Assembly (NCBI GenBank): GCA_000182565.2
Contig: KQ257454.1
Direction: 5' to 3' (one strand)
Length of the DNA stretch: 64,000 bases
From: Spizellomyces punctatus DAOM BR117
Taxonomy: Eukaryota
Part shown: in pieces, positions 1 through 64,000 of the stretch
How the letters are laid out: every line of letters begins with the position of its first letter
How positions within the stretch are numbered: the first letter of the stretch is position 1
The notes under the pieces: model-generated
What the model saw: only the letters and a program-made list of their open reading frames with translations
The model's database searches: none
What the model was told of the DNA's origin: nothing
Made by a program: the position numbers and the translations under genes

Positions 1-65
1 ACGCGAAGCGCGCCGCTCTGGCTCGCAAGGCTGGGCTTGCTGGGGCTGCCAAGAAAAAGCAGTGA
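1..65 (+). CDS. 3' end of a gene truncated by the window edge (...AKRAALARKAGLAGAAKKKQ*)
   Basis: Open frame from base 3 to TGA at 63-65 with a Lys/Ala-rich C-terminus. Too short to assign a family. Confidence 0.45.
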   Translation, partial: AKRAALARKAGLAGAAKKKQ

Positions 66-234
66 CATGCGTTAGATAGGCATAGCGGGATAGTTGCTGA
101 TATGTAGAAGGGTGAATCTGCTGGAGCGGACTGGCAGAGCAAAATGAATAGACTAGTTTAAACACGGCCAATATTGCGCCAGAGTCTTCTTTGATATTCT
201 ACCCATCTAACAGATGTAACGGACCGTAAAATCT

Positions 235-1073
235 TTACTTCACTAAAGGTCGCACTCCGCTCCCCTTCTCTCCTCCTGGTAGCTTCTCTTGCATCTTACG
301 CATTTCACGTAAATACGCGGACGCGGTGGCGTCCAACTCACTTGACTCGTCCTTGTGACTCTTTTTTGCATTTGTTTCCTGGTTCTCGTCCTCAGGAGAG
401 TCCACCGTTGGTCTCTTTCGTTTACCTCTCAGGCGCTAATTTGTGTGTGTCAAGAGTCAAAGTCATGAAGGTCATGATTTGTGTCGGAAGCCGATACAAG
501 TACTTACAAATGCATTCTCCCAGTCTTTCTTCCTAGAAAGTGAGGGCAGGATAGTGTTATTTTACTATTAGACGCATATAGAACAGGATAGCTCCTCCTG
601 AACCCAGGCCGGTAGACAAGCCAATACGGAGAAAACTCACTTTTGAATTGCCTCCTGTTGTTTTCTCTTTTCGTCCTGTTCGCTTTGCATTTGTCTAAAT
701 CGCTCAACAAACGACCCATCATTGCTGTTTATGTTGACAAGCGTTGCGGAATCACGGTGACCATGAAGGGGAGGAATTCTCAAATGTTTAGTCCAATCAG
801 TTTACCAAAGGCATCGTCTGTATTCTATCCAAAGGCCAAGCGCAGAGTCATATCGACCTCGTTCGCTTGCAGGGATGGGAAGATCCCTGTATCTGAGTTC
901 GAGGAAATATACGCATCGCACCTGAAAATATTTAGCACGGCAGGCGGTTTCTTTTCGGTTGAAGCGGAAGAAGGGAGATCTTGGCGTTTATCGCTTGGAG
1001 TGTTGCTGGTGGGTGTGGAAGGAGAGTTGGTGTGCAGTGGTGGTGTAGAACTGTCGGTCGTATCTGGTACCAT
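235..1073 (-). CDS. TRIR/C19orf43-like small protein (telomerase RNA component-interacting RNase family), 4 exons
   Basis: Splicing intron 921-725 gives VLNIFSNDGSFVERFRQMQ. The last exon ends AYLREMRKMQEKLPGGEKGSGVRPLVK*. The NDGSF motif and terminal RPLVK match the C19orf43/TRIR family. All introns are GT-AG and in phase. Confidence 0.75.
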
Positions 1074-1240
1074 TGCAGAGTGTTCCCTTCAATGTCGGAT
1101 GTCAAGGCTGGGGAAAGCCCTGGGGGCGAAACGACAAGTCTGGCGGTGACGGCTCCAAGGTCACGTGTCATATTTGAGCAGATCCAGTTTTTACTCCATT
1201 TTTGTTTGCATTTGCGCTACCTCCGGCATTTTCACAAAAC

Positions 1241-1902
1241 ATGGGTCAAGGCGGACGAGGAGGTAAAACCAAACCTAAGCGAGGCGGCGGTAAACGCTTC
1301 ACGCCTGCTCGTGTCTTGAGAGATGAAGGGGATGTCTGGAACCAAAACCCCGAAAACGAGGGTTCTGAAGCGTCGTCCCAAGAAGAATCGTCCAGCGAGG
1401 ATGAAATCCAACAGCAACCAAAGCAGCAGCAGAAACCCATCCCCGCTGTACCTGCTAATTCTAAACTTGGTAATACCGATGCACCACATGGTGAAGGAGA
1501 CTCTGACGATCAGGATGATATAACCAACCCCAACCGTAACGTCAAAAGTCATTTGAAAGCAAGCGATCTTGGCGGAGAGAGAGAGTTGAGCAGAAGGGAA
1601 CGGGAGGCCATTGCAAAGGAGCGTGCCAAGGCTGCATTCTGGAAGGCTCAGATGGAAGGAAAGACAGAGCAAGCCCGAGCGGATTTGGCCAGACTTGCTA
1701 TCATCAAGAAGCAGAGAGAGGAAGCTGCAAAGAAGAGGGCCGAGGAGCTAGCTGGTATAGTTCACTGTCCACTGCAGGCTATCAATGTGATTAGTATTGA
1801 TCCCTTTATCACGTAGCAAAAGGCAAAGGCTCCAGCTCAAAAGTCGAATCTCTGAATGCTGGAAAGGGCATCATTTCAAAGTCACTTGGCAAGAAGAATT
1901 AA
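1241..1902 (+). CDS. PDAP1: 28 kDa heat- and acid-stable phosphoprotein (PP28/PDAP1 family), 2 exons
   Basis: [10 protein letters not shown]...[24 protein letters not shown] signature. ATG at 1241, intron about 1755-1816, stop at 1900-1902. Confidence 0.88.
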
Positions 1903-2170
1903 TGATCCTCTCTCTGTGCGGCGATGCCACCTTGCACTGTTGAAATTTGTTCGGCTGTGCGAATGTATATACATTCTTTGGACTATCTTCGTTGTTGAGA
2001 GTTAGTTCGGGTTGACTGTGTTGATTAAATGACGGAAGAACCCTTGGATGACGTTGTGTATTAGCTACTGAGAATAGACGTTAGGCCCGTATGCCATTTT
2101 TGCTTCGCGGCAGATTGTTAGAGGGCATGCTAAGAGTGCGTGAACAGTCTGTATTATGCACGTCATACAC

Positions 2171-3294
2171 TCATTCTCTGCTGTCTAAAAGTGCTGCTGC
2201 AGCTCGCTGTACATCGTTATTTGAGCTCCTGAGAGCTACCAACACTCTCTCTCTGGTAAACCCCATCCCCTCCAGAACTGCCACCGCATCAGGGGACGGT
2301 GGCGGCGGTGGTCCTGCCATCGCGACTCTATGGGCAGTCGATCCGCCCGTCCCTCTCATGGAAGCTGCATATCGTTCTCGGCGCTCTCTCATTTGATCTT
2401 CTGTCGTAGTGCCTGACGGACGGTCCTGTGGCGTAGCCGATGCCACGAGGGGTAGTACGAGCTTGCGTGCCATGGCTTGCAGCAAGCGCGGAAACCTCCA
2501 TGTCTTGATTTCGCCGACATTTGCCTCGTAAATGGCTCCAGCCAGTAACCCGCATCCACTGGCGACTAGCGATTCAGGGAACGATGATAGTAGGAGCTAA
2601 GAGTAGGAAAAGGGTGCGGCTCAGGAACCAAGCTCTGCCTTCAGCCCAATGAAAAGACATGTTGCACTCACCTGGCCACCCAATAACATAATCATTCCTC
2701 GTCCCGCACCCCGTCCTTCGACTGGCTCAGGCACAGTCCTCAGGTACTGGTACAATCCTGCAAATACCAAACCGAAAGGCCCCACTGGCATCTTGGCCAC
2801 ACTTTTAATCCCACTCCATTTTGCCAAAACCATCACTCCAAGGTTCAGCAAGGTTGAACACACAACAGATACAAATGCAAAAGCAGCATATTTGTTGGAT
2901 GACCACGTCCGTTCTAATACTCGGAAATGGTAGAGGAGCAGGGACCCGAATAGGAGGGTGGACGTTGTAGGGAAAAGGAGGTTTGTCGTTAGAAGCCGCC
3001 AGTACTTTGAAAGGCGCGATTTTCAGTATGGGTGCACGACGGACGCATCTGTTCACAAAGTCCGCTCCTCACCTGATAATGAACAAATAGGTGTGGATAC
3101 AGCTGAAGATGCCATTTATGTCTGACGTCGAGCATGGTTGCGAGTAGCGTATTGAATCCCAAGGAGAGGATCATGGCCTTGGTGACGGGAGCATTGTCTG
3201 TGAGATGCAAATCAGTCGATTTGAGTGGGTAAACAAATCATGAAACTTGCGAGGAGTGCCTACAAAATCCCGAGGGTCCGCCGCCTGGGAGCAT
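2171..3294 (-). CDS. Rhomboid-like membrane protein with C-terminal UBA domain (Dsc2/UBAC2-like)
   Basis: N-terminal GPSGF-YNAPVTK, hydrophobic segments with GPFGLVFA, and a C-terminal UBA (AVAVLEGMGFTRERVLVALRSSNNDVQRAAAALL). Confidence 0.82.
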
Positions 3295-3455
3295 GGTTGT
3301 GGGGTGACAGCGTTGATGTCAAATTTTGAAAGGAATCAACACAAGGATTTCTCAATGCGAGGCTTCAACCTCGATGGGAAATTTGCAGAAAAGTGTGTAA
3401 AGCCCGCGATGTTTTGCGTTGAGCAGGTTTCGAACCCGCTGCTTAGTAATGCAGT

Positions 3456-5439
3456 TTATGATTCTTCCACCAGCACACCACATGCCAGCCCGTCCCATTT
3501 CCCGCCGTGCTTCCAAAACCTATCTATAAGCTTTTTATCACCATCAAAGTCTGGATCAGCCCAGTTTGGAATTGGGGTTTCGTATTTGCCTCTGTCCCAT
3601 TCACACTTCCAGCTATGCAACCAGATTTGTAATTGCTCAGGTATAGGGTCCATTCTTTGAATAAGACACTCGCTGCAATCTGCTTCCAACGTGTCGGCGA
3701 TCTGTTGGTTGGATGATGCTTCTTCAGCGTCAGATTGTAGTTGACCGACGGTAATTAAGGCTGAATCCGTGTGGTCCTGAACATCTTGTGGATACGCATG
3801 TGGCGTCAATTCCTTGAGAACGCTGTCGAGCTGTCCTTTCTCAATACCACCCTTTCCCAAGCTGGGGCCCCATATATCGCAACAATAAATGGGATCATTC
3901 GCGATGGGATACCCAAGGTATTGCAGATGAACGCGAATCTGATGTGTACGGCCCGTCAGTGGTTTACCTACGGTGATTACAAGTAGGTAAATATGTTTCA
4001 TGTGGTACGATTTCATCCGGGACGTTACATTCTACAACACTCGTCAACCCGTTATAGCTCCATCGTTTAAATATAGTTTTGCATTCTTTCCCTTCTGGTG
4101 AAACCGTGTTCACACCCAATTTGTGGGAAACCGTTAAAATCGGCTCCTCACAGATGATTTCCTCTCTGAAGCATGAGAATAGTAAGCACAGATAAAAGAC
4201 AAACTCCATAAAATGATGATCGACTAGCTTACGTGGGAAACTCCCCTCGCACTCGGCAAAGGTATGTTTTTTCAACATTCCGCTGCTGAAACTCTACCAT
4301 CAATTCCTGTGATCGCTTCTTGTTACGAGCAATCAGACAAAGACCTGATGTTAGCCTGTCGAGCCTATTGACGGCTACGTGCACATTAGCATTGCACCTT
4401 TCATTTCGTTTACAAATCGTTACTCCATGGCTTACGGAATAGATTCGAATAATTGAATTCGGGACTTCGTAAAATATGCAATATCGTATTGTGATGATAG
4501 CGCCCTGTTGGATGGATCTTGTGTGCAATGAGGAAGTGTCGCTTTATTAGATGGTAGTGTCAAGAGAACGTACCGGGATAGAGCTTGGTTTATTGACAAC
4601 AAGCATGTCAGTATCGGAATATACAATCTCCACAGTTTGGTCGGAAATCGGCGGTTCGTGGCGATGTATGGAGTGTGATAGAAGATCACCGTTGCGGAGG
4701 ACATAATCAAGAGAAATGCGCTCATTGTTTATCAAGATCTTCCCAGTGCAGATGGCTTTTTCCTGAGATTGATGGGACCATTCTGGTCAAAGCAGTTCCA
4801 ACGCGGAATCGGTAGCAGTAGGCATCCCACGTACATAGTAATCTCTAGGTTTGTCCTGAAACTCCTTTGCAAAGACCTCTATTATCGGACGTCCTTGCCA
4901 TCGGCCCTTTGCATACGTTTGGTAGACAAACTTGTATGGTTTCACTTTGCGCAAGCCTGCAAGTCATCCAGTGTTAGTCGAGCTCCTCCAACACTCTTCC
5001 AGTGCGTGTTGTACTGAGAATCATGCCTTTTTCAAAGTAGTATTCCACATCTGGTAAAGGCTGGCCCTCTATTGGTAGATACGTGATCTGGTCATGAATG
5101 ATTTTCTTGGCAGAAGGATCCCACATGACAGACTAACCAACCATGCGACAGGAACGCCTTTCTGCCAATAGGCTTTTCCTATTTCCAAACCACTATATCA
5201 GGATTTCTGTGACGTCTGCTTTCAGTAAGACACGAGTAGGTCACCTTTTTCGCCTTTATGTTTGATCTGCTATGTTCTGACCTCAACCGTTTCATCGGTG
5301 GTTCGTCGACAACATTGTCTCCCATCTCCACCGGCTTGTAATTCAATTTCTTATTGGTAGACCGTACAAGCGTACTGCCAGGCAGACCTGCACTCGTATG
5401 GGATGCCGTGACGGATTCTGCAAGCGATTCCCCCACCAT
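3456..5439 (-). CDS. RluA-family tRNA pseudouridine synthase (Pus9/RPUSD2-like), multi-exon
   Basis: Motifs [20 protein letters not shown] (catalytic Asp) and [24 protein letters not shown]. The start codon is less certain. Confidence 0.9.
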
Positions 5440-5864
5440 GGTAAACCCTCAAGATCTCCCAATAAAAACTCTAAAACTAGAGATTTGGGGGGGCGCGCGC
5501 GTGCCGGTTAATGGTTTTGTGTGACTGCAAGAGGCGCCTACCGCGCGGAAAGAAGGCTTGCCGGACTCAAGTTTCTTTTGCTTTGTCCTTTTTGTTCAAG
5601 GAAAATGATGCATGGTCGTTGATGAAAGAAACCTCAAAAGAATAGATACGCAGACGCTGCTCCCTTTTTAGTAGCCTTGGTAGTTTCTTGCATTCTCCTG
5701 GTTTCGACTGACAACTGACGGGTTGGGATACGCACTTGCTCTCGGTGGAGGCAGCGTCAAAACCGACTCTTGAGCCTGAACGACCGACTCTATTTGCATC
5801 TTCCTCCGCTATTGTAAAGTCACATCACCTTTGAGCCTCATTTTGTTTCTGCCAGTCACGGAAA

Positions 5865-8800
5865 ATGGAGATTGCCCGGCCGCCGCCACCGTCTACGAAC
5901 AGGGCGACTTCTGTTTCCCTGTACCAGCAGACAATGTCACTGATTGAAAAACTCTATGCTCTGCCAAGATTCGATTTTTACCTCTTCCCACAAGGCCTGG
6001 ACTCGTTCATTGATAATGCAACACTCATTGATCCCGTTGCGGTGATCTGGGCTTGCTTCCGGTTGGGATCGCCATTCTGCCACCTGTACAATCAGCTAAG
6101 ACCGAGAAAGAGGTTGCAGGTACCTGAATTGCCCAGCGTTGCACCACCCTACAATAATACATGTAAAAAGGCTGTATATGAGTTTGTGGTGGCCTGTAAG
6201 GCAGAGCTGCAGATGGAGGAGGCCGAACTGTTTACAATTTCGGGGTTGTACAAGGACGACACCAATGAGTTTGTAAAGGTACGTTGTTGTCAGCAGGGTG
6301 TTTTCTGGCTTTACTTACAATTTATATTTCTTTCCACAGCTTATGAAGACAATATCCATAGTGGTGCAGAAAATTGAAGATATGGGCCTCTTTCCACCTC
6401 CGCGACCTCTGCCCTTCTCCCTCCCAACATACGCTGCATCAGAGGGTCCATCAGATAACCGTGCCAAGTTGATTGCCGAAATGCTAAATACAGAAAGAAC
6501 TTATACGGCGGATCTGGAAAAGCTTCAGGTATACTTCATTTCGTACTTGAAAAGCTTCTAATTGCTGATATCTTTGATCTGTGATTTGCAGCGGTACAAA
6601 CGAGAGTTGGAGGTCCAGAATATTGTTCCACGAGATTCGCTGTTGCAGTTGTTTGCAAACCTGGATGAGCTTTTGGATTTTCAGCGACGATTTCTGTTGC
6701 AAATGGAAGCAACACTATCTTTTCCCCCCGCCGAACAACGAATTGGACAGCTGTTCATGCAGAATGTATGTGCACAAGGAAATATCATCCATTTCCAATC
6801 TTGATTGCTAAATGTTGTCTTGACCATCTATAGGAAGATGCCTTCGCAGTTTACGTTCCGTTCTGCGGAAACTACCAATTTGCGACACAGATAGCTACGG
6901 AACAAGCGGTGCAGCTGCAAAGAGTGCCGGATATGGATCCCCTTCGTGAGCTACCTTCCTACTTGATCAAACCTGTACAGCGTGTTTGTAAATATCCACT
7001 ACTATTGAATGTGAGTGGATAGAATTGGATGGAGCAGAGCTAGCGGGCTCATGACAATTGACCTGTTGATTTCATACAGGAGCTGATCAAGTATAGTGAT
7101 GCCGCAACATATCCGTTCATGGAAGAGCTTAGGGGAGGACTGGCCGCAATCAAACGTGTGACAGACCGTGTGAATGAGGAAAAACGACAAGAGGAGAATC
7201 GCCGGATGAAGCGTGACGTTATAGAGCGCGTTGAAGATTGGAAGGTAGGTGTACCAGAGATTTAAATTGGCCAAGTCTTCTTGTGACACGTTGCGGAATT
7301 TTAGGGTTTGAACGTGGCGGATTTTGGGGAACTCCTTCTCTCTGAGAAATTTCCAATGTCGACTGGAGAATCCGAACGTGACTATGACCTCTTCCTGTTT
7401 GAACACATCCTGTTATGTTGTAAAGACACAACCAAAAAGAGGAAGAGCAAGAAGAACGCGAAGGAAGATTCAACAACTTATGCTCTCAAAGGAAATATCT
7501 ATATTGAACGTATCGATAGTGTCACCAATGAGGCCAATCCTGCGCAGCAAAAGTTCCAATTGAAGGTCTTCTGGCGCGACGGAATGGATATGGAGTCGTT
7601 CGTTCTTCGTTGTCGAAATATGGAACAGGTGAAGCTGTGGCAGGACCGTTTGGATGGATTGATTCAAGCCGAGCGTCTCAGAAAACTATCGCTACGTGAG
7701 ACGAATCCATACACAAAATCTACACAATTACATCCGGATATTATCCGAGGACTGGGACGCGGATTACTTTCTGTGAAAGATGACGAAGATGAACTGGCAG
7801 ATCAACGGTACCCACGCGGGGAACAGCGGCTGGATGCCATACGGTCTCCGACAGGAGAGCTGCCTCCACCGATACAGCGGTCAAAATCCATTCCGTTCAA
7901 TTACTATCCCAATGTTGCACCGAATAAACCCCAGTATCCTAATGAGCCATCCGAGACGTCCACGTCATTGTCAGCCGCGCAGCTGCGAAAGAGTGCGCCA
8001 GCCAAACCAAGAAGCAACAATATGGCGTCATCTTCTGAATATTCTTCCCGCTCATTAGCGTCAAGAGCCCGCAGCTCATCGCCGTCCAGAAGGAGGATAC
8101 CAAGGGAATCGAGTCCTCCACCTCCTGTGCCCGACTTGCCGATGAGCCCAACGGGAATGTCTGTCAATGGATATGAGAGAAGCTACGGGGAACGTGTTCG
8201 AGAGCGTAGCAGATCGCGTCCGCGAGAGGAGATACCAAGAATGCCCTTGCCACCACCGCCACAGCTACCACTGCCAGACCCTCCAGGAAGTCTGCTTTCT
8301 GGTATTTCGACAACTAGGGTATCGGAGTCGAGGCGTCCTAGTCGAAGCCAACCTTCCGACCGCGGGTACTTTGATGGATACGACGACATGTATGGGGCCA
8401 ACAGCTTTGGTTCACGTGGCCGAGGTGACTACGCTTCCGAGTTGCCACCGTCTCCTCCAGCGTCAGTGCCAGGGTCACCGATGACCCGGAAGGCGAACAT
8501 GCCACCTCCACCTACTTTGGCTCCACGAAGCATGACCAGTCCTTACCCCTTAACACAACTCTCCACAATGCAGGCAAATGACCCATACTTGCAGTCACGT
8601 GGAGAAATGAGGAATCAACAGGGCACAGGTCGAAAAGGATCCAATGCCGGTATTGCGTACAGCTATGAGCCAGTAAACCGAAACGGCGCAGGCGCTACGA
8701 GGACAAGGGGTATTAGTACAAGTAGTTCGGGTACGAGTACTACGTCCTACACACCACCCAACTTTCCTCTTCCTCCTACTCCTGCTTCGTCAACAGTGAA

Positions 8801-9164
8801 AATTGCACCCACCAGGAACGGAACGTTTCCACCTCCTTCGTCAGCGGGCACATCGAACAGTTCCGTAGCACCTTCGAACATGTCCGCACCAATGGTCAAA
8901 GTGAAGATGCACTATGGAACCGACATGTTTGTGGTGGCTGTTCCTGCGCGATGCACCTTTACTGAACTGCACTCCAAAATGGAGCGTAAGGTACGATTGT
9001 GTGGTGCAGCGGTCCCTGAAGGGAAGAAACTCCGAATGCGGTACCGTGATGAAGATGGTGATTACATTATGATTAACAATACAGAGGATGTTAGTATGGC
9101 GTTTGAGACTGGGAGAGGAGGAAAGGAGCGGGAAAAATCGTTTGTCAACATTTGGATTCTATAG
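5865..9164 (+). CDS. CDC24: Cdc24/Scd1-type Rho (Cdc42) GEF: CH-like, DH, PH, Pro-rich linker, PB1
   Basis: DPVAVIWACFRLGSPFCHLYN (Cdc24 CH), EMLNTERTYTADLEKLQ and LIKPVQRVCKYPLLL (DH), FGELLL...LFEHILLCCK (PH), VKVKMHYG...MRYRDEDGDYIMI (PB1). Confidence 0.92.
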
Positions 9165-9734
9165 AGGAAGCGTGTTTTCTAGTTCATACTGTTACGGGAA
9201 TGGGTGTATGTGCTTGTGGGTGTGTATCTTTTGGCGTAGATGGTCAGGTTGTCTTTGTACAAATAGCAAAATAAAAAAGGAGGGCAGAAGCTAACGACGC
9301 AAAGTGGCTATGCATAGTATATTTCTGTAAAAGGAAAGTCTGACCAGTCGGACAAGTCGCTGCGCGCCTTTTGCTAAAAATTGGGCGACGGGCCAAAAAA
9401 TGTTGTTGTGGCCAACGGTAAAAGGCAAAAGTGTTGCGCTATGGCTGTCTAAATCCTGGTTTTCATTTCTCGTTTTCTCCCCATCGCCCATCGGCAATCT
9501 GCCTTTCATCTTGTTCTTTTTTGAGACCTCATCTGTTTTGTAAGGGCTTTAGGGTTGATACCGAATTTGATACCCTCCCAATCACATACATCTCGTGTTC
9601 TTCTTCCCGTGCGTTTTTCCACCTGTTTCTTTTTCATTGAACCTCTTGTCACGACGGCTCCGTTGAATTCAACACACCGTCTCTCTGTACCGTTGCCCGA
9701 ACGTAGACCACTAGTTACCGTTGTTGATCCCAGC

Positions 9735-11255
9735 ATGGCCGACGCGCTTGATAGTTACCCCACGCTGTTTATCAGGTGCCTATCAAAATCAGAGCACTAT
9801 GGCAATTTCTTTAATACACGTTGAAATGAAATAATCTCTAATATAAACGCATTTTCTGTTAATATTGTAGTGGCATGCTGCCGAGCATCACTGAACTGGT
9901 ACGCTCTCCCGTGAGATGCATTGCTCGCTAGGTCAGTTACTGAGGTTGTCTCTTTTGCCACATGTAGGACCTCGTAAAAGTGTTGAATGAAATGAAATTG
10001 GAAACGTACGTTGGTTGTTTTGTCTTGGAGCTACTGTCGTCGATTCATACGAAACTCATGTCTGCTTCAGTAAGGTTATCATGGAACGGGATCCCGTGAC
10101 CTCTGTTCCTCTTGGGCGGATCAAGTTGATTTTCCGCTACATGCCTGACGGTACATCCTTGATTTTAACACCATCGCATTTCTCCCCACCTTTTGCTCAC
10201 GATGATATACTTTTGCAGCCGAACGTTTCTATGCAACCGTCAACGGCTCGTTGTTCCTCGGCGCCAAAGTGCATCTTACCTTTAAAGATCCAAATATGAA
10301 TTTCACCAATACATCCGGTTCCAAGAGCATCGTCGTCAAGCACATCCCTTTGGGAGTCACTTCCCTCGACTTTTACGAAGCCGTTCGCCCCTTCGGTCGG
10401 ATCATTTCGTGCAAGGTCATGATTGATCGTTCCGGCAGCGAGTCGTACGCTCTCTTGCAGTTTGAGAATCAGGACCATGCGGACCGATGTGTCAACGAGG
10501 TGAATGGATCCCAATTTAGGGGTAACACCATGTATGTGCTTCTCCCGCCTCTTTAACCCGATCATGAAGGCTCACATGACTTGTCCAGTTCTCTCTCATG
10601 GCAGTTCCCAAAGAACTCGCCTTACCAATATCCTACAAAGCGTACGTCAATGAGTAAGGAACAAATCATTGGGGTCGACGCTTCTCAATTGGGCGCTCCT
10701 GCCGGATGGAGTCAGAATGGCTCTACTACCAATGGATGGGGCCAACCGACGCCTCCAAACTCGCCTCCGCCGGTGAGTGTGACTCCACCAAACTGGTCAT
10801 CTGCGCCCAACCCGAATGCTGCGCCCTGGAGCCCGACAAGCCCGACCACCGGTTGGCATCAAGGAGCCTCGCAGGGCGGTGCCCCGCGACATGCTTGGGA
10901 GACTTCCACCCCAACAGTCGTGCCCGATATCCCACTTGATGAAAAGAATCTTTACATCAAGAATCTAGAAGAGCACGTTGACAATTTGGAGCTGTTCAAC
11001 ATGTTCCGTGTGTTTGGCAGAATTATTTCTGCCAGAGTCATGCGTGACGAAGCCACGGGCCGAAGCAAAGGGTTCGGATTCGTTTCCTTTGAAACAGCGG
11101 AAATGGCTGGAAGGGCTTTGCGCGACATGAACGGCAAACGATACGGTAACAAGCAACTGGTTGTCAACGTTGCTGAGCCAAAAGGATATCGGCAGACAAA
11201 ATTGGCCGCCCTTCATGCCGCAAAAGGCGGTTTGCCAAGCCCAGTAGCGGTTTGA
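9735..11255 (+). CDS. Multi-RRM RNA-binding protein with PABP-like RRMs and several small 5' exons
   Basis: RRMs IVVKHIP...FGRIISCKVM...YALLQF and NLYIKNL...FGRIISARVM...SKGFGFVSF. Upstream small exons start at ATG 9735 with GT-AG junctions. Confidence 0.82.
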
Positions 11256-11554
11256 GCGGGTTATTGGGACATGGTATGGACATGAAAAGAACATTAGAAA
11301 TCAACCACAATTCACCTTTTTTTGGGAAGGAGATGCATTGCAGCCTCATATAGTATTTTTTTGTAACAATATATAGACATTCAAAAGTTGCGATGGGAAA
11401 TGGATTAGACAAATTCTATGTAAAAAAGATCTGTTACATTGGCAGTCGGTAACCGCGATGGGAGAACGTAATAAAAAAGACATGAACCCCACAGACCATT
11501 TATCACACCCGACAGCCCTGATCATTACAAGTAAAGCAACGGCATTGATACAAT

Positions 11555-13092
11555 TTACTTTTTGGGCTTGCCAACAGCGTCCATATCTATATTCTCCCCA
11601 CGTCCAGACCCGTCTGGAACGCGTGAGAACTCTCCCCGGTTCTTGCTACTCCCACCAACAGCCTTTGCGACCGAAAACCCAATCACGCCTGCCACAACCA
11701 CTAGAGTCGACATGCCCTTTTGAGCCGTAAAGCATTGAGCCGTATCCCGTTGGCAAAACATAAGATGACTGAGTCCAAAAACCAGAACTGCTCGCAAAGC
11801 TTGCAACACGCCCGTCGCAACGGCTCCCGTACTCTCCAGCAGTTCAAAGTATGTCAAATTATGTCCTAACGAGCTGACGACCAATACCAAGTACATGCCG
11901 ATCACGCCGAAATCGTTGAGTGGCATTTCTCTCAGCGTTGGAATTGAAGAAAACAGCATGAGGACGAGACAAATGAGACCGCTGTAGAGTCCGACCCAGA
12001 AACATTGCTGCCGCGGGGCCATGGGTATAGCTGCGTTCGATAGTAAATAATCGTTCAGGGTATCTGCAAGAATGATGAGCGTTTTCAGTCCAGAGGTTTC
12101 AACCGATTGATGTTGGGCACAAAAGTAACTCACAAACACCAGAATATATGCATGTTCCCATCAGAGTGATAAAGAAGCCCGCCACGACTTTTGCATCTAT
12201 ACGCCATATTCAGAAGACCTTAGTACACTGCGCCACACAACGCTAGTAAAGATCAAATTGAAAGAAACGTACGGGACGTCTTTTCCTCTAAATCTGAACC
12301 GCCAGTAGCATTGATCGACAATCCCATCATGATAAGGAAAACCGCAAGCCATTGTGCAGCATTCAAGGTTCGTTTCAAGAATATACGGCTAAGAAAGGCG
12401 GTGAAAACAACCATACTGGCATAGATGACTTGAAATAGCTACAAGATGTGAATCAATAAACACTCGGAAACACGGTCCGAATCATTCTAACATACCCCAC
12501 TTCCAACAGAGAACTGACCAATGGTCAAGACCACATTTCCTAATACATCCATGAAAGCCACGCAAAGCACGCTCTTGTGCGCGATAGTGGGTTCTGTGCT
12601 ATTCGGGACGTGGAGTTCGTGATTAGCACGGTTGTAACCGTGTGTAATTCAGTTCCAGATCTCCATACCTGGCCTGCGTTGACTATTGGGTTCGGGGAGA
12701 AGGTGGATCGTTACCATTCCAATGTATGTCGCCAGAACGGTGAGCATGGACCGTCCGTCTGAGCAAGCAAAAGATTTACACATTATATTTCGTCGCGTCT
12801 TTAGTGGAAAAGAATGGTACCTACCAGCAGCGCCTTTGTAATGAAGCCATTGCCCTCCCAAAGTTGATATCAACCCTGTGGTCAGAAACACAAATTGGTT
12901 CCATAACACCACCTTCTTTGTCTTTGCCAAGCCGGCAGGGGAAGATCTACGGGCTAGTATGCGGGGGCTGATGACCTTGGGAGATGTCGGGGGACTTCCT
13001 GGCGGTGATGGTTCGACATGCAGACGCAGCACATCTTCTGATAGGGCAGTCGATATCGCTGGCGGATGCCTTTTTTCAAGAGCTTCTGGCAT
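11555..13092 (-). CDS. Drug/metabolite (EamA / nucleotide-sugar transporter-like) multi-pass membrane protein
   Basis: About 10 hydrophobic segments across exons. LFQVIYASMVVFTAFLSRIFLKRTL and GAVATGVLQALRAVLVFGLSH are typical of the SLC35/DMT superfamily. Confidence 0.78.
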
Positions 13093-13349
13093 CGTTCATT
13101 TCACTTGCGCGTATCGGGCAGTAGAGCCGCAGCACCCAACCAGAGGTCAGGTAAGCCTTGTTGCCATGGCATACATCACGACTCGTTTTGTAGGAGGGTA
13201 TGAGCAAGTAGGTTTCATAGTCGGGTGTGGTTGATATTTGCAGAACTAAATCGCAGCAGTCCTTTGGAATGTATTTACACATGTGCAGAAGAATTATCAT
13301 AAATTAGTTCATCGCATCCAATTATCTCATGGGGCCCATCTGTCTGCCA

Positions 13350-14948
13350 TTAAACCCAAACTTTAAGCTCCGCCTCGGGAACGTCGCACACCAAAGTCCC
13401 TTGAACAGCACTCCGACCTGCTCCCTTTCCATTTCCAACCACAAATCCACCCTCACTGCCCGCACACAAAATGCTTGATATGGTTGCGTCAGTCTCTGGC
13501 GTGGACGGCGGGCTTAGAGGTGCGGAAACATCTGATACCACAAATTGGACAATGGGGCCTGAAGCCGGAGAGTGTACTTCGGCTCGTCCTATGCGCTGCA
13601 TAAACTATATGCAGGAGATGATCAACTTTGCGTCGGCCCAGCTCATGCTTTTCTACGCGTACCTGGACTCTCATTCCCAGACACAGATCCTTGACTGTAT
13701 CAATTGCTAACGTTCCCTTGGAAGGATCACCGCCCGTAATGCGGTATACCGTCGAATCCTAAAAGACATGTACCTGAATCAATGGCTGGTACGGTGCAAA
13801 AATAAGGCGGGAAACAATAGGTCAAACATACATCTCCTTGAGAAACTTTCAAAAAGAGCTGTTGATCGGAATCGACCCCTGCACTCATTTCCCTGCCCTT
13901 CATGCAGGACAAGAGTTCTTTGGCCGCGTTCGATCCGTCCAAGCTCAAGATGATGTTTCCGCGACAGCTAACATAAACATTTATTATGTGGCGTTCTCGA
14001 TTGTCGACAATTGGGAATTACCCACCTCGTAATGACCAGCTCCTCGCCCAACACTTGCAAACCTTTATACTCCACGCTTGACGTCGGTTTCAAAGCAGGT
14101 GCAATCAAAGCAGCACCCACAACTCCACCATCCAGCACGCGATCGTTGAAAAACAAAGTGTGCGGGTGTCCGGTGATGAAGGGTGTCATGGATCCAACAA
14201 GTCCAATCTGATCATCGTGGTGATGAATACTTGCTGATCATGAGAAGATACAGTCTGAAGCCTTCCAACTCACTTTAGACGTGGATGGGAAGTACTCATC
14301 CAGGCTTTGGAGAAGGTGATGAGGTTCTCGGTCCGAAAATGTGAGCAGCATGTTCACTTTCTCTCTACAGGACAGTTGTTAATTACGAATCTAAGATGTT
14401 CTTGAACACAGGATGGATTCAACTTACTGCTCCCCTTTTAATCTCTCTAACGCATCCGGCAATAGTCCTTTCCCTCCACCAGTGGAAACACTCCAAAAGT
14501 CCTTCACGTCAAACCCATCGGCCTCCGACACTTTTCTCCCAAACTCTGGCCACCGCCCCACTGCCTTACTCTTGACCCTCCGCACATCCTGTTCATCTAC
14601 AGTGAAACCGACGCACTTTGTCTCTGGGTGGAGAAGCGCGATACTCAGCCCTGGTTTGCCAGATATTGAATCAACAATAGTGCCCATTAGGGTGGTAGGA
14701 TGGAGAGAGGATGAAATGATTCGGGGCAACTGGAGGAGCTGGTCACCGGGGTAATGCGGGGTGGCGAGCACGACACAAAGTGGTGATGGTACTGTTGGGA
14801 ATGGGTATGCGGATTGTTGAGCAGTCAGACATGACGCGACCGCTTTAGAGAGAGAGCTGGACGTTGAGGTAGTAGTTGTCCATAGGGAGCGTACATTGTG
14901 GTGACCGAGCTTGCGCTTCGTGGGGAAAGATGCAAGTGTCTTGAGCAT
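13350..14948 (-). CDS. FIST-domain-like protein with probable mitochondrial presequence, multi-exon
   Basis: Basic Ser/Thr-rich N-terminus, then exons IGLVGSMTPFITGHPHTLF, ITRCRGNIILSLDG, RITGGDPSKG and AGSEGGFVVG, resembling fungal FIST-C proteins. Confidence 0.6.
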
Positions 14949-15507
14949 GGTGAGACGATCTGGCGGCGATCTGTCAATCCCAGCAATCCCACCGCGACCA
15001 ACTGCTATGGATTAAAGACATGGCTCTTTTGCATGTGCAAAGGCGTTCGACTCCAATAGAAGGCATTTCAAGATTTCAATACCACCGCATTTACGGTTTG
15101 CTTGGACAGTCCTTGTTTGGACAGCCCTTTCTTCTGTTGGTCGTTATCTTACAGATATTCACAACATTGTACATGTCAGGAAACAGCACATCTAGCTGGA
15201 ATGTACCCATGAAAAAAGGGACTCTTGGTCATATCAACTCCGAGTTTGTGTGGTCTGCAACCAGACGGTGCTTCATTTCATCTATCCACAAGGTACGATA
15301 TGTGTTTTGGAATCATTTGCTGTCGTCCAACCAACTGCTATCAACAAACACCTCCCTCCTATGGGCATTCAAACACATGATAACAAATGACTCATCCATA
15401 TGAGATAATGATCCCGTGACCTGCTAATTGCGAAATGACGCCTCTCTTTTGCCAACCAATCGCCTAAATGCACAGCTGACCATCAAATAGACACACACAG
15501 TCTCGAG

Positions 15508-15514
15508 TATAAAA
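15508..15514 (+). promoter_or_regulatory. TATA box upstream of the subtilisin gene
   Basis: TATAAAA about 215 bp upstream of ATG 15724, followed by a pyrimidine-rich leader. Confidence 0.5.
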
Positions 15515-15723
15515 GGGCCCCCGTCTTGCGCCCCCGCCTTGCACGCATCCTCATTACCGTTTTCTTATCGCTCTGCTGCTTATACTTGCCTATATTACTG
15601 TTTGAATAGAGTCCTTGTCGTTTCTGCCAAGTTCTTGTTTTTTGCTTGTCCTATAGTTTTTGTTTGCCCCCGTACATAGATACATACCCTTGCTTAACAC
15701 CGTCCAAAAAAGCGTCGTTCACC

Positions 15724-17383
15724 ATGCGCGTGCGTCTCGCCAGCCTTGCCGCCTTTTTTGTGGCCTCGACCGTAGTAGTGGCCAACCCGGTGCCTGTCGA
15801 CAACCTGGTCGGTGCTGCTGTGCCTGAACAGTACATTGTTGTGTTCAAGGAGGGAATCAATGAGCAGGCTCGTAAGTGACGTGTCGCGTAATCTTGTGAC
15901 GTGTACAATGTCCTCATAGAATGTCGCAGTCTCTTCCCACTGGAACTGGCTTCAGACCACGATTACTCCCGGTCCGCAGCTCTCTGTTCAACAAGTGTCT
16001 GATTCCGGCGTGACGCTCTCGCTGGGCAGTTCTATTGGCATATACGGTGTTAAGCATCAGTACGACTTTGGAAACTTCAAAGGATATTCTGCGAGATTGC
16101 CTGCAGACGTTGCCAAGGCTCTATCGGTAAGCGTCACAGGGTCGTTGTGACTCGGGAATCGCAAATGTTTTATACCAACGATGTTGCGACTGTAGGATGA
16201 TCCGAATGTGGCGTACGTGGAAGAGGACAAGATTGTTAGTATTCTTGGATCACAGAAGAACCCGCCATCATGGGGATTGCAGCGTATTGACACACGAAAG
16301 CTACCCCTCACAAAGACGTACGAGTATCCCGACTCTGCTGGAGGTAACGACCTATGATTTCATTCGCTCTGTCAAATACATGCACTAACTGTGGTCTTGT
16401 ACTTTCAGAGGGTGTTGACGCTTACGTCATTGACACTGGCATCTTCATCGACCACCCAGAGTTTGAGGGCCGTGCTCGCGTTGGAAAGAGCTTCACCACT
16501 GACGGCGAAGCCGATGGAAATGGCCACGGTACCCACGTAGCCGGGACAATTGGATCAAAGACGTATGGAGTTGCAAAGAAGGTTAACCTGATTGCTGTCA
16601 AGGTGTTGGATGCGCGTGGATCAGGAACGACGTCAGACGTCATTGCCGGTATTGAGTATGTTGCACAGACTGCGCCTAGTTCTGGACGCAAGTCGGTAGC
16701 CAACATGTCATTGGGCGGCGGTGCATCAACCACTTTGGATCGTGCCGTGCAGGCCGCTATCCGGGCCGGCGTTGTTTTTGCCATTGCCGCGGGTAACTCT
16801 GGTCGCGACGCATGTTTGTTGTCACCTGCTCGGGTCCCTGAAGCCATCACTGTTGCTGCATCTGATAACACCGACCGTCTCGCCTCCTTCTCTGAGAAGG
16901 GCACTTGCGTTGATATCATTGCGCCTGGTGTTGACATTACATCCACGTGGAACAATGGGCGTACCAACACCATCTCGGGAACCTCCATGGCCACCCCACA
17001 CGTTGCTGGTGTTGTTGCCTTGGCTCTTGCTGAGGGCAACTTTTCCAGCCCGGCGGAGGTTGAGACATATTTGAAGGTCGTCGCCTCCAAGGACAAGATT
17101 TCTGGCAACCTTGCTAGAACACCCAACAACTTCCTCTACAATGGCGTTACTGGTGGCAAAGTCCCTGACGATGAGCCTGCAGAACCTGCCCCCTTGCCTC
17201 CAAACGACCCTGAGCCAGACCCAGGAGAAGGTGTCTGCCCCTTCCCCCAGTGTCTCTTTGACCCTGCGTAAGTCTTTCGCATTACTTTTTTCATTTTGTG
17301 ACATTGCTGACCTGTCGCTCACTATTAGTTGCACCGAATGTTGCATTGACTGCTTGTGGAATGGCAAGAGCAAGCATGCTTGA
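15724..17383 (+). CDS. Secreted subtilisin-like serine protease (S8A, proteinase K subfamily) with I9 propeptide and Cys-rich tail, 5 exons
   Basis: Signal peptide MRVRLASLAAFFVASTVVVA, propeptide QYIVVFK, PSWGLQRID, and catalytic motifs VIDTG, HGTHVAG and GTSMATPHVAG. Confidence 0.95.
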
Positions 17384-17573
17384 GGAGAATGGATATATGT
17401 TTGATGGGACTGTGTATTCTTAGTGATTTGACGTGTGTGTTATGCAATGACCTCCAAAAGGGATTGATTAAAGATACAAGGCCTCGTTTTTCTGACTTGT
17501 GACAAAGTGCACGCATGATTTGTTATCCAATGGGCTGCCTTTTGGCGGAAGGCAGGCCATCCACAGGTCTTGA

Positions 17574-18122
17574 TCATCTCGTCTTGCTCGATTTCTGTCT
17601 AAGCACCTTTACCCATTTCAACCTTGTTCCATGACTTATCCCGGCCTCGACAATATTTTGTCCATCATTGTCCAACTTCCTGCCATGCCCAATAATGACG
17701 AGGGCATGTCGCTTCCACACACCCTTCCAAGATATTGCCCTTGTTCGTCCAGCCTCTGTCAAAGCGAGATGCTCAAATGCCTGTCGCACCAAACGTTTTA
17801 CATCTAGCACAGTATGTGCTTGATTGACAATAATGTCTACCAAATGGCATTCAGCTTGGCTTGGGAGAAGAACAATATCCTTTTGAATGCGTTGGCATGT
17901 GCCCTACATACGTAAAGGGGGTAAAGAACCACGTTCCACAGACACTTGGAAAGCTTCTCCTAACTCAAGAGCGACCAGCGCATTGACTTGTGCAAGGGTT
18001 GGATTCTTTGGGAGATCCGCCAGAAGCTGATCAGCCAATAGTGACTGTATGCGCTCTTCCAAAACCGCCTGACCAACGTTCTGGTTTCTGACGTTTGAGG
18101 GCGTGAGGAGCGATGATGGCAT
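17574..18122 (-). CDS. SNRNP25: U11/U12 snRNP 25 kDa protein (ubiquitin-like fold), 2 exons
   Basis: LLADLPKNPTLAQVNALVALELGEAF, TVLDVKRLV and ISWKGVWKRHAL match SNRNP25 family motifs (L.DLP...T, ISW..VW). Confidence 0.85.
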
Positions 18123-18456
18123 CCCGGTCCTTTTACAAACGACTCATCCGTTCCGAACAGTAATCAAGGAGCGATGAGTAAAAAGTAAAAACGATGACAA
18201 AAGGACGAAATGCGCGGACGCGGATGGACGAAATTTGCCGATCATTTTATTCACGTGAGTCTCTGCTCAAGATGTGGTTTTGAGCTTTAGAGCTTGGAAA
18301 TAGCCCAGGACATTTGAGCCCATTCTCGTCCTCGTTGCCTCTGATTTCAGTGGATAAACTTTGCAGCGAGCGAGCTCGGATTTGTTGCTGCAATTTGTGT
18401 ACTGACAGCTTGAACACTGCCAGTTTAGAGAGCATTGGTGAATTAGTCGCCAAAAC

Positions 18457-20528
18457 ATGTCTCGCCCAATTCTCTTCAAGAACGTTGCCTACTTTGGAGG
18501 ATCCGACTTTGACTTTGTCTCTAAAGGATCTATCCGCATCGAAGGTGGCCGGATCGTACAAATAGCTCCTCAAACGGCTGAGGTGAATGGTGTGAACGGT
18601 GTTACGGATCACGACACTTTGGTGGTCGACGGTACTAGGTATTTGGCACTACCTGGTCTGATCAATGCTGCGTTGTCGATAGCTGCACCGAGCAAGGATG
18701 AGATCCCTGAAGAAGTGTACGAGGCCTTGGACTTGGTATGCGTTTGTTAAATTTAGTACCTTATGTTGAAATGGATTTGCGAGGGCAGGCCTGGTGTTGG
18801 CTATCTAGAGCAAAAATGCTTGATGTGCTGCCCAACTCTAGCCTGCCTGTACAGGGATGATTGCCTAGTAACAATAATCTAAACATTTATTGCTTCGTTC
18901 TAATGTAGTCAACGCATGAGCTCAAGGACGACGCGGTGTCCGTCTTGTCAGAAGCTGTAAACTACGCCGTCCAAACAGGAACGACCACAATAGCACTATT
19001 GGCAGACGGTACAACAACAAAGCCCTTGGATCCAATTCTGGCCACCTCTCCGGCGCTCCAACAATGCGTTTTACCCTTCATTGCGGAACCCCGAAATCCA
19101 GCAGCCTACATGCCCGTCGACACACGACCAGAGTTGGTAGAGATTGTTCGGGTTGGACCGCATAGATACACAGCCAAAATGGCTGAGCCAGCTGTGAAGA
19201 GTGGAAAAGTCAATGGAGTGGTGCATGAAGGCCATTACAACATCCAATGTTCCCATACGGCCACTTCTACTGCTCAGGCTCAAGAGAAGGGTAAACCGAT
19301 CATTGCAACAGGCAATGTCCTCTTCAACTCTAGCAATCTGTGGAAAGAGCTTGAAAATCGCGCGCGACAACTCGTTGCCAGGTATACTTCATATCAGCAT
19401 ATCCTACTCGTGTCTCAGACCATTTACGCCTCTTTGCAGTAAGCAAGCAGACGAACGATCCCTAAAGGACCTACTTCGAGCTGTGACTGTCCACCCAGCG
19501 GAACTTCTCGGTCTTTTTGATGGCGGAGTCTTGCAAACGGGAAGCCGAGCGGACATCATTTTGATAAAGCTAAAGCCACATTGGCAACTTGACGCCCGAG
19601 GTACTTTTGTTTTGGTGCCCGTTTTTGCCATGCAAGGAATCTAATCCGGCAAATCCACTTAGGTGTCTTGCTGTCCCTGTTCCTCCATGGAAATGACCCG
19701 TCCCTGGTGCATGCAGTCTTGAAGGGTGGAGCGTTGCACTTTTCACAAGGGTCGCTAGCTACCGAGCTGCAAGCCGTGTCTCTGGCAAAGTACTACGCTG
19801 CGCCAAATCTGCCAGATACCACCAAAATCGATACGGGGTCTTGTGACTTTGACAGTGTGGAGGACGCGATTGAAGCTTTCCGTAAGTGCCGAATATGTTT
19901 CACTCGAGATCGTTTTATACTCACCCACTGCGGCATCTCAGGTAGAGGTGAGTTTATCGTCGCGATTGACAATGAAGACCGAGAGAACGAGGGCGACTTG
20001 ATCATCGCGGGTGAAGATATAACGGCCGAGAAAGCAGCATTCATGATCCGTTATACAAGCGGCGTGATTTGCGTATCGGTGGATGGGCAGCGATTGGACG
20101 AACTAGAGCTCCCTCTTATGGTTGAAAACAACACGGAAACATTGCGCACAGCATACACCATCTCAGTCGACTACAAACACGGTACCACAACTGGCATCTC
20201 AGCTGCTGATAGAGCGGCCACCATTCGGGCAATCGCCAACCCATCAGCCAAAGCCTCTGATTTCAATCGGCCGGGACATGTCTTTCCTCTTAGATCTGTC
20301 CCAGGGGGAACACTAAAGCGTGTTGGACATACTGAGGCGAGTGTCGATTTTGCCAAGCTGGCTGGCAAGCAAAAGGTCGCAGCGATTTGCGAAATTGTCT
20401 TGGATGATGGTCGGATGGCGAGGAGAGATGATTTGCGGGTGTTTTCAAAACAGCATGGGTTAAAGATGGTGACAATTAGTGATTTGGTAAAGTACAGGGT
20501 TGCGAATGGCTTGGGTGAGGATTGGTAG
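18457..20528 (+). CDS. RIB3: Fusion: degenerate amidohydrolase-fold domain plus 3,4-dihydroxy-2-butanone 4-phosphate synthase
   Basis: C-terminal half has Rib3 motifs DNEDRENEGDL, TTGISAADRA, RPGHVFPL and GHTEASVD. N-terminal exons 18457-18735, 18909-19381, 19440-19600 and 19663-19881 splice in phase into it and show amidohydrolase beta-sandwich and barrel motifs. Confidence 0.88.
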
Positions 20529-20779
20529 ACTGTTTTAGGGACTATTTGATACGTAGCCATCGGACATAGGGTTGGAGGTAGCTCATAGAACCGGCACTGC
20601 TTCACTTTCTTATTTCGTTATCTAATGCTTGCATTGATCATTTCTGTTTCATATTGCTCTGAGACATTTTCATTCGTATGTCGAAGCTGATGCTTCACTG
20701 TCGTAGGATAATTTTTGTACAGGAGCAAGTGACACCTGCAAATCAAGTCTATCATTGGCTGAAATATGTACAGATTATT

Positions 20780-22379
20780 CTACAATATGAACGCTTTCCG
20801 CGTAGTAGACATGTGATACTGCAATCCAGTACGCGGACAAGTGACCACACCGCCATTTTGAGCCGCCATTTCCTGCAACGACTACAAAAGAAAAAGGGTA
20901 AGCACAACCAAGGCTTCGCAACTCGACTCTAAGCCCAGTCACAGACCTGTGCACTGTACACATAACCATTGGGCAGCACCAGCGGTGGATTGTCCTCATC
21001 CATAATAACACCCGATATACGATCCACAATGCATGAATTAACGTGATGAGCATTCGGCAAGTCCTCTGCAAGCACGCCAAATGTGTCGCCAGCGCATATT
21101 GGGCAATTGATAGCATGGTCACCTTCGTGGTAGCACATTGGCGTTTTCAGTGCAGACAGACCGGCTTGGAGAGTCATGGTTAGAAGCGGTTGGGAAGTAA
21201 GATTGTGAAGAGCGTGGTTGTCAGCGTGGAATTGTTCGATGAGAGCATCCCAGCGGGATTCGTCGAATAGATCCTAATGGCATGGCCAAAATGAGCGAGT
21301 TTGTTGGAACGAACAAGATACGCCAAGTATCGGATTGGACAAGGGTTTACCCGATAGGCATCGCAAGACGTATCAGGGGAAAAGGCTAGCAGAGCCATTG
21401 CTTGCTGAATCTCCTTCATGTGGGTCACATGCCAGGCAGTCAGATACTTCCGGGAATATTTGATGGCTTCCTCCTTTTTTTGTTGTCGAACGAGTTCAAT
21501 GTATTCTTGTAGGCGGATATTGAACTCTAGCGTGCTCTGAGAGAGTTATGAGCAATAGAAGGAAAGGACTGCTATGAGCTACACATCAGTACCTGAATTT
21601 TCTCGAGACTAGACCGATTGTCTGTACACCAGCGGAGACACTCTGTACAGTTTCTGTTTTTCAAAGCCTCCTCTACCTGGCGCGACTCTGCAAAAAGCTC
21701 TATATCGACTAAATCCTATGGGCGCAACAGAGGGTTACATCATGATTAAGTCTTGGATGTAAAGAAAAAGACCTCCTTACCTCAATATGAATTTCGCTCG
21801 CGAGTCGTTTAGCAGTCTCACTATAGCCCTGTCTCAGCATGTAATCCACCAATACCCTATCCAATCTCGTTTGACTCCATCGCGCGTATGCGTCGGATTC
21901 TGCATTCGGAATCGCCATGAGCTCATTGAGATGGTTTAACCGCGTTTTGGTGCGTTGGATATAGAGCTGCTCTTCGCCCTTTGTCTCTGACAGCTAAAAT
22001 GCCCTCAAGCCTGATGAGGATCTGATGACCGCAACATTCATACATCAAGACCGTTTGTCGAATACCTTTCGCTTGAGTTTCTGCAAACGCGTAACCATGT
22101 CTCCTAGGCTCTTGACAGCTTCATCCGGTGTAGTCTTCCCGGGTTTGGCTAGTTTGCCAACTTCGGATGTCACTTCTTTCATCACATACTCTACATATCT
22201 TTGGGAGGTACGAGCAGCCTTTTTGAGTTGTTCAGCGGGAACCTGAATGACGAATGCAAGTAAGACAAGGGTACAGGGAAAGTACGATATATGGGCCCGC
22301 CCATTGGAGGCTTACCGACCTTGAGCAAAGGTTGCTCCAAGCTTAACAATCCTTCATAGTTTAGACGAGCTTTGTCCAT
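20780..22379 (-). CDS. FYV10: GID/CTLH ubiquitin ligase subunit Fyv10/Gid9/MAEA (LisH, CTLH, CRA, degenerate RING)
   Basis: LLSLEQPLLK, WSQTRLDRVLVDYMLRQGY (LisH), LEFNIRLQEYIELVR, LQAGLSALKTPMC, NCPIC, PLVLPNGYVY and VTCPRTG. Confidence 0.92.
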
Positions 22380-23450
22380 TGGAGGAGGATAGACTTGACT
22401 ATCTCGTTATTTCGGAGATGCACACCGTCAGCCAAGCACGCGGATGTGTTGGTTTCGTTAGCCACGTGACTAGCCATCGGGGATCATCGCTGGAGACATA
22501 ACGTTTTATTTGGATATCGGAGTCGTTTATTGAAACAAGAGCAACCGGCATAAAGCGAAATATAGTGCTATGAGTTCATGGGCAGCCATAACTACTGTGT
22601 TACTAAGTCAGTACTGTGTAGATGAAAACGGGCAAATCAGAGCACCATCTGGGGTTATTCAACAAAGGAGTATAATCAGGCAGAGCACGAGCTAGAACAG
22701 GTCTGAATTGTTACTAGGTGGAATTCTAATGTCCTTAACATTAATGAAATGGTTCACAGTTAGCTCCATATTGTTCGTAGAGAGACAGTTCTTGGCCTCG
22801 ACTGATGAGGAAGATGTTTCCCGAAGAAGTGATATCAGCCGTCAGACAAGTGCTTCCTCCATCATATTAGACAGGATTATCCAACTGCACTGGAGGAGCG
22901 TCAGCTCGGAAAGCATGTATATAAGTCGTCCCAAAGGGCTTCCTTTTACATCAAAATACTTTGTCACTGACTTTACGCCGAAACACTTAAGTCTCATTTG
23001 AAATAGACCGTCTCCCGCAAAATGGACGGTGTATTTGTTCCATAAGCCTGCCCAATATTTCAATGAATTGTCATATGCGGTATCCAAGCTTTATCTGCCT
23101 GCGGTAAAAATCTTAAAAGCCATCCTGTTTTTCATATCGTCATCTGCAGGATCATGGTAACCAATTACTGGTACCTTTGACACCCTTCAGTAGATGCGTT
23201 CGAGTTTAGCTAGATATGCTTCAAGGCTGACACCAAGGAACAAAACTTGGTACTATGTACCTTGGCAGGTTGGCAATCCGTATTATGCAAAAGCCTTGCC
23301 GGCCCAAGTGGCGCAGGTAAACTCTGTACGCCACGATCAGTCCTACGTAAGCGGCGTGGTCGGTGGGAAAATCCCAAAAGCGTTCGCTTTCATCCCTTTA
23401 CATCCCTCGTATCGTTGTCAACATCTTGAAATCTGTTTCGCTTGAAAGCA

Positions 23451-24260
23451 ATGGGTGACGTTTCAGGAACGATGCAAATGGCTCCCATCTTCACTGAGGA
23501 AGAAGACCTTGAGCTCCGCGATGTGGGGTTACCCTGGTCGATGACCCCGTCCTGCAGTATTGCTTATCCTTATTACTTCATAGATCTTGGGAAACATCAA
23601 TCAGGTCTGTGCCAAAGAGTGTTTGGCTCCATGTAGACCAGGCACATTGCCCTCGTCATTGGCCCATATCTTGGCAAAGCGATTTATTGTGGTACATCTG
23701 GGAATTATCAAACTTTCCCATTTGATCTTGCTCTAATCCAGCATCGCCTATGCTGACATAGGAGCGTGGACAGTCGTGGTTTCACAGTGTCAAAGATACG
23801 AGAAGGTGAAACAAAACACCTCATACACCTTACTCAGTCGCCTTACCTGCTTTGACTGCTCAGACGGTTAATCTATCTTAAGAGCAAAGAGGACACACCG
23901 GCGATTGACTTGGAGACCTTAAACTCCCTCCGCAAGTCAGCCAAAAGGTGCGTCGCATCTCCCCATCGGAAAAGTGCTACTGATAACCTCACATACCGAA
24001 TCAGATGTACACGTAGACTATTCCAAAAACAAAGTGAGGAATTTTCCCATGGACATGAGAGCGAAACCAATAGTGGAACGCCGGTCCTCAGAAAACGAGC
24101 TCGACTCACCAGCATCAAATCACCAGGAGACAGCCTTTTGACGGGGCGAAAAACTGAGGCTGGGGCTATGCGACGCGCACTGTCGCTGACGATGGTGGAG
24201 GAAGATCTTACTGAAGACGAGCTAGATTGTGACCAAGCATTGCCGCAGATTCTCTATTAG
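23451..24260 (+). CDS. Hypothetical protein with possible Myb/SANT-like N-terminal motif; 5' end uncertain
   Basis: Four exons splice in phase: ...PIFTEEEDLELRD|ILGNINQ...KRFIV|ERGQSWFHSVKDTRR|RLIYLK... continuing into ORF 23910-24260. Confidence 0.5.
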
Positions 24261-24375
24261 GCGTGTTGATAAACCTTTATGCTACCTATGGTCCGCATCT
24301 AGTAGTATGCTGAGCAAAGTAAATACATGTCAAATGCTAGCTATTTACAAAGAAATGATAATCCTCGATCCTGGT

Positions 24376-25804
24376 CTAGGGTTTTCTTTTCTTGTACTTT
24401 CTTCGAAACGCTTTCGAGTAGTCAGTTCCTCCAGGTATAACAAAGAAAGTACAGACACCGTCAATGATCTGGTAATCCGGATGCTTCAAAATGTCCAGGA
24501 GTCTCAATTTGTTCCCTACACGCAGCAGCTTTGGGGGGTTCCCTTCCACCTGCGCCTCAAAATACACCTCCAACCGATCCGGTGTATAGGTTTGTTCAAC
24601 GTCCCAGCCCGGCCGCTCCTCGCCAAACATGAGTTGAAGATGGTCCGCAAAAGTGTCCTCTTCGTGGAAGGCAGCAATCAAATCCGATTCGTTGTACTGG
24701 GGATAGAGCAGGACTACCGGCCAAGTCAGCGCTCCAGTAACTGGATCTAATTTCACACGGTGATCCCCTTGTAAAGGGTGAGCTATTATAGGTTGGTGTT
24801 CCGCGTCGGAATCTTCGTCATCCCGTTCCACTTGCTCGCGGCTCACCATTTTGATTCCACGCAACTGTCATTGTCACGCGTCCCAATCAGGCTTTGTCTT
24901 ATTGTATCAGAATGAACATCGACAAACCTTGATGGCTTCCTGTAATCTCGAATCATCCTCTTTTCTTTTCGCTTCCTGTTCCTGCCGCTTTTTTTCCGTT
25001 TCATCCAAAACTTGCTTTCGCTTCAGGACCTTTTCCTTTTCCTTTTTCAGCGCAGCATTATCGGCGTCTACCTAAATATCATCTATTAATAAGAACTCCC
25101 AAACTCTGGTGCGCATTCAAGACCACACCTTCAAGCCTCGCTCGCAGCAGTCCAGCGCTTCCGGGATTTTGTCCAACGCCAAAAGCGCCTTTGCTGACCG
25201 GTAATAAGCTTTGACGTTCTCGGGCTGCAATGTTATCGCGGCTGCACAGTCATTCAAGACTTTGCGATAGTTACCTGTCCAGCGAATATTGTTAATATCC
25301 GACGTAAAAGACTGCCAACTGCCGGTGTATCCAGGATGCATACCAAGCTCTAGGTTTACGGCAGCGCGGTTGGCATAAATCGTAGCATTCAGCTTTGCAT
25401 CGTCCGCTTTCTGGTCTAATGCTTTTGTGTAATAGTTTATGACATGCTTGTATTGAGAGCGGCCTCCTTGAAAGCACTCGTTGCCTTGATTTTTGAAGTT
25501 GGTTGCAATCTCTATCTCATACACAGGTTTCAGCCAACATTTCAAGGATCCAGAAGATGTGCTTTTTCAATCCTTTCACATTGCCCGCACCTTCTGGGGT
25601 ACCATCATAGATCAGAGAGTGGAGTGCAGCCAAGGTTTCATTCTCTTCCATATCCTGCTCCGTTGGCATAGTTTTCATGAACAGAGGAGTCTTCATGAGA
25701 TCTTCCATAAATTTATCATGATTGTCATGATGCTTCATTTGTGGGCCGGCAGGCAATGAAGCCGGCGGCGATTCCTCGTCTAGGATCTCCTTGATAGTCG
25801 GCAT
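24376..25804 (-). CDS. CNS1: TPR co-chaperone Cns1/TTC4
   Basis: LMKTPLFM, ALHSLIYDGTP, NFKNQGNECF, YANRAAVNLELGNYRKVLNDC, and C-terminal WPVVLLYPQYNESDLI. Confidence 0.92.
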
Positions 25805-26299
25805 TTTCGTGAGGCTAACGTTCAAGGCCAAGCGGAAGCCACAGTTCGCCTAAAGAGCAGTGATTTGCTAATCCGCCTAGTTACCATGACAATACAAGAA
25901 CATGTGACTGAATAGTTCGAACCCGGAAGACGTCAAAATACGACTGTGCATTCACCATTTGTGTTCCTGCAGTTAGATCTGTGCGTTCGTTTGCCCGTGC
26001 ACGACGTGGTCCCATGGGTCCATGACAGCAGGCTTTGATGAATCGACACCTTTGATCCGTCAACCTTTTTGTCGGCCATCATACATTTGGGTTACAAAAG
26101 TGGGAGTCCTTGGCCCATTATCGTCCTCTCCTTCCACCGTCTCGATTTGACGCGTCGATCATGTTTCGGGACGCAGCAGGGCTTCACACTCGACAGATTA
26201 AGGATGAAACTGCTCTAAACCAATATGATGTAGCCAGTGTATTCTGATAGAAAAAGGACAGTCTCAACGCCAAGCAGGCTTTTGTCATCTACATAAAAA

Positions 26300-27280
26300 A
26301 TGCTCTCAACGATTTACTATCTTTTGGCTCTTTTGCTGATCAAAAGCAGCACAAATGCCCAATTGAACACTCTACCAAAACCTGTTGTGAAAGCCGATCA
26401 AAAGTTGTTCGGGCCTTTTATTGAAGGTGCTACCTTTTTCAATGGCTCCATCCTCGCAGTGGACCCCTTTGATCCAACTTCAAAGACCGAGCTCAAGAAC
26501 GGTATTGGAGCAGTTGATGTTAAAGACGGTATCACTCGGTTGTTTTTAAGGGGCGCCCCACAAGCCCAATTAAACGGCCTCCGTATTGTTGATGGCGGGA
26601 CAAAGTTGTTAGCAGCTGACCCTGCAAAGCACGTCTTGTTCGTGCATCCGATTACGAACGATGGTGTTGCTACCCAGCCAAGTTCTGTCATCTCTATTCC
26701 CTCGTCGGTTGGGGTCCCCAACGACGTTACAGATACAGTTGGAGGTGGGGTGTACGTTAGCGGAGGTAAATTTCAACCAGTAGGTGCTGCCAAAGACGGA
26801 GAAGTATGGTTTGTTCCTCTTGCGGAGAGGGCACAGCCTGTGAAACTTTTGACGCTGGGACGTACCAACGGTATTGCGCTGTCAAAGGACAAAAAAACGC
26901 TTTTCGTCACCGAAAATGTGGCTCAACGCAACAAGATACAGTCTTTTCAAGTTCAGACAGATGGGTCTCTGAAAGATCAGAAGCTGGTTGTGGATTTCGA
27001 TCCTGCAACAAACAAGGGCTTCACGGCAGACAGTGACTTGGATGGACTGCGTGTTCATCCTGTTAGTGGTAACTTGTTCGTAGCGCACACTGGAAACGGG
27101 AAATCTGTGGTAGAAGTGAATCCTGCCGATGGTAACATCGTGCGAACAATCGGTGTATCGATGAACAATCCGACAAACCTTGATTTCTCTCCTGCCGGTG
27201 ACAAGTTGTTCGTCGTTGGACGGTGTGGAAATGCACCGTTTGGTCAAGGCAATGGGTGTCTTGATGTCGCCTCTTTATAA
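26300..27280 (+). CDS. Secreted SMP-30/gluconolactonase-like six-bladed beta-propeller, intronless
   Basis: Signal-peptide-like N-terminus and family motifs FIEG, PNDV, TNGIALS, DGLRV and PTNLDF in one uninterrupted ORF. Confidence 0.85.
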   Translation: MLSTIYYLLALLLIKSSTNAQLNTLPKPVVKADQKLFGPFIEGATFFNGSILAVDPFDPTSKTELKNGIGAVDVKDGITRLFLRGAPQAQLNGLRIVDGGTKLLAADPAKHVLFVHPITNDGVATQPSSVISIPSSVGVPNDVTDTVGGGVYVSGGKFQPVGAAKDGEVWFVPLAERAQPVKLLTLGRTNGIALSKDKKTLFVTENVAQRNKIQSFQVQTDGSLKDQKLVVDFDPATNKGFTADSDLDGLRVHPVSGNLFVAHTGNGKSVVEVNPADGNIVRTIGVSMNNPTNLDFSPAGDKLFVVGRCGNAPFGQGNGCLDVASL

Positions 27281-27831
27281 GGGTAGAAACGATGCCTTGC
27301 TTCGTTCAGTATTATGTAAAAAATGAATGTACACCCCGCTGCTGTTAAATCGAAATAATGGGACATTGTAGAGGTTGCTTTCGGTAGAGATGTACATATC
27401 GAACCAACACCTATTTGTAGAGAATGAAGTATGCAGAATAATGTATTGTTAAGGTGTGCATGGTGCACTTTGCACTATATGTCTTCTACGTCATCCACAA
27501 GCCCGTGTGATGGAGAACCCATCCAGCATAAATTATAGGTAGGATGATTAGCAGCGATGCTATCAAATCGGCTGGCATGTACACATCTTTTTCAACCACA
27601 TTGGTTGCACATCTCGCAGTGGAATGTATGCTTCCAAGGACATGTACATTGAACATGCCTACAAGATGTATCGTGTCTAATTCAAAAGGTTGACACGTTT
27701 GAGTTCACATATCCTTCCCCTACAAGCCGCATCATGTCTCCGAGCTGCAAATGTGGAGTATGGTCACTCAAAGTTCTAAGAGCATAGACTAGCAAGAGTT
27801 TCTGCGCTTATATAGCTCATCCCATTCCGCT

Positions 27832-30304
27832 TTAATTTCCAAAATAATTCGATTTAGGCCCAGTTGCTAGACCTGCGCCAGCACCTTTGCTTACATATCT
27901 TTCTGCTCCCCCTACTCCACTCACAAGACCACCCATGGAACTGCCAAGGCCGCCCCCGCCGAACCGTGGCATTGAACTGACTGCCGTTTTGGGAGGTGAT
28001 GGTACGCGCGATGATAACGCGGTCGATTTGCCAGGTCCAACTCCATCCGTTCCTTCAGTAGCTGCACCGTGTGGAAATATTGGACGTGGTATGCTTCGAT
28101 TCGTCGATGCAAGACCACCTGCGGGACCACCAGTAGAACTTTGTCCGTCTACTCCAGAGACATACCGACTTCGGTAGCCCGTTGGTGAATGCGACTAAAT
28201 AGAAGATGAGCAACATTTCCATCATATACCATTTCGCAATGAGTTAACTAACCTTATAAGTAGCATTCTGGGCAGCGCCAGTTCCTGCTGCATGTCTGTC
28301 CAACCCGTAACCTCCCAAAGTAGGGGCAGACCCTGTGTACGTTGGCAAGGGTCGAGTCAGAGCATCCTCGTTCATTTGCTTGTGAAGCCATTCGATGACT
28401 GCAATTACTATTAGCATCACCGACCCTACAGCAAAGGTCAAGTTGCAAGAGCTCCCTACCATGGTTATTATCTTCGATAATCGCTTTGCCCTCCTGGACT
28501 TGCTTCGTCAACTCTTCTATACGACCTTGTGCTGCATGGAGCTCCTCCCGTACTTTTGACAGGGTATCCTTGGCATCTGTCAACTCTTTTTGCTGCCCTT
28601 GAACCGTCGCCGCTCGTTCATCCAGTAGCTTCTCTTGCTGCATTGTCACCACGTTCTTCAACTTCAGTTTCGCTTTTGATGACTTTAGGTCCGTCTGGAG
28701 ACGTCGGATTATTTCATTGCCCTGTTCACGCGCCAGATTAAGGTTTTGCAACTTAGAAAGGAATGACGATGAAATATACTTTATTTATTTCTTCCGTGGC
28801 TTGTTTCAGTGCTTCTTCCAGACGTGCATTTTGCCCTTTGTACATCTCCAACGTATCATCGGCCTTTGCCTAACGGAAACAGCGTTAAGTCCATTCGAAC
28901 AGGATGTAAATCTGAAGTAGTTCGTCTCCATTGAGCAGCATCAAGCATTACCTTCTGTTCATTGGCCATATGAAGCAACTCCTCAAGTCTTTTTTCCTCT
29001 GCAAGCTTGTCTCTCCCATCACGCTCAATGTCCCGAAGTTTATTTCTTAAAGATGAACATTCGGCTTCCAAGTCTCTTTTTGAATGTGCGAGTTGCTCGT
29101 TTAATTTGATCTCTTTGTCTAGATCTTGTTTCGTTATGGTCAAGTCTTGCCGCAGATTTTCAATCAGCTTATTAGCATTGGACGTCGAGGTTTCCATGCT
29201 CTGGGCGTGGGAAAGCATGTGGGAATGAGCGGCTTTTAAAGAAGCTAATTCTTGGGATAGCTTCTTCAGCTGTGAAAATTGGAGCGCCCAGCGCAGGCCA
29301 CTGTTATTTCAATTTCACTAACTTTGAAGCACCACGGTGGACAAAATACCTGCTCTTCGTACTGAATTTCGATATTTCGCTTGTCCTTTTCTGCAGCAAT
29401 ACGCTCCTCTTCACGCTGTCGACTAGAGGTCTCCTTTTCTCGCGCTAATGTTTCTGCATGTTGGAGTTGCAGACGGTTCATTTGCTCCGCATTGGACAAT
29501 TTGATATTCTCTAGCTCGCATGTGAGCTTCGCATTTAAGCCTTCACACTCTTTTAAACGAATTGTAAGGCTAGACCCCGTCGAATCCAGCTGGTTCTTCA
29601 GTGAAGCATTTTCCGACTGAAATAACGGGCAATTAAGAAATATTGCGGCGGACACAAAAGTAGCATCAGTAGATTGTACCTTGTACTCTTTCACTAGTTG
29701 GGCTAAGTACTGCTTCACCGAAGCATCGTTTCCCGGAATGAAATGTAATGATATATGGGTGATATTTCGGAAGGTGTTGGTTTCAACCACGTTGAAAACA
29801 GCGTATTTGGCAGAGCCATCAGACGTAAGCTGCGCGATGAATCTATATGATGTTGGTTTTCTAACTTCAACCCCTCAAATTCTGCATTTAGGACGGAAAG
29901 CGCACCTACTTTGGCTGTTCTTCTCGTCTTGCGCCGTCCACGGCTTCCAGAAGCTCTATAAATTTGACAGGAAACTGTTGGAAGTCGACCAACAGATTTT
30001 GCTCTTCTTTAAGGGCATGGAAGTCGTCTTCGCCGACATCCAGGTGATAGAGAAAAAACGGGTCATTTTCGTCCGTTAGCTGTATCTCTAGCACTTTGAG
30101 GCGTCCAGAGTTTTTGGAGGTAAGAGCGACTTGGACAGTTATGCTCGGGTGCCTTTTCTCCTGATATTGTTCTGTTGCATAGGTTGACTTGAGGCCACTT
30201 TGGCCACCCAAGGTTGTGCTGGGAGTTTGAAGGGCCTTTCCTGTCGCTAATTTCAACCTGACAGGAATTCCTTTACTAAAGAGCAGTTCTGTGGCAGACT
30301 CCAT
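27832..30304 (-). CDS. SAS6: Centriole cartwheel protein SAS-6, multi-exon
   Basis: Head-domain motifs LTDENDPFFLY, LKEEQNLLVDFQQFP and VETNTFRNITHISL, then coiled coil with EEINKGNEII and LKLKNVVT. Confidence 0.93.
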
Positions 30305-30449
30305 GTCTACGCGCTTGGTGGCCGAAACGCGTGAACTTCTCTCACCCGTCCGAGGTTCACTACCCTTGCGACGAGTATAGCTATCTTATGTCGCTACCTT
30401 CGGGCCAGCCCTGGAGAAGACAAAGTGAGAAACAATTTCCGACCGTACT

Positions 30450-33400
30450 ATGTGGTCGCCTATTCCCCGAGCTGATCTGCCTACAAGAACGAGTTCGCAA
30501 GGAATTCGGACACTTCGGACGGCCTGTGCCACTGGTCGCCTGGTAACAGCCTACATCACCCAACAGTTGTTCCCGCACTATCGGATAGTCCTCACAGGGC
30601 GTATCTCCATGAGGTGTTCACCAGGCATCTCTGTACAGGCTGTCTGCTACTTGAGATGTCTTGTAGCAGACTATTTGGGAGGAGTGAGTCGTCGGACACC
30701 TGGACTCTGCGGCGGCCTTCAAGTTCATCGGCACCATGGTGGCCCCAGTGGTAGACAACTAGTATCTACTATCCAGGCCGACGAAAGCGCTTCTCCTACT
30801 CTTCCGAAACGAACCGACATCTATGATAGCGCTTGGGACTTGCTATCTCAATCTTCCGTAAGAAAGGGAAAACGATGGCGAGACTTGGCTGAAAAGCGCC
30901 GTGTAACCCTGCAGACGGAGGGAGATAGACGCACTTCTCTAGTGCACGCCATTATACCTCGCTCGTTGACCCGCTCTAGAGAATATCTCAGTAAGAAGCA
31001 AGCAACGTCAGCCGAGAATGGAGCACAGATTTTTGAGAAAGTAGTGGATAGACTTTCCCAGGCTGACCTGGGTCAACTACCAGCGGAAGAGGCCGATCGC
31101 ATCGTTCTCGCATATACCTTATCCATGGAGGGGAACATGGAAGATGCCGTTCTGGAATTGACAGGCATACATTCTAGTTCATGGACTCACGAACTTGCGA
31201 TTGATACATGTCGTTTGATTTTCGACAGTTGCGCTAAGAACGGGAGATCCAGGTTTGGGGAGTCTTTGTTGGATCATTTAATAACAGTAAGCAAGTCCCT
31301 TCATCCGAAATACGCAGTCGGCGGCTGGCGCCTCGTAGAGGGTTATGCAAGTGAAGGAGACTTAGAAGCTGCGGACCGGTTACTGGTCAGGCTGTGTGGA
31401 ATGGGATATATACCATCGAAACAAGCTTTGAAGCTGCTGTTGTCTCAACATCAAATTGCACGACGCCAGAGAGGGAGAGACATGAAAACCGCGATGCTGT
31501 CAATAGTGTGGGGTTACTTCACTACTGTTCGCAAGGCGGCTCAAGATGATCAAGTAACTAGGAAATCTGATTCTCTCTTGAAGGCACGAGATCGATTATA
31601 CTTGGAGCTGGTTAAACAATGCGTCACGTACGGCGGTCTGACTCAAGCAGGGCAGATCCTTGCGTGTGTACATACGAGACACGCGGATTTGGTTGTTTAC
31701 GGTTATAATCTCCTCTTAACAGGACATGTGTCCGCGGGCAGCATTGAAAATGCGTCAAAAGTGTACCGGTTGATGCTCTCGGAGGAGGTGAAGCCCAATA
31801 TATCCACGTTCAACATCTTGTTGCAAGCGTATATTCAGGCGGGATCGTACGATGGTGCAGAGACCCTCATACAAGAGATCACGCGTCGGGGAATCGCATG
31901 GACCGCGACTTCTTACCGACATGCAATCCAGTTACGCGTCCACCAAAATAATCTACTTGGCGCAAAGCAGCTCGTACAACAGCTCGTTAAAGAAGGATTG
32001 AAGGTGGACGAAAAGATCATCACTCACTTAATGACCGGATACGCGCGGTCGAGAGATATGGGCGGTGCCATTGATCTTTTAAATTTCTTTGAGGAGCAAG
32101 GCATCCAAGTCCCTCTGAACGTAGCGATCTTCAATAAGCTCTTGTATGCCTGCGTTAGAGGATCAACCGGTGAAGTTGAGCGCCTCCGTGCGATTATGAT
32201 GGAACAAAATATAAATCCAAACTCGGAAACGTATGTAAATCTGGCCTCGCACTACGCCGCTGTGGGAGACGCGGAACGCTGTATGACGTGGCTGGAGAAG
32301 AGCGAAATCAGTGCTGCAGACACCAAGGTGATAAATCGCGTTTTGTCGCAATTTGCCCAGACTGGTGAGACAGACAAGATTCACGATGTGATGCAAAAGC
32401 TCGAGCGAAGAGGCGTGAAGTTTAAGATTGATACTTATAATATCCTGATAAAGAGCGTAAGCAAAACTGGGCAGCCGAAAGACGCGGAAAAAATTTTGGA
32501 CGACTTGAAAGGGAAGGGCGTGCACCCGGACACGATCACTTATAACACCATGATAGCGATTTACGTTCGGCATGATGATTTAAAAAGTGCGAACCGAATG
32601 TTTCGTACAATGGCAAGCCTAGATAAACCAGTCAAACCGGACCGGTTTACGTACGCTACGCTGATGGATGCTCACGCAAAGTTGGGGATGATGGAAGTCG
32701 CTTCCCGTCTGTATTCCACCATGCGGATGCGGGGTATCAAAGCAGATCACGCCGTTTATCACACCTTACTCAAAGGCTTCTGTCAAATCGGAGATGCGAC
32801 GCGCGTAAAGGAAATAATTGATGAGATGCACGCAGATGGCTTATCTCCAACTACGTTAACTTACAACGTCATAAGCGCTGGTCTAATTCAACGTGGTGCT
32901 CTTGATGAAGCGGAATGGTGGATCAATCACATGAGACAAGCTGGCGCTCGCGGCGATCTATACTCTTACAATCAACGCATTCAGCTTTTTGTTGCAAAAC
33001 GGGACATGATGGCAGCGGAAAAAGTCTTCGATGAAATGTCAAACGACGTGATACGTCCGGACGCAACGACTTTCAACACTTTGCTAACAGGTTGGTATGC
33101 TGTCGACAAACCCGATGAAGCGCGCCGCCTTCTCCGAAAGATGGGGAGTTATGGCATCGTGCCAAATTCTACCACGTGCACCATCATGATCAGCTTTTAT
33201 GTGAAAATAGGAGATATGGAGCGGGCCGAGCTTGCATTTCATGAATGGTTCTCGAAAGCGAAAAAGAAACATCCTATTGCGTCAGAACCGTTCGCTGCCA
33301 TGATTTACGGATGGGGTACCATCAAGAGGGATCTTCCAGCTGCTTTGTCGTGGTGGACCAAAATGAAAAACGCGGGAGCCATGCCCAACTCTTCGGCGTA

Positions 33401-33980
33401 TACTTGTCTCATTCAAGCACACTCTCACGCGCACGGTTCCCTAGAATCGATCCTACACATCTTCGATCGATTGATTGAAAGGCGTGACGGACCTAGTGTA
33501 GGTGTGGAGGCTCCCACAGCATGTGTTGCCCTAGACGCCTGCGGACGATTCAATTCTATCAATGCTGTCCGTGAGGTGTGGAACCGGTTGAAGCATCACC
33601 AGACAGACGTAAAGATTGCAAGGTGGGAGTGGGAAAATGTTTATACCTCGTACTTGGAGGCATTGATACGGTGTGGCGAGTTCGAACATGCTGTTAAAGT
33701 CCTTACGGAGGAAATGGTGGCAAGCAAGGTGATGCCTTCTGTCAAGACCTTCGAAACTTGCTTGACTTTGCTTGCAACTCGCGATGCAGATCCTAAATAT
33801 GTGGCATCAGTGGAGACGTTTATGAAGAGGTGGCCAGACATTGCGGCGCAGGTTCACGTCCGGGTGGCGGCCTTCAAACAGCAATATGAAGAGCGTAGGA
33901 GAGAGAACATGGCCGCTGTCAGAAGAGTTCGGACGGGAGGCCGAAAGAAAGGCTCAGATGTTCTCAAAGTGCCGCAATAG
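30450..33980 (+). CDS. Pentatricopeptide repeat (PPR) protein, probably mitochondrial, intronless; start may be 30450 or 30609
   Basis: Many tandem ~35-aa repeats such as PNISTFNILLQAY, PDTITYNTMIAIY, PDRFTYATLMDAH and PDATTFNTLLTGW, after an Arg-rich N-terminus. Confidence 0.92.
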   Translation: MWSPIPRADLPTRTSSQGIRTLRTACATGRLVTAYITQQLFPHYRIVLTGRISMRCSPGISVQAVCYLRCLVADYLGGVSRRTPGLCGGLQVHRHHGGPSGRQLVSTIQADESASPTLPKRTDIYDSAWDLLSQSSVRKGKRWRDLAEKRRVTLQTEGDRRTSLVHAIIPRSLTRSREYLSKKQATSAENGAQIFEKVVDRLSQADLGQLPAEEADRIVLAYTLSMEGNMEDAVLELTGIHSSSWTHELAIDTCRLIFDSCAKNGRSRFGESLLDHLITVSKSLHPKYAVGGWRLVEGYASEGDLEAADRLLVRLCGMGYIPSKQALKLLLSQHQIARRQRGRDMKTAMLSIVWGYFTTVRKAAQDDQVTRKSDSLLKARDRLYLELVKQCVTYGGLTQAGQILACVHTRHADLVVYGYNLLLTGHVSAGSIENASKVYRLMLSEEVKPNISTFNILLQAYIQAGSYDGAETLIQEITRRGIAWTATSYRHAIQLRVHQNNLLGAKQLVQQLVKEGLKVDEKIITHLMTGYARSRDMGGAIDLLNFFEEQGIQVPLNVAIFNKLLYACVRGSTGEVERLRAIMMEQNINPNSETYVNLASHYAAVGDAERCMTWLEKSEISAADTKVINRVLSQFAQTGETDKIHDVMQKLERRGVKFKIDTYNILIKSVSKTGQPKDAEKILDDLKGKGVHPDTITYNTMIAIYVRHDDLKSANRMFRTMASLDKPVKPDRFTYATLMDAHAKLGMMEVASRLYSTMRMRGIKADHAVYHTLLKGFCQIGDATRVKEIIDEMHADGLSPTTLTYNVISAGLIQRGALDEAEWWINHMRQAGARGDLYSYNQRIQLFVAKRDMMAAEKVFDEMSNDVIRPDATTFNTLLTGWYAVDKPDEARRLLRKMGSYGIVPNSTTCTIMISFYVKIGDMERAELAFHEWFSKAKKKHPIASEPFAAMIYGWGTIKRDLPAALSWWTKMKNAGAMPNSSAYTCLIQAHSHAHGSLESILHIFDRLIERRDGPSVGVEAPTACVALDACGRFNSINAVREVWNRLKHHQTDVKIARWEWENVYTSYLEALIRCGEFEHAVKVLTEEMVASKVMPSVKTFETCLTLLATRDADPKYVASVETFMKRWPDIAAQVHVRVAAFKQQYEERRRENMAAVRRVRTGGRKKGSDVLKVPQ

Positions 33981-34154
33981 ATTCCGACGGCATAAATTGA
34001 ATTGTACAATATGTAGAGAGGATAGCGAAATTGGAGCCATGTAGAAACAAGCAAAGATGTTGAATGCACCACTTAATTCCACCTATTGATCCTCGTAAAA
34101 TGCAGTCATGAACTATACGTCGATCGGTGATAAAGTAACGAGTTTATATTAGTG

Positions 34155-35504
34155 TTATGCATGCTTGATTTCCTCTACCAAGTCCTCCAATTCTTCCCGC
34201 ACCGCTTCTTCCCGTGCATCACCCCATAGCATTGGCACATTGCAACGCTTGAAACTGGGCCATACTATCTCTTCTATGAATACGGACCGTAGTTTGGAAG
34301 TAATCAGGGATGCTAACTTGGGTAGATCCTTGACTTTCGTACGATGCCCCAGAAGTGATCGCACTTCAAACTCCAATGAAAAGTCGTCCAATATAGATAT
34401 TGAGATGTAAGTTTCTGGTGTATCAGGATGGGTAACAAACTCCACCGCGACCTTAACAAGTCGATTAGAGGCACCACTGGAAAGGAAAGAAAATGAGGAT
34501 TACTTACTGTCCCCGAAAATTTTACTACTGATAGTGTCAGTGCGACTGGTAAGGCTGCAATGCAAGGCTTTGGCCAGTTTACCAACACTTGGGTTTCGAC
34601 TCCCAACGTTATCTGGTCATCAAACTCGAACTGAATTTCTGTTCGTAGGTTGGCAGTCTGTTCGCTGAAGCATGTACGGACTTTTTGAATGATGGGGAAC
34701 TCTTCGCCGAGAGAAAAATCTGTGATATGGATAGGTCCCTATAATTGATGCATGGAACCAAAAAAACTATGGTTGAGACCTCACCCCAATGCATTTGGGT
34801 GGTGGCGGCGATGTACATACCAGGAAGCCAGGTTTCGTATGTCCGTTCAAGACCTCATCAAGAAGATGAATGATTCGGTTGTTGAACCCACTGTCGTTTC
34901 GATATTTTGTTATCGCTTGAGCGAGGAGAACATTGAGCCAATCGCACGTTTCAACTGGATGGGTATGTATGTCATATTGTGTTTTGGTCAGTATCTGCGA
35001 TTCGGTTGCATGCGGGGATAGGGGGTTTCGCAGCTATATATACGTATAGGTGCATTAGAAGCGTCGCAATTTGTACTTAGCTACAATTGATTGTTCACGT
35101 CCCAGGAGCCCACCAGCAACTAACCTTTGGCTCAAATAGTTTCCGGCTGTTCCTCTTTTTGGCCAGATCTATTCGTGTCTCCTCACCGCTTCTGAAGAAG
35201 AATACTTTCACAAGAAAGAATATCAACACCCCAAGTGTTATTTGTCCTAAATACGTTTCGCTTTAGCTCCGTTGCCAACCTTGTTCGCCCGAGTGAGCGC
35301 ACGAAAATGCATAGCTAACCGCAAACCTGCAACGAATCCCTTGATGAACTCTTTGGTTCCTATATGTACAGCTGCCTCAATCGAGGCGACGGGCACTGGA
35401 ACGGGCTCAATGGTCGCAGAAGACATGAGCGCCGGTCCTGCTCCGTTCAAGAAATCTGTCGTCGCGTTTCCACCAAAGTTTTCAGCACAAGGACGTTCTG
35501 TCAT
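34155..35504 (-). CDS. MMM1: ERMES subunit Mmm1 (TM helix plus SMP lipid-transfer domain)
   Basis: FIKGFVAGQITLGVLIFF TM segment, HPVETCDWLNVLLAQ, ITLGVETQVLVNWPKP, and SLLGHRTKVKDLPKL. Confidence 0.92.
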
Positions 35505-35737
35505 CAGTCATCGAGCCTCAGTCACATGATTATCTACAAATTACCTTCACAGCCACTCCGCCTCTAATCTGTGCATCTAGCCCCCTTTTCACACCTTCCC
35601 ACGTACTTTTTTCATCATTCGGTCTCTTGAATACCTCCCTGCGCTCACCTACCAGTATTGCCCTGTTTGGGCCAAGCTGCTGACACTGTTTAGCTACTGC
35701 TGCCGGCGGAGTATTGCTCGGTTATCTGGCTGTTATC

Positions 35738-37468
35738 ATGGAAGTGGAGTTGCGGTGTAATAACCTTCAGTGTCGTAAAGGCCTGAATAGCAGTTCCAGA
35801 GCATGTGTTACAACTTGCAGTCGTCAGTATTGTTCGCCATAGCAGTAAGCATCTGAAACAGTCTAACATGATTATTCTCTATTCCCAGATATCTTTTGTG
35901 TGGAGTGCGCCCAAAAGGCGTTTAACGCTGCTTTGGCCTGGTAGGTCAACGTGGATTGGAACAGTATCGACTTTGTTACTTCAATATCAGAGCGAAGTGT
36001 AAAACGTGCTTCTTTAGCCCAGCCTGTGAAACGCCCCTGACAGAAGGGTAAGTAAATGTCGTATGTTGCGATATTCTGCAGTTCATCAATAATACTATGC
36101 TCAGAGAGGACATTGTTTTCACCGAGCTAAATCCAAGTGAGGACTACAAGTCGGTGAGTGATTAGGAAACTTGCTCAAGGTCTAACGTTGTGAAAACTCT
36201 TCACTCAAACCCTGGAGGCATGAGGTCAGAGCGTACTTTCTGGTCTCCGTCCTGAAGGTGCGGATAACACTGAATTAATATATTTACGACATTGCTCCTC
36301 ATTTTAAACTGTCTTGAAAGTTATTATTGAGATTGCTGGTCGGGGTCTCAGGTTAGTGAGATTTGGTGTGGTTCTGCTTCATCGCATTCAAGTTGATTGG
36401 TGGCCGCGATCGGCGTCTGTAAAGTTTCTGGGTCTATCAGATGACCCAAGAATCCTGCTTCCAGGAAATGGTCTGTTTTGTCGTTCCCTTGTTCCTGTCG
36501 TGTTATTGACAGTTTCTTTGGCGTTCAGATATATAAAAATCTGGGTGATAAGTACTCACAATTGGAGAGACAAGTACAAAGCATTGTCCGCGAAGCAAAT
36601 CAGGAAATTCAAGGTATCAATGAATGACCAGTTCTGTTGTCTGGTAGTATCTCAATATTCCCCACGTAAGGACTGCGTGAGAAGTTGATCGGTAACGTCC
36701 CGCCGGGTTGATTGAGTGACATGTCCTTTACTTAACCCTTGAAACAAGTGTTGCAAAAGGAACAAGAGGTTGAGAAACTGCGCAATCACGAGCTAGCAGA
36801 GCAATTCGCTGAAAAGGGCCGGCAGTTCCAGAAACTCCAGGTGCTTTCTGACTGACATTTGGCTGTTGTGCACTCTTCAGATGATTGACAGTACCGACAG
36901 TTGATGTATGACAAACTTAAGCGTAAGAGTCTTATGCCTCCACAGCAGCAACCGCTGGTAATTGGAAACGGGCCAGGGCAACAAAATAAGCTCGGTCAGG
37001 GATTTGGTTTGCCGCTACACAATCAGGCTTTTCAGGTGAGGCCCTGAGTAACCGCATTGAAACAGCTACTGTTAAGTATAATGTCATTCACTATAGACGG
37101 GACAGCCAATCACACCTATAACTGTACAAAATGGACCTCAACATCAGCGCATACCGTTGCAGCAGCTTCACCAACGCAGGGCCTTCAACCCAGGACCAAT
37201 CGCAAACATGTCGGCCCTTCAGGGTAGCCAACATGTACAGCATAGAATGCCTTTGAGCTACAACAACACCATGCAACATGGGCCTGGTAATGGAGCAGGA
37301 GTCGGAGGTCGAATGCATCACAGCATGCCACATCCCCAAGGTCGACCTCGTACCCCTGTGATGCCAATGACCCCATCCAGCGACCATATGGTTATTGGAC
37401 CTGGATCGGCTACACGGGACACAGGTCGCCATGGATCTCTGCCTGGTAGAATATCCCCTCTGTATTAG
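35738..37468 (+). CDS. HEI10: Meiotic RING E3 ligase HEI10/CCNB1IP1, about 12 exons
   Basis: Spliced reading LRCNNLQCRK...ACVTTCSHIFCVECA...CPACET...LNPSEDYKSSVLSGLRPEVIIEIAGRGLSFWVYQ, then coiled coil and low-complexity tail. Confidence 0.9.
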
Positions 37469-37799
37469 ACACATTGATGGGGGTCGAAGAAAATAGGGTC
37501 CATCATAGACTTCGATACATGTAAATATTTCGTCGCCTCGTGCTCCTGAAGGAAGCTAACATCAACCCTGCAATGTTTGGCATCCTTGCCTGCGATTTTG
37601 TTCTAATGCTTACTTCAGTTGGAGCAAGGCCGCTCGTCACAGTGCATTGAAAGTATTAGGAAACGTAAGCAGATTTGTTGACCGCATGGCTGTGCCACCC
37701 ATGATTAGCCGAGGTCGATCGTTTTGCTGCGCTTGGCAGCCCAACTTTTTACTTTTGAAAATGTTGGTGTGAGTTGCTCGCAGCGCATAATACGTTTCT

Positions 37800-38478
37800 A
37801 TGGACCAAAGAGCTGCATTCTATTTGGCGGGTCTATCTTCAGCGCTAGCTGTTGTGCTGGTTGTCTTTGCAGCTGTATTCTTGTGGAAGCGGAGAAAAGG
37901 TTCTATCTTGGTGTCAAGGACGGCACAAGACAAGGACAAGGCGCCTCATAGGAGAAGCGTACCTTGCGAATCCACAATTCCCCTTGCAGTATGCATCGTA
38001 CTTTTACGTTCAGTTCGTGCATGTGTGGGTAGTGACCTCTCTTTTTTCATTCCCTTTTTGGTTCTAGTCGCGTACAGGCGACAAACCTGCGCATAGATCT
38101 GCATCCCTTTCCCGTCCTCAACCGGAGCAGACTGGGCTCCGCTCAGGCAAATCGGACCCTTCCACCCCAAAATCCTTTCCTGCAAGTCCCTCTTTCCGGA
38201 CGATTCTCGCGACGAGATCGTGCGAATCTCTCCTTCAACTTCCAAGTCCCGCAGTGGAGACTTGGACGTTGGACATTTTAGACGCACAGCCATCCCGATC
38301 AGACTCAACTATAAACGTCACGACAACACCGAGCCTTCCACGACGCGTGCGCCAGCAACCTACGCAAGAAAATTTAAATGATTCGGGGGTCCCACTAGAG
38401 TCGGAATCCTTGAGGGATAGTTTAGGGCAGCAGTTTGGAACGATGATAACGGCACCAACTTCCAATGGATCGAAATGA
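37800..38478 (+). CDS. Hypothetical small single-pass membrane protein; exon structure uncertain
   Basis: ATG 37800, hydrophobic helix FYLAGLSSALAVVLVVFAAVFLW followed by basic KRRK, then a Ser/Pro-rich downstream exon. Confidence 0.5.
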
Positions 38479-38786
38479 GATATTCACGGCTGTTGACAAT
38501 TTTAGATATTTAGAGAGTTGATACAAGTTTAGAGATTGTTTTATACGTAATATTTTGGAGTTTACCCCCCAGCATCCAGGCATTCAGATGACTAGTCGTT
38601 CTCCTTTTACCGACATCGTTCATGGACTGACAACGGATGTAACGGATGTGGTAGTGGTTCTACTACTGTAATTCATTCTGGATCTGGTATTCATGGCAAC
38701 AGGACACGTCATGGCCCTTCACGTCATCACAATTGACCATCTTGTTCTGCGGATCTTCCGAATTCCCACTGGTGCATATACGCAGA

Positions 38787-39686
38787 ATGTCGTCGGCTAA
38801 TGGTCCCTTTTCCTCCATCCCCGTTGATGAGCGAACAATGAATCACCCATTGGGTCGCGCCTTGATAAGGCTCAAGACATACCAACCAACATTGGAAGAG
38901 CAAGAGGCCCTAAAGACAGCAAGTAGACGGGTGACTGTATATAGTACGCATGGCTAGGGCATTTTTGGCCTGTGTATTGTATTTTGAATGTTCCCGCACC
39001 TATGTTCACTCGAATTGGTTTGTTTATATTCGTGTTCTCTAGGCCTGGTAGGAGCTGGTGCAGGTGGCTTCCTCGGAAATTATCTTGGACGTAGAAGGAA
39101 TTGGAACTTTCGACCTCGTATTGCTTGCGCAGCAGGTATGTGGATATCATAATCCCTTACTTAAGAGTACTAGAACGATGTGTATGTTTCTCCTAGCTGT
39201 GGCGATCGTTGGGTTTTATACCGGCGGCTTTCTCGGGCTACGTTCGGCAGCAAAGTATCTTTACACCCTACCAAACTCACCAATGATGGATATAGTACGC
39301 CATGAAATGTAAGCTGTCCAATTTGTCAAGAAAATTGTTGTAAGACTGACGGGTGAGCCATTCAAAGCAAAAAGGAAGAATTCCGCCGAATGGGGGCGAC
39401 CCTACCTGAAGAGATACCCGATTCCGCGCAGGAACGATCAACGTACAGCGTCAACGTCTCCGGGGACTCTTCATGGGGACAAGAAGCACGTGCGTCTTGT
39501 CAGTTCTCTCATTACCAGTGTTTGCAGGTTCTAACTAGCTATGCAGCGTCGTCGCCATTTTCTGCACAACCGCAACCGGACTTTCAAACTTCAAATCCCG
39601 TTGATGCGTCGTTTCCGCGATCAAGGGAGGATTGGGAAGACGTGGGGAAGCGGCGGACCAACCAATATGGCGATGTCATTGAATAA
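38787..39686 (+). CDS. Small two-TM protein, OCIA-domain (OCIAD/Asrij)-like
   Basis: TLEEQEAL before two Gly-rich TM helices (SLVGAGAGGFLG; VAIVGFYTGGFLG). C-terminus RRTNQYGDVIE resembles the NKYGD terminus of OCIAD1. Confidence 0.55.
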
Positions 39687-39935
39687 TGTCTTGAGTATAC
39701 ATGTCGACGGCGGAGTGTCGTCGATTTTATTGAATGTAGACGTTTGTGCTTGTAGCGGGACTTATCTTCCGCTTAAAAACATCTGCTGAGGTTGGGATGC
39801 TTGTGCTGGTGGCGTAAAACTTGCAAGTGCATAGTCTTATGTGTTGGCATGGCAGAGTCAGTTCATTTGCAGATACCATTCAAGTGAGAGAAATAAAATA
39901 AATGTACAGGTATTGATGTCTACAGCTCTACAGGA

Positions 39936-42900
39936 TCATGAGGTTTCTTCTTTCAGTACAGTGCCACCTCCCAGCCCCCATTCCTCCACAACCTCCTCAA
40001 TCTCTTCGCATCGTGCTCTCCACTTTTGCAAGTCCTTTCTCAATTGACTCGCTTCAGCTTCCTTCTCCATAAATCGCTTGGCCCAAACGGTCTCATCTTC
40101 ATCTTCATTCCCATCGTCTTCGGCTCCACTTCCTGCGGAAAGAGAGACAACGAGTCTTTTCACATGACCGAGACTCTGTTCAACTGCTGCGATGTGTGCT
40201 TGGGCGTTAGCATAGGCACTCTGCAGCTGACTGTGCTGAAGTGCCAGTGTATGTATGCGATGTTGCAAACTCTCGGTATGGAGGTCGTCGCCCGATTGCC
40301 GTGATGAATGGTCATTAGGAGGTCGATCAAATTTCCATATCACTCCCGCCTTTGCCAATCGTGCTTTTATAGTTTCGATTCTAGAAAACGAGAGCATGGC
40401 TTCGGTTTGTGTTTCTGCTGTGGCTGTGTGAATGGGCTGCAGGAGCGGTCCCGGTTCATGTGGTCGGTTGTGGTTTGGTGATGGTGGAATTGATGTGCGC
40501 TCGCCAACACCTGAGCCGCCGTGTTGTTGCAATAGTATTTCAATCTTCTCATGCTGCAAATCAATTACCATATGTGCCTCCTCAAGTGCATCTCGGAGTT
40601 TGGTGGCCTCCGAAACCAATCCTGCGACGGCCCTCTCCAGATTCCCGTTTTCCCATTCTCGCGCCAAGACAGGGGTGCTGGCCGACGCCATGTTTCCGTT
40701 CTCAAGCGCATCAACCGGCCTAGCAATCCTCCAGAGCCGTTCTAATATGTCCACCACTGCATCAAGGTCAGTCCGTGCTCTTGAGGCTTCCCCTTTCAAA
40801 ACCTCTTCCCTTGCCTTCCATAGTTCCCGTTCCCTTTCCATACTCTCTCGGACGCTTTTCATTTCTGCTTCCATTTCCACGTACTTGGTCTCGGCCCTCT
40901 CCGCTTCCCATGTAGCCAATTTATTCTTCTCCACTTCAGCCTTCCGTCTTTCACAATCTGCCTGCAGATCTTGCACTTCCGCGGCCAGTTCGTCACAACG
41001 ACGCTGTAATGTTTCGATGGCCTCTCGTGCTGAGGGAGTAGACGCGGTTCGAAGCAGCAATGTTCCGATATCGGCTTGAGAAAGCCGGAGACGATCCAGT
41101 TCGCTGCGAAGTATCGCGTGTTCCTCTTGAAGAGTACCGAGTTGCCGCAAGGTGTCAGTATGTGTTTCAAATAGTGCTGCGTAGTCGCTTCGAACGTCGG
41201 TGCTCGAGGCCAGGCTAGCAGCTGATGTTGGCACCGTGCTCAACAGAGGAGTTCCAGAATGTACCGTACCGGGAGCTAAATTTGTGTCGACTCGTAGATT
41301 ACCCCAACCAACCGCAATTGAGGATGATGAGGAATGCTCCTTTTCGGTAGAGCATGCTTTATCGGCTGCAGTTATTAATGCGTCTTCATGGGTAGTCTCC
41401 CATCTTCTTCGCTCGTCCATCACTGCCTTTCTGACGCGAGCATCCATTTCAGCTTCCATCGCTGCCATCCGGGATTCAATATCACTTCTCATGCGTTCAC
41501 GATATTTTTCAACGGCCACTTTCACATGCTCCTCCATTGTTGAACGCATCTCATGCGCTTGCTTTGCGCTGTTTTCTTCAGCCACCTTCACTTGTATGCG
41601 GGCAACCTGTAATTCGCTGCGAATTCGTTCGTATTCCGTCTCCATATCAGCCACTCGAGTCTCAGCTTCAGCTCGAATGGCCTCTTCCGCCCGCGCATGC
41701 TCTTCGGCGATGCTCCGCAACTTTTCCTCAAATTCACTACGAAGTGCCTCTTTAGTTTGGTCCCGAAGGCGTTGAAGAGCCTCCTGGACCCTTTGCTCAA
41801 CTTGACGGTTTGCCTCGTCTTCCAACCGCTGCCGCTCTTCCTTTACTGCAATACGTACATGCTCCTCCACTTGTCGCTGTCGGTTCTCAGCATCTGTATC
41901 TTCTTGCATATCGTCGATTGGCTTATTGACCTCCAATTCAAGCCGGTTGCTCTCTAATTCGTTCATCAGCTGATGCTTGTCATTCTCCAGAACACGGATC
42001 CTCACTTCCATTTCTTTTGCCTGCTCTATGGCGCGTGCCCGCCGTGCATTGGCAACTTTGACGTCTTCCTGAACGGTTTGAAGCGTAGCAGCAGTATTCG
42101 CCTGTTCTTGCCGCGCAATTTGAAGACGAGCGGTGAGATCCTCGGCCTCTTTCTTGAGCGCTTCAATGCATTCATCACGTTGTATCGCTTCCTGCAAGTC
42201 TAATTTCGTGGCAGGCCTAGGTGCTGCAAAGCCACCTTCATTTGAAAGTGATGAGTGAGTTTGCTGGTGGGATACCAATTGTTGACTCAAACGTCTCTTT
42301 TCCTGATCTGATGCGACCAGCCGGACCTGCTCCTCAACTAGCGCGGCTTGAACGTCAGTGACCACTCTCACAAGCCGATCGTTCTCAATATTGGCTTTCC
42401 GAAGATCTGAGCGTGTTTTTTCTAATTCTATCTGCAACGACGCAGGTTGCATTTCCAAACCGTCACTTTTCACTTCTTCGTGATGGCCTGAAGATCCAAG
42501 ATCCGACGACAAAGGAGTCAAGGATTCGTTCGGAACAGTGGTGGAAATCTTTTGTTCTACACTTGACACATTGGGAAAACCTCCTGGTAAGGCATGTTCA
42601 CTCTCTACTTTTTGCATCTGTGCAAACCCATCCTCACTCTCGGAACAGACTTCATCCCCTCTCACGGTTAAATTGCCAGAAGATGTCGTGCTGGAAGGCA
42701 AAGCCAAGAGATGGGGCTGTGTTGTGTAAGTTGTACGAGAGGCGGTTTCCGAGGATGGCCGTCCTTCAGCCGGCACTGCTGTTTGTTCATCGTTGGTGGA
42801 CGACCGGGGAGACGAAGCATCGCCGCGCTTTGCAAGCTTGGTAGCTTGGAATCGTCTGAGCTACACGGTACATATTAGAACAGGCATTAGATTATACCTA

Positions 42901-43020
42901 CTGGAACTGCAACTGCTAACTGGCTTCCTTGCATGGATTTAGCTGGCCATGTCCAAGTTCGTTTCTTACCTTCTTTCTAGCAGCTTCAACCTTTTTTGCT
43001 CGCTCAGTATCGTCTGTCAT
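39936..43020 (-). CDS. Long coiled-coil protein (about 990 aa) with golgin/pericentrin-like N-terminal basic helix, 2 exons
   Basis: Exon 1 MTDDTERAKKVEAARKK splices in phase to LRRFQATK and runs into the 946-aa heptad-rich ORF. Confidence 0.75.
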
Positions 43021-43233
43021 TTGAATTGGGGAATCTTCGCTACCTGTGATACTCTGCCATCAGCTAGGTGCATTTAAGGAAAACGGCGTTCATCTCAGCG
43101 TACGCGCGAGATCTCTCGTGAACGGTTTCAGTCTGATCACATGACCGTCATATCATGAAAATAAACAAACATGCCTTAACAAGATCTTAAATTAATTCTC
43201 TAAGCTCACATGACTATCTATTCTATAATTTCA

Positions 43234-44890
43234 CTAATAGCTACCACGTCCCAAGACTGCAACCGCAGACGCAGAAAAGATCCCGCCATTCCCGTAGACC
43301 AGGGCCCTCCGAGCATTCCTTACCTGCCGCTGGGGACCTGCCCGGTTGGTGAGCTGATCGTACGCCTCAATAATATTGTACCTACACACATATATGAGAT
43401 TTTTTGATAGGAATAAGTTTTCTCAGCACACTTACATGGCAGGTACCTCCCACGGGGCACCGAAAGCTAGCAGACCACCATGGGTATTAATCGGGAAGAC
43501 ATCCTGTGGCTTGAAGCCGTCGGGATCTCTTTCAAGACCCTTGACGATTTGGTAATACTTTTCTTCTACGAACGATCCACCATGACCTTTGGGCGCCAAA
43601 CCAACAGCCTCAATCGCTCGAATTAGGCAGATTGGGAAGCAATCATATCTACAGTAGATGTCGGTAATGGTGAGTCAAGCAGTTACAGTAGAGGGCACTA
43701 CGAGGCCCGAGGCAAAATTTGATATCTTACAATCCAAAGAAATCAATGTCCCGAACGCCAACCTGGGCCTCATCATAGGCAACTCCGGCGGCTTCCTCGC
43801 ATGAAAACATCTGTTCGCTCATGTCTTCGATACGTTTCGGTGGGAAGAGTGGACCAGACGCTTCTCCCCCACCTACAACCACAACGCCAGTGTTTCGGGA
43901 TAATCCTTTGCGCTCCAAAAAACTAGAGCTAGCAAGGATGATCGCCGCTCCACCATCAGCCCGACGGGCGCATTCAAGAACGCTAGTGACAGGCGCAACA
44001 TGCCGTGCAGACAGTATTTCCGTGATGGTGCGGGGAGTATGAGTGAGCGCAGAGGGATGGCGGGAAGCCATTATGGACATTAAAGCCGAACTGAAGGTAA
44101 TGTGCCAGAGTCAGCAATAATAGCACAATCTGATTTCAAATAGAACATACCAGGCTGCTAATTGTTCTCTAGTTGTTCCGAAATTCTTCATCTGGTATTG
44201 GGCAACTCTGTCGTAACCAGAAGGAATAACTGGTGAGGGAAGTTCCGCCTCCGGGTGATTGCATGTTTGATCCGCTCTCTTCAAGAATTCTTCCCCGGAC
44301 AGATTCTTCACTGCATCGCCTATTGAAACGCTAGTGTCGGCATAGATAGTGCCGATAGAAATGAAAAAAACACCTACCCGCCACAACCGCCACAAGATCT
44401 GCTCCTTCCATTTGAATCATACGCTTGGCTTCCAGCTTTCCCACATATACAAAGTCAGGCTCTTGTAATTGGGTAATGGTTATAGTATTCTGTAGCTACC
44501 AACGTACCAAGCCAGTAACAGGGCCCGCCCCTCCAGTGTCCACAGTTCTCACGATAATACTCTTGCCAGGAAGAAGCCCGATTTGCGTGGCAAGATAATG
44601 TGCTTCCTAAGAACGGTCGTCAAGCCAGGAATTAATTATTATAATTTATAGCTTTGCTAAATTACCATAAAATGAGTGTCAGCCAAGGAAGGCACGGCAA
44701 TAAGGCCATTCAAATCCTTCAAGCTGACTCCGGCATTATCAAGAGCGAGGCGGAGTGCTTGCTGCATAAGAGCAGAAGGCGATACTTTCTGGCCAGCGAG
44801 GACGGCATGTTTGGCTGGCGACCTCGGGTTGAGAGGAGTTATTCCAGTTCCAATTATTCTCACAGACTTCGGGATCCGTATCGGAGGCAT
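43234..44890 (-). CDS. Thiolase-fold protein (SCP2-thiolase-like) with atypical active site, 7 exons
   Basis: VRIIGTG, ECARRADGGAAIIL, LYDCFP, PINTHGGLL, QLTNRAG.QRQV and YGNGGIFS are thiolase-superfamily motifs. Confidence 0.85.
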
Positions 44891-46229
44891 GACAGAACAA
44901 TGGTCGTTAACACTGTGCTAGACTCCGATGTCCGCTGGTCCTTCACATGCAAAGTGGCTTGATGCAGTCACGTAAGCAATCGGACCATTACTTCTAGTTT
45001 GCATTGAGTCGGTCATGGTCCACCTTAGGCACCGTTTATTTTGGATAAAGGGCCTCATCATTCTTGGCAGTTTGATTTTCGTCTAACACTTACCTTCGCA
45101 TTTGTCCTAACTCCCTAAGTGCAGTCCTATTCTAATTTTATGGGATCCGTGCCAGCATTTTCACAAATAGATATCAGTCCAGGCTACTGGGATTCATCAG
45201 CTATTTCCAATCGCAATGTACAACCTGTCGTCCCAAGTATCAAGTTCAGTTCCGGTATGAAGTAAAAATGTAGGCAAAAGACCGCTTGACAAGAACCATA
45301 ATTGAAAGGCGATAAGACTTTCATCGTAGGAGGAACTACCCACGAGCACATGCTACCACCAGATTAATAGTCGCAAGACCATTAGCGACAATGGCAGGTG
45401 CCCTATTCCAATTGTGCCGTCGAATTGTGAATATAGGCAAAAAGTTGCATTGTGTTATTCCGCAAGTCAGTCGACGTTCAAAGATGACACGTCTCCATGA
45501 AGAGACGGGTCGCTTATTCTCATTCGATTTCGTCGAAGCTTTCTGGAGATAGATACGAGATAGGTAGGGGCATGATGCTGTGGAAATGGCGACTAATTGG
45601 CAGAATTTGAGGTACATATAGAACGGAAAGAGCATCGGAAGCAACATGAATTCTAGTTTCACCCTAATAGAATGCATCTATATGCAAATCACATGTCTGG
45701 CGAGTGATGGATGCATGACTACCCTTGTGGAGCACTTATTTGACCGAATGCTGGTCAGACATAGCAGCTGATAGCAGAACTATTTTTTAGGGACAGTGAT
45801 AATTACATAGCCGAAGCACTGAAGCACAGTTCCTTCGTCTCAACAAAAGGAGCATAGAAAATTCAGCTATCGTCCTGTCGAAGCACACATCCGTACAGAT
45901 CCGTGAGGAGCGAAAATTCGTCTTTTTAGGAGGATCCTGATTACTTTCTGATTTTCTAGCGGCAGATCCCCACTGAAGATGCTCTAATTCATATGCTCAA
46001 AGGCACTCTTTCCGTTCAAGGCGCCGTGTGATGGGGGTGACAACAAGGGATTCCCCGTCCGTGGCTAACGCGCCTTGAGGCGCAGCTCATTCACGTAAGC
46101 ACGGCGGAATGTCGGTTGGCAGGTGAACAAATATTGATCGCTAGCTATTAAGAGGTTCGTCTTCTTGCAGCCCAAACGAGTTAATATGAAGGAGAACACT
46201 GACAGTATTTAGAAAGATGCCAGAAGCCA

Positions 46230-49200
46230 ATGGACGATCCAATAGATAATTCCGAAGAGAACCCCGAACAAAGAACTGTTATCGTGGGGCAACATTCTCA
46301 CGACACGAACAGTGCGCCATCCGAATCAACAACTGTTGAATCAACCCCGAGCATCCCACCAACAGATTCGACAGCTGAGAATATTGATGTCGAACACAAA
46401 GAGACAGAAGCTCCGCTATCAAACACAACTATCCTACGACGGATTGAAGCTGAGTCTGCACCTAGCAACGCAACTCTCGACAATGAAGGCAGCGAAAAGC
46501 CAAAACGACATGGACGATCTCGATCGACCTCTGTAACATTCCAGATTGACAGTTCAACTGCGGCTGGAAGGAAGGGGAGACCGCGGACGAAATCTGATAC
46601 CACAGTAAAATCCAAGAGTTCGAACGGTCTCGTCTCACCGCCTTCTATTATCTCCGAAAGCACGTTAAAAGTTCCGATTTTTGATGGAAGACATACCAAT
46701 GATAATCCAATAGCCTCAGCTAGTGGAGTAACAGACAATGAGGGTGAAGTTGAAAGCACGAAAATCGATAGAGTGGCACCTGAAGAGAACAATGTGGAGC
46801 CTGATGCAACTGCAGAGCTGGCCGAATCACCAGGCACGTCTGATGAAGTTCCTAGTGCGATAAATGGTCCGAAGCATTCCCTGCTGCCATCTCCCGTAAG
46901 TGGAGAGAAAGTAAAAAAAGGGCGCTCACATACTCTAGCACACTCATCACTTCATCGATCTCACTCTGATGCCGGAAAACGATCGTCCACGAGAACGATT
47001 GACAAGGCACGAAGGCCTGCTTCCGAAGTTAGGTCAGAAAAGAAAGTGTCTAGCAGCACTTTTGGTGTCCTTATAGTCGAGCCTGTAGGGCCTGACTCAA
47101 CAGAAGGCGGTGTCGAGGTACCACAAGGGGGTACCAGCAATGCGACTCCTGCGTCTGGAGTTGCATCGCGTTTTGCAGAACATAATACTCGCGGCAACGA
47201 GATAAACCGCATTTCCGTGGCAACCACAGAGTCGGATAACACGACCGAACGACGTCCTAGTAGTGTTACCCGACCACGTCGAGTGTCTTTCGCAGAGAGC
47301 GCTATTGCGCCCTCCGAAGAGAACCTTTCCAGTAGTTGTGAATCAATGGGCTCCGAAAAAGATGCTCAGGAGATAGGTTCTCCGGAAACTATTATATCGG
47401 AAGATGACCATGAAGTACCAGAGGTGAACGTTGAAGTACCACCTGCCCTCGATGACGCGCCAGACTCCCAACGGTTACCCGAGAATGAAACATCAGCTCA
47501 TGAATCTGACAACAGTGTGGCAAGTAACTCAACACCTCTTCAGGTGCCGGATGTTATCGAAGACCCCCCGACCTCGAGTCTTATGGAAACCCCGCAACTC
47601 AGGCCGTCCGAGCTGGCACCTGGGACTACGCTTCGGGTTCTCGTTGCGCATCAGGCATCAGACGCTGAGGAACTGGAACTGGAGGCAGGAGATCTCGTCG
47701 AGCTGGACCTTACTCCTGGATCAGATTCAGAGTATTGGTGGTATGGGACGAACCGCTCATGGGGTCCAAATAATGGACAGCAGGGATTTTTCCCTGCCGA
47801 ATGCGTGAAGGTAGAAACATGGGAGGGCTCTCGTGAGATATCACACGACGCGCCTTCCATAGTAATTGCCAGTAATGGGATATCAGATATCCCAGTAGAG
47901 GTTGCTGTTCCATCGGAGCCCTCCATATACGGAGAAGTAGAGCAATCGGTAGAAGACGAGGAAAAACAATGTGTGATACCGACTCGTGTTCCTCCGGGAA
48001 CTAAAGTAACGGTAACTCACGTATATGAACGGACAAAAGCTGATGAGCTAGACCTGACCCTCGGCGAAACAATTGTCGTGATGGAGGCTCCGGAAGGTGG
48101 TTGGTGGAGGGGAATGAAAAACCTGGGCGGCAAAGAAGCGCAATCTGGATGGTTTCCTGCAACTATGATCAGAGTTGATGAGGATGAGCTGAGCGATAAA
48201 CAAATGCAGGCAGGAGGCCTGCAGAGCGCCGGGGCTTCGGCGATGCAACTTCCTACGAACGATTCTCCCAAGCGAAAGTCATGGTATAAGCGATTGGTTG
48301 TCAAAAGATCAGCAACATCCAACAACAATAATAGTAGTAGTACTAATGACCGCAGTACAAAAAAGAACCGCAACCGATCCCTATCAGCCCCGCCCCCAAA
48401 TGCCAGTACCGGGGGGCTGACTGTTGACTATGACTATTCTATGATGAACCGATCCGCAGAGGTATTGGGACTAGAATCAGTGATGGAAGGTGTCGGCGAA
48501 AGCGAGCTACAATTAAGTTGCAGTACCAATGACATTGGAGCTGTTCCGCATAGTGCTCCGGTGATCGTTGAGCCCCGTCATCAGCGTTCGCGAAGTGCAC
48601 CGCCTGTCTCCATAGACTCCAGCCCTAAACAGCCTACCTCGCCAACGGCCGAGATTCCGACTTTCATGTTAACGGACTTCGATCAGCCCTCACTCACCCA
48701 ATCACCTCCACAGCATGATTCTTTCATCCCAAGTAAAGACATCGACGTCACAGACCTTCTGCCATCCCTTGCAATCGTACCACCTCCTCAAAACGTACGA
48801 TTGTCGGCTCTAATCAGCGACGAAGCCATCGGTAAATCAATACGGTGGCAAGACCGCTTAGCAGATACGGTGCTCCAGCAAATGACGCAAAAAGAGAAAC
48901 AGCGAATGACGGCCATTTTTGAGCTCCTAACAACGGAGAGGGATTACGTACGAGATCTAAAAATCATCATTGAAGTTAGTAGCTCTGGACAGTGTATGTT
49001 TTAGAGAGTCGACCCAAGCTCACTACCTTTCGGAATGATAGATCTTCAAAAAGCCCATGGCCGAGCGAAAAATCGTGAATGCAAAAATCATAGACTCGAT
49101 TTTTTCCAACATCGAGGAGCTGCTGGCAGTTAGTCAGGTAACATATCGGGCAGTCCTGTCTCTATGTTCTGATTATTGCTTACCAACTTCACCAACCTTG

Positions 49201-52200
49201 TAAATAAGGACTTTTTGCTCAGATTGGAGCAGCTCTACGCCAATCATCCGATAATTGATCGAATAGGAAACGTGTTACTGACAATGGTACTGTTCATAAA
49301 CAAGATACTGGGAAGACGTTTGGACGATATCACTGATCTCTCTTGCTATTGCTATAGATGGAGCGATTTGTCAGTTATACATTGTACTGCAGCCAGCATT
49401 CAGTATCGGTTACGAAACAGTTGAGTTTGGCTCAGACGAAGAGAGAGTTTCGCGTGTTTCTCGAGGTTAGTGCACTTTCCATTAGTCGCGGGTGGTGAAT
49501 ATGGTCTCAAGTCTCTTCAATTAAAAGGAAACGTACAAAAACCCGACAACCAGACAACTTGATCTAGGCGGGTTCCTGATCAAACCTGTGCAGCGGATAT
49601 GCAAGTATCCGCTACTGATAAAGGTAGATAGAGCGCTCGTGGAAGCATTTTGCTGTTGGCTAACATGGTTTCTTCTTAACAGGAAATACTCAAGAACACT
49701 GAAGAGAGCTCTGCAGACCATGGATTGCTGAAGGAGGCAGCTGAGAGGATTCAAGGGATTATCAGTATTGTCAACGAAGGGGCGCGGCAAGCCGACGGTG
49801 TTCGGCGAGTGGTGGATATACAAAATAACTTTACAGATGTAAGCTTATTTGTCGCCTTTCGCTTCCCAGCGCTGCTATGTCCCTAACCTCTTACGGGAAC
49901 GGATAGAAAATTAACATAGTGACCCCAACTCGTCACTTAGTTCGTGAGGACGCAGTCTACGTGAACTACGCGGAAATCAAAAAGCCGCGAAGACTCCTTC
50001 TATTCAATGATCTTTTGATAGTTGCACGCAAAGATTGGAGGGATAAATACCATCTAGTAGACCAAGCTATCCTCAAAGACTGCATCATTGCGGATGTGCA
50101 AGAGAAAGAGCAAGATGCGGGTATGTCTTACCTCTCGCTCGCAACCACGCATGGGCGTTTCGCTCATGTTGGCATCTTCCAGCAACCAATCTTCTTGAAC
50201 TTGAAATCAACCCATCTTCGGATTCGCATCTAGCCATTTCATCACGCTATCTTTTCTCCGTCTCCTCGCCCCAGGTCAAACAAGCGTGGCTAGATGCTTA
50301 TCGTAGCCTAACTCCAGCAAACATTCCCATCAGATCCAAACAGCTCAGCGAAGCTGGCTCCATCATCTCAAATCTTGATCTCGTCGAAGATGAAGAAGAT
50401 GTGGTAGTGGTGACAGAAGACACCGCTAAGCGCAGGGCTTCCGAGGTTGCAGCCCGTCAAGCAGCTAAAGAACGAGTAACAGAACTTGAAGCACGATGTG
50501 ACCGGGAGGGCAAGCGCGCAATGGAAGCAGAAAGAGCTCTGGAAGCGGAGAATGCGAAAATAGAGGAGCTGACCTCCAAGCTGGACACTATGGAGAAGAA
50601 GGCAATAGAGGCTGAAACACGAGCCGCTGAGCTTTCGTCGAAATTGTCCGATACCATTGCTGCTCGTACGGCGGTTGAAAAAGCCAGAGACGAAGCTATG
50701 GAGCGCCTCACTGCGCAAGAAGCTACGCTCCTGGCGGGCGGTCGCCGTATAGCCGAACTTGAGAAAGAAAACAAGGAACTGGGTGTTTCGAGGGAAGGCG
50801 GGCACCAGCGAGTGAAAATGCTCACGGACGAGATGATACGTTTGAATGAAACCATCCACAATTTACGGAGTGATATGGAGAGGGAGGAGAACAAACGGAT
50901 GGTCATGGAAAGGGAGAAATCTGCTGAACTTGCTCAAGCGCAGAAGCGCTTCGAAGATGAAATTAGTCAAGTTCAGAAGAGTTTTGAAGGAGTGTTTGAA
51001 AGGGAAAAGACGGAGAAAGAAGAGCTGCGGGCAGCTATCGCATCCATCTCATCCCGGCACGCAGCGGAATTGCAATCAACGAGGGAAGACGCAGAGGCAC
51101 AGATAAGAAAAACTCGACAGGAAGCAGAACTTTCTCTCACCCGACTTCGCGAGGAGAATGATGCTGCACTCCGCCGCATTCGCGAAGAAAATGAGTCGAT
51201 TATCGGCCGGATGCGAGAAGACAGTGATGCCAAGATTCAGTTCCTACAGGCGTCGCTCGATCAAGAGATACAGAACCATGAGATGACTCGACGTGATATG
51301 GAACAAGACAAATCCATACAAGTACAGCGCCTGACGATTGAGTTGGATTCCATGAAACAAAAGGCAGTACAAGTGACAGAAGGGCTGAAGAGATCTCTTG
51401 CTGAAGCGCAAGAGAAGCTTCGAGAGAGAGAAGCCGCCTTCCGAGCGCGAGAAGATGCATTCAGAGAAAAGGAGGTAGAGGGTGCAAAACTAGAATTCGA
51501 GCGCAATCAACACGCTTTCGAGCTGGCGAGGGTGCATGCGGCTGTGGAAGCGGGGAAAAACGAACAACGTGCAATGGTGGCCAACTTTGAGAAGGTCATG
51601 CAAGAGCGGCATCAGACGTTGACCAGGAAAGAAGCCGAGCTAGCGGAAATTTCTCGAAAACTCACCGAAAGCACTCAGCTAAATATTTCCCTTCAGGCTG
51701 AGATTGACAAGGGTCGTTATGAAGCCAATGAACGTCGTAGGATTGCCGAGGAATCGGCAACGCGGCTAAAGGAGGAACTGGCGGCCATCAAGGCCGAACG
51801 TGTGCGTGAGCAACAACAATACCAGGACCTGGATCGCGCGCACCGAGATACGTTCAAGCAGCTGGAGACTACTCGTTCACAACAGGCTCAACTCTCAGAA
51901 GCACATCGCCGATTGGTCGACGAAAATGCGCGGCTTAAGGCCGGTCTAAACAACCACAGCATCCAACTAACGCAATTCTCCCAGGAAAAGCACGTTCTCC
52001 AATCGCAATTAGGAGAAGCACATGAACGGATCGCGAAATTCTCGCAGGATCTGGATTCGTACCGTGCGGAGGAGCGAGTCTCAAAGGAAACCATTCAAAG
52101 GCTGCAGGATGAAGTCTATCGCCTTGTTGTACGAGCTGAGCGAGCAGAGGTACAAGTCACGGAATTAGAACGCATACGGACGACCAATGAAAGAGAATAT

Positions 52201-54831
52201 GCAGAGAGTCGACAGGCGTTCCAAGCAGAGATCGTCACCATGAAAACCAGAATGCAGAAAGCAGAAGACGAAGCCCGCGCCAAGCTGGAGAAAGAAGTGG
52301 CGGAAGCCCGACGACAGGGGCTGGCAGATTCACAGAACGAGCGGCAGAGACTGTTGAAAGAGAATGAGGAATTGAGAGCCAAACTGCAACGGGAGACAGC
52401 AGACCTTCGACTCTTGCGAGACCGAGACACTGAAGAGATTCGTGGCCGTTTGGAGCTTGTGGAGCGATTAGAGTCAGAAACCAAGACAGCCAAAGGACGA
52501 CTGGAACATGAGAACGAAGCACTACGGGATAAAATCGGAAGAATTGAAGCAGAATTCCGGGAGAAGGCCAAGGCTGCATCTTCTTTCAAAAAGCGAGCCC
52601 GCCAGTTGGAAGCTGAAAATGAAAGCATGGCTCAGAAGATCCAAGAGCTGTCGGCAGCGTGGGACGAATTGGATGCTCGACATCGACATTTAGAGGGTTT
52701 GCACCGCGGTGCAGAGGATGAAATCAATCAGCTCCGTGGGCGGCTGTCTGCTGCTGAGAGAGATGCCGCAGCTGTTCAGAATCGCTTGGAGCTATATAAT
52801 GAACTAGACCGCAAGTACCTGGCCCTACGTGACGAAACAGCAAAGATTTCCAATTCGTCACGAAGTTACGAGCAGGAAATGCGAAAAGCACAGTTAATAG
52901 CTGCGCGGAAGGGAAGGGAGCTAGCAGGGCTGCAAATGGTGATGGCTGAGATAGCCAAGGCAATGTCCTTGTCGCAGGGTATGGTTAAGACGCCGTTTGG
53001 CGGACTTACCCCGAACACATACGTCGCTCCGGACACCAGCAGTCATCTGGTCCTACATGGAAGCAGTGAAGCGCTCAATACGGCTGGTACACCGTTTGAT
53101 ATTTCATCTCAGTTAACCCACGTCGATGATTCCCGTATAATGGCAATTCTCACGCGTATTCACGATATGGCATTGGAAAATGACCGTCTTCGAGGAGACT
53201 TGGAGCTTGAGAGAGCAAAGCAGCAAGAGCTTCAAGAGCTCCGCACGCTAGCTGAACAGGAACGAGATGCAATTGTAGCCACGCTAAAGAAATTGGAAGG
53301 GAAGCTCAAGGATCGCACTGCCGCGCATCGTGAACAGCTGCAGCGTGTCAGCACCTCTTCTGAGCGGTTAGCTAAGAGTGTCGAAGATCTTGGGAGAGAC
53401 AAATCCGCCCTAGAAAAGGCACTGCAGGAGGGTAAAGACAAGATTTCGAGCTTGGAACAGGACAAGGCGCAATTAGAACGCCAATTTGTAACTCTGTTTG
53501 AGCGCATGGAAATGTTGCAAGCCGCACACGGGAAAGAACTAGCTCGTTTAAGAGCCCAAAATGCCGGGTTGAGCAAGGAAGTGGAGCTAATCACGGTCAC
53601 CCGGAACGAAGCTCTTCGGAAGGCTGAGGACGCTTCGGAAAAAATGAAAGAAGCGGAACTTGAGCGAACACATCTCAAACACCTCGCAGAATCGTTGTCA
53701 GAAACAAAGCAAAAGACGCAGGTGCTTCTTGAAACAGCGAATGCTACCAGCCGCCAGCTCGCCGAAGAGCTTGCACGGTGTAAAGCCGAACTTGGGGCCG
53801 TCCGCGCAAAATGGGAGGAAATTAACTCTCGCTCGGCGGACGCCGAGCGGCGACTAAATTCGCAAAAGGTGGCCCTAGAGCGTGGCGTCATTGACTTGGC
53901 ATCGGCTGGAGATGAGCTGGAACGACGTTCCCAAGTTGTTGCGGTTCATCGAAGCATGCTGGAAGAAACTCAAGTAGAGTTCGAACGAGTTCTGGCCGGA
54001 CGTGATGCGCAGATCGAGTCGTTATACAGCGAATTGCAGGCTGCCGCCAGTCGGGAAGGAAAACTTCAGGATCAACTGAAAACCGTTACGGGGGAACTTC
54101 AGTGGGAGCAAATACAAGCCGAAGAGGCTCGATCTGAAGCTAATAATTTGCGTGCAGCCTATAAAGCGTTGCAGGCTAAGATTGTTCATTCAGATGCGCA
54201 AGTGAATCGCAATAGTTCTCGTCTTGCAAGCCTGGCAAGCGACCTAGATCGAGACGAGATCGAACCGTCGACTCCGGAACGTCGCTCGCTTACTGGATTG
54301 CTACGAGATGAAAGTGGTCCCTCATCTCCACTGATTCATTCGGTTGCGGGCATGTTTCGGGACTCGCCCACCAGAATGCGCCACGATACACAGTCGGGAC
54401 CAGACCACTCAGTCAAACCCGCCCTCAGTCGGAAGTGCGGGCAAATCATTGAAATCCTTTTTGCTTGCGAACGGCTTCTTGCTACAGTTTCTGAAAACCA
54501 TTCTCGCCCAGAGACGAGTCTGCGAAATTCGGTGGCATCACAACAAACCTCTGTCTCGGACAGCGTTACCAGCAGCACGTTTGCTCTTCAACAGCTTTCA
54601 TACCTCGTTACCACAGCGCGTCAGGATGCTGCTGCAGGAGCCCTTCGCGAGATTCGCGTTGGTTTGATGCGCGCAAAAGCATTAGTAGAGGAACTGGCGG
54701 ATTCTCGGACTCAGCCAGACGACACACGAAAGCGACTAGTAGCAATTCGGAGTCCCTTGGCCTCCGGACGAGACTTATCACGGAGAAGTATAGATAAAGG
54801 TCGGCGTGCATCTATGCCAGCCGCCCTGTAA
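46230..54831 (+). CDS. Very large Rho GEF: disordered N-terminus, 2 SH3, DH, PH and a long coiled-coil tail (about 2,700 aa, 8 exons)
   Basis: SH3 motifs ELELEAGD..WWYG..GFFP and ELDLTLGE..WWRG..GWFP. DH motifs FELLTTERDYVRDL and LIKPVQRICKYPLL. PH motif LLLFNDLLIVA. The last exon from 50182 reads without a stop into ORF 50401-54831. Confidence 0.88.
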
Positions 54832-54979
54832 GTATAAGGTAAACCACAATTGTAGATAGGAGATCGTAATGTTAAGACAATACCAGCATGGAATGTATGC
54901 AATAATTTCAAAATCTATGTTATTTTACACATTTCATCCATCAACTCTAGTATCTCGTGATTCTTCTTAACTTCTAATC

Positions 54980-55519
54980 CTATGCAGAAAGCAAGGTTTG
55001 CAACTCCCCATTTTCCTCCAATTCACGTAAATCAGTAAATCCACCAACGTGCTTCTTGCTAACAAAGATATTGGGCACTGTCGTTTGAGCTGTCTTCTCC
55101 TTCAAATAGCCATGCATTGCCTCCCCATCCTGAACGTTGTCGAGCTCGATAGTCACAAAGTCGACACCCTTCGACGTGAAGAGTGCTTTGGCCTTGTCAC
55201 AGTATGGGCAGTAGGTTTTGGAGTATATAACTACTCGGTTGGACGCAATTGTGTCTTCCACACGAGATGGAATATCGGAGGTGGAAGAGGAAGCAGGTTG
55301 CGCCTTTCTGCGCTTTGAGAAATCGATGTGGCACACACCGTTTTCGCAAACCACACCGTTATCGTTGGAGTCTGAGCCCATGCTTGTAGCTGTTGATGAG
55401 AAGAAGGCAAGAGTGAGCGGTCCTTTTGTGCGAGAGTTTCTAGGTACGCGACGGAGAACCAAGTTTGAGGGGCGGGGTTGAAAAGTTCTTGTTACTCTTG
55501 CCAAGAAACGATGCAACAT
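54980..55519 (-). CDS. Dithiol glutaredoxin (CPYC) with mitochondrial presequence, intronless
   Basis: YSKTYCPYC, TVPNIF and HVGG motifs after an Arg-rich N-terminus. Confidence 0.92.
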   Translation of the reverse strand: MLHRFLARVTRTFQPRPSNLVLRRVPRNSRTKGPLTLAFFSSTATSMGSDSNDNGVVCENGVCHIDFSKRRKAQPASSSTSDIPSRVEDTIASNRVVIYSKTYCPYCDKAKALFTSKGVDFVTIELDNVQDGEAMHGYLKEKTAQTTVPNIFVSKKHVGGFTDLRELEENGELQTLLSA

Positions 55520-56164
55520 ATGTAGTCAAGATTGCAATCCACCAACTCCTTTTGCTTTTAAACTCCTGGATTTGAAATTTTGGGAATACCCGCCATTTGG
55601 AAAATGTTTGGGTAATCAAATGACGCGATCGGCGAATGCCCGACGCTCCCCGCCGTCTCCCAAGCTTCCTTACAAATTGTGGACCGTGACGGTTTAGACT
55701 GCGGCGTACGACATACGGTACGGATGTGCAACTCTCTTGATCGAGTTTGTTCGGGAACGTTACAGATGATTCTGGCATTTACCAGGAAACGAAATTTTAT
55801 CAAGGATAGAATGTCATTTTGTTCCGGCCGTCACTAGCATGGATTGGGGCTGAACGGTAATTCAATATATAAATCTCCCTAAACCCTAAAATCTCGTATC
55901 TCTAAATCATAAAGGAATCAATCAGCCCATTCCGAATGACAGCAGAGTTGAGTCACCATGGCTGCACAGCAGTTGACGGGCAAAAAGGCCGAGAGAATGC
56001 ATGGAGTCACACTTAATCGACTCATTCTTCTCAAGCCAATACCTAATCCTACCCGTCTGACTGGGAAATACACAGCCTGTGAGAGTATGAGGAAGTCCGT
56101 CTATTCAGACAATGTCGAGGTCGTAGGTGAAATGCAAAACATCAAATATACAAGAAACCACAGT

Positions 56165-58521
56165 TCATTCTCGTGAAATATCCCGCCCGAACAAGGACTT
56201 TTTAGCCCAGTCAAAAGCGACCAGCACTCGATTGCGAAGAGAGAACAAGCTATGCAAATGTACGCAATTTCAGTTGGTCGTCACGCTTCGGAATGCATGA
56301 ATGCATGTAGGTGCACATCTTGACTTACTTGCTAAGATAAGCACTTCGCCAGAACCAGAACGTCAATGCTCCGCCAACGTGCACATTTCCAGGGAGATCG
56401 GCGATGGCCTTATCTGATCCAATATACCTACATCTCACAGAATTAGCGAGATAGACTCGAGCATTTTGGCACTTTCAAGCACACGTACGCCAAAGCTCCC
56501 AAATCTTTGTAATTGAACGGCTTCACGACTTGCCCAGCGATAGCACTAGGATCTTCTCCCGCGGCCAATAACTTATCACGATCTGCGTCTATCCGCGCGA
56601 GCTGGTTGAAAGTGGCAGCCAGGTAGTGTCCTTGTCTACTGGCTACCTGTGCAGTAGGTGGCCATCTGCGAATTATGCGCATAGAATTCTATGAGCTACG
56701 CACGTAATGCTGCAGTTTCTCCAAGACTTACTTTGTAGCTGATGCGTCACCCAAAGCATAAATATTGTCACTTCCCTTTACTTTGAGATAGTCGTCCACT
56801 ACGAGACCGCGACTGGCAACAGGTGCAACGAATTGAGCAAACGTCGTAAGTTATGTAAAGTGTTGCTTTTACACACCGTTGGTTTTGCAAGTTAGAGGGA
56901 AGCTTTTTGATTAAGTCTGCCACGACCTGTCTTGCAGTATTACCCGTGGCCCAAACCAAGAGACCTGTTGAAGGGAAAGGGAAACGCGCATTATAACTCC
57001 GCCTACTCGCGCCTCATCATATCAGGTCGTACCATATGGAATTTTCTCAATCTGCTTCTGAGGATTTTGAACAATCAACTCCTTCTGCTTGACCTCCTTC
57101 ACCATAGTATTGCTCAGAATTTTCACTTTGGCCTCAGCAAAGTGTTTTTCTGTGTACGTAATGAGTTCTTTCGAGAAAGATGGCAAAACGTGTGGAAGAG
57201 CTTCGACGAGGGTAATTTTGATCTTTGGTGCCAGCTCTGGGTACCAGTCCGCCTAGTAACTTTCAAGTGAGATCCAACGCCAAGAGACTGAGTCTACGCA
57301 ACATGTGCTGCGTACCAAGTCTTCCTTCAAAAAGTCGTAAAGTTCCGCTGCATACTCAACGCCTGTCGGTCCGCCGCCAACAACCACCATATGCAAGAGC
57401 CGATCGACCTCACTTTCCACTTGTCCTGGAAACGCAGCCGTTTCCAGGCAATCCATCAATCTTGTACGGATTTTCTTCGCATCCCTGATAGCCGCCCATG
57501 TTTAGTATGCCGATTACATTCTGTCCCAAAACTCATCGCACACACCAGGCTTCCTTCAAGAAACACGAGTATTCGCGCACCCCTGGAATACCAAAAGTCG
57601 CGTTCTCTGCGCCGCATGCGACAACTAAATAGTCGTACGGAATCTTTTGACTTGAAACTTCCCCGACGATTTCGGAATTGTCTTAATGATATGTGTCATC
57701 AGATCGTTGCAGTGGTTCCCCCTCATATGACAAAAACACCGACCTTCCACTGTCAACACCTTGTTCTCTACATCAATTTGATTGCAACCACCTTCCACAA
57801 ACGCAATTTGACGGGGTTTGAATCGGGTGATATAACGCATGGGCATCATGATACTACGTAGTTCCACTGTTCCCACTGTACAGCTACGCACACAATTCAG
57901 TAACGCTACCGACGAAACGTCGAGTGAAATCCCGCAGAAAATGACCCACCTAGGCAGAAGAGGTGTGAACAGGAAATAGTTTCTAGGACTGACCACAACC
58001 ACATTGTAGTTTTCGGTATCCAAGTCCTTAATGAGCGAGGTTGCTGCCCACCCGGAACCTAAAATGGCAATGGTCTTTTTGGAGTGGTCCCACGTGAATT
58101 GCTTTGGCGGGTGACGGGCATTGTAGACCTCTTCATTGTCCCAAACATGAACAAAAATCAATAACACTTCTTCCGCTTCTTCTTTATCAGCAGAGACATA
58201 CCATAAGTAAACAAACCCGCTCCAACTGCAACCACACTCAAGATGACTTTCCCGCCATACCGCCTCAGGAAGGACTTCTTTATCGTCGGTTGTCCTCCAG
58301 GTACCGCAGTGGCCATTTCGCGTCGCGCGTGGGCGGTCGCAACCGTCCGAAGCGGTATGCTAAGACCTAACAACATACCAAGAAAATGGTTGGCTGAATG
58401 AAGCTCTGTCGATCCTCCGACTATTTGGCTGTTGGACCATCCGCTCCGCTGTGCATAGTGAAATAACACCTGCTCTACCTAATCCGCCAATGCCTAACCT
58501 TCCCAACGCACCTCTCATCAT
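56165..58521 (-). CDS. Type II (alternative) mitochondrial NADH:ubiquinone oxidoreductase, Nde1/Ndi1 family, many exons
   Basis: [54 protein letters not shown] and FWRSAYLS, ending LFGRDISRE*. Confidence 0.95.
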
Positions 58522-59026
58522 CCGTAACCCTATATCCGCGTTCATGGTGTGAACACGCTTTACGATGGACAAGTTGCTACCCAAGATGCGTTTAGGGCAG
58601 TGCCGTGTTCCGCCGATTTCCTTGGCTGTTACACAATTACTGAAACGAATGATGCAGGCTTAGTCAGCAATCTAAGCCTTCGTCCGGAAGATCAGCTTGA
58701 AGTTGATGATAATCTGCAAAGATTCAAACAACGGACTCACGCCCGGATTAATCCTCGTCAACATCAACAAATAATGGCGGAAAGCAGCGCAATATCCATG
58801 CAGTCAGTGAGCAGTCTAGCATCTTCGTGCGATCATCTGGTATTCAGTTCTTAACGCCCGCAGTCCGCAGTTATATAAAATGTTACAGTTAGATTCTTCC
58901 CAGAAAGGGGCAACATCCATATTGATAGATTGCGTGCTCTGAGTTTGCACCTAAATGTTGAAATAAACATTATTTCTACAAGGTTCCCAATCCACATATT
59001 TACATGTAACAAAAAGTACGTCAAAT

Positions 59027-61473
59027 CTACGACAATAGGTTATCGGCAACGTCCACTGAAGCGCGGTAACTGTTCCCATCCTGCTCAGATCCGTCCGCAG
59101 ATGACCAAGTGCCAAAACTTGAGACAGGAGAGAGAGCATCGTAGTGAGCGGATGATCCTCCTCCGTTCTCTGCTGTTCCGCGTAGCGTCGTCAACACGCC
59201 CACTATTCTTACCGCAGGGGCAAAGGATCGGGTAAACGCGCGTAATGCTTGTTCATGCACAGCTAATCCACTTTTACATCGTCGAGTAGTAGCTTCATTT
59301 CCTTCTATGGATGCAGCTCCCAGTGCCATCACATACACTGAACACAGGGAATTGTGAGCCCGATCATCAGCCGCAAAAAGGAAATATGTATGCTCTTACC
59401 CAAAGCCACTTGATATACCCCCATAGTGAAATGCGGTGTAAGTGTGGTCAGTAGCGGGTCGACCATCAATGCTCTCTGTAAGACGGCAGATTCAGAGTCT
59501 GCTACTTGCATCGCGTCGTGAATCACCTTGCCCGTCAGTGCGCGTCGATCTAACCCCATGGACGGCAGACCCTCAGCCAATCCATCACCAGAATCCAGTG
59601 CAAAATATGCTGCCGAGATCACTTGATCCGCTTTGGATAGCATCGCATTAAGCAACCACTTGCGCAGTATGCCCCGTGCCTGAAGTCCGAGTAGTAATAC
59701 TGATACCGCAAACCAGAAACTTTGCAAATCTGACGATACCACCTCTGGTAGCTTTGCGGGGCCATGATCTATCGTTACTAGTAACTCGCGCATCGCAGGA
59801 GGCAGCGACAAAAACCATGCATCGAGTTCCGCGTCCAGCGCTTGATAGTTAATAACCATCTTCAATCCATGGTCTGTCCGAATAAAGTCCACCACTCGCC
59901 CATACAGCACCATCAATGGTCGTAGGTGATTGAAAATGACCTGCTCTCCCCCAAAGGCATTAACGGCCGGGTGCCTTATAACGTCCTCTGGCCATACTGC
60001 TGGCCATAGATCATCAGGTATTGAATGTCGGATCCGGTTAGGAACATTGGCGTATATCGATGGTCGATCGAGGGCCATCCAAACCATTCTGTCAAGCAGA
60101 GCCCAATTTAGCTGATCCTGCATGTATGTCAGATTGCACGTGCTCTACAAGGAATGCAGTTACCTTTCCAGAATAAGACAGCCTGCCCAAGTTCTCTTTC
60201 GAACTTCCTCCTGCATCGGCGAGAATCTGGTCCCCTCTACCATGGCGGTTTCAAGTGCCAAGTAATGTGCCATACGTACGGCCATTCCTAGCAAAGGAGA
60301 GGCTCGCAAATTAAGACTTCACAGGCATAAATGATAAAAGTGCTCAACATACCCACGTACTGCCAGGCTGCTGAGATGATGCCTTTCACTACACATTTCA
60401 CGAGGATGAGACAACATGCCCCAATTTCAATGTAGACAATTAACGAGAGACTGACTTGTAGAGCAGGTCGCCAAAATTAGTAATCCTTGTACCGCACTTA
60501 GTGAATGATTATCGTAAAGCTGCGGCACTAATCTCCGTGCCCGTCGATAGTACCGGTCTCCTGCATCAGCACATTGGGCATCTGCGTGTCGGCTCTCCTC
60601 CGTATACCGGCTGGCAATGCATTGCATGGCGAGCAAAAGAAACCCTTGCTGACGACGTATTGTGCGGATGAAACTACTACGATGTAGAAAATTGAAGGGG
60701 ATTTGCGATCCACAATATCTGTCAATAGAATATAAGCTAGCTGATCATGGTCCCGATGTTGTAACATCACACAACCATACTGAAAAAACAAATGGATAAG
60801 ATGCATCTAAAGTCGGGGTGAGATATAACAGAGAACAGTCAAACAACTTTGAGTCGAAATACAGCTTTAGTTAGGATACCAACCGAGACTTCAGCTCCGT
60901 CCACCAACAGGGTATCGGATTCTGGTGGAGTCACTTCGTCTCGAAGTCTACTAGGCGGAGAGGGATTGGATGAATGCGGACCAGTCGCCATTTCCGGTGA
61001 CGAAGAGGCATCTTTGACGTTCATTCTTTTATCTTGTGCATTTCCAGGTTTCTTTGTCATATCAACCATGGAGGGAAGAGACAGTTTCGCTTTAGTGGGT
61101 GAACGACGCTTTGCAGCGTCTGGGCCGGAAACTTGGTCCGCAAAATAGAAACATCCCGTCTCCGGTGGTCCAAAAACCCGACAAGCCCCGCAGATAGGTC
61201 GATCTCCATCGCACTGATCGATAAAGAAGAATGTCAGCGGTTCCTCGCCCCATTCATGGGAAATGAGCAAGGGACATATGTAACATGCTCCGACTATCGA
61301 ACCTTTCTCTTCCGCTGCCGACACGGTTCACAAGCTTTCCGACGAGTAGCCCCTGCCTTACGCTTTCCAACGGACTGTCCACTCTCATTCCCAACCGATG
61401 GGCCAGGGCATTCATTTCGAGCATCGTCAGAGGAGGCATGCACTTTATGCCAAGTATCCGCGTTTGTTGTCAT
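59027..61473 (-). CDS. Zn(II)2Cys6 fungal transcription factor with Fungal_trans middle domain
   Basis: Spliced ACEPCRQRKRK|CDGDRPICGAC...C binuclear cluster, plus LSAVQGLLILA, GMAVRMAHYL and EEVRKRTW motifs. Confidence 0.9.
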
Positions 61474-62542
61474 GTGTGATCTGGTGACGATAGTCCCCGG
61501 TAACGAGATGCTGCAAGACGAGTCTCGCCTTCCGTCGCTGCAGTGGGTGTGGAATAACAGAGCGTCGGGAACAGTGCATCTCAGGGACCATAAAAATAGG
61601 ATCCTCGGAGCACCGGCCGGGTTATTATTCGTGGCAAACTTAAATTTAGTAAAATGTGTTTTTCCTTTGATTTTTTACCCTTGTTCCGATCAATGTTAAA
61701 GGCGCTTTGGGATCCGCAGTTATATCCTGAACCAACGATCCCAGCCAGAATCCTTTGATGGCAAGCAGTCCTTGGCCAACCCTTGTACACCAGGCTCCAA
61801 AGTTAAAGGTTTGTGACAACATTAAGTTTAACAATTATCATGACATGCAAAGGCTTCCCGTACGAAAAGGGTCACAAGGGCTAATCGAGTAATGGATGCC
61901 CGGAGCGGCTGAGCTGTCAACGAATTTTTTTTTTGGTCGATTTGGCCCCAGCAGACTTTGTGAATCGTCATTGTTCAAGGGATCATGAGCAGTCTAGCAG
62001 CGTAAATTGAACATTACGTCCAATTGCCCTCGGAAATGATGATACAAGTGTGACACTCAAGTGTAGCGGACCATGCTGCCTTTGTCACTCAGATACACAC
62101 AATCGCAAGCCCTTGGCACTGGACCAGATTTCTTGTAAAATATGTGTGGCGTGGAGGGAGAATCCCTGCCGCTGCGCAAGCACATTTTCAGCCGAGCGGA
62201 GCTACCATCTGTCTTGCCAAGGGCTGGCCGTCTGAGCTTTCAAGGTATTGTCGACGTACCGAATCCAGGGACAGGGCAAGATCCAGGTGTTGACTAGGCT
62301 ATCCAGTAACTGAAGACGGAGTTTAATAGCTACCATTGCAGCACAATAGAGAAACCTGCGGTAGAGCACAAAAATCATTCAAAGCCACGGACTCAGTAAT
62401 AATTAGCACAATAAACAATGGACTTCTGTATTAATGTTTCCAGAGAAGAAATAGAGTATGTCTACGCCCAATTCGGAGACTAGAGAGGAGGAGTCTGGTC
62501 CATTTCAAAGTGGTAACAGAACGTTGACGAACGTCGACCTCA

Positions 62543-63734
62543 TTAGGCTTCCATCGAAGTGGTATCTATTGGCAAGAACCAATTAAACCGTCAGTCAAAA
62601 GCTAACACAAAAACGTAGCTAACGACTCGTCCGATACTCACAATCGTACTCAATCGTGGGCAACACGCTTGCGACAAACTTTAAAAACAACATCAGGTAC
62701 TGGTCCACACGAAGCTCCTTGCCACCTTCCTCGGCCCCGCTGTCGACAAGCCGATCAATGATTTTTTTCATTACATTGGCATGTTTGCAAGGGTGGATGG
62801 AGGCCATAGAAACAAGCTCGTGCGGGTGAGGTTCGATTGTAACGGTCTTTTGCGCGTGGTCCTGGGAAATGTCTTCAAATATTTGGCTAGAGGTAAGTGG
62901 CCGCCGTTGTTCGTCGTACCCAAACAGCCAGACGCGTGGCGTTTGGTAATATTTGTCATAGGTTATTGAGAGGTCATAAGTTCTAATTCGTGCATATAAG
63001 ATGAGGCAAGGTGAAGCACACTTTTGACTTGCCAGGCTTGATGCCGGCAGCAAGGGATGGTCTTACCGTGTTTTTAGAATCTTATCATTTGGTCCAGATC
63101 CTGTATTGTGGTTCTCGGGTGCTCTTCTTACTTCTGCAGAAGTTGGCAATGCCGCCGGGTCCTCCTCCTCCACCACACCCATCCCATCTTCTTCGTCCAT
63201 ATCTGGGATGTCATCAAAGTCTGGGATTTCCTCAGTCTCTGCATTAACCGCATCCGGAACCGGTGCTGCGGTACCCTTGTGAACGTCATCTATTCGCAAA
63301 TGTTTCATCTGGTCGTTCACAACCTCCGCATTCACATCATCTTGCTCCCCTTCTTCAATCTCGCCTATCACTAATTGGTCCTCGCCAGCCGCTTTTCCAT
63401 CTCTATTGGAATGGGTCGCCACCCATCCAAAATCCCCCTCGCCCTCGACTTCCATTTCGTCTTCATTGGCCACCTCGCCATACTCCTTTACACGTTGCAG
63501 AGAGGGGACATTACGGGTTATAAGGTATTGCTTATCTGCCGGGAGGTAGTCGCGGCGTTTGGACGGCTCGCCAGCAGCCCACGACCACGTGGGACACTTG
63601 TACACCAGGAAATCGCCTGCCAAGATAAATTCTTCGGGAGTTAAAACTCCCGTTTCTTTGAATTTCGATGTTTTGAGTATAGGATTCAGGTACTCGCGAG
63701 CAGAGTGAAAGAGTGAGTGAAACGTTGTCGTCAT
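62543..63734 (-). CDS. ATG3: Autophagy E2-like conjugating enzyme Atg3, 3 exons
   Basis: [43 protein letters not shown], catalytic HPCKHA, and PTIEYDYT. Confidence 0.97.
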
Positions 63735-64000
63735 GTTTTGAGGCCCACAGAAGCCGAAGAATTGGTTAGCCTGAAGATGTTCAAATGGTGCCAACGGTCT
63801 TTATGAATGTTGAAATAGGTTCAAAAAGCCTAAATGTCCTTAATACAAGCGCAGATCTCTCCGTCAAAGTTGGTATCTGCAATGTATCGTCAGCCATGCT
63901 GCTTGGGTCAGTCACCTGAATTAGTGTGGTTGGAATGTATATACCATGTCCATTGCCCATCAGTAATAGGAAAAGATATCGACTACGCTATCGTTCTCGC

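What the first reader, a model, noticed from the sequence alone, without database searches (positions are those of the whole stretch)
18457..20528. Riboflavin enzyme Rib3 fused to an apparently metal-less amidohydrolase (deaminase-fold) domain
Seen: five exons join in correct phase (introns 18736-18908, 19382-19439, 19601-19662, 19882-19941) into one ORF with no stop between the halves. The N-terminal ~370 aa has amidohydrolase hallmarks: IRIEGGRIVQI, VDGTRYLALPGLIN, GTTT, AVTVHPAELLGL..GVLQTGSRADIIL and VHAVLKGG. The metal-binding HxH after PGLIN is replaced by AALS, and the barrel GTD Asp position appears as ATGN. Known: fungal Rib3 is normally a stand-alone ~200-aa enzyme, and its familiar fusions are to GTP cyclohydrolase II (RibBA). 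Inference: this is an unusual architecture in which a dead nucleoside-deaminase fold could act as a purine/flavin-precursor sensor, scaffold or channelling module for riboflavin synthesis.
Basis: partly seen in the sequence, partly recalled or inferred. Interest (0 to 1): 0.75.

Follow-up and report, generated by a model that had tools for sequence, protein, structure and literature searches.

The report
Chytrid Rib3 fused to dead amidohydrolase
This chytrid fungus makes its riboflavin enzyme Rib3 (DHBP synthase) as one 572-residue protein with a decayed, metal-less deaminase-type domain in front, and the same fusion occurs in other chytrid fungi but appears unstudied.

Summary
Five exons (18457-20528, +) join through four GT..AG introns into a 572-aa ORF. 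It is 93.7% identical and collinear with an annotated 572-aa Spizellomyces protein.

Exon 4 alone encodes the end of the N-terminal domain, the linker and the first residues of the DHBP-synthase domain. The fusion is therefore not two merged genes.

The C-terminal domain is a complete DHBP synthase (Pfam 269 bits; Z 22 to solved Rib3). The N-terminal ~345 aa has an amidohydrolase fold closest to MTA/adenosine/guanine deaminases and AtzA/TrzN (Z 24.9). It lacks both histidines of HxH, the strand-5/6 His/Glu and the strand-8 Asp in 8 of 8 chytrid sequences, against 7 of 7 HxH in free-living relatives.

The fusion is not unique to this genome. It occurs in eight named chytrid genera, including Batrachochytrium, and their synthase domains form one clade (SH-aLRT 97).

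I read it as an active Rib3 carrying a non-catalytic pseudo-deaminase, most likely a structural or oligomerisation module; that role is inferred. It resembles RibBX and the dead DHOase-like domain of fungal Ura2. Four literature searches found no description. It is a new variant of a known kind, of moderate interest.

The parts
18457..18735 (+). Exon 1 (aa 1-93): start codon, the N-terminal beta-sandwich strands of the amidohydrolase-like domain and barrel strand 1, with PGLIN followed by a degenerate HxH
   Evidence: Weak NCBIfam N-terminal matches to dihydroorotase and 8-oxoguanine deaminase models, all far below their cut-offs. The AtzA segment PGFINAHTH aligns here.
18670..18678 (+). Codons A72-L73-S74, at the position of the metal-binding His-x-His of amidohydrolases
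   Evidence: Read from the sequence. Profile alignment to AtzA. Column table: 0 of 8 chytrid rows keep both His, against 7 of 7 stand-alone relatives.
18736..18908 (+). Intron 1 (173 nt, GT..AG, phase 0)
18909..19381 (+). Exon 2 (aa 94-251): GTTT strand 2, a lineage-variable beta-rich insert that replaces barrel strands 3-7, and the ATGN remnant of the strand-8 GTD
   Evidence: No Pfam family reaches threshold. The DSSP of the AF2 model shows consecutive strands over 147-206. The alignment with stand-alone relatives shows the gap.
19305..19316 (+). Codons A226-T227-G228-N229, the remnant of the strand-8 'GTD' motif with the metal-binding Asp lost
   Evidence: The Asp column holds G in 8 of 8 chytrid rows and D in 7 of 7 stand-alone rows.
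19382..19439 (+). Intron 2 (58 nt, GT..AG, phase 2)
19440..19600 (+). Exon 3 (aa 251-305): the conserved C-terminal amidohydrolase segment (LLRAVTVHPAELLGL...GSRADIILIKL)
   Evidence: Pfam Amidohydro_1 E 9.3e-07, 28.8 bits, profile positions 281-322 of 345. 45 NCBIfam amidohydrolase models match at E up to 1.
19601..19662 (+). Intron 3 (62 nt, GT..AG, phase 1)
19663..19881 (+). Exon 4 (aa 305-378): the last beta-sandwich strands of the N-domain, the linker helix with the conserved KYY..N.P motif, and the first residues of the DHBP-synthase domain (Pfam start at aa 371 = nt 19860). This one exon spans the domain boundary.
19882..19941 (+). Intron 4 (60 nt, GTAAGT..AG, phase 1). It is in frame and free of stops, and it lies inside the DHBP-synthase domain.
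19942..20528 (+). Exon 5 (aa 378-572 plus TAG): the body of the DHBP synthase (Rib3/RibB) domain
   Evidence: Pfam DHBP_synthase E 6.5e-79, 264.3 bits. TIGR00506 ribB 227.9 bits against a cut-off of 177.45. Solved DHBPS chains match at E down to 4.8e-72 and Z 22.
19977..19997 (+). Codons D390-R-E392-N-E-G-D396: the acidic active-site loop, with E392 at the position of the metal ligand Glu39 of Vibrio cholerae RibB
   Evidence: Invariant in 12 of 12 fused proteins. Ligand identity comes from passages of PMC9305975. The position was mapped by the ungapped offset of the 7uez match, which is an inference.
20325..20336 (+). Codons G506-H507-T508-E509, with H507 at the position of the metal ligand His154 of V. 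cholerae RibB (the first residue of a helix)
   Evidence: Invariant in 12 of 12. A helix spans 507-517 in the model. PMC9305975 passages.
20529..20653 (+). 3' UTR, ending at a poly(A) addition site near 20653
   Evidence: RNA run X7: plus-strand depth of 32-79x over 20356-20637, and 6 reads with a loose A-run behind 20653.

Best explanation
This is one gene of a Spizellomyces-type chytrid. It encodes a 572-aa, two-domain Rib3.

C-terminal domain (aa ~366-572). It is a complete, presumably active DHBP synthase. It should convert ribulose 5-phosphate to L-3,4-dihydroxy-2-butanone 4-phosphate plus formate with Mg2+, as in other Rib3/RibB enzymes.

N-terminal domain (aa ~1-345). It descends from a metal-dependent amidohydrolase of the MTA/adenosine/guanine-deaminase and chlorohydrolase branch. 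It has become a pseudoenzyme:
- the composite beta-sandwich, barrel strands 1-2 and the post-strand-8 helices are kept;
- all metal and catalytic residues are gone;
- barrel strands 3-7 are replaced by a variable beta-rich insert here and deleted outright in some other chytrids.

Origin. The fusion most likely arose once in an ancestor of the Chytridiomycetes and has been kept under purifying, though relaxed, selection.

What is shown and what is inferred. Shown: the gene structure, the domain identities, the loss of the catalytic site, and the distribution across chytrids. Inferred: DHBP-synthase activity (from intact motifs), and the role of the N-domain. I take that role to be a non-catalytic structural or oligomerisation module for the synthase, at about 45% on its own. 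This parallels the defective DHOase-like domain of fungal Ura2 and the inactive DHOase-like partner of Pseudomonas ATCase.
For: Gene model:
- The ORF and 4 of 4 GT..AG introns are verified.
- Exon 4 spans the domain boundary, and no in-frame Met lies between residues 184 and 412.
- The protein is collinear with annotated P0001 at 93.7% identity and no gaps.
- The transcript 3' end, with poly(A), is at ~20653.

Synthase domain:
- Pfam PF00926 gives 268.7 bits over profile positions 1-191 of 191 in P0001.
- TIGR00506 is above its cut-off.
- PDB sequence hits reach 4.8e-72, and structural Z is 22.0-22.4 to 3mio, 1tks and 1k49.
- The RENEGD loop, C421, H490 and G-H507-T-E509 are invariant in 12 of 12 fused proteins.

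N-domain:
- Pfam Amidohydro_1 matches at 28.6 bits, on profile positions 254-329 only.
- The N-domain profile hits AtzA at 2.7e-9.
- Its nearest stand-alone proteins are 402-469 aa amidohydrolases, four of them named MTA/SAH deaminase (E 1.6e-12 and weaker).
- VIA-align gives Z 24.9, rmsd 3.7, 291 aligned residues to 4gbd_A over model residues 3-344.
- For the shorter Polychytrium protein, Z is 19.9 with 240 aligned residues to AtzA.

Dead catalytic site (alignment):
- HxH is kept by 0 of 8 chytrid rows and 7 of 7 stand-alone rows.
- The strand-5 H..E and strand-6 His align to gaps in 8 of 8 chytrid rows.
- The strand-8 Asp column holds G in 8 of 8 chytrid rows.

Distribution:
- The N-domain HMM matches 13 of 159 proteins examined. 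Eight of those 13 were used to build it; five were not.
- Named sources are Spizellomyces, Gaertneriomyces, Polychytrium, Rhizophlyctis, Globomyces, Dinochytrium, Batrachochytrium and Rhizoclosmatium.
- In the synthase-domain tree, 13 of 14 fused rows plus 2 Synchytrium rows form a clade with SH-aLRT 97.
- Constraining all 16 rows into one clade gives a better likelihood, p-AU 0.892.

Selection: the N-domain is conserved but evolves faster than the synthase domain. Identity is 91.5% vs 97.6% to P0001 and 51% vs 75% to Gaertneriomyces.

Precedent for dead amidohydrolase-fold domains serving structurally: passages of PMC8497156.
Against: - No RNA read crossing any of the four junctions was recovered. 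The only RNA library with signal is 3'-biased.
- No enzymatic, metal-content or oligomer data exist.
- The AF2 models are of moderate confidence (mean pLDDT 74.2 and 72.7; pTM 0.60 and 0.54). The relative placement of the two domains is therefore not established.
- The scaffold role rests on analogy only.
- In the N-domain, 11 columns are invariant across 8 sequences: M1, P66, G117, G228, W238, T267, G280, G285, A288, A322 and G327. These neither indicate nor exclude a binding site.
- One fused protein, the unnamed and divergent P0044, falls outside the chytrid clade in the free tree, on a long branch with weak support of 16.
- Synchytrium gene models lack the N-domain, so the domain is dispensable in at least one lineage, or those models are incomplete.
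- The clade for the AU test was named after the tree had been seen.
Confidence: 0.8

Rival explanations
1. The N-domain is a ligand-binding regulatory module, which is the first reader's 'sensor' idea. A remnant of the deaminase pocket would still bind a purine, nucleoside, pterin or flavin precursor and allosterically tune DHBP synthase, linking the two branches of riboflavin synthesis.
For: Its closest structural relatives all bind purine, nucleoside or triazine ligands: MTA/adenosine deaminases, guanine deaminase, isocytosine deaminase, AtzA and TrzN. The domain has been kept across chytrid orders. The motifs GTTT, xSGN, W238 and W299 are conserved.
Against: In those enzymes the pocket is built by the metal site and the loops after barrel strands 1-8. 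Here strands 3-7 and every metal ligand are missing. The central region varies from roughly 110 to 30 residues between lineages. No conserved cluster of polar residues is seen among the invariant columns.
Confidence: 0.13
2. The N-domain is a docking platform that recruits another riboflavin enzyme (GTP cyclohydrolase II, lumazine synthase or riboflavin synthase) for substrate channelling.
For: DHBP synthase is often fused to other pathway enzymes. Among the proteins scanned were GTP_cyclohydro2 fusions in both domain orders and two Lum_binding fusions. This shows a selective advantage to physical coupling.
Against: There is no evidence of any partner. The neighbouring genes are unrelated: CTLH/CRA, ubiquitin-like and subtilase. 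No co-fold could be run, because the complex predictor was unavailable.
Confidence: 0.05
3. The fusion is an annotation or reading artefact. Under this view there are two adjacent genes, a decaying amidohydrolase pseudogene and a normal RIB3, joined by a chance open frame.
For: No spliced RNA read was obtained across the junctions. Gene models of several chytrid homologues are visibly imperfect: P0007 is truncated, P0153 carries an insert, and P0004 is garbled in one segment.
Against: A single exon (19663-19881) encodes the conserved end of the N-domain, the linker and the start of the synthase domain. No stop and no in-frame Met is available for a separate RIB3. The same collinear fusion is found in eight genera annotated independently, with N-domain motifs conserved at 20-50% identity. 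A pseudogene would not keep an open frame and these motifs over that distance.
Confidence: 0.02

Closest known systems
Stand-alone fungal Rib3 / DHBP synthase (solved: Candida albicans 1tks, Magnaporthe grisea 1k49) and bacterial RibB
   Same: The C-terminal domain matches at 48-54% identity to 3mio, 1tks and 1k49, with Z 22.0-22.4 over ~175-179 residues. The full Pfam profile is covered. The acidic loop and the GHTE motif are intact.
   Different: It carries ~365 extra N-terminal residues. Other fungi sampled here have 210-269 aa proteins without this domain.
RibBX (two-domain DHBP synthase with a degenerate GTP-cyclohydrolase-II-like domain; solved from Acinetobacter baumannii, 6mnz) and RibBA
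   Same: An active DHBP synthase is fused to a second domain derived from an enzyme, and in RibBX that second domain is thought to be non-catalytic. 6mnz matches the synthase domain.
   Different: Here the extra domain is N-terminal, not C-terminal. It has the amidohydrolase fold, not the GTP cyclohydrolase II fold, and it is unrelated to the riboflavin pathway. No PF00925 match was found in the window's exons or in P0001/P0002. That RibBX is catalytically dead in its X domain is recalled and taken from an earlier scan note; I did not test it.
MTA/SAH and adenosine deaminases (4gbd, 4dyk, TM0936 1p1m/1j6p), guanine deaminase, and AtzA/TrzN chlorohydrolases. I recall this branch as COG0402; the label comes from no call.
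   Same: These are the best structural matches to the N-domain: Z 23-24.9 with 278-298 aligned residues. They are also the best sequence matches. The PGxIN, GTTT and C-terminal T..A...LGL..G.i..G..AD motifs are shared.
   Different: All metal and catalytic residues are absent, and about 90-190 residues of the barrel are missing or replaced. It therefore cannot be a metal-dependent deaminase of this kind.
Catalytically defective amidohydrolase-fold domains kept as structural parts: the DHOase-like domain of fungal Ura2 (CAD-like) and the inactive DHOase-like polypeptide needed by Pseudomonas aeruginosa ATCase
   Same: A dead amidohydrolase-superfamily domain is fused to, or associated with, an active biosynthetic enzyme and retained over long times (passages of PMC8497156).
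   Different: The amidohydrolase branch differs (deaminase/chlorohydrolase, not dihydroorotase), and so do the pathway and the partner enzyme. A structural role is documented for those cases; here it is only inferred.

Membership tests
DHBP synthase (Pfam PF00926; NCBIfam TIGR00506 ribB) | Full-length match to the family profile above the curated cut-off | tested here: met
   Exon 5 alone scores 264.3 bits against a cut-off of 26.4, and TIGR00506 scores 227.9 against 177.45. P0001 covers profile positions 1-191 of 191 at 268.7 bits.
DHBP synthase (Pfam PF00926; NCBIfam TIGR00506 ribB) | Metal-ligand Glu in the acidic loop and His at the start of the following helix (Glu39 and His154 in V. cholerae RibB, from PMC9305975 passages) | tested here: met
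   E392 (in RENEGD) and H507 (in GHTE) are invariant in 12 of 12 fused proteins. Positions were mapped by the ungapped offset of the 7uez match and by the helix start in the model, so the mapping is an inference.
DHBP synthase (Pfam PF00926; NCBIfam TIGR00506 ribB) | DHBPS fold | tested here: met
   3mio_B gives Z 22.4, rmsd 2.7, 175 aligned residues. 1tks_A gives Z 22.2, rmsd 2.5, 178 aligned residues.
DHBP synthase (Pfam PF00926; NCBIfam TIGR00506 ribB) | Conversion of ribulose 5-phosphate to DHBP and formate | not testable with these tools
   Needs an enzyme assay or complementation of a rib3/ribB mutant.
Amidohydrolase superfamily, metal-dependent hydrolases (Pfam PF01979) | Overall fold: composite beta-sandwich plus (beta/alpha)8 barrel | tested here: inconclusive
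   There is strong structural similarity: Z 24.9 with 291 residues aligned to a 435-residue deaminase. The Pfam match, however, covers only profile positions 254-329 of 345. The model shows consecutive strands rather than beta/alpha units over 147-206. In Polychytrium only ~240 residues align. The sandwich is kept and the barrel is incomplete.
Amidohydrolase superfamily, metal-dependent hydrolases (Pfam PF01979) | HxH metal-binding motif after strand 1 (role taken from passages of PMC11342369) | tested here: not met
   A72-L73-S74 here. 0 of 8 chytrid rows keep both His (2 of 8 keep the second), against 7 of 7 stand-alone relatives.
Amidohydrolase superfamily, metal-dependent hydrolases (Pfam PF01979) | Strand-5 and strand-6 histidines, and the catalytic Glu of the HxxE in deaminases | tested here: not met
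   These positions align to gaps in 8 of 8 chytrid rows. In the stand-alone rows the second strand-5 His is present in 7 of 7, and the Glu and the strand-6 His in 6 of 7.
Amidohydrolase superfamily, metal-dependent hydrolases (Pfam PF01979) | Strand-8 aspartate (the GTD motif) | tested here: not met
   The column holds G in 8 of 8 chytrid rows and D in 7 of 7 stand-alone rows. The local motif is ATGN. With a one-column shift Globomyces would show a D.
RibBA / RibBX | A GTP cyclohydrolase II (PF00925) or GCHII-like domain fused to DHBPS | tested here: not met
   No PF00925 match at E up to 1 in the window's exon translations, nor at E up to 0.01 in P0001-P0009, P0011 and P0044.

The most novel reading that the evidence does not exclude
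The pseudo-deaminase domain is not mere ballast. It would be a chytrid-specific regulatory or docking module, either sensing a purine/pterin-type metabolite or recruiting another riboflavin enzyme. That would couple the pentose-phosphate branch of riboflavin synthesis (DHBP) to the GTP branch, a mode of pathway control not known in any other fungus.
Probability: 0.15. Interest if true: 0.7.

Novelty: new variant of a known kind. Interest (0 to 1): 0.45.

Why it matters
Riboflavin synthesis is essential in fungi and absent in animals, and Rib3 has been treated as a simple ~200-aa enzyme. In eight sampled chytrid genera, including the amphibian pathogen Batrachochytrium, it instead comes as a ~450-570-aa protein. 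Its front half is a long-conserved, catalytically dead deaminase relic.

This gives three things:
- a clean natural example of pseudoenzyme domain retention, with progressive erosion of a TIM barrel while the beta-sandwich is kept;
- a candidate shared derived character, so far seen only in chytrids among the named hits;
- a testable question about what a dead amidohydrolase contributes to a DHBP synthase.

It also flags several faulty public gene models for this locus.

Tried and rejected
- RNA support for splicing. No listed holder of the stretch is on record as RNA. The one RNA run laid (X7) is 3'-biased and gave no joints. Runs X2-X4 are low-depth contigs that run through the introns, so they are genomic DNA.
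- The window's whole genome is not held. I could not test whether this is the only DHBP-synthase gene.
The queue was full (listed under steps), and then the tool was declared unavailable. Nothing was folded, so nothing follows from it.
- The word-indexed homologue search with exon 2 found only P0001, and with residues 1-365 of P0001 only two proteins. The wider chytrid set came from the HMMER scan.
- Bacterial-type promoter/terminator and composition scans are not informative for a eukaryotic gene.
- Earlier scan notes hold nothing on this genome.
- Literature. The following term sets turned up no description of this architecture in the listings I saw: 'DHBP synthase/amidohydrolase/Spizellomyces' (5 papers, none on this); 'riboflavin/chytrid/RIB3' (none of the 15 listed holds 'chytrid'); 'Batrachochytrium + dihydroxy-2-butanone' (0 papers); 'riboflavin biosynthesis + Chytridiomycota' (0 papers). 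Subscription journals and supplements were not searched.
- Rejected: an active, non-canonical hydrolase in the N-domain. No conserved polar or acidic cluster is present, and the region that would carry the site is deleted in Polychytrium, Globomyces and Rhizoclosmatium.
Full report
**1. The observation**

The exons are 18457-18735, 18909-19381, 19440-19600, 19663-19881 and 19942-20528. They give 1719 nt, that is 572 codons and a TAG.

All four introns (173, 58, 62 and 60 nt) begin GT and end AG, with phases 0, 2, 1 and 1.

Two features of the sequence settle the question of one gene or two.
- Exon 4 (19663-19881) by itself encodes the last strands of the N-terminal domain (VLLSLFLHGNDPSLVHAVLKGGALHF), the linker, and the first residues of the DHBP-synthase domain. 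The Pfam domain starts at residue 371 (nt 19860) and intron 4 falls at residue 377/378. The frame 19593-20528 is open even if intron 4 is retained.
- No in-frame Met lies between residues 184 and 412. A separate Rib3 could not be started without losing its acidic active-site loop.

**2. Independent gene models**

A word-indexed search with exon 2 found a 572-aa NCBI protein of Spizellomyces sp. 'palustris' (P0001). The window's protein aligns to it without gaps at 93.7% identity: 91.5% over residues 1-365 and 97.6% over 366-572. The window therefore comes from a close relative in that genus. A 569-aa Gaertneriomyces protein (P0002) has the same layout.

**3. RNA**

No listed holder of the stretch is on record as RNA. 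A 2026 RNA run with the same species label (X7) was laid on the stretch. It is 3'-biased.
- Plus-strand depth is 32-79x over 20356-20637.
- A loose A-run sits behind 20653.
- A convergent minus-strand transcript ends at ~20709-20712.
- No joints were recovered.

So the gene is expressed and polyadenylated about 125 nt after the stop. The splice pattern and the single-transcript claim rest on sequence and conservation, not on reads.

**4. The C-terminal domain**

Exon 5 matches Pfam DHBP_synthase at 264.3 bits and TIGR00506 (ribB) at 227.9 bits against a cut-off of 177.45. In P0001 the whole profile, positions 1-191 of 191, is covered.

Solved DHBP synthases match at E down to 4.8e-72. The AF2 model aligns to 3mio, 1tks and 1k49 at Z 22.0-22.4 with rmsd 2.5-2.8.

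Passages of PMC9305975 name Glu39 (loop 1) and His154 (first residue of a helix) as the metal ligands of V. cholerae RibB. By the ungapped offset of the 7uez match these are E392 (in D-R-E-N-E-G-D) and H507 (in G-H-T-E). Both are invariant in 12 of 12 fused proteins, and 507 begins a helix in the model. I conclude that the synthase is intact; its activity itself is inferred.

**5. The N-terminal domain**

Sequence profiles see only its two ends. Exon 1 gives weak N-terminal matches to dihydroorotase and 8-oxoguanine deaminase models. Exon 3 gives Amidohydro_1 at 28.8 bits and 45 NCBIfam amidohydrolase models. Exon 2 gives nothing above threshold.

I built a profile of N-domains from unchanged prefixes of eight stored proteins (A3).
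- It hits AtzA at 2.7e-9, with AtzA's LPGFINAHTH aligned to the chytrid LPGLINAA-x.
- In the 5.8-billion-protein set it finds, besides 4 fused chytrid proteins, 402-469 aa proteins carrying PF07969+PF01979. These start at E 1.6e-12, and four are named 5-methylthioadenosine/S-adenosylhomocysteine deaminase (291 proteins at E up to 0.001 among 8000 scored, 120 listed).

The language-model atlas also places residues 1-365 among amidohydrolases, with score 0.94 but a low count of shared features.

The AF2 model has mean pLDDT 74.2 and pTM 0.60. In Foldseek it matches AtzA at 7.9e-12 and TrzN at 5.5e-11, after the DHBPS hits. In the VIA-align second look, residues 3-344 match MTA/adenosine deaminases, AtzA, TrzN, aminofutalosine, isocytosine and guanine deaminases at Z 23-24.9, rmsd 3.7-4.1, with 278-298 aligned residues.

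**6. The domain is dead and eroded**

I aligned 8 chytrid proteins with 7 stand-alone relatives and read off the ligand columns.

| Position | Chytrid rows (n = 8) | Stand-alone rows (n = 7) |
|---|---|---|
| Both His of HxH | 0 (2 keep the second His) | 7 |
| Strand-5 His | gaps in all 8 | second His in 7 |
| Strand-5 Glu | gaps in all 8 | 6 |
| Strand-6 His | gaps in all 8 | 6 |
| Strand-8 Asp | G in all 8 | D in 7 |

The role of these residues as metal ligands comes from passages of PMC11342369.

Between GTTT (strand 2) and the xSG(N) remnant of GTD lie about 110 residues in Spizellomycetales. The model draws these as consecutive beta-strands rather than beta/alpha units. In Polychytrium, Globomyces and Rhizoclosmatium only some 30-50 residues lie there. 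The Polychytrium model (pLDDT 72.7) still aligns to AtzA at Z 19.9, but over only 240 residues.

Three parts are conserved:
- the composite beta-sandwich, in both its N- and C-terminal halves;
- strands 1-2;
- the helices after strand 8 and a linker helix with K-Y-Y..N-P.

The columns invariant across 8 sequences are M1, P66, G117, G228, W238, T267, G280, G285, A288, A322 and G327. This is a structural signature, not a catalytic one.

**7. Distribution and origin**

An HMMER scan of 1.84 billion representatives with the two-sequence profile gave 13,822 hits at E up to 0.001. Almost all are plain or GCHII-fused DHBP synthases. Nine of the 150 listed carry the N-domain.

The N-domain HMM matches 13 of the 159 proteins P0001-P0159. 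Eight of those were used to build it; five (P0004, P0008, P0009, P0153, P0159) were not.

Named sources are Polychytrium aggregatum, Rhizophlyctis rosea, Globomyces (2 species), Dinochytrium kinnereticum, Batrachochytrium dendrobatidis (498-aa truncated and 559-aa full models), Rhizoclosmatium (2 species), Spizellomyces and Gaertneriomyces. Two further fused proteins, P0011 and P0044, are unnamed.

Other fungi sampled have short proteins: Piptocephalis 216/227, Pneumocystis 210, Atractiella 237 and Coniferiporia 269 aa.

In a tree of 80 synthase domains (4 partial rows dropped; quick IQ-TREE), 13 of 14 fused rows plus both Synchytrium rows form a clade with SH-aLRT 97. The divergent P0044 sits elsewhere on a 1.35-long branch with support 16. 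Forcing all 16 together gives a likelihood 26 units higher than the free search, with p-AU 0.892 (the group was named after seeing the tree). A single origin is thus the simplest reading.

Synchytrium gene models keep only the K-Y-Y..N-P linker. That is either a loss or incomplete annotation.

The N-domain evolves about two to four times faster than the synthase domain but stays recognisable at 19-51% identity. This fits relaxed but real constraint.

**8. Mechanism**

Shown: one ORF, an intact synthase, a dead amidohydrolase-derived domain, and conservation across the chytrid genera sampled.

Inferred: the protein works as Rib3, and the N-domain contributes something non-catalytic. I favour a structural or oligomerisation role, at about 45%. 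Two things point that way. The parts that are kept are the sandwich and peripheral helices, not a pocket. Dead amidohydrolase-fold domains also do exactly this elsewhere: fungal Ura2 has a defective DHOase-like domain, and P. aeruginosa ATCase needs an inactive DHOase-like polypeptide (passages of PMC8497156).

A ligand-sensor role (about 13%) or a docking role for another pathway enzyme (about 5%) is not excluded. An annotation artefact is very unlikely (about 2%).

**9. Comparison and novelty**

The synthase half is an ordinary member of PF00926. The front half is homologous to PF01979 enzymes but fails three tested defining features, so it should be called amidohydrolase-derived and not an amidohydrolase.

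The closest architectural precedent is RibBX (6mnz), a DHBP synthase with a degenerate second domain. There the extra domain is C-terminal and GCHII-like.

Automated annotation already records PF00926+PF01979 on these proteins. Four literature searches found no paper describing or discussing the fusion; subscription journals and supplements were not covered.

I rate it a new variant of a known kind. It is interesting to people working on pseudoenzymes, chytrid biology or riboflavin synthesis, but it is not a new principle.

**10. Surroundings**

The neighbours are unrelated to riboflavin:
- a convergent CTLH/CRA-domain gene (minus strand, 20932-21545);
- a divergent gene with a Ubiquitin_4 domain (minus strand, 17577-17903);
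- a subtilase ORF (plus strand, 16348-17268).

There is no pathway cluster.

Noticed in passing
window 20700-21545 (- strand): This is a convergent neighbour with CTLH/CRA domain matches (E 7e-20 and 3e-9). Its poly(A) site lies near 20709-20712, only ~55 nt from the Rib3 gene's poly(A) site at ~20653.
   Followed up: partly
window 17577-18143 (- strand) and 18144-18456: This is a divergent upstream gene with a Ubiquitin_4 domain (E 2e-16). The ~300-bp gap up to the Rib3 start codon would be a shared promoter region.
   Followed up: no
window 16348-17268 (+): A 307-aa open frame here has a Peptidase_S8 (subtilase) match at E 3.6e-44.
   Followed up: no
window 19882-19941: Intron 4 is 60 nt, in frame and without a stop. 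If retained it would insert 20 residues into the first helix of the synthase domain instead of truncating the protein.
   Followed up: no
proteins P0007, P0153, P0004 (public chytrid gene models): Three public gene models of the fused gene look faulty. The B. dendrobatidis JEL423 model (498 aa) starts at the PGLIN motif and lacks the N-terminal sandwich present in the 559-aa model P0159. Globomyces JEL0801 carries a 10-residue insert in the first synthase helix. The Rhizophlyctis model loses the conserved post-strand-8 segment.
   Followed up: partly
proteins P0010/P0155 (Synchytrium endobioticum): The synthase domain nests inside the fused chytrid clade. The gene models nevertheless lack the N-domain and keep only the K-Y-Y..N-P linker motif, and they carry a ~120-aa C-terminal extension of no known family.
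   Followed up: partly
proteins P0105, P0135 and P0023, P0060, P0115, P0130, P0132 (hits): Other DHBP-synthase fusions appear among the top hits. Two have Lum_binding (riboflavin-synthase-type) domains in front of DHBPS. Five have the reversed order, GTP cyclohydrolase II then DHBPS. An earlier scan note describes the reversed order as algal.
   Followed up: no
protein P0012 (Entrophospora candida): A DHBP synthase is followed by an ERG4/ERG24 fragment in one 476-aa model. This is probably two merged genes.
   Followed up: no
protein P0044 (unnamed, 586 aa): This is a very divergent fused protein. Its N-domain is 19% and its synthase domain 45% identical to P0001. The acidic-loop context is altered (E-E-S-R-ENEGD, LIIPAQ) and the branch is long. 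It may come from an unsampled lineage.
   Followed up: partly
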